A DNA stretch of 64,000 nucleotides from Vicugna vicugna (Eukaryota): contig MU059126.1 in the NCBI GenBank assembly GCA_013265495.1, positions 9,662,349 through 9,726,348 of the forward strand. Reading direction: 5' to 3'. Made by a program: the position numbers and the translations under genes. Positions 1-64,000 of the stretch are shown piece by piece (position 1 is the first letter of the stretch; every line of letters begins with the position of its first letter). The notes under the pieces were generated by a model, which saw only the letters and a list, made by a program, of their open reading frames with translations, had not been told where the DNA came from and searched no databases.

Positions 1-259
1 GAGCTACAGCTGACTGGGAAAGGTTCTCGACCTTCCTCTCTCCTGTCTTCACACCGGATGTTCCATTGCTAACTGCTACCTCTCTTTCCTTCCTCCCTTC
101 CCTCCTTTGAGCCTTTATTATATACCTGTGGTGGACATCATGAATTAAAAAATAAAAAGGCTTGGTCTCTGCACTCAAAGAGTTTACAGACTGGGAGGAA
201 AAAGTAAAAGAAAAAAAAATGATGATTTCCGTTTCTTGAGAGATTTCTATGTACCAGAC

Positions 260-470
260 TGTGCTAAACACTTTATAAATACTGATATACATACACATCT
301 TAACCTCTTTAATCTTCACCATAACCCCATCAGATAGGTAATTTTATTATCTCTGCTGTACAGAAGAGAAAACTGAGGTACAGAGAGGTTAAAGTATGTA
401 CCTAAAGTCACAAAGCTAAATAAATGGTAGAACCAGAATTTGGACCAAGGCAGACTAACTTGAAACCTGT
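260..470 (-). mobile_element. MIR SINE
   Basis: MIR core in reverse (aaaactgaggtacagagaggttaa...gtcacaaagcta...gaaccagaatttg). Confidence 0.8.
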
Positions 471-508
471 GCTTTATCCATTTCACCCACTGCCCCTTTA
501 ACGTAGAC

Positions 509-719
509 CAGTAGCTCCCATCTGTGACTGATTTTACTACCCCAAGGAACATTTGGCGATGTCTGAAAGTACCTTGGATGGAACGGTTTGGGAAGAGCAG
601 GGTACTGCTGGCGTTGAATAGAGGCCAGGGCTGCTGCTGAACATCCACACAGGACAGTCCTCACAGCAAAGAATGATCCTGCCCCAGAGCATCAATAATG
701 CGGAGCTTGAGAAACCTGA
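509..719 (+). mobile_element. MER20 (hAT-Charlie)
   Basis: acatttggcgatgtctg...gaggccagggctgctgctgaacatcc...ttgagaaacctg follows MER20 along its length. Confidence 0.85.
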
Positions 720-1089
720 ACAGAGACTAATCACGGAACATAAAGGATCTGATAAAAAGCTGTATGTGTGCATCCAATTCAGCCAAGAATTCAGAAATTG
801 ATATTACCATTATTGTTCCTGGTTTTGTTGGTATCGTTTTTATTAAACGAAAGGAGAAAATCTTCAAGTGTGTCTCTCACATACTTGTAACCTGATCCCC
901 CATAATCCAAGAGCCCAAATGCTGTTGGTTAGATGTAAGGCGTTGAGCAGCAGAAGAAGATGGATTAGCTCCTGGTCAGCCCTCTCCACTCCCGCCAACC
1001 AGCCCCCACTGGGAGACTGCGTCCCAAGTTTCCACACACATCCTCCGGATCCTGCACCCGCCTGGTCTCCCGAGGACCTTTCTGTGCAC

Positions 1090-1260
1090 CACCTTCCGAG
1101 ATAATTATCCCCCTTGGACCCATACCAGTTACGTTCTCCCATGGCTGTTCATTAGCGGGAGAACGCGGGGAGGCAGGCTGATTGGCGTCCATCTCCTGTT
1201 CATCTCATCTGGGTTCCTGCGTCATCAGCAAATAGAGCGTTTTCTCAGGATGCCCACAGC
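1090..1260. promoter_or_regulatory. CpG-enriched promoter/enhancer-like element (CCAAT box, CRE-like site)
   Basis: Local CpG cluster; ctgattgg (~1178-1185) and tgcgtca (1218-1224); no repeat similarity noticed. Confidence 0.4.
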
Positions 1261-1519
1261 TGCATTCCCAGCCCAGTCAGCCAAACATTCCTGGCCCCAG
1301 CAGCAGACTGACCATCCCAGTTACAAGGAAAAGGGGAAGAGACTGTTTCCGGAAAGGCCTTGTCTGAAGGTTCTGCTCCTTGACCCTGAGAGCAATCTCT
1401 CATCCAGGGAGTTCTGTTTGGCTGTTGGCTCCAGGCCAAGGACTGGCAGCCGAGGCTGGGTCCACCCCACAACTTGAAGAACACAAGTGAGGATGAGGAA
1501 CATGGAGATGATGCTGACA

Positions 1520-1730
1520 AGCAGCGTTTCTCAAAGTGTATTCCGTGGATCACTCGTTCTGGGAAATGTTAAAGATCTTAAGAGTAAAATTTTCCATGCA
1601 CAGATGAGTTTGGGAATCCCCGACTGAAAGAAAGCTGGAACAGTGACTTTGCTGAAGGACTTCTCAGAGCTTTGAATACGTTAATGTGCATTTTGAATGT
1701 CTGACAGTAGACCGTAGCATGCCGTGTTTT
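1520..1730 (+). mobile_element. hAT-Charlie DNA transposon fragment (MER5/MER103-like)
   Basis: Starts cagcgtttctcaaagtgtattccgtgg; contains gagtttgggaatccc. Confidence 0.45.
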
Positions 1731-2379
1731 CTCGTATTATTTGACCATATGTCTTTGTTTGAATTCTCCCAAAAGCAAAGATAAAGACTTGGGTTCAGGT
1801 ATAGCTGATTTCTGAGTTGATTCCAATGATTAAAATGCAGGACTGGGGAACAGGAAACAAAGGGTGGAAAGAACACAAGATGCATTAATGAACCAATTAC
1901 AGATGTGAGCAGTGGAACTCAGTATTGCTGGAGAACACTTGCCTCACGGTGGCCCCAGTAAAAGTGAAGGCTATCTGGGCTCCTGCTCCCCATTGGCTGA
2001 AGCTTGTCCCTGGCAGGTGAGGTGCCCTGCACTTCCTGGGTTCCATCTGTGTGCTTTAGGGAAAGTTCCAAGGCAACCAAGCAAAGAGACACCGAGAGAA
2101 ACACTTGACACAGAACTCTGGCAACGTGCATGGAACTTTCCACACAGCTGCCCTGAGCTCAGATGGGCCAAAGGGATGTGGTAGGACACACAAGTCTGCT
2201 CACCACAAAAGTCTTACTTTTCCTTCTAGAACAACTCAGATGTATAGTTCTCCTTAGAACACACAGAAGGGAAGCTTGCTCTAACCTGACCCACTTAAAT
2301 GACAAGTGAGGGACAGAGATTCAGACGGAGCGTGACTTGCCCAGTGTATGTCATACTATTCCAAGAGAGGCTTACTGTG

Positions 2380-2490
2380 TTTTGGATTCCTCATCTATAA
2401 ACTAGGACTTTTTATAGCCCCTTCCTCCACAGTGACTGCATGTAGCATGTGCTTAGAACAGTGCCTGGCACAGAGTAATGGCTCAGTAAA
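2380..2490 (+). mobile_element. MIR fragment
   Basis: ttcctcatctataaa...gcttagaacagtgcctggcacagagtaatggctcagtaaa. Confidence 0.7.
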
Positions 2491-3327
2491 ATCTGCCCAA
2501 AACTGAGAGTGATTGCACACATACGATGTGCTCCCCTAGTGCCATGGCCACCCCATGTTGGTGGAAAGACGTAGTCCCTCTGTTCAGGAAGCTTAATTAC
2601 ATTCTTAAGATGAACAAGGTCATGATTTGTTCCCTAACAAGTAGATTTGAACCCCTGCACTGTGATGATAGAACAGTGAGCAAAGTTGGAGTGGTTCCTT
2701 CCTTCATGGAGCATCCAGCCTGGTAGAGAAGAGAGGAATTCAGCAGATAACCCAGTAACTAGTGAATTACTTCAAATATGATGGTAATTTTAAGAGAATA
2801 TTATCTCCACCATAAGTCTACCTTCTGGACACCCTTTTGCTCCACCAACACACATAAATTTCAACCCAGCTACATCCCCAAGGGCTGCTGGGGTGACCCC
2901 AACTAGAAAATGAAAAGCTGTAATGCCCACAGTCCCAAGTCAATTTGGTAAGAAAAAGAATTATGCTTGTTATCTGACATAATTCCCAGCCCTCATCTTC
3001 CACCCTAGACCCGAAAGAGAGCGGCTTGTCTTTTTTCCTTTTGGGGGGCAATATCAGCAGGAAAAATAACGGAAGAGACTGAGGAAAACTGTGTTGCTCA
3101 GTTATAAATATATTTAACATGATCATTACAATAGTTCCCATTTGTTCAAGATCAACTCATGTGCCACTTCATCAGGTGCTTTATATATTATTCATTTCAC
3201 ATTGAACTCTAGACACAGGACCTGGCTCTGAACAGATCAAATAAAAATCCCGACCCTCTTGGGGCTCACAGTCTACTTGGGGAACAGAGATGGTACACAT
3301 AGCAAATACAGCAATTAATGGTATATT

Positions 3328-3850
3328 AGTGTACCAGGTAGCTTTTGCTGCATAACAAACCATCCCTAATCTCAGTTGCTTAAAATTAAAACCATTTCTT
3401 TTGCTCCTGATTCTGCAGATCAGTGATGTAGACTGGTTGCTTCTTCCAATCTCAGCTGGGTTTACTCACAATATGGTTGCCTTGCAGCTAAGGGCTCAGT
3501 CATCTTGGGTCAGCTGGAACAAACTAGGCCATTCTGGCCCATGTGTCTCTCCCATCCCTCCAGCAGACTAGCCCCAGCAAGTTCTCATGGCTAGGCAGAC
3601 GTGGAAAAGGGAACAGTCCAATTCTGCAAAAGGAAAAATGAAAGTGTACACACACTTCTCAAGTCTCTGCCTGCATCCTAGTTACTAAAATCCCAGTGGC
3701 CAAAGAAAGTCTATGACAGAGCCCAGGCTCAGTGGAGATCTACAAAAATGACAGGGCAAAAGATGCAGATTCGGGGAAGCCATTTGTTGGGACAGTTGTA
3801 TAAATCACTTTGCCAAAAGTGCTGCAGAAATGAAGCAGGGCTGGAGAGCT
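3328..3850 (-). mobile_element. MLT1 (ERVL-MaLR) LTR
   Basis: tagcttttgctgcataacaaaccatccctaatctcagttgcttaaaa is a typical reverse MLT1 end; internal cccagtggccaaag. Confidence 0.75.
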
Positions 3851-3959
3851 GGAGAGTGCTGAGGCCTAGAACGTTTCCATGGGAAGCTCGGGGCAGTCCA
3901 CCCCAGGAAGTGACATGTGGGAAAGGTTTGCTTCTTTGTGTATTGCTATATATACCATT

Positions 3960-4070
3960 TCTAATTCTCACAGTAAAACCACACGTTATAAATTTTTATC
4001 CCCATTTTACAAATACAGAAATTGAAGCTCAGGGTAGTTAAGTAATGCCAAGATTTCATAACCACTAAGT
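3960..4070 (-). mobile_element. MIR fragment
   Basis: cccattttacaaatacagaaattgaagctcagggtagttaagtaa. Confidence 0.7.
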
Positions 4071-5111
4071 GGTTATAATATTAAATAGAACTCTGTTTAT
4101 TATAAGAAAACTCAACCAAAGCTGGCATAGGCCAAAAAAGGTGAGAGGGGAGACAGAATGGCTTACAAAATTGACAAGGTCATGGATGGACACCGCAGTA
4201 GGAAAATCCATGGATAGAAAGTGTGGCCTTCAGTTACACTTGGAGTCAGGCCTCGGATGCTGTCACTAGGACCTCATTTCTCTCTCCCTCTCTGTTCCTG
4301 AGCCAGCGTCCTCTGTTTGGTTCCATTCTTGGACAGTCTCCCCTGGGTGGCAGGGGGGCCACCAGCAGCTGCTTCCAATGTCAAGTCCAAGAAGAAACAG
4401 TGAGCCTCTTTTCTGGCTGTTCCCACCAAAGTTTAGAGATTCACTGCAGTTGCCCCAGTTTTGATCCCAAGCATCTCTGACCATTCGCAGTGGCCAGCAG
4501 AATGTGATGTGAAGCCCACCTTATGGCCCACCCCAGGGTGTACGCCCCAGACTGTCTTAGAACTAGGCAACATGGTAGGTGCTCGACAAGTATAAAATGG
4601 ATGAATGAATAAATAAACAGAGCTCAGTGCGGGCTTAGTAACTTGACATGCATGAGTGCACAGTCTGCATAAGCCTGTCTTCTTACTGAATAAGGTCTAA
4701 AAACCCTTACTTTTTTATAATTTATTAGTAGCGCCTTCCCCCACCCCAATACACACCTCCCACATTTATGGATATCAAGCAACTAAGCAGGAATTGTTGA
4801 TTTAACTGTGCAGTGTGCAGAAGTGGCTGATGGACCACCTCTTGCACAGAGAAGGCAAGTCACTTTATCTGGAGTCACACAGCAGGCCAGTCCTGGAGCC
4901 GAAAACAGACAAGTCTGATTTCCACGGCAACCACGCCATTACAAAAATTCAGTGTGTTCTGTGGAGGGAAAAACAAGGGAGCTGTCAAAGAGCTTTCAGA
5001 AAAATCAAGGACGAGATTCTCTAAAAGAAGTGCCAAGGTGAAACATTTTACACTATCTTCCTAATGAAAGGCCTCTTAAATGGGTAATTTATATCCTCAA
5101 CTGCTTTCCCT

Positions 5112-5390
5112 TTTTTTTTTTTTGACAGTTTTAGTTAATTTTATTGAGAGATGATTTTTTACATACAATAAGTAGACTCATTTTAAGTATAAAGTTAATT
5201 TGTTTCTACAAGTATAATTACCCATGTAACCACAATCATAATCAAGACATGGGATACTTGTATCACCACATATTCCTCTGACTGTTTTCTGTCTATTCAA
5301 CCTGACTCTGGCCCCTGGCAACCACTGATTTACTGTCACTATAAATTCATGTAGCATGTCCTATAATGTGATATAAATGAAATTATACAT
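5112..5390 (-). mobile_element. Old L1 (L1M/L1ME) 3' end
   Basis: Poly-T then ttttattgag...acatacaataa...cccatgtaaccac...cctggcaaccactgat. Confidence 0.75.
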
Positions 5391-5664
5391 CAACTGCTTT
5401 TCTGAATCTCATCTCTGATAGTTTCCTTTGAAAAATAGCTTTGCATTGCATTTCAATGTATATATTAAATTTGATATCATAACGTGACCCAGTGGGACTT
5501 AAGTTATTTGGATTAATTCAGATCAACAAGCATGTGTTGAAATCCTACACTGTGCTTGAAGCTGTGCTGTTCTGCGTTGGTGCACAGACACCTAAAGCTC
5601 AGGTGACTTAGAAGAATGAGACACGGGCCAGGTCTAACCATCAGAGCGGTTATCTTCACAGCTG

Positions 5665-5870
5665 ACGTTTATTGAACTTGACATACTATGCGTTCTTCTA
5701 AGCACTTGACATGCGTTATCTCATGTAACTCCCAGAACAGCGCTCCAGGTGGGTATTATTATCCTCAACTTTCAGAGTAGGAAACTGAGACACAGGGAGG
5801 TTAAGTCACTTGTCCAGGGTCACTCAGCTAGGAAGGGGCAGAGCAGTGAATCAAACCCAGGCAGCCCGTG
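5665..5870 (-). mobile_element. MIR
   Basis: gaaactgagacacagggaggttaagtcacttgtccagggtcactcagct...aaacccaggcag. Confidence 0.85.
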
Positions 5871-6229
5871 CTCCCTCTCCTGTCTATACCACCCTGCTTT
5901 CTCATTCATGGAGGCCCTGAAGAGGGTAGAAATCATATTAACTAAGTGCTCTCAGCACCCATTTGCTAGCTGCCATTTCTTGATGACCTCCTCTGGCCCA
6001 GGCACCACCTTGCTAGGAGAGTTACGTATATTAAGAAATTTATATACGTTAGCCCATTCAGTCTGCAGAGCAACTCTATGAAGTTGGTATTACTACCCCC
6101 ATCTTTTCAGTTACAGACACTGAGGTTGAGACCGATTAAGTAATGACTCAATGACTAAAGATTGGTGAGGTGATCAGAGGGAGGGAAGTTGGAGCAGAAC
6201 CTCTCCCCTTTCCTCCCCGAAAATGATCG

Positions 6230-6420
6230 GAGCTCCCATTTATTGTACATTTATTAGTTGCCAATCCTTTTGCTCAGTGTTTTTTATAAATTTTCTCCAG
6301 TATTCTTCTGCGGAAGCTAAGTCAGTGTATTTCACTGACTTGCTCGAAGGTCACACAGCGAGGAAGTATTGGGCCTAGAATTCAGTCCCCTGTTGAACTG
6401 ACCCCAAAGCCTCTGCTCTG
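6230..6420 (-). mobile_element. MIR
   Basis: tgacttgctcgaaggtcacacagc...gaattcagtccc. Confidence 0.65.
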
Positions 6421-6829
6421 AGCCACTGTGAGAGCGTAACTTTTCCATATAAGAAGAGATGAGGTGACATCCCTCATGGAGGGAATGGCTAAACACATTC
6501 TGGTGCCTCCATACAAGGAGAGACAACTCAGCAATTGAAGGGAATGAATTAATGATACCGCAGGTTGAATCTCAAAAGCATTATGCTAAGCAATGGAACT
6601 CGTCCATATGTTCAGCACAGTGCTTACATGACTGGATGCTTTTGTCAAAACTTGAAGAAACTTGGAGTTTGCTGTTTGCAATTTATATCTGAACTTGTAA
6701 AAAGGAAAGAAAAGAAAGAAGACATGAAGGTGGGAGATGATCTGAAGGAGCTCAGCTGGCATTCAGCCTTCAGGGAGCCCTGACTTCCTTCCTAGAAAGT
6801 ACGTCGGTTGGAAATGTGTCGATTTACTC

Positions 6830-7100
6830 AACAAATCTCTACTGAGGCCCTAGTCTGTGCCAAGTACTATCCTAGGCAAAGAGAACACTTCAGCCAGCAG
6901 AACAGAGGAGTTCTTCTTCCTTTGAATCTCACAACTGATGTTCTAGTTTGAGTTAAAAAAATAAAATAATTCCAACTAGTAATCATAAAATGAGAAAATA
7001 AAACTGAGTGACAAGACGCAGGGAATGTCTTTTAGGTCAGGGAATGCAAGCTGAGCCATTAATAGGGTTCAGGGCCCTGGAATAGCCACAGCAAAACTAG
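6830..7100 (-). mobile_element. L2 3' fragment
   Basis: tactcaacaaatctctactgagg...tgtgccaagtactatcctagg followed by purine-rich L2 body. Confidence 0.65.
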
Positions 7101-8539
7101 GGATGGGCGACAGTGGATTCAAGGGGTTTTTGACTCAAAAAAGTCCTAGACAAGAGCGTATCCAGTCAGCTCTCACGGATGCCTGTGCAAGTTATCTTCA
7201 GGAATGCTTTGACCCCAGGCGTGTCTCTTTGTGCGGCGCAAAGTACAGGTTGCCTTTCCTCCAGCCACTCAGGGAATGCTCGTTCATTTAACAATAAATT
7301 ACAGGAAACATATTTAGAAAGAGAAATATGCTAGGGCAAGACATCACATCATTTATCCTCAGGACTTGGAGCAATGCTTTTTGGATTTTTCACATGGCTG
7401 CTCCTGTCAATTCTAAATGGATTTATCATCTCCTCTTCTGCACAAATATTAAAACACTACAATTCTTTTCCAACTGACACTGTTTGCTTAGCTTTAGGTT
7501 TTATGAACAAAACATTCTTCCCTTCCCGTGGACTCTTTCCTGTGCTTTATGACCAGGAAAACCACACAACTTAAGTACTTTGGGGTTGGGTGGCTTCTTC
7601 CTGCATCTCAGCCCCTTATGTCTTGAGAACATGATGCCCCAGGTCACCTCCCACGTTTACAAGACATGTTCTTTGTTTGACCAGAACACATCCTTTGTCC
7701 CTTTGTCCTGTGCTCACCTAAAGAATGCTTCAAGTTCAAGGTGTTGACATAGAGTCAGGCAACTGTTAGAGCTGAGAGTGGGAAGGATTCTGGTAACTTT
7801 ACAAACATACTGTGTAGTCCCCATCCCCTTCATTCCTACCCTGTTTCCCTCCCCACCATTCCCCAAATCTAACCTGGTTTGGACTGGTTTCATGGCCATC
7901 TTTGGCTTTCAGGCCACAGAACCTGGTAATTGGTCCTGAGACCATTCCAGGAGTACAGTCATTATGTTGTGATAGCCAAACTCTTGCAAAGGTTGCAAAA
8001 TCTGATGCAAGTTGTTCCTGAATTTCCAGTGCTCAGAGAAAAAAAAAAAAAAACCTCGCCTTTTGTCTCTGTAAGCTGTTTACTTAGGGCTTGGACTGGG
8101 CTCCCCACCTTCCTTCCATACACAGAAATGATGACTTCCAGCCAGTTGGCATTTGCTGTTCTAATTTGCCTGTGAGCACGTCTTTCTCTTCTTTAACTCT
8201 CTGTGAATGTCAAGAATCTTTGCTGGGAACTCAGAAAGAAGTTGAGAATTTTGGGAAGCCTCTGGCAGAAGAGACTATAAAGTTAGTCCCTGCCAAAGGT
8301 TGGCCTGCCCCAGCAGGTTCAGACGATGTGAGAACCACGTCTAGAGTGAGAATCGGCTGTCCTGTCTCTCTTCTCTTAGAGCCTTGGCTCTCCCGTCAGT
8401 GTTATTAGGAGGGAGCAAAGACTTGCATTTTTCACTTGCAGTGTTTGTGGCTTTGCCGTTGGCCATATGATCTTGGTTAAATTCAGGGATACAAAGTGAT
8501 TTCCAAAGCAGTTAGGGTCATATTGATTCTGAAGAAGTC

Positions 8540-8900
8540 ACTGGGGATGTGTGTCAAGGTTAAACCAAAGATGTTCATGATGGTGGTGTTTATAATAGCC
8601 AAAAAAAAGAAAAAAGAAGAAGAAGGAGGAGAAGGAGGAGGAGGAAAAAGAAAAGAGAAAGGGATAAAAGGAACAACCTACATGTCCAGTAATAGAGAAC
8701 TGACTGATATTAATGATATGCAGTCCTGAAAAAAAAATGATGGTTTGGAAAGTTAAATGATGGCATGACATGATTTTTCCTCTGCTGCATGTACTGGCAC
8801 ACAGGAAGGAAACTAGTAATGTTAGATAAATGAATTAATAAATGTATGGGAGTTACTTTTAATGTGTAAAAGCAAGTGATATGTAATTGTGATCTCACTT
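8540..8900 (+). mobile_element. Old L1ME 3' fragment interrupted by a GA-rich tract
   Basis: aagatgttcatgatggtggtgtttataatagcc...aacaacctacatgtccagtaatag. Confidence 0.6.
8601..8663 (+). repeat. Pure purine (GA-rich) low-complexity tract
   Basis: aaaaaaaagaaaaaagaagaagaaggaggagaaggaggaggaggaaaaagaaaagagaaaggg. Confidence 0.9.
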
Positions 8901-8929
8901 TTATTTTGAAAATATAAATAAATACAGGA

Positions 8930-9135
8930 CAGAATTTCTTAAGCTTGGCCCAGCGGACATTTGGGGCCAGATAGTTTTTTTGGACAGCTCTAAGCTGTAT
9001 GTTGTAGGATGTTTAGCAACATCCCTGACTTATTCAGGGTATTAGCACCCCCTCCAGTTGTGATGACAAAATGTGTCTCCAGACACAGACACATGTCCCC
9101 TGGAAGGCACAATTGCCCCCTGATGAGAACCACTC
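8930..9135 (-). mobile_element. MER20
   Basis: Reverse MER20: gacatttggggccagatag...atgtttagcaacatccctg...aaaatgtgtctccagaca...tgagaaccact. Confidence 0.85.
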
Positions 9136-9149
9136 CTATAGCATGTAAT

Positions 9150-9400
9150 GATAACATGTGAGAACTATTACGAAGGAGAAGAACTTTATGAGAATGTGTT
9201 GAAGCACATCCCGTATGGCCTGTGGGGTCAGGGAAGGCCTTCTTGGGGAAGTGATACTTGAGCTGCGGGCTGACGGTGAGCAGGAGGTACCCACCCAACG
9301 GGCAGGGAGACACCGGGGAGAGCAGCCCATAGATCAGAGACCACGGCTGGAGCGCTGCAAGTCATTTTGGCTCCATTTTGAGAGCGTTGGCAGGCCAGAA
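9150..9400 (-). mobile_element. L2 fragment
   Basis: gtcagggaaggccttcttggggaagtgatacttgagctg. Confidence 0.6.
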
Positions 9401-9499
9401 TCTCAAACTGTCACCCTGGTGCTCCTCCAAAGAAGAATCTCAAGAGTTACGACCTCTTCACTGTGAATAGAGCTTTAAATATTTAGAGGTTCAGCAGAT

Positions 9500-9700
9500 G
9501 GCATTTGGAATCAAAGAGCCCTGTATTTGAATCCTGACTTCTCCGCTTACTAGTTGCATAACTTACGCAAGCTATTGAACCTCTCTGAGTCTCAGCTTCC
9601 CCATCTTTAAAATAGATGTAATAATTCCAACCTCACGGGGTTTCTGTGAAGATGAATTGTATAAAGCCCTTTGCACAGGACCCAACATGTGCTGTATGTT
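9500..9700 (+). mobile_element. MIR
   Basis: tttgaatcctgacttctccgcttactagttg...ctcagcttccccatctttaaaatag. Confidence 0.85.
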
Positions 9701-9779
9701 GCACACATCATGGCTACTAATGATAACGCTTGCCTTTGGAGCATTCGTGAAGTACCATGCATCGTATTTAGAACTTGAT

Positions 9780-10365
9780 ACATACTGTTTCATTTAATCT
9801 TCATGACATTCTTTTAATCTTATCCATTATTTTAATCTTGATTTACACGAGGAAACAGAGATTTAGAGGAGTTAGGTAGCGTGTTCTAATGTGTCGCACA
9901 TCATACAGCTAAAGTAAATGTGGAGCCAGCATTTTGATCAGAGGGGTTTTAGGGGCTTTTTGTTTGTTTAATACATATTTTTATTGAAGTATAGTCAGTT
10001 TACAATGTTGTGTCAATTTCTGATGTACAGCACAGTACTTCAGTAATATAGGAACGTACATATATTCATTTTCATATTCTTTTTCACTTTAAGTTACTAT
10101 AAGATATTGAATATACTTCCTGTGCTATATACAGTCTAAACTTGTTGTTTATCGGATTTTTGTGAGAATTCTCTTGTATTTCGAAATGAGAGACAATCTG
10201 CCAGAGTTTGGTAGGTGTTCTGTACGATTCAGTGGGTTTCTAGATGTGATTCTTGATGTATTTGTGGGAGAGAGTGAGCTGTGAGTCTCTCTACTCTGCC
10301 ATCTTGGCTCAACCCCCTAATCAGAGATGTTTGAAGAACACCTCTTCAACACCAAACCACACTGA
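9780..10365 (-). mobile_element. MIR split by the L1-derived insertion at 9950-10317
   Basis: gaggaaacagagatttagagg...ggagccagcattttgatcagag on the left; MIR-like sequence resumes at tcagagatgtttgaag...accacactg on the right. Confidence 0.6.
9950..10317 (-). mobile_element. L1-derived mini-element: L1 5'UTR start fused to L1 3' end (candidate spliced L1 retrocopy)
   Basis: Sense strand starts GGGGGTTGAGCCAAGATGGCAGAGTAG (L1 5' end with YY1 CAAGATGGC). After 165 nt it joins ATAAACAACAAG...CAATAAAAA plus an A-rich tail. Imperfect TSD atcagagNNgttt at 9937-9949 and 10320-10332. Confidence 0.85.
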
Positions 10366-10366
10366 C

Positions 10367-10955
10367 TTACTGAGTAATCAGTCTCCACAAATTTAGCAGT
10401 TAAAAACAACATAAGTTTATTATGTCCCAGTTTCTGTAGGTGGGATGTCTGGGCACAGCCTGGCTAGATTCTCTGCTCAGGGTCTCACCAGGTTGAAATC
10501 GAGACATCAGTCAAGACTGCAGTTCTCATCTGGGGCTTTGGTTCCTCTCCAGAGCACACCAGTTACTGGCAGGATTCATTCCCACTTGGTTGTAGGACTG
10601 ACGCCCCCACTTTTCGGCTAGCTGTCAGCCAGGGGCCACTCTAGCCCACAGTCTTTGCCACATGGCCTCCTTGGGCTTTTCACAAACATGGACATTTGCT
10701 TTCCTTCAGGTCAGCAGAAACCTGGCTCTCTGACTTTCATCTCTGCCACTGTCTGTCTTCAAGGGACTTGTGTGACTAGGTCAGGTCTGGTTGAATCAAC
10801 ACACTATCTCAAAGCCAACTGATTTGAGACCTTAATTGTGTCTGTGAAGTTCTTTCACAGTGGTGTCTAGTATAGTGGTTGACTGAATGAGTGGGAGAAA
10901 GTGTGTGTCCACCAGGAGAGTCTTGTGGGTCATCTCAGAGTTCTTGCTACCACCA
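10367..10955 (-). mobile_element. MLT1D/E/F-type LTR
   Basis: ccacaaatttagcagttaaaaacaacataagtttattatgtcccagtttctgtagg...ggtcatctcagagttcttgctacca. Confidence 0.8.
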
Positions 10956-12559
10956 CAACTTATTTCTGTTTTTGAATAGTGGCTGCTGAGGCTGTCAGAG
11001 AACGTTGTCTGCTCACACTGTGTTTCCAGATCTAACACAGCTCTTTGCAATGACATCTCCCTTAACAACCCTCCTTCCTCACCAGCTCAGTGCCCCATGG
11101 AGGTGTACAGGAGTTTACCCCAGGGTTCCTGGTGGTGGTGTTCTGTGCTGCACCTCCGTTATTGCCTCCACCAAGACTGTGAATTTCCCTCTGGTTCTTT
11201 CCTCCTCTGTCCTCTGTTTGTAGAGCCAGGTAATTCCCACTGTGACGAGGGAAAGTCTGTGCTCTTGGAAAAGGAAGAGGGATACCATTGCCAAATGTAA
11301 CTAGGACTGATTCCAGTTCAACTGGCCAGTGCCATTTTGTGGAATCCAAGACTTTTTTCTGACTTCTCGGCCGTGGCTTCTCCTCCCCACCTCTTCTCCT
11401 CCCTCCTCTGTTCTCTGGTTTCCCCTGAAAATTCCTGTGCTCTTACAAGCATGCCAAGAAAACTGCACTCAAACCATCTGGACAAGTAATCCCAGCGTGA
11501 AAATTATCTTGGTACTTGGACTTCCCAAACTAAAAGGGTTTGGGTTTGAGTCATTCACAGAGACCCACCCTAAAACAGCCTCATTCTTCTTAAGGAAAGG
11601 AAATGACACCTTAATAAAAAGGCAGCGTCCAGACTATAAAATTTCACCTTGCCATGGATTTCTTCACATCTGATCTCCATGAAAAATTTCACTGATTTTT
11701 CAAAAGCAACAAGGGAAGAGTGTAAAAGACAGGGTGGGGAGAATTAGCTGTTCCAAACATGTATTTTAGTTTGAAAATTTAAAGGGAAAAGTCCTTCAGA
11801 AATCATTAGTCAAATAAAGTCATATTTTTATTCCCACTAGACTACTTGGCACCTGTTTGTTTATTTGGTTCTTGATAATTTTAATACTGGTGTTAGTGCC
11901 AAGAATAGTATAAAGTGACCGTTTGCTAGAAGTGTGTTAGTCGGCCATCCTGATAGAAAACGGAAGCCAAGACCATTTTTAAAGGAGTGTATCTTCTGCG
12001 ATTCTATTTTTGAGATGAAAGATCAAAGGAACAGCAGCTGTATTCTTGAGAAGAAAATGTGACAAGTAATATGCCCTCCTCTGCTGAGACTCAAGATGAG
12101 CTCAAAAGACCTTGGGCTCTTAACCGAGTTCAGATTCTGTAACTGAACTCACCAAAAGCAGCTCTCCCCAGTTCCCACTGAGGAGAGGGAGAGAGGCTGG
12201 TGAGAGCCAAAGTGGAGAGGCTGGGGTACGAATATCCCAGCTCTCCTCAGTCATTGGTCGAGGGCTGCTCTCCGGGGCATTCACTGTCTGCGACACCCAT
12301 CTGCCTGCCTCACGGGCAAAGAGGACTCAGGCAGCCAGAAAAAGCCTTCAGGCAAAGAAATGCAGGCTCTGGCTCTGGCAAATCAGACCAATGTGTTCTG
12401 AGGTGCAAAGGACAAGTTGATGTGAGCATCTGATATGCCAGGAGATTTAGTGTGATGCTCCATTTCTCCTGGGGATCACTGTAGCAAATTCTGCCGTGAC
12501 ATCCTCTTAGAGCTTTTGGGGGAAAAATTGCAAATACAGATAGAAAAAACATATATCTT

Positions 12560-12873
12560 CAAATGAACTTATTTACAAAACAGAAACAGACTCACAGACA
12601 AAAAAACAAATTTATGGTGACCAAAGCGGAAGTGGGGAGGGATAAATTAGGAGCATGGGATTAGCAGATGTGCACTACTATGTATAAAATAGATAAACAA
12701 CAGGGATGTACTCTATGGCACAGGGAACTATATTCGATATCCTGTAATAAACTATAATGGAAAAGAATTGGAAAACAAGAGTAGAGATACATACACGTGT
12801 AAGTAAAACAATCACTTTGCTATATACCTGAAACTAACACAATACTGTAAATCAATTATACTCAGTTTAAAAA
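12560..12873 (+). mobile_element. L1 3' end (cetartiodactyl type), 5'-truncated
   Basis: caaatgaacttatttacaaaacagaaacagactcacagac...aaaatagataaacaac...cctgaaactaacacaatactgtaaatcaattatactc; TSD-like atatatctt (12551-12559) and atgtatctt (12874-12882). Confidence 0.9.
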
Positions 12874-12939
12874 ATGTATCTTGGCATTCATAGGATGTTC
12901 AGAAAGTTAAGTGAAGATGTTAAATAACAGGATAAAGAT

Positions 12940-13300
12940 CAGTTTCATGAATTCTTGGTCCCCACTGGTATCTCCTTGTCTCCTACCTCAGCCGTCTGTG
13001 TTCTCTGGGATTCCCCATTCCCATCTTCTTTCTGGGACGTGAACCACCTTGCTCCCTCCCACTGCAGAGTCTTGGCACAGGCTGTTCTCCCTGCCCAGAA
13101 TGTCCTCCACGAGTCATCCCACCCCACCGCAGGCTAGGTTGGGTCCCCGTAGGACATGGACGTGCCCTGTAATGAGGCCCCCTAGTCCTTAAGCTCCATG
13201 AGAGTAAGGACCACCTCTGGCTTTTGTTCCTGACCCTGTCCCCAGGGTCTGGTTCAGGGCCTGGCACAAGAGAGATTGGTGAATATCAAGTGAATGACTA
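12940..13300 (+). mobile_element. L2 3' fragment
   Basis: Pyrimidine-rich body ending aagctccatgagagtaaggacc...cagggcctggcaca...tgaatga. Confidence 0.7.
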
Positions 13301-13379
13301 GATGTTAAAAAAAAATAAATAAATTCCAAGTGTCCGCCTTAATATTTGAGACACTTAAGACATCCTTGTGCATGGTTCT

Positions 13380-14420
13380 TTTTTCTTTTAATAGATAATC
13401 CATCCATATATATAAAATGCAAAGATATAAAATGATTTACCTTTTGTTTTAAATATGCCCTGTCACCCCTGCCTCACCTTCTCTAAGGTCAGTGTTTCTA
13501 GGATTACTGCCTCTATGATACCCATTTCTATGTCTCTCCTCTGTTTACACGTAGCATGTAGCAACAGACGCTCAGATGCATTTGTTCTTCTTTCTGTCTG
13601 CAGTTGGGTGTGAGTACTGTTATTTTTTTCATTAACCATGAAAGTGGAGATAAGACCTTACCGGGACATAAAAGGCTTCCTCGTTCTTTTTGGCCCCAAC
13701 ACTTCATAAACATTTTCAAAATAGAGCAGAGTTTAAGTTTACTATGATTACCTGTGAATACTCACTAGCTAGGTTTTCCCACTGACATTTTACTGTGCCC
13801 GCTTTATCAAATATCCACCCATCTGCCATCCTTCTATCCAGCCATCAAACCACAGTATTTTTTAATGCATTTCAAGACAAATTGATGATGTCAGTACACT
13901 TTCACCCAAAGACATCAGCAAGTGTATTGTTACCTAGGGTTCAGTATTTCTTTACAGTTTTTTACGTAAAATAGACATATAATAAAATGCGCTAATCTTA
14001 AGTAAATATTCTGAGTTTCGACAACTGCACAAATCTTCAGTTTTGCAAATGAATACATCTGTGAAACCCAAACTCTTATCAGGATGCAGAATATTAATGT
14101 CATCCTTTCTTGCGTCTTTTACCAGTCAGTTCCCACTCTTATAGCCTCAGAAAGAATGATTATTTTTTTCTACCATAAAATACTTTGGCCTATTCTCAAA
14201 TTTACTATAAGTGAAACCATACAGTATGTACTCTTCTCTGTTTGGGATTCATCCATCTGTTGCACGTCTCAGTGCTCTGTTCCTTTTTGTTGCTAAGTCT
14301 TCCCACAAGAAGGAGGAGATTCCATGGAAGACCCTACCCCCAGTTGGCACACCTTCCTCATTGCAGCCTCATAACTACATCTTAGGCCATTAATGGTGAA
14401 CAGTTAGGCTGTTTCTCCCT
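13380..14420 (-). mobile_element. Old L1M fragments (L1MC/MD/ME)
   Basis: aaaatagacatataataaaatgcgctaatcttaag...tgagtttcgacaactgcac...ataagtgaaaccatacagtatgtactc. Confidence 0.6.
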
Positions 14421-16849
14421 TCTACTCTCACAAAGAGATTAACCTCTCCCCACACAGATTGTAAATACGTAGACTGTACCCCTAAAAGTGAAATCACCGA
14501 GTCTTATCGCCCTCACTTTTCGATTCTCAAATCTGAAAGCTTCACCAGTTCAAGACTGAGACACTCAACAGCCGTGTTTCAGTGGCAGGTGACTTGCCAG
14601 ACATCTTACGAACATGATGACTGTGAGTTACTAGAGGTCCATCCCCCGCCAGCAAGGAGGGGCATTAAGGTCAAAAGTTTGCTTCCCAGGCCCACCTCCT
14701 AGGTTCTGTGGCACAGCTGAAAGGAAGCTGAGAGACTAGTCCCAGGGAACACATTTCTACAAATATGTGTGAGTATTAACCCCTCTAGAGCGTGGAGATC
14801 ATCCTGTACACATTCCTCCAGTTTCCCACTAAACCTTTTGTTGCCGTGGGGCTTGCTCCCTGAAACTTTGCTGCACACTGGCTGCTGGGCATGCTCTCGG
14901 CTATAATCCTTTGTTCAAGAATTCACATCCTAGAAAGGCTCTGGGTTTCATTAGATAAGCTTACCCTCCACCCTTTTTTCACACCCATTATCCCAGGCCC
15001 TGGAACTGGTGATGTGTTTTCCTTACTTTCCCCCCTTTCTCTTTTATTTCCCACTGATAAATGGCAAAAGCAGCTGTGGGCTTTGCTTTGAAGGTTCTGA
15101 CGGACGAGCATGATGAATCGGTGATGGATTAGAGCAAATGAATCACATAACGCGGAAAGGGAAGGGGGCGAGAGCGCGAAGCCGGCTCCCAGCTCTACCG
15201 TTTTTCAAACTCGCCTTAAAAGCCAGCATTTCTTTTCATCTGGTTCCAGTTTCTGCGGTGACTCTGCATATGTTTAAAAGAGGGAGAGCAGAGAAGTCTT
15301 GGGGATATAAACAGGGAATTCCATTCTTCAGTCCCGTCTCTAAAGACGCATTGTCATTCAGGGGGAGTTGAAATAGCTAGGAAACCACTTCAAGGGCCCC
15401 TGGAAAGCAACTGGGCAGCTCCAGGAAGAGGAGCAGTTGGCAAAACCAAGTGACAGAATTGAAAACTGTAAATCTTTAACATGAGGATTGACTGGCAAAA
15501 TACAGCTGTTGCTGCTGTTCGTCGCCATATCCCTTGTCTGGAAGAAAGTGTATTCTTGAGCTGATTATCCTTCGCTGCTTGGTTACTGTGAAAGGGAAGC
15601 ATTAGCAGGTTGGAATTTGGTCTTGTTTTGAACCCGCGGGAAAAAAAAAAGAACTTCATTTCTTGGCCTGTAGTGTTTTCTGGTCTTAAAGGGCGAAGAA
15701 AATAAACTGCAATCCTTGAGTTGCAGTTTTAAGATTGGGACTGAGAAATTCCAAGTCCTCCTTTGAAATTCAAGAGATGCTTAACAGAGAAGAAAGGTCT
15801 TGGTGGATGGATGGTTCCTTTGTATTTGAACAAGAGGGGCCCTCTTCCTCCCCAGATGGAAAGCCATTCAAAGGAAATCATTAAAGGACATCCCTTTCTG
15901 CACAGCTAAGGCTCTGGGGAGAGATGCGAAACAGAGTGTAGGATTGATGCAATTACCCGAACACCGAAGCTGGGGGAGGGAACGGGAGGGGGGGGGGGAA
16001 TCTGGGCTTCACTGTTGGCTGCTTTCTGGGACCCTGCAGTTTACTCCAGTGCTCTTAGACTTAGTCACCGTCAAGTGGGTGCTTATTACTTTCCGAGCCG
16101 ATATTTTAAGGAAAGTAAGGAAAGTATTAAAGGGTACCAAACACTGCTGAATGACAAAGAGGAGAATCTAGGTTTGATTTATCAGAAATTTTTTGGCCAC
16201 AAGAGTTCTAAGATAATCATCAGTAAAGGTTCCAAGACTAAGGATTTGAAAGAGGCTCTTGCAGCATTGCTGAACGGTAATAATCCTTGCCGACAGCGTG
16301 ATTGAGTACTAGATGGAGATCACTTGGCTAAATCCTTTCCCTGTATTATCTGATTTAATCTCTACCTCATCCCTGTGGAGATTGTGGCATTTCTTTCTCT
16401 TGGAGAGCTTTAAGAATAAAGAGGGTCATTTTTTATAACAGCTCTGGCTGCCCTGCTCAAGGTGGATCTAAAAACATTAAGCAATGGTCAGAAAAGACAT
16501 TTATTATCCTCCGTCTTTCCTCGCTACGCTTCTTGCATTGACTTTCCTGAGAATATGGGTCTAATGGGAGCTCTGAGGGTTCCATGTCAGTTGCTACCCA
16601 CGTCCTCAGTTCATTCCCACACCTCCTGTTGCCAAGGACTGGACTGATTCTTGGTCATGATGAGTTGACGAATTATAAAAACAGAAAAAAGGAGGGGAAA
16701 TGATGGAATTGCTTTGTGCACATTTTGACTGTGCAAATTTTATAAATCTAATTCACAAGGCTGACAGAGCTCCCTATCTGTTTGGAAAAGTCACATTAAA
16801 TATGAATGAAGATTAAGTAATTAATCATATTTCTCCCCCAATGTCATGA

Positions 16850-16960
16850 TTTTTTTTTCTTTTTTTTTTTATTGATTCATAATCATTTTACAGTGTTGTG
16901 TCAAATTCCAGTGTTCAGTACAATTTTTTCAGTCATACATGGACATATACACACTCATTG
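16850..16960 (-). mobile_element. Short 5'-truncated camelid-type L1 3' end
   Basis: Poly-T then attgattcataatcattttacagtgttgtgtcaaattccagtg; gatttttt occurs on both sides. Confidence 0.8.
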
Positions 16961-17094
16961 ATTTTTTAGTTTAACAAGGTATCTGGACACTAATAAAACC
17001 AACCCAGAGTTCTAAAACATGCATGTGGCACGTTTATGAAATGTCTCCACCTACGCCTTCTTTTTGACCGCAGCGAGCTTATTATGATTACGCA

Positions 17095-18010
17095 TTTCTC
17101 ATTCAACAAGTATTTATTGAGGAACTTCTATGCACCAGGCTACCTACCTGCCAGATTCTGAAGATACATTAATAAGTAAGATAGACATCGCCCCCTTTCT
17201 GCTTATACTGAAGCAGAGAGCTGACATTAAGCATATAATCACTCAGATAAAAGTAGAGTTACCAACTCTAATAGGTGCTAGGGAAGAAAGGGATCTGAGA
17301 GAAAGAGTACAGAGAGTATTGAATTTAGATGCCCCAGAAAGACCTCTCTGAGAAAGTAAGCTAACAGTGGGGGTGTGAAGTTAGAAGTGGCCAACTCAAA
17401 CCTGATGGCAAGGATACCCCAGGAAGAGGGACTAGCACTGGCAAAAGCTCTGAGGCTGGAAGGTGTTAGGTGAGTTCAGAGAATAACAGAAGGCTGGTGG
17501 GACTATATGCTAGCAGGCTGGGGGCCGGGGCGGGGGGCGGGCAGTGCGGTACAGGGTCAGGGGCAAGACCAGGCACAAGAACGGCAGGGAGGAACTAAAG
17601 CCAGCAGGACCTAGTAAATGTTTAAAGCTTTATGAGAGCAAGGACTGAGATGCCATTGGATAGTTTTCAGTAGGGGAGTGAGGATGAGATCTCCGTTTTA
17701 AAAAGATCACTCAGAGGGGAGGACAGTATAGCTCAGCGGTAGAGTGCGTGTCAGCGTGCACGAGGTCCTGGGTTCAATCCCCAGTACCTCTGTTAAAAAT
17801 AAAGAGATAAATAAATAAATAAACCTAATTACCTCCACCCCGCCTCCCCCAAAAAAAAGGTTTAAAAAAAAAACCACTCAGTTTCGGGACTGCAGACTGG
17901 ATTGAGGGGAGCAGGCTTGGACCTGGGGAGACCAGCTAGGAGGCAACTGCAGTAGCCCAGGTGGAAGTTGAGGGTGGTTAGAGAGATCTGACTATTTTGA
18001 GAGGTTTGCG
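17095..18010 (-). mobile_element. L2 (about 750 bp) interrupted by a Vic-1 SINE
   Basis: cattcaacaagtatttattgag... then a purine-rich body; aaaagatcactc...gctgcag...gcagtagcccagg continues after the SINE. Confidence 0.75.
17715..17870 (+). mobile_element. tRNA-derived camelid SINE (Vic-1 type)
   Basis: A box tagctcagcggtagag, B box ggttcaatccc, tail aaataaacctaattacctcc; cactcag repeated on both flanks. Confidence 0.9.
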
Positions 18011-19199
18011 ACATATTGTGGCACTTTCCCTATATCCTAAACAAACAAACAAAAAAACCCATATGCACAGCTACAGAGCAAAAGTAAATAACAGCTTTTG
18101 GGTTGTCCATGTAGTTAACCAAATAAAAGTAAGTCACATCTATATAGTTTCTTTTTTTAGGGGGAAGGGTCTCCTAAATTATTCTGATTAGCTGTTCTCA
18201 TCAATGCTGTTGGTTGGCATATGCTAACTGTCTAGATGTTGACACTAGCATTAACAAGTCATAAACTGACATAAGCTGCCTCACAGATTAGCACATCGCT
18301 CCTTCAGTTGAACTGTTGAGAAAGACTGCAAGTGCCCTATATAAGAGGATAGAGACACTGTGAGTTTATTGACCTACCATGTGCTAGAAAGTACTCATGA
18401 GAATTCACCATAAGCTTTATTATCCTTCGCGGTAGCCCTACCAGGATATGATTTTCATCTTTCTCAAGTGTGATCATTTATCAGCCAGAGGCCACTCCTT
18501 CATTCCTGAGTCATGCAGTCCATCTCCCAAACATCGTGGTTTGTGATGTATTTGGTCCCCATGCACAGTCACATTCTGTTGCCTAGTCCACGTTAATTAA
18601 TTCTTTGGTGTCCATATCTGGTTACACGTGTTGAACTGAGCTCTTGTGAACTTTACTCTTCCTCAGCAGGATTGAACAACAAACTCTGCTTTATGTAATG
18701 TTTGTCTTTGCTCAAACCACAGCCCTTTGCTGGATACAATCTACAAGTTGCTCTTTCAGTTGAGTTGGCAAGGGTTCATCATTTCGGAGGTCAAGGTTGC
18801 ACATTCTGTTTCCAATAACACGTGCCTGGGATGAGCCAATAACTAGGGTGCCTGTATTTATGAATGGGTCATTACCAAACCCACTGTAGTCATGGCAACA
18901 CTGGGGTAAACCCCTCTACAAGAATCAGAGGGACTTTCTTCATCTGAATGTAGTGTATCCCTTAGGATTTGTTCAAAGTTTAGTGATTTTAAAATAGTTT
19001 TAATGTTTTTAAACATTGATGACTTTTATTCTGTACGGGCAGATAAACACTGGATGGATTTCAGTGATGTCTCTCTCAGGTCAGCCCAACTATGCCTGTG
19101 CAGTGGATGACAATGGGGACAGTTACCTGGATAAAATGCCAAGAGCTGAAATAAGGACCTGAATCAGATCCAGAATCCCTTTACCTCACTGTCTGTTTT

Positions 19200-19825
19200 C
19201 ATTTAGCATTTTAACCATTTTTAAGTATACAGTTCAATAGCATTAAGTACAGTCACTAATGTCTACATTTCCAGGACTTTTTCATCAACCCACACAGAAA
19301 CTCTGAACCAGTTAAACACTAACTCCCCATTATCCTCTCCTGCCACCCCCCAAGCTCCTGGTAGCCTCCTCTGAACTTTCTGTCTCTATGAATTTTCCTA
19401 TCCTAGGTACTTCATGTAAGTTGANNNNNNNNNNNNNNNNNNNNNNNNNNNNNNNNNNNNNNNNNNNNNNNNNNNNNNNNNNNNNNNNNNNNNNNNNNNN
19501 NNNNNNNNNNNNNNNNNNNNNNNNNNNNNNNNNNNNNNNNNNNNNNNNNNNNNNNNNNNNNNNNNNNNNNNNNNNNNNNNNATCCATTGGTGGACCTTTT
19601 AGCTCTTGTGACTCATGCTGCTATGAATGTTGGTATACAAGAATCTGCATGCATCCCTACTTTCAGTTATTTTGGGTATATATGTAGGAATGGCATTGCT
19701 GGATCATAGGGGAATTCTATGTTTAACTTTTTGAGGACCTGCCAAACTGCTCTCCACGGTGGCAGTACCATCTTACATTCCCACCAGCAGTGCACCGGGG
19801 TTCCAGTCTCTCCACATCCTCACCT
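19200..19825 (-). mobile_element. L1MB-type 3' fragment containing an N gap
   Basis: aagtatacagttcaatagcattaagtac...ttgctggatcatagggg...cattcccaccagcagtgcac. Confidence 0.85.
19425..19581. other. Assembly gap (157 N)
   Basis: Run of N inside L1. Confidence 1.
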
Positions 19826-20019
19826 GTGCTTGTTATTGGCACACACTCATAGGTGTGTCCATTTCTTTCTCATTGGTCTTATGTCTATATGCCTGGTTAT
19901 CCATACAACATGGCTGAACTATTTCACAGGTACATGCAAATTTTCATTCAGGCAGGAAGTGAAAAGAAAATCTTTCGTCCATATTCCGGTAAGGAAGCAG
20001 TGATTACCCACAAGAGGCA

Positions 20020-20260
20020 GTGTAGCAACATAGCTGAAAGCTTGGACTCTGGCACTGGAGTGTCAGAGTTTGAACCCCAGATCTGCTCTAGCCACCTGGG
20101 TCTGGGTGACCTTGAATGAGGTCATAACTGCGTAACTCCTTTGCCTCAGTTTCTTCCTTGATGAAATGTGGATAATAAATGGACTCACCTCCAAGGCTTA
20201 CTGTGAGGATTAAGTAAATGAATACATTCAGCTCTTAGAACAGTGCTCCGTAAATATTAC
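20020..20260 (+). mobile_element. MIR
   Basis: gagtttgaaccccagatctgctctagccacc...gtgaccttg...gcctcagtttc...gtgaggattaag. Confidence 0.85.
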
Positions 20261-20266
20261 TTCAAA

Positions 20267-20424
20267 CAGTGCTAATCCAGGAAATTTCTGGACTTCATAT
20301 GCATGAAGATTTTTGGACCTTAGGCAAGGAAGTCAGAATCTTGGAGGAGAATGGCATCTGCATTTTTAATGCACACCCAGTGACCAGACAATTCCTCCAG
20401 GCAATAGTGTTCGACAACCTCTGC
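20267..20424 (+). mobile_element. MER5-type hAT element
   Basis: gtcagaatcttggaggagaatggcatctgcatttttaatgcacaccc. Confidence 0.5.
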
Positions 20425-21689
20425 TCTAACCCACAGACAGCTACTCTCATTTTGCAGCTCGTTTGACCTTCAAGCAGGTCAGGTCCCAAGAAGAGATCCT
20501 ATTTATGTCTGAAGTGGGAAAATTAAAACTGGAATTTTAAATTATTAGAACTAATAGCCTATAAAGATTATAAGATTATTCCCTGAAGGAAATTTGTTTT
20601 TAAAGTTTTCCCCCTGTTAATTTGGATAATCACTTTCTTCTTACCAGAGCAAAAAGATGGATTTTTCCCCCTCTGGTTAAAATGACAAGGCTTTACATTT
20701 TTGTGAGGAATGATTCTCACACTCCCAAAAATGCCAGAGCACTCGTGCAATAGTCACCTGGCCGTCCCCAAGCATCCAGTGGATGGCATTCAATAGACAA
20801 AACACCACAATTGAAGGCACAACTTCTGTCTTGGCCTAAAAGAGCCATGGAAACATTTCATTTCTCAAAAGCATTTTTAAAAAGGATCAGAGCTTTTATG
20901 AGGTGCTTTTCACGTTGTACATTTCAGAAGCTGTTTCAGCAATCTGGAATTTGCAGATGATTGAAGCATTTGAGAATATAGACTTCACACATGCAGGCCA
21001 CATTTTCACAACCAGGCCAGTCTCATCAAGTTCCCACTGGGAGAGCCATCAGAATGTCCACTCCACGGTGACAGGAAGCGGAATTGGACCACCGTGTGAA
21101 GATTTTCTTCAGGAAAACCTGGCATTACCAAACAGCATGCACTAGAAGAGAGATAAGAATATTTCAAATCCAGAGCCTCAGAATCATTTTGCAAGAACAT
21201 CTCTCAGAATAATTGCAAATCATGGAAATATCTTGCACTGAAAACAATGACCAGAGACATCCTATTGGCAACTCCCCAAGACTTCCCAAGGGCCCCATAA
21301 TTTTAGGAGTGGCTGTCCTGAGATAGAGAAGCTGATGGAGAAATCGTAGTTTTACCTGCCAGTGCTTTACGGAAAAAAAAAGCCTGAGTTTCAAAAACAC
21401 ATTGTCAGCTCCGAAACACTCCATCCACACACCAGCATCACCAAGACCCAGATTATGCCCCCAGAATGCGAAAAATAGCAGCCACCACACTGGAGAGCTC
21501 ACCAGGGGTCATCAGCTTGGCAGGCTTTTCCCTTGTGTTACTTTCGTGAATCCTCACCGTCATTTAAGGTAGACCCATTTTACAAATTAGGGCAACTTAA
21601 GTCTCATTCATGTACTCACTCCATAAATATTCACTGAGCACTTCCCATGTCAGAGACCCTGGCATATAGTGGTTAAAAATGAAGCAGGG

Positions 21690-22340
21690 AGGAAAAATTG
21701 CTAAGGAAAAGAAGCCAATCTGAAAAGGCTACATACTGTATGATTTCAGCGGTAGACCAGGGTTGACGCTTGAGCAATGCAGGGCTCGGGGTCTAGCCCT
21801 CTGCATCCACAGTCCCTCTGTCTGCACGGTACCACATCTGGGGATGCAACCAATCACGGAGCTTGTAGTGCTCCGGTATTTACTATGGGAACAAATCCAC
21901 ATATAAGTGGACCCACGCAGTTCACAACCATGTTGTTTGAGAGTCAACTGTATGTGACATTCTGGAAAAGGCAAACCTAGGGAGACAGGGAAAAGGTCAG
22001 TGGTTGCCAGGTGTTCAAGGAAGAGAGGGATGAAAAGGTGGAGCCCAGGGGATTTTTAGGGCTGTGCAGCTGTGCTGTTTGATCCTGTAATAACAGATAC
22101 ATGTCATTGATCGTTTGAAAAAACCCATAGAGTGTGCAACACCAAGAGTGAACCCTAGTGTTAACTGTGAACTGTGGTTAATCATCGTGTATCAATATTG
22201 GCTTAGCAGTTGTTGCAAATGCACCACACTAAGACTAGATGTTAAAAATGGGGGACTTGGGGTAGATGCAGGTGTGATGGGAAAAAAGGAGTTCTCTGTA
22301 CTTTCCACTCAATTTTTCTGTAAATCTAAAGCTGCTCAAA
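21690..22340 (+). mobile_element. L1MC-type 3' end interrupted by a Tigger element
   Basis: gaaaagaagccaatctgaaaaggctacatactgtatga / tgacattctggaaaaggcaaa...gagtgaaccctagtgttaactgtgaac...tctgtaaatctaaa, then A tail. Confidence 0.85.
21758..21950 (-). mobile_element. Tigger1-derived non-autonomous element
   Basis: Right terminus reads (reverse complement) cagttgactctcaaacaacatggttgtgaactgcgtgggtccacttatatgtggattt, followed by TA; degenerate TIR at the left end. Confidence 0.75.
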
Positions 22341-22369
22341 AAAAAAAAAGCCTTTTTTTTTTAAATGGG

Positions 22370-22660
22370 AAGGGAGGACCACAGCTCCTACCATCATGAA
22401 GACCTGTAGAGGGTGAGACAGATACAAAACAGGGAAACAAGGACATACCAAGAGCTGGTGCCCTGTGTAATGATGGAAACAAACAAGGCGAATGGTGGGC
22501 CTGCGTTGATAGGTGGTCAGGGATGGACCCTTTTGAGGAGGTGACATCAAAGCAGAGACCTGAGGGAACCACCATGCAAAATGTGGGAAGAGAGTTACAT
22601 GTGGAGGGAACAGCATATGCAAAGACTCAGAGAAGGAAGGGAAATTTAGGGGCACAAAGA
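22370..22660 (-). mobile_element. L2 fragment
   Basis: gtggtcagggatggacccttttgaggaggtgacatcaaagcagagacctga...gaacagcatatgcaaag. Confidence 0.7.
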
Positions 22661-24659
22661 GGTCACACAGCTGACAATTCGTGGACTTAGGAGTCAACTC
22701 TCCTTCTAATCCATGTGCCTTACCCTCTACCTCTTGTTTAATCGGCCACTGTCTTGAATATGGTCCTCACTCTTTTTCAGATTCTCCCCATCTTCCTTTC
22801 CCTATGGTGTAGCGGATCGTGTAAACATTACTTAAAATGGCAATAAGTTCTTCCACCACTGATGGCAAAGTGTTCCGCCCCAGTCTTCAATCAGCCGAGA
22901 AAATTCCAGGGCTTCACTTTCCCAGCTATCTTTAAAACCCAGGAGGTGGGCAGAGAAGGGGGTGGTGACAAGGGGGAGGCATTTGTCATTTGGGAAAAAG
23001 GTCATCTATTCTTCATTTTCCAAAAACTTCCAACACAAACTGCTCAACTCTCATTGGCCACATCCCTTTGCATTATGAGAAAGGTTCCTGGGGTCTTTAT
23101 AAATATTTGATACATGGCTGACCGTGTTATGTATACTGTTCTTTGCTAATATTAGTCACGGCTTAGAGTCTGTCTGCACACAGAGCATGCCGATTGTGGG
23201 TGTGTGGGGTGCATCCTGGGCAGGGAAGAAAGACATTCACTGCAGTTCTTCTGTGGGTCTGCTGAAAGAAGTTACACACAGCGAAATCAAAAGACAGGTA
23301 CTTCTTTTCTTGAAGAAGAAGAAAAAGAAAAACAACACCCCAATGTGTTTCAGTCTGTATGAAAAAGCATTTCAAAACCGAAACACGGCATGTAAAGAAG
23401 AAAGAGGTAAGTGTGTTATTCTAAATGAGAAAAACAGCTGCTCGGGTCAGATAGAAACCAGATGGGAGGGAAAGAATCAGAAGAGTAAAGCTGAAACACA
23501 TTCAGGAAAAAGACATCAGAGGCGAAATGTGCTCTCAAGTCAGAGGAACGGTGACTCCCAGACTTCTCTTCCTGTGGTGCTGGACCATGTGGTTCACAGG
23601 AACATGGAAGAAAAAGTGAGGCGGACGAGACACACCAAGCTCTCCAAGGAGCTGGTCCCAGAAGCGTCCGCATGGCTGGGTGTCTTCATGAGGGAGATGC
23701 AGACCTGGGTGTGTTCTCTGAGCAAATGGAGCGATGCCCCGGAAGCAGGGAGATGTGTCTGTGTGTCCTGATCCCGCTGCAGTGCTGGGAGAAATGAACC
23801 AGATGAAGAGAGGCCGGCCTCATCAGCTTGGGTTTCGAGGCGCTCTCCCCTGCCATAGCACCCGCCCCCACGGCTTTTAACACAATCCTCTGGAGAGTAT
23901 GGATTGGTGACCTCGGAGGCATTGTTGCTCCCACTCCAGCCACAGAGGCCATCTCGCTGAGCAGACATCAGGGAAAAAGTTCTGGCAAACCATTTCCTCC
24001 GTGCCGGGTTGTGGCTTTCTCACCCTGGTGGAGCCTATTATTTGAGTTGCCACATGCTGACCACAGGGTCCTGGCTGCACCACGTGCTGACCTCAGAGGT
24101 TGTGCTTCCCACCGAGGTCTGCTGTGGTCCTGGAGGAGGCGACGGTGGCCTGGGCGCCTGGTGCAGCATCCACCCACACACAGCTGGAGACAAGGCTGCC
24201 CCGACTGTTGGGGAGGGCTCCATGCCCAGACTCAGCCACTCAGCTAATCCACTTCTCGGGGCCACGTGTAGTTAGCTTGTCTCCTTAGCATGATCTCAGC
24301 AGCTGATGGTGCATGAACACACCAGCTTAGGAAGGACGGCCAGCAAAGAGGATGGCGAGCCCCTCACCACGCTACAGAAGGACAGAGCTGGTGTTTAGGC
24401 TTCTCAGCCTAAACCCTTGAACAGTCAGGGTTTAACAGATAAAAAGAAAGGATCTTATAAAGAGTAACACAGGCTGCTTTCATGAAGCTCTATAACCTTA
24501 GGCCAATTGCTCATCATCCCTGAGCCACAATTTTCACATTCATAAAATGGTGATCACTGTACTGTCTACCTTGCAGGGCCACTGAGAGAATCGAGTATGT
24601 TAATTTATATAAAAAGTTTATTATAAACAGGCTCTTTACAGTTAAAAGGAGGAGAACCT

Positions 24660-25240
24660 CAACTTCAACTAGTTCAAGTAGGAAAAATAAAAGGTACTTA
24701 TTGGCTCCCATCAACTGAAAAGTCTTGGAGTGCTGCTGGCTTCAGGCATAGCTGGATCCAGTTACTCAAATTATTTCTTCCAGATGCTTGCTTGCTCTTG
24801 TATTCTTTTTCTCAATCTCTTCATCTCTCCCTCTCAGCCTGTTTCTCACTCCTTTTTTCCTGCTCTCCCTACCTTCCTCTCATTCTTGCTCTTTCTTTCT
24901 TGTTTTGGGCTGTGCTTTTTTTGTGGATGACATAGTGAGACAGGCCCTCTCTAATAAGGTGACAAAGAGGGCTTCCTGCAGTTCCAGGCCAAGTAGTCCT
25001 TACAGAGGAAGTAAGACTTCCCCTATCCCATTTTGTGGAGGGACTCTGATTGGACCTGGAACCCACCCCTTGCTTGTACCAATAGCTACAAAATAGGCAT
25101 GGTGAACATGACTGGCCAGGCTTAGTCATGTGCCCTCAGGGGTAGGGTGCTGGCCAACTGTAGGCTCTTTGACTGATGGCCCCACCAGAATTGTATGGGG
25201 TAGTCCAAGAAGAGTTCTCCGCAAATACAACACAGATTCA
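24660..25240 (-). mobile_element. MLT1J/K-type LTR
   Basis: aactgaaaagtcttggag...gcttcaggcatagctggatccag...ggactctgattggacc...ttagtcatgtgccc. Confidence 0.7.
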
Positions 25241-27297
25241 TAAAAATGGTTCGGGTCTCCATAAGCAAGTCCAACTACTATTGGGCTCTCTTATGTCTCT
25301 TCCTGTCAAAACCTGCTCACTTGGAATCTCCAGTTTCCTTTTATTTAGCTGTTACTTTACAAAGAAATCAGATGTACAGTAACCTCTAATCATGTGGTTG
25401 GAAGCTTCTTCTTGCAGCCAGAGACCTGCATTCTAATCCAAGTTTTGCCACTCACGGGCTTAGTGATTCAGGCCCGATTGGTTTAACCACCCTGTGGTGA
25501 AGTTTCCCTGGCTATCACATACCCAAGTGTGGCCATCAGTTGTCTCCAAGATCCCTTCCAGCCCAAAGGCCTCTGTCTGTATGATACCACTGGGGATATT
25601 CACATTTTAGCACAAACTTCCTGAAATGACAATGAACTGATGCAGTGAATAAACCACCAACAGTGGAAATGTAATAGAAGATACTTGGACCAGAGAGAGC
25701 TGGAATCTCTTTCCAAGCCTCCTAAATGTGATTTCACGTGGGCAGTTTCACCTAATCATGGTATTTTGGATTTGTCATTCAAGTCAGTCAAAAGTGTGGC
25801 TTGGTCAGCCTTTGTCAACAGAATGGCAGAAAACAAACCTGGGTGACCAGATATCTGGCTTTCCATTTCTCCTGCCAATGACTTTTGTCTTCTTTTGGGG
25901 TGATCTGGCCAGTCCCACCATGGCCTCCCATCAGGGCCATCATGGTGGCCTTCACAAAGCTTTAACTTCCAAGGTATCCCTAATTTCCAGGTCTCCACCA
26001 AACCTTTCCTGTCCTATTTCCCATCACTTCCAAGTTCTGTGCTCTGCTGAGTGACACATTACATTCAATAAATGAATGTGACTTTCTATGAAGTGCGGAA
26101 AAGTCATCTTTCAAAACAACATATTCATGCTTCTCATGGATCTTGTGAAGAAGATGCCCAAACACAAGAGAGTGGGTCTCATGAGGGAATCTGAGGACCT
26201 ATGATGGGTGAAGATGGATGGAGTTGGTTTAGAAGGCAGACCTTGTGACCTTCACATTCATCATTTTATATACCCCTTCTTCCCAACAGTATTGGGGGCC
26301 TATAAAAGTATGTATGCCTGTGAAAGAAATGAGAAAAACTAAATTTAAAGGGGAAAATGTATAGATCAAGCCCCTAGGCTAATACATATACACTGTGAGT
26401 ACAAAAATTCACCCTGAACTTCTCGACTGCCAAAGCAGAAGCACTTTCAGCCACCAGTTAAAAGGAAAACAAAACAAAAAAAAAAGCTAGATCCTTTTTA
26501 TAAATGAGCAGAGAAATTCATAGGAGGTACATTGAAAATGGTGTAAGGAACAATGGCAAAGACTGAAACATGGATGGAGGTTTATTCTTCATATCAACTT
26601 TGTTGGGGTCTTTGAGAAAAGACAACCTGGCAGGGGAGAGGGCTCCCTAGTTTTCTCACGTGTAGCCCTGTCTGCACAGCACAAAGGGAAGTGGAGTGTT
26701 ATTAAGCTATCACAGGCCAACAAAGCTGTTAAATTTGGTCTCCTGCCTGATTTGAAGAATGGAGACCAAGTCTTACAATTTCTCCATCCTAAATGCTCTC
26801 AAACCAATAGCCTCCTGCTTTCCATCATCAGCCTCAGCCTCATGACAGACCACCATCACCTCTCCCTGGGCCTCACTTGTCTCTCCGTTGCCAGCCCTCC
26901 AGTCCTTTCTGTGCACAGACATGAACTTTCTTTCTTTCTTTTTTTTTTTAGTTGAAGTACCATCAGTTACAATGTGTCAATTTCTGGAGTACATCACCAT
27001 GTCCCAGTCATGCATATACATACATATATTCGTTTTCATATTTTTTTCATTAAAGGTTATTACAAGATATTGAACATAGTTCCCTGTGCTATTCAGCAGA
27101 AAGTTTTTTTAGTCTGTTTTTATATATAGTAGCTAACATTTGTAAATCTCAAACTCCCAAATTTATCCCTTCCCACTACCTTTCCCCAGTAACAATAAGA
27201 TTGTTTGCTAAGTCTGCGAGTCTGTTTCTGTTTTGTAGATGAGTTCATAGTATCCTTTTTTTTCTTTTTTCTTTTTAGATTCTTTTTTGGTGATATC

Positions 27298-27464
27298 NNN
27301 NNNNNNNNNNNNNNNNNNNNNNNNNNNNNNNNNNNNNNNNNNNNNNNNNNNNNNNNNNNNNNNNNNNNNNNNNNNNNNNNNNNNNNNNNNNNNNNNNNNN
27401 NNNNNNNNNNNNNNNNNNNNNNNNNNNNNNNNNNNNNNNNNNNNNNNNNNNNNNNNNNNNNNNN
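27298..27464. other. Assembly gap (167 N)
   Basis: Run of N inside L1. Confidence 1.
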
Positions 27465-27550
27465 TTAGCTTGTTTCCATGTCTTGGCTATTGTAAATAGT
27501 GCTGCTGTGAACATTGGGTTGCACGTGTCCTTTCGAATTAGAGTTCCCTC

Positions 27551-27721
27551 NNNNNNNNNNNNNNNNNNNNNNNNNNNNNNNNNNNNNNNNNNNNNNNNNN
27601 NNNNNNNNNNNNNNNNNNNNNNNNNNNNNNNNNNNNNNNNNNNNNNNNNNNNNNNNNNNNNNNNNNNNNNNNNNNNNNNNNNNNNNNNNNNNNNNNNNNN
27701 NNNNNNNNNNNNNNNNNNNNN
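27551..27721. other. Assembly gap (171 N)
   Basis: Run of N inside L1. Confidence 1.
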
Positions 27722-29029
27722 TGAATGATGGCCATTCTCACTGGTGTGAGGTAATACCTCATTGTAGTTTTGATTTGCATTTCTCTGATAATCAGTGATA
27801 CTGAGCATTTTTTCATGTGCCTCTCGGCCATTTGCATGTCTTTATTGGAGAATTGCTTATTTAGGTCTTCTGCCCATTTTTGGATTGGGTTGTATAGTTT
27901 TTTTGTTAAGTTGTATGAGTTGTTTATATATTCTGGAAATTAAGTCTTTGTCAGTTGCATCGTTTGCAAATATTTTCTCTCATACCATAGCTTGTCATTT
28001 TGTTTTGCTTATGGTTTTTTTGTGTTTTGTTTTTTGGGTTTTGGGGGGGTTTTTTTGCTGTGCAAAAGCTGGTAAGTTTAATTGGGTCCCCTTTTTTATT
28101 TTTGCTCTTATTTCTATTGTCTGGGTAGACTGCCCTAGAAGAACATTGCTAAGATTTATGTGAATGTTTTGCCTATGTTTTCTTGTAGGAGATTTATCAT
28201 GTCTTGTCTTATATTTAAGTCTTTAAGCCATTTTGAGTTTATTTTTGTGTATGGAGTGAGGGGCTGTTCTAACTTCTACATGCTGCTATCCAGTTTTCCG
28301 AACACCACTTGCTGAAGAGACTGTCTTTACTCCATTGTATATTTTTGCCTCCCTTGTTGAAGATTAATTGACCATAGGTCTGTGGGTTTATTTCTGGGCT
28401 CTCTATTCTGTTCCATTGATCTATATGTCTTTTTTTATGCCAGTGCCACACTGTTCTGATTACTGTAGCTCTGTAGGATTGTGTGAAGTCTGGGAGGGTT
28501 AGTCCTCCAGCTTCATTCTTCTTCTTCAATATTGCTTTAGCAATTCTGGGTCTTTTATGATTCCACATAAGAGATGTGAACATTCTAAGAAGTGAACCTG
28601 ATGGGGCTATTGAGGGCTTTCTCACTGCCTCCAGGACACAGAGGTCTTGGCCTGGCACCACCCCCTCCCTGCCTCCAGCCCTTCATGATGTGGCCCCGTC
28701 CACCCTGCTGGACTCAGCTTCCATCCCTCTCCTATCCCATGCCTCCATGTCTCTCTCATCTGAAGCATCTCCGGCTCTTCCAGATGCCCCACAACCTGTG
28801 CCTGCCTATTCCTCCTCACCTTTCCAGTCTCAGCTTAGACATCCCATTTTGACCACATTCTTCCCTGGCCTCTCCAGCCAGCCCTGTCTCTATCTCCCAT
28901 CTCATCACTTCTCAAACCATGTTAGAACCACCTATCTGCTCACCTACCTGCTCCACTAGGCTCTAAGCTCCGTTTCTTAAGAGCTCAGCCTCCTGAGCCA
29001 TCCCTGCCGCTTCCCTTTCCAGCCACTTG

Positions 29030-29190
29030 ATCCTAGACAACTCGCTTCCATCCCCCTGGGCCTCAGTTTCCCCATCTCTAAAATAGGATTTACAATAGTG
29101 CCTGCTTCTTAGAGATATTATGAGGACTACATGAGAAAATTCATCCAAGACACTTCTAGTGGGTCAAGCACCTAGTAAGTATGGAGAAGA
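29030..29190 (+). mobile_element. MIR
   Basis: ggcctcagtttccccatctctaaaataggatttacaatagtgcc. Confidence 0.8.
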
Positions 29191-30169
29191 GGTGTTGTTA
29201 TCATGAATCGTATGTGTTGTATTAGGATGGACATTTTATCTGTCTCATTCCCTGGCTTATCCCCGTACCAGTCCAAAATCTGGCACAGGATAGATGTTCA
29301 ACAAACACTTGTTGGATAAAAGGAAAAAAGAAAGAGGGAATGAATGAATGCTGAACTGTCTGGTTTTAGTACGTACACAGTTCAGCCTTCACTTTATTGG
29401 GCTCCACATAGACCAAAAGAACCAATTGTGCCAGCACCTTCCACACTGTGTTTGGTGTTTTTTCCATTGCCACTGGTAGGAGAAGGATTCCATTTTACAA
29501 AGAAGGGAGGAGGAGGGAGCCTGGTTCCAAAGGCCTGTTTGTTCTCATTATTAATTTGCCTCTCCTCGTCCGAGCAGAGTTTGAATGATTTTGAATGTGC
29601 GCTCATCTGGAACGGCACCCTCATTCTCTTGTTTCATGCCTGGCTGCAATTAAAGTCAAGAGCAAAATTTAAAAATACAACTTTATTATAGGCTGAAAGA
29701 ATTGTTGATTCAGGGACTGGCCTGTAATCTCACAACATGGCAAAAAGAGAGAGAGAGAGTGAAAGACAGAAAAGAGAAAAAGAATACCAAGCTGCCAGCT
29801 CGGGGGTTTGGTCTCGCCAACAGAGACTCGAAACTCCAGAATCAATAACTCAGTTAACTCTACCGGTTTCTAACCCAATTACAAGAATTGGAAAACTGCC
29901 CAAATGCTCAAAAAGGAATGAAGGTTCTCCTCGCACATCCCCACCCCCTTTTCTGAAGAAGTACTCAGGCGATTAAAGGCAAAATAACTGAACGGGGTGG
30001 GGCGCAGCCGTTTCCAATGTCAGATCAGAGAGCTGTGGAATTTCAGAGCTGGATGAGGCTTCAAGGTCAACTGGAGGCCATTTCACAGATGAGATAACTG
30101 AGACCCAGAGAGGTAAGGAGTTTACCTTCTTCAAGATAATTTTCAAGGATCTCCAGCCTGATGAGTTCA

Positions 30170-30480
30170 ACCATGCAAGAAATATTTGCTGAGAGTCTGT
30201 TTGGGGCCGGCACTGTGCTGAGCATGGGAAGGGCATGAATAAGGCAAACCGGTGCCTTCTCTGCCCTCATAGAGCTTACATTCTACCAGGGAGGCCGTCA
30301 GTCAAGTAAACCAATACATGGGTTTGTGACAAACGGCCAGAGCTAATCAGAGCACAGTGGTAGAGAGCTACTTATTTGGGGTGTCAGGAGAGGCTACTCT
30401 GGGGAGGAGACATTGTCAGCTGAGACCAGGGAAAGAGGGCTAGCTCAGGGACCCTGGGATTGGGGAGGAGCTTGGCAAAT
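30170..30480 (-). mobile_element. L2 fragment
   Basis: ggcactgtgctgagcatggg...gccctcatagagcttacattctacc. Confidence 0.7.
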
Positions 30481-30489
30481 TCAAGAACA

Positions 30490-30915
30490 CAGTGAAANNN
30501 NNNNNNNNNNNNNNNNNNNNNNNNNNNNNNNNNNNNNNNNNNNNNNNNNNNNNNNNNNNNNNNNNNNNNNNNNNNNNNNNNNNNNNNNNNNNNNNNNNNN
30601 NNNNNNNNNNNNNNNNNNNNNNNNNGATCTAAAAAATAAAAGACTAGTGACTATAACAAGAAAAAAGCAGACACAAATAGAGAACAAACTAGTGGTTACC
30701 AGTGAGGAGAGTGGAAGGGGGTAAGCTAGGAGATTAAGAGGTACAAGCTACTATGTATAAAATAAATAAGCTACAAGGATCTATTGTACAGCACAGGGAA
30801 TGTAGCCAATGTTTTCTAATAACTATAAATGGAGTATAACCTTTAAAAATTGTGAATCACTGTTGTACACCTGAAACTTATATTGTACATTGACTGAACC
30901 TCAATAAAAAAAAAT
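30490..30915 (+). mobile_element. L1 3' end (L1MA-like older type) with gap
   Basis: gagaacaaactagtggttaccag...aaaataaataagctacaagg...ttgtacacctgaaac...caataaaaaaa. Confidence 0.9.
30498..30625. other. Assembly gap (128 N)
   Basis: Run of N. Confidence 1.
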
Positions 30916-32118
30916 TTTAATAGAAAGCAAAAGGACAAGAGTGTCGCTGGCACATCAAGGGTGATGGGACATCCACATCCTTAAAATGGAACAGAACAGT
31001 GTTCACCGTCATGCTCCTCCCAGCAGGGATGCCAGTGGCCTTGGGTGGAATAAGGAGGGGCTGGAACCAGCCTCCAACCCACTCTCCCCTGAGAGCTGGG
31101 GAACCTGGATCCACCCACACACGCCTGTTCCTGTCACTTGTGAAAGCAGTTTTCGTTCACGAAGGAGGAAAGAGTTTGACCAGACATAACAGCCAGACTT
31201 GTGGTCAGTTTCCAACTCAGGAGAAGACCATGCCAAGGAGAACACGGCTCCAGTGAGGAAGTTCCAGCACAGCTAAGTGGTCAGGAGCATGGACTCTGGA
31301 GTAGATCCTCTTGGGGAGAGATGGGTTCAGCCATCAGGGAGCTGATGTGTAACTTCTCTGAGGTCCAGTTTTCCCCTCTGTGAAATGTGTACCTCAGAGG
31401 GGAGCTGGAAGGGACAGATGCAGTCACACTTATCAAGTTCTAAGCACCTCCCAGGCGGTCACGGCGAGCTGTGCACCAGCATTGGCTTTCCTGGGCGTGC
31501 ACACCAACTGGCTCCCTGGCTCCCTCTCCCCAGCTCAGGCCCTGGTTCCACAGCCCCAGTCCATTATCCTACCTGCACTAGTGACCCGTCCGAGACCCAC
31601 TTGAAGGAGAAGCCAACACTTTGAGGCCCAAGGACCATTTGGTGCAAGACCCTGTAGGCTGCCTGTCCACCCCCTACCAGCACCCTCTGAACCCAACAGC
31701 AGAAGACGACCTCAGCAGAACTAGTAAGATGAATAGCACCGTTTTTTGTTTAAACACTGATGAGGTGATGTCTGGTTTTTATTAAATATCACAAGTAAAT
31801 TATAATTCATACCAGAAACAAATGTCTAAACATGACGTAAACACTGATACTCACACAGGCTGTGCCTCACACCGAGGGCCCTAATGGGCCACACTCTGGA
31901 ACCCATGAGTTTAACTGGCTCGGGACCTTCACGGCACTGAAATCCCAGCAAGGAGACGTTTGGAAGGCAGAATAATAAGGTGCTTCTCTGTTCTAACCCA
32001 CACAGCCAGCCCCTCCTGCAGAGAAGTCCTGATCCCGTTACTCAACACTGAATACCAATGATGATCATAATTACAACAATAGTAATACTTAATAATAATA
32101 CTTCTTATGTGCTAAGTC

Positions 32119-32563
32119 CACACTGTCCACTGGAGTGGCCACTAGCCACACGGGGCAGTTCAACACCTGAAAGGTGGCCAATCAAAATTGAGATGTGCTC
32201 TAACTATAAACATATACACTACATCTCAAAATATAGTATGGAAAGTCAGAGGGTATAGCTCAGTGGTAGAGGGTGTGCTTAACATACACAAGATCCTGGG
32301 TTCAAGCCCCAGTACCTCCATTAAAAAAAAAAATTAGCCTGATTACCTCCCCACTCAAAAATAAAATCAAAATATAGTATAAAAAATGTAAACTACCTTA
32401 TTAATAATTTTTACATGGATTGCATTTTGAAATGATATTTTAGGTATATTGAGTTGGATAAAATATATTAGTAAAATTAATTTCATCTGTTTTTACCTTT
32501 TTAATGTGGCTGCCAGAAAATTTTCAAGTATTTATGTGGTTCTCATGAAATCTCTAGTGAACA
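32119..32563 (-). mobile_element. MER33 (hAT-Charlie) split by a Vic-1 SINE
   Basis: ccactagccac...attgagatgtgc...aaattaatttcatctg...aatgtggctgccagaaaa. Confidence 0.85.
32240..32366 (+). mobile_element. Vic-1-type SINE with perfect 14-bp TSD
   Basis: gagggtatagctcagtggtagag...ctgggttcaagccccagtacctcc; TSD tcaaaatatagtat at 32226-32239 and 32367-32380. Confidence 0.95.
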
Positions 32564-34229
32564 GTAACTAAGTATAAAGTAATACATGCATTACTTCCTT
32601 TTAGCATCACAGTAACCTCTTCAATAAGGACAGTTGTTGCCCCACTTTACTGATGATAATACTGAGAGTTCATAGTTTGGACTCTAATCCCTCAGGGCCT
32701 GGGGATTGTTGGAGTATTTTGTGGATATGTTCATCCCTGATTTTTCTTCTCTGATTTCATTTTATTCTCAAGGTTTAGAATTATGTCTTCCTTCTCTCCC
32801 TTGACGTCTTTGAGGATGACTACACCTCTTCCAGTTTCCTTCTCTCCCTCCCTTCCTGTCTCTCTCTCTCTGATTACTCTCTTTCATCCAAATGCATGAC
32901 CATAACACTTTTTGCCAGCTCCCCAAAAATCACATGTTTAAATGCTATCTATCCTCTGTTAGATTCTTGCTGTTTCACATCAGTTGGCCTTTTCTTTGTA
33001 AATCAGCATTTTCAGGCTCCTCGAATGGCTCCAAACTCAGAGTTCAAATCTGGTCAAACCTATACTTTGTTTAAATTAATCTTGCCATGATAGCAAGATG
33101 TTCTATATCATTCTTTTGTGACATGTCCCCATGTGCACAACTGACCGAGAACCCCAACATCTTACTGAGTCTCGGAGTTACTCCTCTTTCACAGGCAGAG
33201 AAACTATGCTGATCACTTACTGCCATTGCTTCTCATGAACACACGGGGGCGCTGTTGAAGACTGCTCCTGCACCATGACTTATGGGTGGCATGTTAATTA
33301 CTGGGTTGTCCTGACCTGTCCAAGCACCTGCTGAAAGGGCATGGAAGTCTCTTTTGGGGCTTTATTAGTGCTTTCTTTGTTCCATTTACATTTCCACAAG
33401 CAGCCATCTTTCACCAAAGTCCACCCACTGTGCCGAGATGACTGGGTCCTGGGGAGTTCACTTCATCAGCCATACCCTGTGCCAAGCAGCCCACCTGTGT
33501 GGATTCTGAGCCCTTTGGGTTGGATGTGATCATTAGTATGAGTCTCCTGAAGGTGACTAGTTTAGGGACTCCGTGGCCCAGTCCTGCCATTGCTAGGGGC
33601 CATTCTGAAAGGCCCAGCTCTCCCTAAAAGAGATTGGGAGCCGACTACAGAAAACTGGTCAGTTGTCCCCAGGCACTAGCTCTCCATAACAAAGGACAAG
33701 GCAGCTTTTGGTAAACTGCTGAGAATAAAAAGGTGTTCTTCATTCTCTTCTCCAAGACAATGAAGTGTATTTATGCTTTCATTTACACCCCTAAGAGGGC
33801 CTTTCCCTGACAGGGTTGATCTGTTTCAGAAACTTAGAGTCTGAGCCACTCCCCCTTTTAATTTTTCTTTATCAAACACTAAAGCCCACCTTGAGTGTTC
33901 AGGCCCATAATGGTCAGTGTGGTCCAGCCGGTGGTAACTACAGCGTAGCAGGTGACAACCTGCTCTCTTTTACTACATTCAGATAGATGGTGAAAGAGTA
34001 TTTTGCATGTTTTAGAAAAAGAATTAATACATAAACTTGTATTTCACTTACATACCTGCTATCTACCAGATGTATGTAGTGTCTACTGGGTCAAGAGTTT
34101 CGGTGCATTTCTTAAGCATGGGTCACAGCCGAAGCTTTGAGTCCACTGCTCTCTGCGGAAGGTCTGCTTGTTACTAAGACACTCTTCCCTCTTTTTTTGT
34201 GTTCTCCTCCACATTCTTTAGGCTGCACT

Positions 34230-34690
34230 CTTGGAAGGCTATTTTGGTCTTCTCTTTCCCTTTAAGAACCTGGCCTCCAAGCTTCTAGAAGATCCTGTGC
34301 CTGCATCTAAGTACCCTTGACTCATTCCTTCCGCAGTGATCTAAGTTCTCTGACTCCCCCTCCTCTTTCACTCACTCATCCACTTTAGACCTTGAGCTTC
34401 TTGAGTATCTTCATCTTCATTGTCTTAACCTCCGTTGTATCCTCAAATTCGCACCCAGCACTTGGCACAGGAAACACTTGCTGACTGTCCCAACCTGCCT
34501 TCTTGAGTTGTTGCCCTTGGCACTTTTCAGATACCACCTTATGTTGTTGCTGATAGAAATTTTCTCCAGTCTTACATTCGGTAGCTTGGTACCCGTTTTT
34601 ATCACTCATCTGTTCCCGTAGTAGAAAGTAAGCCCCTTGAGGGCAGAGAACGTCTCTTGCTCTTTGTATTTTGTGTCCTGGGGGGAAACT
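34230..34690 (+). mobile_element. L2 fragments
   Basis: Pyrimidine-rich body; cccagcacttggcacagg; aagccccttgagggcagagaac. Confidence 0.6.
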
Positions 34691-34999
34691 GAATGCAGAG
34701 GCAGGTGCGTTGTTAATCCCAGTTGACTGATGGGAGGTTATGCTGAGCAGAGGACTAGAGATTAGGTGTGTCTGACTTTCTTTAATTATGTCTTGTCCTA
34801 GAAAGTAAGGGTGCTCCACAGGGTACATTAAGGAAAGCAAGATGACAGAAATTTGAAGCCAATAAGAACTTCTAAGAATTTTTGTCAGAGTTTTCCCTAG
34901 GCAATGTGAATTATGCAGCTGATCTGATTTCCCTGTTGTGTGAATTGCTGGAAAGCTCAAAGGCAAATCGCTGGAAAACTCAGAGCTACAAGAACGGTC

Positions 35000-35330
35000 A
35001 CTATGTCCATAAAGATTCGGCTAAAAGAGTGTTTATCGACATGTTTCTTTTTATAAAAGGAGAAATTTAGAAACAGCCTAAAATTCAACAATCCTATATT
35101 GGTTGAATACATTACAGGACATCTGCAAGACCAAAGATGTGCATAAGGTCATGGGCGGTGTTATACAACACTATATGCCATGATTTCATTCTGTAAAATA
35201 TGTGTACCATGGGGACAGGAGAGGGAATATGTTAGAACACAAATGTGTTTCTCTCCAGGTATGACTATGAATGATTTTTACTAATTTCAAGTTTGTATTT
35301 CTGTTTTCTACATTTTCTTTAAAAAAAAAG
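35000..35330 (+). mobile_element. Old L1ME 3' fragment
   Basis: ttagaaacagcctaaaattcaacaat...ggttgaatacattac...tatgccatgatttcattctgtaaaa. Confidence 0.55.
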
Positions 35331-36379
35331 AGCTTATATTACTTTTGTAAAAAAACAGGGTGGGAAAGTTATCTTTTTTTAAAAAAAAAAAATAGGTAAA
35401 CCGAAGGAAAGAAAAATAGAAGTAGGGAGATAAGAATGAGGCTTATTCCAAAAATGAATACCATGAAGACTTAAAGCAGGCAAGTCACAAATTTGCCTCC
35501 AAGCTTTTCAGCAATTCACACACAAAGGGAAAAATGATCAGCTACATAACTCACATGGCCTGAGAAAAACTGATCTTCATGGTACGGAGGACCCTGTCAG
35601 TTTCTCCCTCAGAGCCCTACAAGGACGTTCTGTAAAGTAATGAACAACGTCCTATCACCCAGGTGAGATCCCCAGAGCAATCTCTAAATCAGGCTTCCAT
35701 GTTTCCTGCCTTTATTCTAAGGCTGGCCTTCAGCAGTCATTTAATTCCTCACTGGGTACCTCCACTAACTGGTGCTGAATTAATTACTTCACATCTAAAT
35801 AATTGGTGATTATTAATAGCTGCAAGGAGCAATTAGAATTATTAACCTATCTTGGCCTCTGGCTGGTATGTCTGAATTGGTTCCCTCCCCAGAATTGCCA
35901 GGAGCACCATTTCCAGGGAGAGGTCCCCTTGGCTTTGTGTCCAGCAGGGCCAAAAGGCACCGCAGTGACTGACCTACACTCCCACCTTGACCTCAGCCAG
36001 GTGTGCAAAGACAGGAAGGCAGAAAGGCTTGATGGTTAAAAAGTTATCGCCTATCTAAAGCCCAGAGTACTCAGTACAACCAAACTAGTGATTTTTTTTT
36101 TCCCTTTACAGCCAGGGGCTCTCAGAAGGGACACAGAGAAAAGAAAGGAAAGGCTTCACAGGGGGATTTGGACACCAAGACACTTCCTCAGTCTGGGACC
36201 CCAAGGCCTCCTCCATTGGAGGCATCTGGGCTCAGGGCCTTGGGCTGACGTCCTACGACACCCAGCCCTATATGTGCTTGGCTCTGCACCAGGTGCAGGG
36301 GTGCAAAAGTGAGTGTGGGCAGGTGAGGGAGCTTCCCCCAACTGGGGAGACAGTGGCCAAGCACACCATGTCAGATCAT

Positions 36380-36760
36380 AGGTTAAAGGAGGCACAAGCA
36401 ACTAAGGAACATCAAGAGATCCTTATCCAACCATAAGCATCAGGGAAGGCCTCCTGGAGGAGACCATACCTGAACTGCGACTGGAAGGATCAATATGGCT
36501 TCACAGAACTGAGGAAAGAGTAAAGGTCATTGCAAGGAATCATGTTGTTTTCTGGAAACTCAAAACATCTCCTTATTGCCAGAGCATACATACAGCTCAG
36601 AATGGGATGGAGACAAGGCACGAGAAATGGGTTGGGGTTAGCGGTGGAGGGCCAGGGATGTAGCACTAAAGAAATAGGCTTTGATCCTTTAGGCCTGAAA
36701 ATCTATTGGAGGCAACAGGAAATGGTGGGGACTGTGGCAAATAGGAGTGCACTTAAGTCC
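36380..36760 (-). mobile_element. L2 fragment
   Basis: catcagggaaggcctcctggaggag...aaataggctttgatcctttaggc. Confidence 0.65.
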
Positions 36761-37137
36761 CCTAAGAGGCCACTCAGTACTCCAGCCAGTTGTTACTGTG
36801 GGAGAATACAGGACTAACATTGCCAGATCTTCCCATGGTTCAAGAGAAGCCAAGAACCGGACCCCTGTGTACAATTCTTTCTGTTTGTCAGTGTTGCTGA
36901 CTAATTCAGATTTAAAACACAGTGAAGACCCATAAAGGGGACGGCCCTAATCCTGTGTCAGTGAGCCTGATTTAACCTGAGGGCCAGATTTGACCTGTCA
37001 ACCCAACACGTTGCCACCACCGCCTTAGAAAGTAGGGAGGTGTTGACAGCTCTGAGACAGTGGACAAACATCGACTTGCCCTTTTTTCCCCACCCTGTGT
37101 ACAATGGTAGGAAATGTGGACTAGAAAGGGTCAAGAC

Positions 37138-37584
37138 TGGATAGACCTAAAGATTATCATATTAAATGAAGTAAGTAGGACAGAGAAAGACAAATATCAT
37201 GATATCATGATATCACTTATATGTGGAATCTTAAAAAAAAAAAGGCGAATTCTATTTACAAACCAAAAACAGGTTCACGGACATAAACTCTGGTTACCAA
37301 AGGGGAAAGGGCGAGCAGAGGGATAAATTAGGGGTTGGAGATTAACAGACACGTGTTACTATATATAAAATAGATAAACAACAAGAACCTGTTGTTTAGC
37401 ACGGGGACCTGCTGTGTAGCACAGTATACCTACTATATATTCAATTTCTTGTAATAACATAACGGGAAAGAATCTGAAAAGAAAAAATATAAATGTATGT
37501 ATACGTATAACTGAATCACTTTGCTGGACACCTGAAACTAATGTTATAAATCAACTACACTTCAATGAAAAATCTTTTCAAAAA
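37138..37584 (+). mobile_element. L1 3' end, 5'-truncated, with TSD
   Basis: tggatagacctaaagattatcatattaaatgaagtaag...aaaatagataaacaacaag...caactacacttcaatg; TSD agaaaggNNcaagac at 37123-37137 and 37585-37599. Confidence 0.92.
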
Positions 37585-38869
37585 AGAAAGGAGCAAGACA
37601 GGAGGCCTGGAACATGTTACTTAAAGCAATTCTAAGAATGGATTATTATGAAATGCCAGTAAGCAATTCTCTCTTATCACCCCTGAGTTTTCACTGTTAA
37701 TATGCACTATCAGAACCACCTGGCGGAGCCTAGCAACCACACATGAAGGCGAAGCACGAGCAGTGGAGAACGTGGGCCTCTGCTGGTCTGCAGTCGCCTA
37801 CTGCGTGCTGGACACTGTGTTTCAACACGTGGAGAACCGCTGGGCTGAGGCTGTAGGGGAAAGACTGGGTCTCACTCACCTTATAACCTCAGCTTTCACC
37901 AAAACAGAATCATACAAGATCAACAAGCGTTTTCATGAGCTTATTAATTTATGAATGATCTGGTGGCCAGAGACCAAGCTTCACGTCCTGGCTTGGCCAC
38001 TCATTAACCAAGTGACTCAGATCAAGATGCTTGCTGTTCCAGAACCTTACTTAGTTTCCTGCTGTGGAAACTGGGGGTAGAAATGCCCACCATGCCCACC
38101 TTGTAGGCTCCAGATCAAAATGCAGAAATGCTTCTAAGAACGAGCTTTATGTATAAACTCACAAGAGCTTTAGAGGGTGGACTGGGTTGGTTACTACTAC
38201 TTTGCCAAACCGGGGTATCTCTAAGAACAGTATTTTTAGATGTACAGCAGGGAGAGAAGATGTAGAGCATCTGATACCTTTGAGGTCAGCCTCTAAACCT
38301 TGGTAGATTGCCACCTACTTTGCAAGAGGTTTGGAGCCCAGTCTCCAGGCTTCAACCCCATGCCAGAAAGCAACTGTAAGGCAGAGGCATCCCCCCAACA
38401 AACAAACCCACCAGCAACTGCTGTCATCAGTGTATGTGCTGTGAAGTGCACGTTCCTGTCACTCAGAACCACTTAGAGTCAGACCGCCATATGCAAGCGC
38501 TCTGTAGAGCCTTCGCACATGCTGTTCCCTCTGCCTGGAACACTCCTTTCTTAGCGTGTAGGTCTCCACTTACATCAGCTGGTTAGTGTTGTCGGGATGA
38601 GGTTTGAACTCACAAATCATTTCAAAGATCTCAAGGGCCCCAGAGGTTTGGGACAGAGCTATTACTTATCAACTGTTTCTTAACGCATTTCTACCTCTCT
38701 CTCTCTTTCAAATGAAAATGTTCACTCTAAGTAATGACAACTACATAGAATGATTGAGCTAAACTCCCTCTTTGGCTCCAAAAGTACTTTAGACAGCAGT
38801 CACTCGGGAGGGATTTACTAATTGTAGTGAAGTAACTAACATAACAAATAACAATAGTTTTTCCCATCC

Positions 38870-39455
38870 TTTCTTGTTTTTTTTTCTTTCTATAATATTT
38901 TAAAGTGAATCCCTGTCATTCAGAACATGTCTTTTACCCTTTAACGCTTCTGAATGAGTCTCTAAAATATAAAGACATTTCCATACAAAACTTCAGAATC
39001 ATTATCACACTCAATAAATTAGCTATAATCATTTAATATCATTTACTAGCCAGTCGGTATTCAGATTGCCCCAATTATTTCAAAAGTGTCTTTTTACAAT
39101 TGGTTTCTCCGTGTATTGCGCTTGATTGTTATGTCCCTTCCAATTCATAATCTAGAACGGTCTCCCCTTCCCTTTCTTTTCTTCATGCCCTCATTGCAAA
39201 AAAAAAAAAAAAAAAATCGGCTGTTCTACTTTCTGAATTTTTCCAATTGCTTCCAGAGCCTGGAGCTGTTGATTTTGTTGCGCTTTCCTCCCTGGTTGGC
39301 TCTGGGGGCTTGATCAGCGTTCACTTTTTGGCAATAATATTTCATAATTGCCTTGGGTGTTTCACATATCATATCACATCTCATCAGGGATTAGCGCATA
39401 TCCAGTTGTCCCAGGAAAGATTTGTGCTTTTAAGTCATCTTGTGAATTATCTCAT
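38870..39455 (-). mobile_element. L1MC4/5-type 3' fragment
   Basis: gtctctaaaatataaagacatt...attcagattgccccaattattttc...tcacatatcatatcacatc. Confidence 0.7.
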
Positions 39456-39850
39456 TTAATCCTCACAGCAACTCCAAGAAGTATGTTCCAAAATTAGTCC
39501 CATTTTTTTAGGTAAGAAAACTGAGGCCCAGAGCAGTTACATGCTTTGGTTAATTTCATACATCTAGTAAGTAGCTCTCTGACTTGGAAGCCTTAGATGT
39601 GCCTGAAAAATGGACAGGATGGTAATTTGTTTTTGCCAGTCCCTGAGGACCCTGTATTTTAGGCACCTGGTCGATCCTGGCCTTTCCTTTTCTTCATGTT
39701 CCACAGCCTTGCTTGCAACCATTCTCATGCCCAAGGATCCACCTGCTCCCACCTCAAGGGTTTCGTATGAAAGCCTGGTGGAGATGATGCTTCTCTTCCT
39801 CCATCTGTAGGAAGCAGAGAACAGACTTTTTGTTTACATCTATACATGAA

Positions 39851-40442
39851 GGCAGTCCTCTTTATGCAAGCATTCTGTATTTGTAAACTCACCCGCTCAA
39901 TAAACTACCTGTAACCCCAAAATCAATACCTGGGGCACACTTGCCATCATTTGCAGACGTGTGCAGAGCGGTGACAAATTGGCATCGCCATCAGGCACAG
40001 TCCCAGCTGAGGTTAAGGAAAGAGACGCTCCGCCTTCCGAATAAGTGTCCTTTTCACAGTCCGTTTAGCACCATATTTTTCACATTTTTGTGCTTTTCAT
40101 TGGTGGTTTTGCTGTTTAAAGTGGCCCCTGAGCAGAGTGCCGAAGTGTTATCTGATGTGCCCTACAGGGAAAATCTGTGTGTTAGACAAGGTTTGTTCTG
40201 ACATGAGTTATAGTGCTGTTGGCTGCAAGTTCAATTTTATAAATCAACAATATATATTAAATAAGATGTCTTTAAACAGAAATACATAAAACATGGTTAT
40301 GCGTTGACCGGTTAATGAAAATATTATGGCCAAAGACTCGCAGGGAGGATTTCCCCTAGGAGCAATGCTTTGGCTGTTCACTAATTCAGTGTTTGCTATG
40401 ACTTTATAGAACAAAACTACCGCAAGTAATGAGAGTCAACTG
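39851..40442 (+). mobile_element. MER44B (Tigger7-derived)
   Basis: gtaaccccaaaatcaatac...gttcccagctgagg-like...tttaaagtggcccc...ttatagtgctgttggc...atttcccctaggagcaatg...gagagtcaactg. Confidence 0.9.
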
Positions 40443-42299
40443 TCTGTACGTATACACTCGCCCTAGGGTTGTTCTTTTTTTCAGTTCTACAAAATCTGAT
40501 TAACTTTATTTTCAAATTAAATATTATGGATCAGATTTTTTTTAATTGCAAGGAGGGGGAAAATGTACTTAGCACATGATGAGAAGTAGGAAATATATAT
40601 ATATATATTATTTTGTTTTCTCTGCTCCAATCAATTCAGGATAAACTTTTCCACTGAAGCATACCCTGATATCACTGACTCTTCTCAGGCAAGCTGGCTT
40701 CGGGGGATAGGTTCAAATCTGCTCCCAATTTAATGTTACTCAGTGCTGAAGTATTTATAACTTTGTTTTGCTGAATCATTATAAAGTATCTGAGCAAAAG
40801 AAAATTAATCAGTTCCTGAAGTTTTTAATGCCTCCAGGGTTTTGAGGGGATTAAACTAACAGAATTTTCTTTTATTATAATTAGTTTTCAGCCTTCGTTG
40901 GAGTCTGTAGCCCTTAATGTAACTAATTTCATATTGACTCTGGGTTTTCTCTTCAATAATAAAATTTGGGTTCCCACTTGAGAATTCTCAATATTCTTTC
41001 ATTCTTACTGCTGAAGGATAGTTGGGGAAGAAAAAATTTTTTTAAGAAAACAATAAAGTGTCTCCCTTCCCTAAGATACACAGTGTGGGTTTTTAGATTA
41101 GTGTTTTCATAAGTTAGAACCTTTAAAACATAACATTCATTCCACTGTTTCCATGTTTAGAGCAATCTTTCATACTGTTTTTACTATTTAAATTTTTCTT
41201 ATTAAACATGTTTACAAAAATGTAGTAAATGACTTTGATGAAAACCATGGTCTGAAGAATTGTTCTTAAAGCCCAGAGAAATCACACCTGTAACCCTTTA
41301 AATCCAAGCAGCGTTTTCGAGCTGGAAGTTCTGAATCCCATCTACCACGTTAAGACTATTGACATTTTAAAAATAGATTGTGTAAGATTGAAATGACCTT
41401 GAGTAGCCAATTGACAGAATTTACCGATGGTTTTTAAACATCCAATTTAAAAGTTTGGGGTAGTTTTTGTTTAGTGTGTGTATACGTGTGTTTAGTCATA
41501 AAACGGATTCTTTTTTTGGACTTCGGTTTGATACATAATTTTAAATTCTGAAAGTGGCTTTAAAACAAGAAAGGATGATGATTCAAGTTCTGAGTCCAGA
41601 GATGAGCGCCACCCAGAACATAGCAAATGCTCAAAACAAGCTGACTGTTATTCTTAAAACTTGCACCCTCCAATAATCATATTTACAATGAGATGACTGT
41701 CCTCACATTAGGAGTGAAATGGTCAACTATAGTTTAACCAACATGTATTTTTAAATGTCCAAGGCATGTAACTGAGGAACAAATACAGGAATTTTCCTCT
41801 TGAAGTCCTGATTTACCAGATATCCCTGGACAAATTCACATCTGTCTTCTTTTAAAAGGGAGGTAGGGCAAGAAGAAAAGAAAGGAATGCCCTTAAAGAA
41901 AGGTAGCTTGGTGTAGATTTTCTAAAGAAAAAGAGGACTGGACACCCTGATTCCTGATTGTTTTCCTGTGGCCACCAAAGATGCAGATTAGATATCATTG
42001 AGATTCCCATGTTTGTGACCAGATTCTTCCTGATATGCCCCCTGAATGCTTTCTTGGATGTGGGAGGAGAGAGATCTCCTCCTCACTTCTTCCGTTGGAC
42101 TTTCGATAGGAGCTTTTTTTTTTTTTTTTTTTTTTTGGATGACAAGAAAGCAACGTGGGGAATGATTGCCAAACCCAGAGCCACTACCCCTCCTCCTTTA
42201 AACAGAGCTCTTTCAGGGCATGCACCTCAGGAAGTGCACCATGATTGGTCTAAACCCCTTAGGACTATCCGTTTCTTTTTGCCAGTCATTGGTCTAAGG

Positions 42300-42509
42300 C
42301 AATGGTTTTCAACTCAGGCAATTTTGAACACACATACACACCCATAGGACGCTGGCAACGTCTGGGGACATTCTGGATAATTGTAACTGGGAGTGTGCTA
42401 TTCGCGTCTAGTGAATGGATGCTGTTAAGCCTCCCGCAATGCCCAGGACAGCCCCCACCACAGAGAATTATCTGGTCCAAAATGTCCCCAAGGCTGATGT
42501 TGAGACATG
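42300..42509 (+). mobile_element. MER20
   Basis: caatggttttcaac...ggcaacgtctggggacatt...caggacagcccccaccacagagaattatctggtccaaaatgtc. Confidence 0.88.
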
Positions 42510-42514
42510 TTGTT

Positions 42515-42850
42515 CTGGGAGTTGAAATGTGACACAGTTCTGGAAAATGAAATGTGACAGGAAGGAGGTGGGGGAACCTCTAGAAAATAATTTTCCTCTT
42601 AAAAATTGGAAGTATTTTTTGCCCCATCTCCTTCTTTTCTTTCTGGAATGTTGTGGTGTCAAGATATGATGCTTGGAACTGTTGCAGCCATCGTGGGGCC
42701 ATGAGAACAGACATCACCGACAGGCTGAGGACCTTTGAGCCACTGTACCAACCTAGAAACACCTGTCTCCAGACTTCTTGTCCTATAAGAAAATTGTCTT
42801 TACTTTAAAAACTGCTGTTACTTGGTATTTTTGTTACTTATAGTTAAAGG
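42515..42850 (+). mobile_element. MLT1J/K/L-type LTR fragment
   Basis: tgatgcttggaactgttgcagccatc...ctccagacttcttg...ttttgttactt. Confidence 0.7.
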
Positions 42851-43109
42851 GATAGTTATTATACCTACTGCATCATATAATTTTCCCACAAAAGGTCCAC
42901 ATTTGCTTACCTAGAAAACAGCAGAACTTTTCTGAGATTCAAATATTCCTCAACTGAGCAAGGCTCAGTAACTACCTAAGGGTCTTGCTTCTGGCACAAA
43001 GCCCCTCCTAGCAAGTGAATTTCAATTTACGCCTCTGAAGAATGACAAATGACTCTACATCATGGATCTTCAATGACTCATGAAGACTGAAATTGTGAAG
43101 ACATCCTGT

Positions 43110-43280
43110 CTTGGTTTAAATTCAAGCTCTGCCACCTGGTTAATGTGTGGTCCTGGATGCATTTACTTCTCTGCTTCACCTTCCTCATCTGTAAAATGAG
43201 GATAATAGCAGTGTCCTCAGAGGTTAAATGAGTTGACACATGGAAAAGTGCCTAGAATAGTGTCTGGCACATATTAAGCC
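43110..43280 (+). mobile_element. MIR
   Basis: ttcaagctctgccacc...ttcctcatctgtaaaatgaggataatag...gtgtctggcacat. Confidence 0.85.
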
Positions 43281-43849
43281 CTACGTTCATATCTTCATCA
43301 TCATTATTCATTGTTACATCTGGAAAAGCCAAGGCTCTGATGAACAGTTTTCACATCTGAATCTTACCTGAACATGTGACCATCCTTCAGAGCTAAAACT
43401 GACAGCCAAATGGGCATTTTGTGTGAGCGACAAAGGGGAAATGGATTAGCAACACTCTACCCATGCTTACCAAATTCCGCCCTTGTGCAGGGCACCTCCA
43501 GGTGGCTGGCACACACTCTTCCCAGGACAACAGTGGCCTGATGCTAGCAGGCCCACTGCAGGTATGTCACTGGCTGACAGAGGAGCTAATTACAAACATG
43601 CCTTCTTGTCTCCCATGTTGATGATTCCCCCACACTGTTAGATGTAGACCTCGATGGCCAGTCTAGCTTTGTGCACAGCTCTGTTTCACGTACATCCTTA
43701 ACTCACTCAAATTAATCCCAGACAGAAACCCTTAAATTCTGTTTCTACGTACTCCCCGGATAGAGCAGCCTTTCTCAGAGCCTTGCTGTCTTCTTCCTTG
43801 TCTTTGAAACACCCTGTCTGTTGTCTGAACATCTGTATAATCGGGCTTT

Positions 43850-44030
43850 GGACTGAGGCAAGCAGGCTTTGAGTTCAGTAGCTGCGTGACCTCGGGCAAG
43901 CTACTTAACATTTCCTCATCATTAAAGGGGCGCTCATGGGACCCCCTTTTATAGAGTCATGGGCATAAGCTAATGGTAGGAAGCCTCTAATAAGGCTCTT
44001 GGCATAGGTAGGTGCTCGATAAAAAGTGAC
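43850..44030 (+). mobile_element. MIR
   Basis: agctgcgtgacctcgggcaagctacttaac...tggcataggtaggtgctcgataaa. Confidence 0.75.
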
Positions 44031-44999
44031 TGCTGCTTGTAATTCTGCTTGGTTCTCTCTAATCCCTGTTCACTGACTTAACTAAATCAGTATTCCAGCC
44101 TGTTTCAGGGCTTGGTGCGAGTTGATTATGCTGAACTTTGATGGATCTCAGCCAAGTATCACGCTCCCTTTTTGTCAATACCTGAGTAACACTTTAACTC
44201 AAGAAGGCAGAGGAAAAGCACTAGGACCCAGGAGGAGTCAGCCAAAAGTCCTGTGAACTGTGTATTTGGAGTGGTGCTCCTACAGTCCTGGGGCAGAAAT
44301 CTTAAACTCTGTAGAGCTGCTCTTTTTTGAAGACTCTGAGCCCCACAGCTTGAAAACCACTTTAATTGGTTGCCAGGTCTCCATAGGCAAAAGTCGTCCT
44401 CTGCGCGATGAGGCTTCCTGTCTCATGTAAACGTCCAGAGCTTGGCACCAACGTGTCTTATTTTTAGCCTTCCTGAAAGGAACCAGCCCCTTTCTCTCTC
44501 TGCCCCCTCTCTGCCCCAGGCGACAGGCTACATACTTGCCCCAGCTTTGAGACCAAAGTGCCAGTGAGAGACACCATCCTAAAAATACCCTCTCCATCCC
44601 TGGTGCCCTCCTTCTAGTGTTTCGCTGGGTAAGGAGCACCTGCGGCGCTGGCGAACCTGCAGGATGACTCTGCATGGTACCTAGATAATCTTTTCATCTG
44701 AAGTTCCTTTTAAATTAAAGTTTAGATTTTTTAATTAAAAAAATTTCAAAGTAATGCAAATGTGTTTTATTTTTTCATGATGAATTCATTTAAAAATAAT
44801 GTGATTTTCAGAAACTTTTTTTAAAAGAAATTTTATTTCAAGTTTGAGAATGGTGCATAAAACAGAGATACTCTGAATATTCTAGAGATATTCAAGTTAA
44901 ATATATGATTATAACCAGTACTGGCCAACAGTGGTCACTCCCCTATGAGGACTATGGCTTAAACTCAGAGAGACAAGAGCCACTGGAAGGGACTTCTGT

Positions 45000-45200
45000 C
45001 TGTTTTTTATCTCAGCTATTTAGAATGGCACCTAACCTGGAATAGGTATTCAGTAAATAGGTGTTGAATGAATGAATTTATTGAGCATCTTTGTGTGCCA
45101 GACATGGTGCCAGGAGCTGGGGATTCAAAAATGTAGCTGATGGATGCAATCTTCGCCTTCCTGTAGCTTATTAAAGAATCCATTCCCGGTTTCCCTTTCT
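45000..45200. mobile_element. Two L2 3' ends, tail-to-tail
   Basis: A + strand end (ggtattcagtaaataggtgttgaatgaatgaa) abuts a - strand end (tttattgagcatctttgtgtgccagacatggtgc). Confidence 0.65.
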
Positions 45201-45839
45201 AGAGCACAGAATGTAAATATCTGTCACCTGAATACATCTCTTGGCTTCAAATTTCTTGCGTCGACAAAAACAAAGCTTGGAAGCACAGCTCCCAAAACTT
45301 CTACAGAGCTGGTCACTCCCTGTCCCTACCTCAGTCACAGAATCTCCCCCTTTTCCTTCCAGGAAAAGTCCCAAATCCTTTTAGCCTCCACCCAGCTCTC
45401 CTCCCCCAGAGAGACCAAGATTCAGCTGACATTCAGCAATGGTGCACACTTTACTTTTTTCCCCTGGGGATATGGCGCATTAGTCACCCCATAAACATTT
45501 AATTTTATTTAGCTCTGTTTTACAGGCTGGCACATTATCAGAGCTGTCTCTCTCTGTTGCCTCAAGTGCCACTGTTTGAATGTACCCATAATGCCTCTTG
45601 ATTTTCCATCTCTCTTTGGTTCCAGTAAAACGTGGGGATATACGAGAGAGGAGGAAAGGCAGGTGCAGGGCGGGTTAGCCAAGGGTGCTTGAAGAAACCC
45701 TTTGGAGGAAGAAATACATGCTCCTTCAAATGCAGCGTCTTTCTCGAAGGGGGAATCCTCTAATTATCCACATTGGTAGTGACCGGGGAGTGATTCTGTC
45801 AGTCTGAGGTGGGGCTCTGGATTTAGCCTTTTAACTTTT

Positions 45840-46330
45840 CACTGCAGTGTTAACGTGCAGTAAAGTACGGGTAAGTGTCTAGCTCCATGAGGTTTCCACA
45901 CATCCATGTAATGAGTCACGTTGCCAGTACCCAGAAGTGCCTTGTTTGCTTTTGTCACTGCCCCTCTCCAACAGTTTCTCTTATCTGACTTATGGCCCTT
46001 AGATTAGGTTTCGCCTGTTTCTGTGTTTATATAAGTGGAAACATTAGATACATTCTGGTGTCTGGCTTCTTATGCTCGACGTTATGATTTGTGAGTTTCA
46101 TCCCCATTGCTGCATGTAGCTGCTGTTTATTAATTTTCATTGCTATGGCGTTTTTTATTGTGATAATACCATAATTTTTAGATTCATTAAGACTGATGAT
46201 GGACAGTTGCATTGATTTCAGTTTGTAGCTCTCATGAATGATGCTGCTATGAACATTCTTGTAGAGATCTTCTGATGACTATATGTACATGTTTCTGTTG
46301 GATATATACCTTGGAGTGGAATTGCTGGGG
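45840..46330 (-). mobile_element. L1ME-type 3' fragment
   Basis: ttatataagtggaaacattagatacattctggtgtctggcttcttatgctc...gctgctatgaacattcttgta...ggagtggaattgctggg. Confidence 0.8.
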
Positions 46331-46984
46331 CAAATCATTTTTAATAAGCAACTCTGGTAACACTGACTCATGCTGAAATTTAGGAATCATGCAACTAGAC
46401 AAACACGCAAGTACCATTTATCAAGATTAATCAGGTTGGAATTGTACTTCACTGCAGAAAATGTGAATTGCCCACAAAAACTTCACAGCCTTATTAAGAA
46501 AAAACCAAAAACCAAAACACCAACAAAGACATAGACTCACAAAGCACATATTGAAGAAAAGCACTGTAGAGAAAATAACTGAGGGGTCCAATCCAGATGC
46601 CTGTTCTAGTTTGGAACAATACACACATACACAGAACAGAGCTGCATATTGTCTTCTGTCTGATAGGAAGAATTAAGGGTTTTGTTTGGCATAAACAGTG
46701 TTTCAAAAATCAAGAAATGTTATAAAATGTTTATATATCTGATTTCTCTTCAAAAAGTAAGCTTCAGCAACACTGGTTCCTCATTCCTACATGCCAAAAG
46801 TTGGCCGGAACTTGGCAACACCTGTGCCCTTTAGATGAAACATGTGGTCTCCAGGTACCACAGTCCCCACTAATCCCTATTGCCTTGCTCTGGTCCTTCT
46901 CTTGTTTATATCAGCTGCCTAACTCCTGTGGGCATTTGGCTTCCCAGTCCCTAGTCTAGAGAATTACAGTAAACATTTTCCCAG

Positions 46985-47140
46985 ACAATATTTGAGTTAA
47001 TCTTCACAAGAACCCAGCAAGCCATGGAGGGTTGGATAAGATTGACCCCATTTTGGAGGCTCTGAGAGTGATTGAACAAAGTTCCATTGAGGCTCCGAGA
47101 GTAATTGAACAAAGTTGCATAACTAGCAAGTGGTGGCCTT
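46985..47140 (-). mobile_element. MIR with an internal 33-bp tandem duplication
   Basis: ttaatcttcacaagaaccc...ccccattttggaggctctgagag... duplicated. Confidence 0.7.
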
Positions 47141-48949
47141 CTGAGAGCTATTTTGAGACATATTTACGAATTGTGTGTATTTTTTTTTAATGTGAAGTGA
47201 TAACTTAAATAAATCAAGATATATGTAATAAGATGTTCAAAATAAAGTTCAGAGGATTTTTTTTTAAGGCATCAGAGGAGGGGAAAAGTTCTGCAAAGTA
47301 AAGTGGTCACGGATGTGTTTCCCCCAAGGATGTGGGATCTCATCTGAGCCTTGGCGGATGACTGTGAAGAGGGGTGGTGATGATGGCATTCTGGGCAGGG
47401 GCTCGGCTGGAGCAAAGGCAGGGAGCCAGATGGGGATGAGGTGAGGATGGACAAGAGAGAGACCCGGAGGTGTAATAGGAAATGACTGCTCAGCTGTGTT
47501 GCCTTGAGCCAAGGTCTTTGCCTTGCTGAGTCTTGGAAGCTCTCAACGTCACTAGGTTTTGAGAGGACTAAAGGAGATCCCCTACGTTCAGTTCATTGTA
47601 GTTGATTCATCCTCATGAGGACGAATAGCACTGTACTGACACCGGCAACCCCACAAACAGGGATCACTCTTGTGCTCTTATCGTCATGTGGTTGGTGGTT
47701 AGCGCGCTGGAGGGGAGCTCAGAGGGGAGAATGGAGCATGTCCCCAGGGGATCTGATCTGGGAGTCAGCAAGATCTCCATCTTTATGCCATACCCCCTTA
47801 ACTCTGCCCAAACCTCCCTTCTCTTCAACTGCAGGGGGCAGTTTTTTTATTCCATCTGAACTATCTTCCCCAACTTTCCTCTTTAAGTTGTTCTTAAAGT
47901 CACTGCCAAGAAGCAGCATCCATTAGGCAAAATGTATGAAGACAAAAGTCTTCCCTTCGATGCCCCTAGGTGCCCCCACTTTACGTCTATCCCCGTCATT
48001 AGTAAAGAGTCTTTGATGCTTCGGAGGGGAGGCAGTGGGTTTTTTGTTTGTTTTTGAAGATTTAATTTCATTCTCTCATAAATTATAAAATAAACGTGGC
48101 TATTTTAATGACAGAACTCAAATAGTACTGGAAGGGGTTTGAGTCAGTGGATGAAAGGTCAGCCCCTCTGGGCAAGGCCCCAGCAGAAGGGTGGCCATCC
48201 TGCAGCTGAACCAGTAGTGCTGTCCTGTTGGCCTTCATCTTCTCAGCCGCTTGGCCAGGAGGCTCTTGGTCATCACCCTCTCCCCAGTCTGTGCCATCTG
48301 TAACTCTCGTGTAACTTCCTCTCTCCTTGTCTTCCCAGTAACTCCCTTTTGTTCTTAAGCTACACTAGGTGGGTTTTGTCATTGTAACCAAAAGTATCAC
48401 TATCCCCTGTCACAATTGTGTAAAAAAAAGTATCTAAAGTCATAGGAGTGAGCTGGATTCACAATTAGAGGACATCCTACAGTCAGAAAGTCCTTTCTTC
48501 ACTCCACTGACTCTGTCCACGGTCACCCTCTCCAAACACGGGGTGGAGAGCTTATTCTTGACCTTTTGAAAGAATGGGTACACGTGGTTCTGAAGGCTTC
48601 CCCAACCTGAAATGTACCAGCTTTGAAAGCTAGCTGTTACATTCTGGGTTTCGGCTTGTAGGACTCACTACCAAATGCCCAGAGAGACAGCTGCCAGTTA
48701 CCACCCCTGAGTCAGTACCCAGCCTGGAAATGAGAGCCTGCAGAACGTGCTGATGAGGCTGGCAGGAAGCGGGGCCAGGGCTGCGCGGCGAAGTGTTCTT
48801 CCCAGCAGGTGCTGCTCTCAGGAGACGGGAGAGAGGCTGCCTGACAATTCGGTGGGTTCTTATCTTCAGATTTCTCTTCAGAACAAAGAATTATACACTA
48901 GGAAGGCCAGTGATGGGGCTCACAGCCAGGTAGGGTGATGTATCCAGGA

Positions 48950-49260
48950 GGGTATGTTAGGCTACCATTAACAGAAAATGAACTAAGAGTAAGTTTTACA
49001 ATAAAATTCTCACTAATAAGTCAGGAGCATTTAAGGAGGTTTCAGAGTTGTTTCCAAGACACAGCAATCACTGAGCGCCTAGGTGTTTCTCGTACCTTAT
49101 CTCTGCTGTCCTCTCTGTATTAATGATACAAAGCTCGGCAGCTCCAACCACCATGCCTTTCCCTGAGGATGTCCAGAGACCACAGGAATAGCAGTGCTTC
49201 CTGTTGCATGATTTTTATATCAGGGATAAAACTTCTTTTCTCCCAGGCCTCCTCTTGAGC
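48950..49260 (-). mobile_element. MLT1J/K-type LTR fragment
   Basis: tatgttaggctaccattaacagaaaa...cagctccaaccaccatgcctttccc. Confidence 0.55.
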
Positions 49261-49320
49261 TCATAGGCCATAGTTTTACCACCTGACAAAGGAGACGGAA
49301 TTACCATGATTTGTTTAGAG

Positions 49321-49509
49321 CAAGATTTCTCATCCATGGTACTACTGATATTTTGGACAAGATAATTCATTATTAGGGGGCTGTCTGACATATTATTGAA
49401 AGTTGAGACCCAGCCAGTAGCAACTTCCTTGTCTTGATAATCAAAAATGTATTTGGTAATTGGCAAATGTCTCTGACATGGCAAAATGGCCCCAGGTGGA
49501 AAACCGCTG
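49321..49509 (-). mobile_element. MER20
   Basis: ttctcatccatggtactactgatattttggacaagataattc...ggcaaatgtctc...gaaaaccgctg. Confidence 0.75.
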
Positions 49510-50289
49510 ATTCATACTAATCAGCACTCCATCCTCCCTGGAGTTGGAGAAGGATCACCTTCCAGAATCACACAGCAAAGCTGATACCTGACACCATCAG
49601 GGCCCGCCAGCAAGGAGGTAAAGCAGAGGGCTTGAGAGGCGCAGTGGAGGTGACTCTTGGGTCTGACGCAGGTCAGGAACTGATAAAAGAGCTGAAGGGC
49701 CCCATTCTGGAAGTGAGAAGATTTCAGAGAAGAGACTGGGAACTGATGATATTTTGGTCACACTGATCTACAGATGGGAAGATGGAGTGAACATTACCGG
49801 GAATCTCCAGTTGCCAGTCTTGTGCTGGACCCTTGATGTGAATTTTGCTTTTAATCCTTAGAGTGCTACAGCGAGGGGTAAGCTTGAACCGTGTACCTCT
49901 AAGAGGGTTATAACCAGGATCTGTGGGGTGAACCCTATAGGACACAGAGTCACTTTTTCTTGTTCCGGGGGCCCCTTTGGCATTCTGGAGAAGCCAGATG
50001 GGTCTCTTCTCAGGGCACTGTCTTGAGCTGCATGAAATGGCATATCCATACTTAAACTTGTCTCGAGATTTGAAAAATGCCACTGAGTTCCTTCTCACCA
50101 GGGACATAGATGGGAGTGGTTGTGGGGATCTGAAGGGGAATTTCAGCTCCATCTGAGTCTGGACCTTGAAAGACCCCTCCAGCTGATTCGTCTTAAGTCG
50201 TATTTTGATGATTATAAAATTGTTGCACACCCTCAGCTCCCAGTCAGGGGACTTAGGCAAGAGGTGGGAGAGGGAGCCTCAAGGGCGAA

Positions 50290-50490
50290 GTGAGGCTGAC
50301 AGGAAAAGGCAACCTCTCCTTTTTTTATAGTCTCCCCGTGACAGCCTCTGCTTCAGGGTGACCCCGAGCCTCAGAGAAAGCCCTGCCATGGGAGGGGCAA
50401 TGGGTCAGGCTCAGGGAGAGACGATGGCCCCAGGGCAGGAGGGATGTTCTGAGATGTACTGCAGTGGGGCTGCTGACAGGAAGTTTAGAA
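50290..50490 (-). promoter_or_regulatory. Candidate TATA-box promoter
   Basis: CTATAAAAAAAG on the - strand (first T at 50329); pyrimidine-rich CA initiator about 32 nt downstream; ETS-type acaggaagt at 50476-50484. Confidence 0.4.
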
Positions 50491-50879
50491 TGGGGCAAAA
50501 CAAAACAAAAAATCAAAAATCGTAAATGACTTGCTGACTGAAAAAAATGAGAGAATATAGAAAAATAGTAAAGATTGTTCATATTCCTATCACCCAGAAA
50601 TAATCATGCTTGATTTTAATAGGTCCTTGCAGGCTTGTGGATTTATATACATATGCACAAAGGTTTACTTTTTTTAACCAAAATGGGACACTGCATAATT
50701 ATTTACAATCTCTCTCTCTTTTTTATTTTTTTAATTTATGTAGCAGTTCAGGAACATTTTTCTGTGTTTGAAAATAGTTCTCTAGACTAGGGACAGCAGC
50801 CATGGGAGCTTCTGAATCCTCATTTATTAAAAGCACCTCCAGGGGGTTAATGGAGATGATCCCATGATAACTCCCTTTT

Positions 50880-51180
50880 CGGTGTTAACAATTTACTAAT
50901 CACCTGCTATGCACCAGGCATTGTTCTAGGGGCTGGGATACAGTGTTGCACAAAACAGACATAGTCTCTCAGGAAGCCTTTTCTCATGAAGGAGACCAGC
51001 AATAGCTAAATAAATAAATCAGCAATGAGGACAAGTGTTAAAGAAAAATAAAAGCAGGTGATAAAGTCAGAGAGCAATGACTGGGGAACTTCTACACGTA
51101 CATCATAGCACGTGATGCATGAGGGTGCTATTCAGAGAAGCCTCAGTGGTGAGGGTGGCATTTGAGTGATCTGAGAAATA
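50880..51180 (-). mobile_element. L2 fragment
   Basis: cacctgctatgcaccaggcattgttctaggggctgggatacag. Confidence 0.75.
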
Positions 51181-51301
51181 ATGCAAATAAGCATGCTTTA
51201 TAAAGATTTATTATTGCTGCTACAGATGACTTAACCCCACGTGTACGTTCTCTGCAAGACATAACTAAATTTCAGATTTCTCTCTTTGTCCACAATCATG
51301 T

Positions 51302-51665
51302 CTGTTATGAATTGAATTGTCACCACCACCCCAAATTTGTAAGTTGAAGCTCTAACCCCACTGGGACTATACAGAGATAGGGCCTTTGGGAGGTAATTAA
51401 GGTTAAAGGAGGCCATAATGCAGTAGGACTGGTGTCCTTGTAAGAGGAAGAGACACCAGGAAGGTGGCCCCCAGAGAAAAGGCCTTGTGAGGACAGGACA
51501 CNNNNNNNNNNNNNNNNNNNNNNNNNNNNNNNNNNNNNNNNNNNNNNNNNNNNNNNNNNNNNNNNNNNNNNNNNNNNNNNNNNNNNNNNNNNNNNNNNNN
51601 NNNNNNNNNNNNNNNNNNNNNNNNNNNNNNNNNNNNNNNNNNNNNNCGATGGCAGCCCTAGGGTA
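51302..51665 (+). mobile_element. MLT1A-type LTR with gap
   Basis: tgttatgaattgaattgtc...gttgaagctctaacccc...gggcctttgggaggtaattaagg...atggcagccctag. Confidence 0.88.
51502..51646. other. Assembly gap (145 N)
   Basis: Run of N inside MLT1A. Confidence 1.
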
Positions 51666-51879
51666 TCCTACTCTGAGAAAGTTTATGTCTTAAACACAGG
51701 TAATACCTAATTTTTAAAGATTTGGAAACCTCACTTACTTGGCCTCAGAAGCTACTTTAGAGATCATTTGTTAACACACCGTTCAGTTTTCCTCCACGAT
51801 TATTTGTTAGTTGTACATCCTCTCAGATAATTATTCACTTCTTTGAAATCTTCAAACTAACAGAGAACAGGGCATCTGC

Positions 51880-52920
51880 TTTTCCCTTGCTCATCTCCAC
51901 TTGAAATTTCATTGATTGTATTTTCTCTCTTTTTTTCTGAATGAAAATTTACCGAGATTTTTCTTTTTTATTACCCTTTTCATTTTAAGCTCACAGAATA
52001 GTATATCAGTTGTCTGGTGGTTCTTCTTCAGAGCTACTCATTTTTGCTCTAATATTTATTATTTTTTCCTTTATTTTCAATGTGTATGTTTTGTCATTTT
52101 GATTAAGGGTTTGTGTTGAACCCTCACCTTACTTATTTTCATTCTTTCTTATTTAATAATGAAAACATTTAAGCCAGCAATTTTGGTCAGAGTCTGGGTT
52201 TGGTGGTTTTATGAAAATACTCTTTTCATTAAATTTCCAAATTGTCAATAAGTATACTTTTTATTTCTCCTTTACCTCAATATTTCAGAGGAAAGTATTT
52301 TTATTAATTTCTAAGAGTTCTATCTTAGACTTTTCTTACGCATTTCTAAGTTTATGGCACTATGTCAAGGATATTTGACCTGTGTATTTTCAGTTCAGGG
52401 AGTCATTTTCTCAGTGTGCCAACACATAGGCAATTTTTATAAACATTAATGGGTGCCCAAGAGGAAGATACAGTTTCTCTGTACAAATATACATATTGAT
52501 TCTTGCTAACTTTATTGTTCAAATTCTCCCCTCCACCTATTTATATTTTTTAACAAGCAGATTTGTGAAAGCATATGTAGAATGTTTAAAACCTCCCACG
52601 ACACTTGCCATCCTATCCATTTCACTTTTTGGGGGGATCTGTGATAAATGATGCATTTAGCATGTTGACTGTTCCGTCTTTGCTGTGGATTGTAACATTT
52701 ACCCATATAAAATTGTCTGTTTTGTTTCATTAATGATTTTTGTCTTGGATACTAAATTGTCAGAATATCATTGTGCCACCTCTTAGTGTGATTCTTCTGT
52801 TGGCATTTTCCAGGAAAATCTTACTCATCCTTTTATTTCTAACCTTCTCTCTTTCAGTCCTTTTAGGTGCGTACCTTGCTTTTGCTCCTTTAACCTGTCG
52901 GTGATTTCTGAGGGAAGTGC
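51880..52920 (-). mobile_element. Ancient L1M ORF2-region fragment
   Basis: T-rich decayed L1 (aacacataggcaatttttataaacattaatgggtgccc...aattctccc...ttctgttggcattttcc). Confidence 0.6.
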
Positions 52921-53379
52921 TTTTTACTTTCTTTGAGGAAGGAGGCTGCTTGCTTTCATGGAACCTAGGGTTGTTTTCCTAGCACGCTACCATTTGACTG
53001 GGGATTGATGAAAATTCCCCTAATACTCACCACTTGGTCCTCCCCCAGGGCTGGTTCTGTCTTTTTCTTAGTTTTCATGTGCATATGAGCGGAGGTTGGC
53101 GGTTGGCAGATACCGTGTCAGGGCCTACAGGCAGATGCCATTTTAAATTAGTGCCTGCGTGGCCAGATGTTCATGCTTCATAAGATAATAACCTAATAAC
53201 TTCATAAATAAATAACTTCATAACTTAACACAGGAATCAAGGCGCAGCTGGGAGTGAACTCTAAAATCATGCTTTGTCACTCACTCAAGACTCAATTTTC
53301 CCCCTATGGAAACCTAATATAGAAGTAATATGAATTCACTGCTGCTTAATGGGTTTTTACTGGCCTGCCAAGCACTGGG

Positions 53380-53760
53380 CTAATTTCCATTTATTTATTC
53401 ACTTAAAAAAAGTGTACTGAGCAGTTACATATGCTGAGCACTGTTCTGGGCTCTGGAGATAAAGTGGAGAACAAGACAGAATGTTTGTACCCTTGTGGAG
53501 AACACATTTTTAATAGAAAAATGTGAACAATAGCCAATTAAAATAAATACATAATTCTAAGGAGTGATGTGTGCTATATAGAAAAAGAGAGAATAGAGAA
53601 TGACAGGCAGATGCGGTAGCTCTTTCCCATGAGGCTGTCTTTTCCCTAGCTGGCATCTGAGGGGAGACCTAAAAGATCTAAAGGAGGGAGGGGAATGCTG
53701 GGAGCACAATGAGCCAGGTGGAGGGCACTAGTACCGGGGCCCTGAGACGTGAACGTGCTC
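53380..53760 (-). mobile_element. L2 fragment
   Basis: ttattcacttaaaaaaagtgtactgagc...cactgttctgggctctggagataaagtgg. Confidence 0.75.
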
Positions 53761-53979
53761 TCTCTGGAATGAACGTTAATATTCCTCTGGTGATGCGCAA
53801 TCAAAATTCAAAGCCCTGAGCAGAAGAGGCTGAGTGGCTGCTTCTGGCTCAGATGCTCTCATCCTGGCATCCAGAGGGAAGAAGAAAGCAGGACAATCTG
53901 TCATCTCTCCCTGGCTTCTATCGTAGGAGATGGAACTCTCGCAATTGGCATTTCTCCCAAATTAGAAAGAGAGCTAACT

Positions 53980-54830
53980 GCTGCTCAAATAACAACGTCT
54001 ACTTGGGTTTACCCCTTTAGATATCCAACATACCTTTCCACACTCTTTTTTTTTCTTTTTAATTTCCAGCTAACATTGTGCAGCCAAATCCCATAGAGCC
54101 ATATATATTCATTGAAAGCATCACATAGTCTTTTCTGTTCCTGTATCTCCAGCTCAAAGTCCAGGACTTCTCCAACTCTTTTGGGCTCCATCTCAATGTA
54201 AGAAATCTTTGCATTCAATTGTAAAGTTAACCACCATCACACATCCTATATAAAAATAGTATGGGAAAGAAAGAAGAAAGAGAAGGGAAATTAACAAATA
54301 GAAGCATATAGAAATAGCCATGCATTTTATTTTAGAAAGATATTAAATGATACTGTTTTCCAAAGTAATTGATCCATTTTACATTCCCAGCTACAATTCT
54401 CGGGAGTTTCTCGACATCCTTGTCAACCGTTGTGATTGTCCATCTATTTTTATTACAGCCACTTTAGGGAGTGTGAAAGTGGTATTTCATTGTGGTTTTA
54501 ATTTGCATTTCCCTAATGCCAAATGATATTAACATCTTGTCATGTGCTTATTGGTCATCCGTATATCTTATTTGGTGGAATGTCTATTCAAATCATTTGG
54601 CCATTACTGAATTGGGTTATTACTGAGTTGTAAGGATACAAGTCCTTTAGCAGATAGATGATTTTCAAATATGTTCCCAAAGTCTGTGGCTCATCTGTTT
54701 GCTTTCTTAATGGTGCCGTTTGAAGTATATACATTTTTTTATTTTGTTGCAGTTCAATTTGTCAAATTTCTTCTTTTTTATCAGTTATATTTTGTTATCC
54801 TTTCTGAGCATTTTCATCTTTGTTCAAGGA
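53980..54830 (-). mobile_element. Old L1M fragment(s)
   Basis: catttttacattccc-like...gtggtatttcattgtggttttaatttgcatttccctaatg...ctattcaaatcatttggcc. Confidence 0.8.
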
Positions 54831-55497
54831 AGATAACAATTTTGACATAAAAATTTTTGAGAGATACGTTTTTCTTACCTCTTCACCAATTTTGAATAAG
54901 CCTCACAGTATGGTGACAGTACTCTCCTAATCTAGAATCTGCCTTGTAGGGCAAAAAAATTAAGTCACCGGGGGAAAGATTCTGTTATCAGTGCAGCCTA
55001 AGCCTGCAGGTCAGTATCGGTCGAGTTTTTGCCTGTGTGTCATTGTCTGCCTGTCCCTTTCATCTGATTTCATGGATATCTTTACACCACTGGCTTAGTC
55101 CTGTAGCACAAGGAGAATGCTGCTTTTTGAGAACAAAAGTCAAGCTTCACATGCCCAGCTTCACTGAATCTAAAATAAGACAACAGAAAATGAGAGACAG
55201 TCATGTTTAAGAGCTCACCTGTAGAGCCACATAGTGTGTGAGTTAATGCTCTGTCACTTAACTAGCAAAGACACCCGGAGCAAGTTTTTTATAGTGTCTC
55301 CAATCCACAGGCGGTCCTTTTATAAGAGGGTAACAGTTGCAGTTAGGCGAGGCGAAGCCTTCCATCGATGTCGGTCATCATCATTGCAATCATTATTGCG
55401 ATCATTACTATTTAACCTGGACCAGCAGGAAAGAACCCCAAAGTGTCAACTTACAGAAACTTATTTTGAATCTAAGTTTTCAAGATACTTAGGGAAC

Positions 55498-55669
55498 CAG
55501 AGATACTCCTCACTAGTCAGTGTGGTCCCTGGGCCAGCATCGTCAGCATCACCTGGAAGCGTGTTAGAAATGCAGGATCTCAGGTTCCACCCAGCTCTGT
55601 TGATCTGGAATCCGCATTTTCACTAGGCGGCCAGGTGATCTGTGTACACGTCACCGTTTGAGAAGCACT
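55498..55669 (+). mobile_element. MER5A
   Basis: gtgtggtccctgggccagcatcgtcagcatcacctggaagcgtgttagaaatgcag...ccaggtgatctg...tttgagaagcact. Confidence 0.9.
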
Positions 55670-56699
55670 AGAATCTTCCACATGGAAGGAGGAGTTGAAC
55701 ACCCTGGCCTAGTCCTTGCCTCCTTCAGCTCCACCCACTGTGTGACCACTAAACGGTCCTCCCTCCACTTATCAGGTGCTCCCCAAGGAGATCATGGTTT
55801 GGCTGTGGCTTTCTTCACTGGAGTGAAGGAGGTTTAGGGAGAGTCCTTTCTCATCTTAGATGCACAATTACAGTTAATCACTGTTTCTAGGAACCTCTTT
55901 CATGAGTGGGGTTACTGTACCCTTTCAAAGAAAAAGATAGCAGACAATTAGCGTAGACAAGAAGTGGACAGATAAGTAGAAGGAGTGGGGTTGGTTTTCT
56001 TCTCCCCCAAGAGCCAATTAACAGGCTGACAAAACCAGCTATCAAAGCTCTCAGTTAATCTTTTAAAGAGTCAACATCTGCTGAAACTTCTTAAACCATG
56101 GCCCTGAAGAGGGGCATTTGTGGATTCGGGCTTTTCTCAAAGTCACAAGCTTTGCCACGAAAAAGTCATCTTTTCCAGCATAAATTAATTGAAAAGATAA
56201 GACTTGGACCGCACTTGACTGCCAAGCTCATCTGTCCCCAAATCTTTGAGACACGGTGCCTCCAGCTGGAAAACAAAGAGTTCGTGTTGTTTTTTTGTTT
56301 GTTCGTTTATGTTTGTTTTCATTTTAACTTAGAAGCCCTAGGGAAAACTATGGGGAAAATCGTGGCAGAAAATCACATGTTGAGAATTCTGTTTTGCTGA
56401 AGTCAAACTATGATTTCTCTACCAGTGCTCAGATCAAGGGGCAGAGGAGGAGAAGGGGAGGAAGCATGAAGTGGCAAGTTTCACGGACAGTAGAACAGGG
56501 TCTCTCCAAGGGTTTCTTTTCCTTAACTCCCTGCCCCCATTTAAACCAGTGTTTAAATCACAGCAGGAGGAACTATAGTGACTATAGGCGATGCACAGAA
56601 AAGCTTTGTTGGTGGAGAAGGCATCTGAACAGAATCTTGCAGAAGAGATATGAATTAGAGGAACGGAGGAGAGGAAATATGGTCAAGAGGACAAAGTTA

Positions 56700-56910
56700 A
56701 AACCTGAGCTGTAATTCACATACCATGAAAGTACCCCTGTTAAAGTAGACAGTGCAGTGTTTTTTTTAGCACATTTTCAAAGTTGTGCAACCATCACTAT
56801 CTAATTCCAGAACATTCATCACCCCAAAAAGAATCCCAGTACCCATTAGCAGTCACTCCCCATTCCCTCCTCCCCGTGAACCCTGGCAACCAACCTACTT
56901 TCTGTAATGA
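56700..56910 (-). mobile_element. L1MB/MC 3' end
   Basis: gtaattcacataccatgaaa...aaagttgtgcaaccatcactatctaattccagaacatt...ccctggcaacc. Confidence 0.85.
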
Positions 56911-57020
56911 GACTATTTAAGAAAGAGAAAGAACTGGCATGCAGGATGCAAGGAAAAGTTTTTCTAAACTAGTTAAACTACCAGTCTCCTTTCACAAGTT
57001 TTTCAAACATCCTGGGATTT

Positions 57021-57558
57021 TGTTTATATTCAGGCATGGTGAGGCCAACAGATCAGGAGAAAACTGCCATTGAAAAGTAGTTTGATACAGTTCCTGAGAG
57101 GAAGGGGCACAGCACACCATGCAGGGGAACACCAGGGTGGGTCAGGAGGCAGAATGAGGGGAAACCGGCGGCCAGAGCCTTGGTTGTGGGGGTTTTTTCC
57201 GAGAAGGAATGGGCAAGTCAGGGTAGACAAACTGAGCAGGCTTAGGATTGGACAGTCTGAGTAATTTCAGTGAGCTCTGGGCTATGGAGGGTGGTCCCTG
57301 GTTGTCCAGTGTGTGGCCCCGGAGTGATTTAGGGCAGGGGGATAGTGCCCCAGCCTGCAAAAGACTGGCAAGAGGGAACAACTGGAGGGTTTGGACTCAG
57401 GGTTGGTTGGTTTGCTTATCAAAGGTGTGCTCTCAGGGAAGTTGTTCACCCTCTCTAGGAATTGGCTAACTCCATAGGGGCAGCCCTTTCCTAGCTCTGC
57501 AAGGCGCCAAGATGTCAAAGCCTCATAAACATGTAGAAAATAATACGATGAATGCACA
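57021..57558 (-). mobile_element. ERVL-class solo LTR (MER76-like)
   Basis: Reverse complement begins TGTGCATTC...ctttgacatcttggcgccttgc...gttagccaattcctagag and ends ...aaCA; the family name is recalled, not searched. Confidence 0.6.
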
Positions 57559-57819
57559 CAGCTGGTCATCAGCAGGGATACGCACCTTAGGAAATCAGAC
57601 CAGTGTCTAGTATGAAACATTATCATCTATTTTTGCATCTTCTTCCTAAACTTAAATGTTTTTAGCTTTTTTTTTTAAGCAGTAACCCCATGAAATCATG
57701 GGGTTGACATACGTAGTATGTTTCCTGGGTAAATACTAAAGTCAGCACTCAGCAGAATTACCTAAACCATGCTGCATGCCACCAGTGTTTCAAGTTCCCC
57801 AGAATGGGAAGTACGGATC

Positions 57820-57950
57820 TAGTTCAACTTCTTCATTTTACAGAAAGAAATAGGAAGCCCAGAAAGGGCAAGTGACTTGCCCAAGGTCCCATGATTGGCA
57901 AAGCAAGGATTCGAACCCATCGCCCTTGACCTTCCATCCCAGTGCATTTT
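57820..57950 (-). mobile_element. MIR
   Basis: cattttacagaaagaaataggaagcccagaaagggcaagtgacttgcccaaggtc. Confidence 0.85.
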
Positions 57951-58569
57951 CCCTCTGCACAATTCTAGTCTCACTGGTGCTAACAGAAAGCAAGGCTGTA
58001 ACTCTGAGTTACTTATACCAGAGACTCCTTGCGTTATTCTTATTGTCTCCTGTCCGAATCATCTGTTCAGAACTACCAATGCCATGTGCCTGAAAAACAA
58101 AAGCACTTTCCCTGGTGTACTTATCTTCATTCTGTACTCCAGATCACTATGGAGTGGGAGGGAAGGTCTTCCAACCTGGACACCTCAGAGTTCCAACGAC
58201 TAACACATCCCTCACTCTGAGTGCTGGGCCAAGAGTGCCCAGTGTAATCCGTCCTCAAAGAGTCTGCTCAATTCATACATTCCACAGATTAGAATTTAAA
58301 GATGGAAATGACATGAAAGCTAAACTATAGAGCATTCGAAAAAACTAAGAGCATAGACGCAGGTTTTGAAATTTCACAGAGAAAGGCCCTAGTCGTTTAC
58401 AAAGCAGGCAAGGAATTGCATTACTATAAAGCATAGCAAGAAACAGTCTCGTCCACTAGGCAGGTTCTCCCTTGAGGTATCTGTGGTCTTATTAACAACA
58501 GTGCGAGCTGACACTGCGTCCTTCATCCCCCACCAGACATCAGCATGCACGGTCAGAATGTGAAGAAAG

Positions 58570-58720
58570 CAGTGTGATTCTCATCTTACAGATGAGGCCC
58601 CTGAAAAGCTGAGAGAGGTAAATAACTTAGCCAGGGCCAGACTCTAGTTAGGGGTGGAACTGGGTCGTCTACACTGGGATGTCTGACACCAGGACGCACG
58701 ACCTTAGCCACACTATTACA
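58570..58720 (-). mobile_element. MIR
   Basis: ttctcatcttacagatgagg...gagaggtaaataacttagccagg. Confidence 0.75.
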
Positions 58721-59541
58721 CCGCCCCGCACGAGAGCTTCCTTCCGCCAACAGCTTAATGTCTCTTTTTCGAGAAATTCATATGCTTTGTGTCCGGATGC
58801 CTAACTCAGATTGAACTGCCTTCAAAATATTGAAATGTTCAGATTTAGAACTTTTCCTGGCACAGCTCTTCCGCATAAGCAGCTCCTGGTTCATTAAATA
58901 GTCTGCAACTCAGGCCAGCCTCGTGTCGGTACTAATGGGTTCCCTGCTGCCCTTTCCTGGCTCTTTCTCTTTCAGTAGGAAATTCATTAAGAGTTACTAA
59001 GAGATCCTTGACCCTTGCTCCCTTCACAAATTTAGGATGCTGTTTTGGGTGTCATTTTTCTAACGAAATAATTATCAGTCCAAGAAGATATTACCATATT
59101 AAGGATTTATTTAGGTGGTTTGGTCTGACGGTGGGGCACAGGGGGCGGAGTGGAGGTTGATTTTTGTTTTAAAGGTTTAGAAAACTTTTTCTTTTCCCCT
59201 TCACCATCCGCCCAACTTGTCAGCTGCAAGTGGTTCACCCTCAACTAATTCAGGCTACTCTTCCATTTCTAAAACTGTTCCATGTCAGTACTAGGAAGAG
59301 GGGGACCAGCATCTAATCCAGCGTCCCTGCTACTATTTGTAGTGTGACACTAACAGTAATAATTCTTGCTGATATTTATAATATATGACATATGTCTTGT
59401 GTTGTACGGATGAAATTCTGTGCCTCTGTTATAAAATATGAGAACATATATACATAAAATGTCAGGTCCTGCATCTAAGCTCAATAAATTGGAGTAAGTA
59501 TAAGGTAATTCGTATCAAAACATCACCTATATTCTGAGATG

Positions 59542-59688
59542 ATTTGTTTTTTTTGTTTTTTCTTCTGGAGGGGTAGGTAATTAGATTGATTTATTTATTC
59601 TTTTTAATGGAGGTACTGGGGATTGAACCCAGGACCTCGTGCATGCTAAGCACATGCTCTACCTCTGAGCTATACCTTCCCTGCCGCA
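59542..59688 (-). mobile_element. Vic-1-type SINE
   Basis: ggaggtactggggattgaacccaggacctcgtgcatgctaagcacatgctctacctctgagctatacc; TSD ctgagatg at 59534-59541 and 59689-59696. Confidence 0.95.
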
Positions 59689-60067
59689 CTGAGATGTTTT
59701 CTTGATGGGGAGAAGAAAGAATGTGATCTCTAGAACTTTGGAAATTTCCTCAAACTTAATTTATGCCTATCCATGCCTGGCAGATGGGAACATCCTCTAT
59801 TGAACATGTCATGGTGAAAAAAATGTATGTATAAAGTTTGGAGCAACTGTTCTTGCTCAGTCCCCTCACTTAACAGGAGGAAACCAAAGCTCAGAAAAGT
59901 TAGTTAACTTGCTGAAGATCCCTTAGGTAGAGGGAGACCAAACCAGGACAAACAGCCAGTGTTTTCCTGTAGCAGGAAAACAGAACCATGGTGTAAGGGG
60001 AGGTGAAGTTTGGTGAGAGGCCTGTCAGCTCCTGGTGCTCAACACGTATCAGTCACTAAGTGAGATC

Positions 60068-60640
60068 TGTGCTCATTTTCTATCATTGCCTGGAACAAAT
60101 TGCCACAAACTTAGCAGCCTAAACAATACAAATATATTGCTTCACAGTTTGGGAGTTTAGAAGTCTGACGTGAGTCTCGGGAGGCTAAAATTAAGGTCTC
60201 GGCAGGGCTGCGTTCCTTTCTGCAGGTGCTATGGGAGGATTTGTTTCCTTGCTTTTCTGGTTTGTTGGCAAAGCTCAGTTCTTGGTGGTTTTAGGACAAA
60301 AGTTTCAGATTTTTGGTGACTGCGTGCTGATGGCCCTACCCAGCTCCTAAAGATGCCGCATTCCTTGGCTCACAGTCCCCCTTTCTCCATCTTCAAAGCC
60401 ATGGCAGGTCCAGTTCTTGTCCTGTCTTGTCCTTCTTCCACCACCACATCTCTGTCTGACCACGTTAAAGATGCATGGGATTAAATTGGGCCCGTTTGGA
60501 TAATCCAAGGTAATCTTCCCATCTCGAAGTCCTTACCACTAATCACATCTGCAGTCTCTTTTGCCACAGAAGGTAGCATCTTCATAGATTTTAGGGATTA
60601 TGAAGTGGGTATTTCTGGGGGCCATTATTCTTCCTGCTAG
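60068..60640 (-). mobile_element. MLT1D/E-type LTR
   Basis: aacaaattgccacaaacttagcagcctaaacaatac...ggcagggctgcgttcctttctg...ggggccattattc. Confidence 0.85.
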
Positions 60641-60659
60641 TCCATACCCTCTTCTACCC

Positions 60660-61200
60660 CACCTCTACCCCAAAGAGACGTCAGGATGAACCTCCAGCTC
60701 TCCGTCTGCGGGACCTTCATAACTGGCCTTCTTCGTTTCATTATCTCCCACTTCCAGTCCCAGTGGGTTAACTTCCTCCAACATCGGTTCTCTGTTCCAA
60801 ATCCTGGATGGCTCCACCTTGTCCACTTAATTGCCTCTAACTCCTCACCCTGGCCTTAAGGCTTTTGGTGATGTGGTATTTGATTCCAGCCTTTCTTTTC
60901 TTCACATCCCAACACATCTCTCTTACAACCACTTTTCTTCTGTCGAAGTGGACCACACAGTCTTCCCCACTTGCATCAGACACTTTCTCATCTTCATAGC
61001 TTTACCCGCATTATTTTCTCTGCCTGGACTGCCCTTATCCTCTCATCTCTGAATTTCCTAATCCTAAAGTTTTCCAAACTCAATTCAAATGTCACTACTG
61101 TCTTGAAGTCATCCCTGTTCTCTCCCACTGTCATTAAGGCTAGAAGTAAGTGTTTCTTCTGATTTCTCATGGTTCTTAGGTATCCCTTTGTATTGACATG
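60660..61200 (+). mobile_element. L2 fragment
   Basis: Pyrimidine-rich; aactcaattcaaatgtcactactgtcttgaagtcatccctg. Confidence 0.65.
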
Positions 61201-61216
61201 AAGCATTTCTACTGAT

Positions 61217-61670
61217 CTGTTGCTACCACACCAAAACTTAGTGCCTTATAATTATAATTTATTACTATATTTCGTCAGTCTCTAGGTCCAAAATGTGGTC
61301 AGGGCATGGCAGGGATGGCCTGTCTTGGTTCAGTGGTTTCTGGAACCTCAGCTGGGTTGACCCAGGTATTCCTCTTGCTCACTCTCTGCCCACAGCTTCT
61401 CCACCTGCCTGCCTTGGGCCTCCTCACAGCGTGGGGGCCTCGGGGTAGTTGGCAGGGCAACTCCATGGCAGCATAGGACTCCCAGAGACCAGAGACCTGG
61501 GAGGCTCCCAGGCCCTACAAAGGCAGGGCTGGACCTGACAGAGCATCGCTTCTGCCTTACTTTATCACCCAAAGCAGTCACACGCTGGGTTCAAGGGAAG
61601 GGGAAGGGGACCTCCACCAGTCTATAGAAAGAATGTCAAAGAATTTGAGGACATCTTTGAAATGACATAC
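61217..61670 (-). mobile_element. MLT1H/I-type LTR
   Basis: caccaaaacttagtgcctta...gggcatggcagggatggcc...gggttcaagggaagggg. Confidence 0.75.
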
Positions 61671-62559
61671 ACGATCTTCTAGGGACTCTGGTACATGTTT
61701 GATCTTTTCTCCAAGACTATGAGTTCAGAGTGTGATCCATTTGGTGGCTCCCATGGTGTCTAGCACATAGCTTGGCCCGTAACATACACTCAGCAGTTTT
61801 TGTTGTGTTAATGGATAGATGTGTTTAGTAGATTCTCCTTGCCAAAGGTAGACACACCTAATTTTACATTCTGTAGAGTGAAAAAAGACTGGTGAAAGAG
61901 AAGTGGCTAGAACTCTTTTTTTTTTTTAAGTCACCTGAAAGACTGTGAAAATGTATATATATGAAATAGATCACTGTGTTCCTTAGCAGGCAGACTGTGG
62001 GCCTGACTGGATAGTATTAGGGACGTGAATTACGAGTCATCAACTTGGGGTCGTATGGATCCAGTCTTTCTAATTGGATTCCAATGAAGTACCTGCTTTC
62101 TGTCAAACTCCAGCTCACAAGTGGGCAAGCCACAAAGAAACCTTCACTTCACATCGATTTTCAATGCTGCTTAATAGTTTGTTGTGCTGATTCAATCAGA
62201 ATGTAAATCTGGAATGACCAAATAAAGTGCTTGCCGTAAAACTGCTTTTTATCAGCTTTCTTCTCCGAGATTTCCTCGGATCAGCTTTTACAAATTAAAG
62301 TTCCTTCTTTAAATACCGTTTTCCTTCCAGAATGCATTTAGTAGCATCCGTTCCCATTTTAACTAATGTTGTATCATGAAAAAAATACGACCTTCCTCTT
62401 ACGTGAGAAAAGTGTTGAAAACATTTTGCAGAAATTTTTTAAAATACATTTAATAATAGGAATAAGATAATCATAAGATAGCAATTATCGTTTTATAAAG
62501 AGAAAATTATTAGAAGGCAATGTGAAGAAGAAAAAAGCAGAGGCTTGACAAAGAGCACT

Positions 62560-62700
62560 CCAGTTGTCTAATTGCTCTGGGCGTTTTTCTCCTCATCTGC
62601 AAATCAGAGCTAATAATACCTAACTCATGGCACTGTTGAAAGGATTCAATGCGAATGTACATTTCTGGCACCTAGTGAGTATTCAGTAAATGTTAGCTAT
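62560..62700 (+). mobile_element. MIR
   Basis: cctcatctgcaaatcagagctaataatacctaactcat...tggcacctagtgagtattcagtaaatgttagc. Confidence 0.8.
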
Positions 62701-62792
62701 TATTATCATTTAAATTTTTTTCTATAGTTTCTTAGTTAGGATACTTTCCCTAAAGAACTTCCTTTCCGGGAGTACAGAAAAAACAAATGCAT

Positions 62793-62866
62793 GAAGAAAA
62801 AGAAGAAGGAAGAGGAGGGGGAGAGAGAAAGAAGGATGAAGAGAGAGAGGAAGAAAAGAAAGGAGG
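62793..62866 (+). repeat. GA-rich low-complexity tract
   Basis: gaagaaaaagaagaaggaagaggagggggagagagaaagaagg... Confidence 0.85.
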
Positions 62867-62979
62867 CATAAAGTGATGAAAGATTCGACACAGAAGAGGA
62901 CTTCAGTGGGGATGCTTCGGGGGGCACTGATGGGAATCAGTGATGTCTTCTCAGAGGATGCCGGGCTGGAAGGGTTTCA

Positions 62980-63390
62980 CCTTAGGGACTGAATGTACAA
63001 ATGGACAGTGACAAGACCATACATGTCAATAGACTTCTGACCCGCAGCTCTGCAGCCACCACTCTAGGAAGCCGAATCACAGCCTCTAACTGTACGACCA
63101 GTTCCGGAAGCCACAACACAGCCTCTGCAGTCAGCGGCCCGGGGCAGCCAAGGCTTGGTCGGTGCCTTCCAGCCTCTCTATTTTTTGCCCACACTCTCAG
63201 CTCAGGGCTAACCAGAGAAAGCCAAATATGCTTTCAAACCACGTAAACTGCCCACATATGGTGAAACAGCCCCTTTCCTGCGCCAACAGCCTCCCATCAG
63301 GGCACACTTAAAGCCGTCCCTTTTTCTCCCTGTAAAAATGTCCCACTCCCCTGAGAGCACTGTCAAATGCAGGTGGTGGTGGCTGACTCC
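62980..63390. mobile_element. ERV-like LTR fragment
   Basis: Internal 39-bp-period repeat ggaagcc...cacagcctct is typical of ERV U3 regions; family not identified. Confidence 0.4.
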
Positions 63391-63394
63391 CTTG

Positions 63395-63857
63395 TGCACT
63401 GGTTTCCTAGGACTGCCATAGCAAACTACCACAAACGTGGTGGCTTACAACAGCAGAAGTTTATTCCCTCACATCTCTGGAGACTGGAAGTCATAAATCA
63501 AGGTACCAGCAGGGCCACGCTCACTCCAGCGGCTCTAGGGGAGAAACTGTTTCATGCCTTGTGTTAGCCTCTGGGGTTGAAGGCAATCCTTGTCACCCCT
63601 CGGCCTGTACATGGATCTCTCCAGCCTCTGTGCCCATGGAGACGTGGTGTTCTCCCTGTGTGTCTCGGGCTGTGTCTCTTCTTATCTTGTCAGGACACCA
63701 GTCATGCTGGGTTAAGGGCCCGCCCTACGCCAGTATGATCTCATCTTAACAAATTACATCTGCAGTGACTCTGTTTCCAAATAAGGTCATATTCTGAGGT
63801 TCTTGGATAGATGTGAATTGGAGGACTGGGGGTGGGACACTATCCAACCCAGTCCAC
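63395..63857 (-). mobile_element. MLT1B/C LTR
   Basis: ggtttcctaggactgccatagcaaactaccacaaac...ctgtttccaaataaggtcatattctgagg. Confidence 0.92.
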
Positions 63858-64000
63858 CTTGTTATAGCCAACTCTAAATAAATAGGCATTTATTTCCACA
63901 TGATGTGTGAGGACAGTAGCTAAGGCTGAAGGAGCAAGATGGTAGGGAACGCATAGGGCATGCACTGTGGTAACTGTCTGCTGTAACAAACAGTCCCAAT

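What the first reader, a model, noticed from the sequence alone, without database searches (positions are those of the whole stretch)
9937..10332. Candidate spliced L1 retrocopy: L1 5' end fused to L1 3' end, both ORFs removed
Seen in sequence: on the - strand the element begins with an L1 5' terminus (GGGGGTTGAGCCAAGATGGCAGAGTAG...TCCCACAAATACATC). After 165 nt it reads ...CACAAAAATCCG|ATAAACAACAAG (junction 10153/10152) and continues through the L1 3' end, AATAAA and an A-rich tail. It is flanked by an imperfect 13-bp TSD inside a MIR. Two other L1 3'UTR copies in this window read AAAATAG|ATAAACAAC at the homologous spot (AG at 12691-12692 and 37372-37373), so the join falls exactly after an AG. 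Established knowledge: spliced integrated retrotransposed elements (SpIREs) have been described for primate L1s, and ordinary L1 copies lose the 5' end rather than the middle. Inference: my unverified recollection of the bovine L1 5'UTR at this position is ...CAAAACTCG|GTAGGA, a donor-like site. The element would then be a retrotransposed RNA with an intron of several kb removed. If many copies share this junction, it is a non-autonomous, SINE-like L1 derivative family in camelids.
Basis: partly seen in the sequence, partly recalled or inferred. Interest (0 to 1): 0.75.

Follow-up and report, generated by a model that had tools for sequence, protein, structure and literature searches.

The report
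ORF-less spliced L1 retrocopy (mini-L1)
A 368-base LINE-1 copy in a camelid genome keeps only the first 165 bases and the last ~200 bases of the element, joined where splice-site-like sequences lie, so it is most likely a retrotransposed spliced L1 RNA; unchecked notes report four more of the same build in this genome.

Summary
On the minus strand, 10317-10153 is a 165-nt L1 5' terminus. It is joined at 10153|10152 to the last 173 nt of an L1 3'UTR, then AATAAA, a decayed A-rich tail and a 15-nt target-site duplication (12/15) inside a MIR.

The 3' breakpoint lies exactly after the AG of TATAAAATAG|ATAAAC in two other L1 3' ends of this window. The 5' breakpoint lies, within 1 nt, where four ruminant-type L1 5'UTRs in alignment A3 (five of six fetched) read G|GTAGGG and one pig-like copy reads A|GTACAA. 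Under a rough random-breakpoint model such a GT/AG coincidence has about 0.2% chance.

So a spliced L1 RNA copied in trans (a SpIRE lacking both ORFs) is the best reading, at about 0.65. It is not proven:
- No camelid full-length L1 5'UTR could be obtained.

The scan found this build before on other DNA of this genome. Four more unchecked first-reader notes describe 328-365-nt mini-L1s, which hints at a recurrent class or a family. Whether copies come from repeated splicing or from self-transcribed mini-L1 masters is open. Verdict: new variant of a known kind, moderate interest.

The parts
10318..10332 (-). 5' copy of the target-site duplication (AAACATCTCTGATTA). It is preceded by TTCTTC, so the bottom strand reads GTTT/GAAG, a T-rich L1-endonuclease-like nick site.
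   Evidence: 12/15 identical to the 3' copy; both copies align to one site of a MIR paralogue
10153..10317 (-). L1 5' terminus, 165 nt ('exon 1'). It starts with GGGGG and carries the conserved CAAGATGGC box (10306-10298), which is YY1-site-like by my recollection of the motif.
   Evidence: about 70% identity over up to 131 nt to the 5' termini in L001-L006; the pattern is unique in the window
10152..10153 (-). Junction ...AAAAATCCG|ATAAACAACAAG. One G is ambiguous between the two sides.
9980..10152 (-). Last 173 nt of an L1 3'UTR ('exon 2'), ending in AATAAA (9985-9980).
   Evidence: alignment A1 with the L1 3' ends at 37.3 kb, 12.6 kb and 27 kb
9950..9979 (-). Degenerate A-rich tail (AATATGTATTAAACAAACAAAAAGCCCCTA).
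9935..9949 (-). 3' copy of the target-site duplication (AAACCCCTCTGATCA).
37364..37383 (+). Comparison site: an ordinary L1 3'UTR reading TATAAAATAG|ATAAACAACA. A TTAAC branch-point-like motif lies about 28 nt upstream of the AG.
12683..12702 (+). Comparison site: a second ordinary L1 3'UTR with the same AG|ATAAAC.
9830..9934 (.). Host MIR, downstream part. The upstream part lies at about 10333-10400.
   Evidence: right flank matches window 447-344 at 65%. Calling it MIR also rests on my recollection of the MIR consensus.

Best explanation
The element is a retrotransposed copy of a spliced L1 transcript, a SpIRE-type element that lost both ORFs.

Proposed steps:
1. A full-length camelid L1 was transcribed from its own 5' terminus.
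2. The spliceosome joined a donor about 165 nt into the 5'UTR (G|GTAGGG in related artiodactyl L1s) to a weak acceptor about 175 nt before the polyadenylation signal (AAAATAG|ATAAAC). This removed the rest of the 5'UTR, ORF1, ORF2 and most of the 3'UTR.
3. The roughly 340-nt polyadenylated RNA encodes nothing. It was therefore copied into a T-rich nick in a MIR by L1 ORF2p supplied in trans (target-primed reverse transcription). That left a tail and a 15-nt duplication.

Shown: the anatomy, the duplication, the exact AG, and the GT in relatives.
Inferred: the GT in the camelid parent, the splicing itself, and mobilisation in trans.

The copy is probably one of a recurrent class in this genome. 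I leave open, at about even odds, whether copies arise by repeated splicing of L1 RNA or from transcribed mini-L1 source copies.
For: - The element starts at the L1 5' terminus and ends with the L1 3' end, AATAAA, a tail and a duplication. The whole piece therefore went in as one RNA.
- The join falls exactly after AG in two independent L1 3' ends of the same genome.
- That AG is the first one lying more than 10 nt downstream of a TTAAC branch-point-like motif in the 37.3-kb copy.
- Homology of the 5' part to ruminant-type and pig-like L1 5'UTRs stops within 1 nt of a conserved GT.
- That GT is among the 1-5 best donor-like sites of the first 700 nt in the five ruminant-type copies.
- The rough chance of such a GT/AG coincidence for random breakpoints is about 0.24%.
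- Four more unchecked notes report 328-365-nt 'mini-L1' elements with duplications in about 29 Mb of this genome. Random deletions would not recur at one size.
- 14 runs listed as DNA or of unstated kind, from 6 studies and two organisms, hold 87-89% of the words of 9700-10600. The arrangement is therefore not an artefact of one assembly.
- Precedent: spliced L1 RNAs are retrotransposed in humans (PMC5860796).
Against: - No camelid full-length L1 5'UTR was seen, so the donor is inferred from relatives that are only about 70% identical.
- Near the junction the alignment is loose. MAFFT places the one-base length difference at the join, so the fit is within 1 nt, not exact.
- In the one pig-like copy the homologous GT scores badly (-1.9 bits, rank 20 of 24).
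- The acceptor has a poor polypyrimidine tract: about half purines, with AAAA right before TAG.
- There is no RNA evidence.
- The other copies are unchecked AI notes and their junctions are unknown.
- Known human SpIREs keep ORF2 and most keep ORF1. An RNA without ORFs loses cis preference, so it should be mobilised inefficiently.
Confidence: 0.65

Rival explanations
1. It is a member of a self-propagating non-autonomous family. One founding event, by splicing or deletion, made a mini-L1. That mini-L1 kept the L1 core promoter (first 165 nt, with the CAAGATGGC box) and the L1 3' end with its poly(A) signal. Its transcripts were then amplified in trans by L1 proteins, as RIME is by ingi in trypanosomes. 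This rival differs from the best explanation in how copies multiply, not necessarily in how the first one arose.
For: - Five notes of the same build and similar size in about 29 Mb would extrapolate to a few hundred copies. That is more than all known human SpIREs (131, PMC5860796).
- The retained 5' end carries the box conserved at L1 5' termini. [quoted passage not shown]
- The weak acceptor argues against frequent re-splicing.
Against: - No second copy could be read, so no shared diagnostic mutations or family tree are known.
- Promoter activity of 165 nt is untested. Human SpIREs that lost 5'UTR sequence have reduced promoter activity and are called evolutionary dead ends (PMC5860796).
- The copy-number estimate rests on unchecked notes.
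Confidence: 0.25
2. Template switch or internal skipping by the reverse transcriptase during a single insertion. cDNA synthesis copied about 200 nt of the L1 3' end, then jumped to about 165 nt from the 5' end of the same or another L1 RNA.
For: - There is one base (G) of microhomology at the join, and an AAAAT stretch near it on both sides.
- One duplication and one tail fit a single event.
Against: - Both breakpoints would have to fall by chance at AG and, within 1 nt, at a good GT. The rough chance is about 0.2%.
- It does not explain four more elements of nearly the same size.
Confidence: 0.07
3. Genomic deletion after insertion. A full-length L1 went in here and later lost about 6 kb between the 5'UTR and the 3'UTR. 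Alternatively the join is an assembly error.
For: Large deletions inside old repeats do occur. Only this one locus was actually read.
Against: - The GT/AG coincidence argues against it, as for the template-switch rival.
- Recurrence at other loci is not explained.
- 14 runs of two organisms hold the stretch, which argues against an assembly error. It would also place any deletion before those organisms split.
Confidence: 0.03

Closest known systems
Human SpIREs (spliced integrated retrotransposed elements; Larson et al. 2018, PMC5860796)
   Same: Both are L1 copies that start at the L1 5' end and carry a duplication and a tail. Both lack an internal piece bounded by a GU donor in the 5'UTR and an AG acceptor. 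In both, the donor lies early in the 5'UTR: nt 97/98 in human, about nt 166 here.
   Different: Human SpIREs splice within the 5'UTR or into ORF1, and they stay about 5-6 kb long with ORF2. Here the acceptor lies in the 3'UTR, so both ORFs are gone and the product is SINE-sized. The host is a camelid, not a primate. Here the donor was seen only in related artiodactyl L1s.
RIME/ingi and NARTc/L1Tc of trypanosomes (PMC1874656 and related papers)
   Same: Both are short non-autonomous elements made of the 5' and 3' ends of the autonomous LINE. Both keep the 5'-terminal internal promoter and depend on the LINE's proteins.
   Different: RIME is an established multi-copy family whose origin is not tied to splice sites. 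Here family status and promoter activity are untested, and the breakpoints look like splice sites.
Processed pseudogenes and spliced L1 RNAs such as SpORF2 (PMC2896524)
   Same: A spliced polyadenylated Pol II RNA is copied in trans by L1 ORF2p. L1 RNA is known to be spliced at cryptic sites in many tissues.
   Different: The source 'gene' here is L1 itself. SpORF2 keeps ORF2, whereas this RNA keeps no coding sequence.
HAL1 (half-L1) elements. This comparison is my recollection only and was not checked here.
   Same: Both are L1 derivatives lacking part of the coding capacity that are mobilised by full L1s.
   Different: HAL1 keeps ORF1. This element keeps none.

Membership tests
SpIRE (spliced integrated retrotransposed L1) | The deleted segment ends with AG (splice acceptor) in the unspliced parental L1. 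| tested here: met
   Two L1 3' ends of the same genome read TATAAAATAG|ATAAACAACA, and the join is exactly after that AG. A third copy reads AACAG|ACTAAA.
SpIRE (spliced integrated retrotransposed L1) | The deleted segment starts with GT (splice donor) in the unspliced parental L1. | tested here: inconclusive
   No camelid 5'UTR could be obtained. In relatives, four ruminant-type L1 5'UTRs in alignment A3 (five of six fetched) read G|GTAGGG and one pig-like copy reads A|GTACAA at the homologous spot, within 1 nt.
SpIRE (spliced integrated retrotransposed L1) | L1 insertion hallmarks: starts at the L1 5' terminus, has a poly(A) signal and tail, a target-site duplication and a T-rich nick site. 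| tested here: met
   15-nt duplication (12/15), AATAAA, a decayed A-rich tail, and GTTT/GAAG on the bottom strand.
SpIRE (spliced integrated retrotransposed L1) | The same junction occurs at several independent loci, or in L1 RNA. | not testable with these tools
No camelid genome could be searched. Only unchecked notes of four similar elements exist.
Non-autonomous LINE deletion-derivative family (RIME-like) | Consists of the 5' and 3' ends of the autonomous partner, without ORFs. | tested here: met
   The longest ORF overlapping the stretch is 47 aa, and it is not L1-like.
Non-autonomous LINE deletion-derivative family (RIME-like) | Many copies form their own lineage, with source copies transcribed from the retained promoter. 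| not tested
   No second copy could be read. The CAAGATGGC box is retained, but its activity is unknown.
Classical SINE (head derived from tRNA, 7SL or 5S) | A Pol III-type head derived from a small RNA. | tested here: not met
   No tRNA was found. There was no Rfam match near threshold; the only hit was a chance-level miRNA match at 20 bits against a gathering score of 95. The head is an L1 5' terminus.

The most novel reading that the evidence does not exclude
Camelids carry a SINE-sized, self-transcribed 'mini-L1' family of several hundred copies. It was born from a 5'UTR-to-3'UTR splice of L1 RNA. It is propagated in trans through its retained L1 core promoter and L1 3' end. That would make it a mammalian counterpart of trypanosome RIME, and a route by which splicing turns an autonomous LINE into its own parasite.
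Probability: 0.25. Interest if true: 0.75.

Novelty: new variant of a known kind. Interest (0 to 1): 0.5.

Why it matters
Retrotransposed spliced L1 RNAs are documented in primates. There they keep ORF2 and are regarded as dead ends. A form that removes both ORFs and still recurs would show two things: L1 splicing also operates in artiodactyl-type L1s with a different 5'UTR, and ORF-less L1 RNA is a usable template in trans.

If the copies have their own source genes, this would be a new type of mammalian non-autonomous retroposon. It would be one that repeat annotation hides as two unrelated L1 fragments. Such elements would also be clean markers for camelid phylogeny and for dating L1 5'UTR evolution.

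If only a handful of copies exist, it is a tidy but ordinary extension of SpIRE biology.

Tried and rejected
   - One exception was not of my choosing. The last findings look-up widened my 9937-10332 by itself to 8437-11832.
2. A second L1 5'UTR in the window: none was found, even with sensitive settings and with ruminant 5'UTRs as queries.
3. The same 5'UTR pattern, and a gapped 5'UTR-to-3'UTR mini-L1 pattern, in genome contigs and viral contigs: 0 hits. These collections are not expected to hold camelid DNA, so the blanks mean little.
4. The protein route to a camelid full-length L1.
   - The L1 ORF2 piece at 28272-28568(-) found 3331 proteins. The 120 best listed come almost all from ENA metagenome contigs, and no listed hit exceeds 82% identity, so nothing looks camelid.
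   - The three contigs fetched (L007-L009) match neither half of the element.
   - Their host is unknown and could be human, so I set them aside and did nothing more with them.
5. Look-ups of earlier findings by sequence and by relatives were blank.
6. Literature searches found no described mammalian family of this build: 'mini-L1', internally deleted L1, and the camel transposon survey PMC8605555. Belancio et al. 2006 on L1 splicing was not held.
7. A SINE head (tRNA or 7SL) was rejected.
8. I built no joined 'empty site' or spliced model. The flanks and the two halves were compared separately, by reference.

Full report
**What is there.** On the minus strand the sequence reads, from 10332 downwards, as follows:
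- a 15-nt stretch AAACATCTCTGATTA;
- an L1 5' terminus beginning GGGGGTTGAGCCAAGATGGCAG at 10317;
- after exactly 165 nt, the join ...CACAAAAATCCG|ATAAACAACAAG at 10153|10152;
- 173 nt of L1 3' end up to AATAAA (9985-9980);
- a 30-nt decayed A-rich tail;
- AAACCCCTCTGATCA (9949-9935), which matches the first stretch at 12 of 15 positions.

Both copies of that stretch align to a single site of a MIR paralogue elsewhere in the window (530-330). It is therefore a real target-site duplication inside a MIR. The base before the 5' copy gives GTTT/GAAG on the bottom strand, a T-rich L1-endonuclease-like site. The whole 368-nt insert thus entered as one polyadenylated RNA by target-primed reverse transcription. 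No tRNA and no credible Rfam family lies in it. The longest ORF overlapping the stretch is 47 aa.

**Identity of the two halves.**
- The 3' half aligns with three ordinary L1 3' ends of the window at 69-77% identity.
- The 5' half has no relative in the window.
- One scan of metagenome contigs with a 22-base pattern from the 5' half returned six contigs, L001-L006.
- In those contigs a repeated element begins at the same point, with ...CAAGATGGC..., and is about 70% identical to the element over up to 131 nt (E down to 2e-11).
- By my recollection five are ruminant L1 (L1-BT-like) 5'UTRs. One, L002, lies next to a pig PRE-1-type SINE. This host assignment is inference.

**The acceptor.** TATAAAATAGATAAACAACA occurs exactly at 12683-12702 and 37364-37383, with none expected by chance. 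The element's 3' half begins with the base right after that AG. In the 37.3-kb copy a TTAAC branch-point-like motif lies about 28 nt upstream. The junction AG is the first AG more than 10 nt downstream of that motif. The polypyrimidine tract is poor, so this is a weak acceptor.

**The donor.**
- After the shared CTGGCAG, the element runs 45 nt to the join.
- The ruminant-type copies run 46 nt to G|GTAGGG. One variant reads CAG|GTAGGG.
- The pig-like copy runs 45 nt to A|GTACAA.
- Homology to the element stops there.
- Identity near the join is low, and MAFFT puts the one-base length difference at the join. The coincidence is therefore good to within 1 nt, not exact.
- With an approximate donor matrix written from memory, this GT scores 5.05 bits (8.99 in L006). 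It ranks 1st to 5th of the 19-26 GTs in the first 700 nt of the five ruminant-type copies. In the pig-like copy it scores -1.86 bits, rank 20 of 24.
- A rough random-breakpoint model takes the AG frequency of 5.6%, two possible placements of the join, at most five equally good GTs per 700 nt, and a 1-nt tolerance. It gives about 0.24% for the double coincidence.

**Recurrence.** The scan's own index holds four further first-reader notes in this genome, within about 448 windows. They are s1-253831, s1-223556, s1-234063 and s1-243785. Each describes a mini-L1 of 328-365 nt made of both L1 termini, several with duplications.
- These are unchecked AI notes. Their sequences could not be read, so shared junctions are not shown.
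- If they hold, they extrapolate crudely to a few hundred copies per genome.
- Another note (s1-236604) places the genome in the llama/alpaca lineage.
- 14 runs listed as DNA or of unstated kind, from six studies and two coded organisms, hold 87-89% of the sampled words of 9700-10600. The arrangement is therefore not an artefact of one assembly, and it predates the split of those two organisms.

**Mechanism.** The best reading has three steps.
1. An L1 RNA was made from the element's own 5' end.
2. It was spliced from a donor about 165 nt into the 5'UTR to the weak 3'UTR acceptor.
3. It was copied in trans by ORF2p, whose key requirement is the poly(A) tail (PMC5860796, introduction).

Precedent exists. 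Human SpIREs use a donor at nt 97/98 and acceptors at 622, 790 or 976, and number 131 copies (PMC5860796). L1 RNA is widely spliced in tissues (PMC2896524). The present form differs because its acceptor lies in the 3'UTR, so both ORFs are lost.

The retained head keeps the CAAGATGGC box. A YY1 site is the only feature shared by all primate L1 5'UTR types (PMC3286893). Self-transcription of mini-L1 copies, as in RIME/ingi, is therefore possible but untested.

**Limits.**
- No camelid full-length L1 5'UTR could be obtained.
I worked beside those places from then on, and widened its own range over them without my asking.
- The protein route led only to metagenome contigs of unknown, possibly human, host (L007-L009). 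I set these aside.

**Verdict.**
- Observation: confirmed.
- Splicing origin: likely (about 0.65), but proven only on the acceptor side.
- Family status: a lead, not a result.
- Novelty: a new variant of a known kind.
- Interest: 0.5.

Noticed in passing
window 26945-28570 (-), with N runs at 27298-27464 and 27551-27721: A 5'-truncated older L1 (ORF2 C-terminal part plus 3' end). Its 3' end is the closest in-window relative of the element's 3' half (77%). At the acceptor spot it reads AACAG|ACTAAA instead of ATAG|ATAAAC. The N stretches were left untouched.
   Followed up: partly
L005:1029-1181 (-): This ruminant-type L1 5'UTR carries a tandem duplication of about 45 nt. The GGAACAACTCCTACAGAACACCTACTGAA..CTGGCAGAAGA block occurs twice, just upstream of the donor-like GT. 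It is a small example of 5'UTR remodelling next to the splice site.
   Followed up: no
window 9700-10600: Two RNA-seq runs labelled reproductive-system (X15, X16) hold 36-38% of the sampled words of this stretch. Part of the region is therefore present in RNA contigs. Whether that part is the element or just intronic flank could not be seen.
   Followed up: no
L006:392-470 (+): One ruminant-type copy has CAG|GTAGGG instead of TGG|GTAGGG at the donor-like site. That raises the approximate donor score from 5.05 to 8.99 bits. Donor strength at this spot therefore varies between L1 copies.
   Followed up: no
window 330-530 (-): A MIR paralogue spans the site homologous to the insertion point. It is useful as an in-window stand-in for the uninterrupted target.
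   Followed up: yes
L007, L008, L009: These are metagenome contigs with L1 ORF2 fragments 71-80% identical to the window's old L1 piece (80% for P0001, which fetched L007 and L008; 71% for P0087, which fetched L009). They lack the laurasiatherian-type L1 3' end. Their host is unknown and possibly human, so they were set aside.
   Followed up: no
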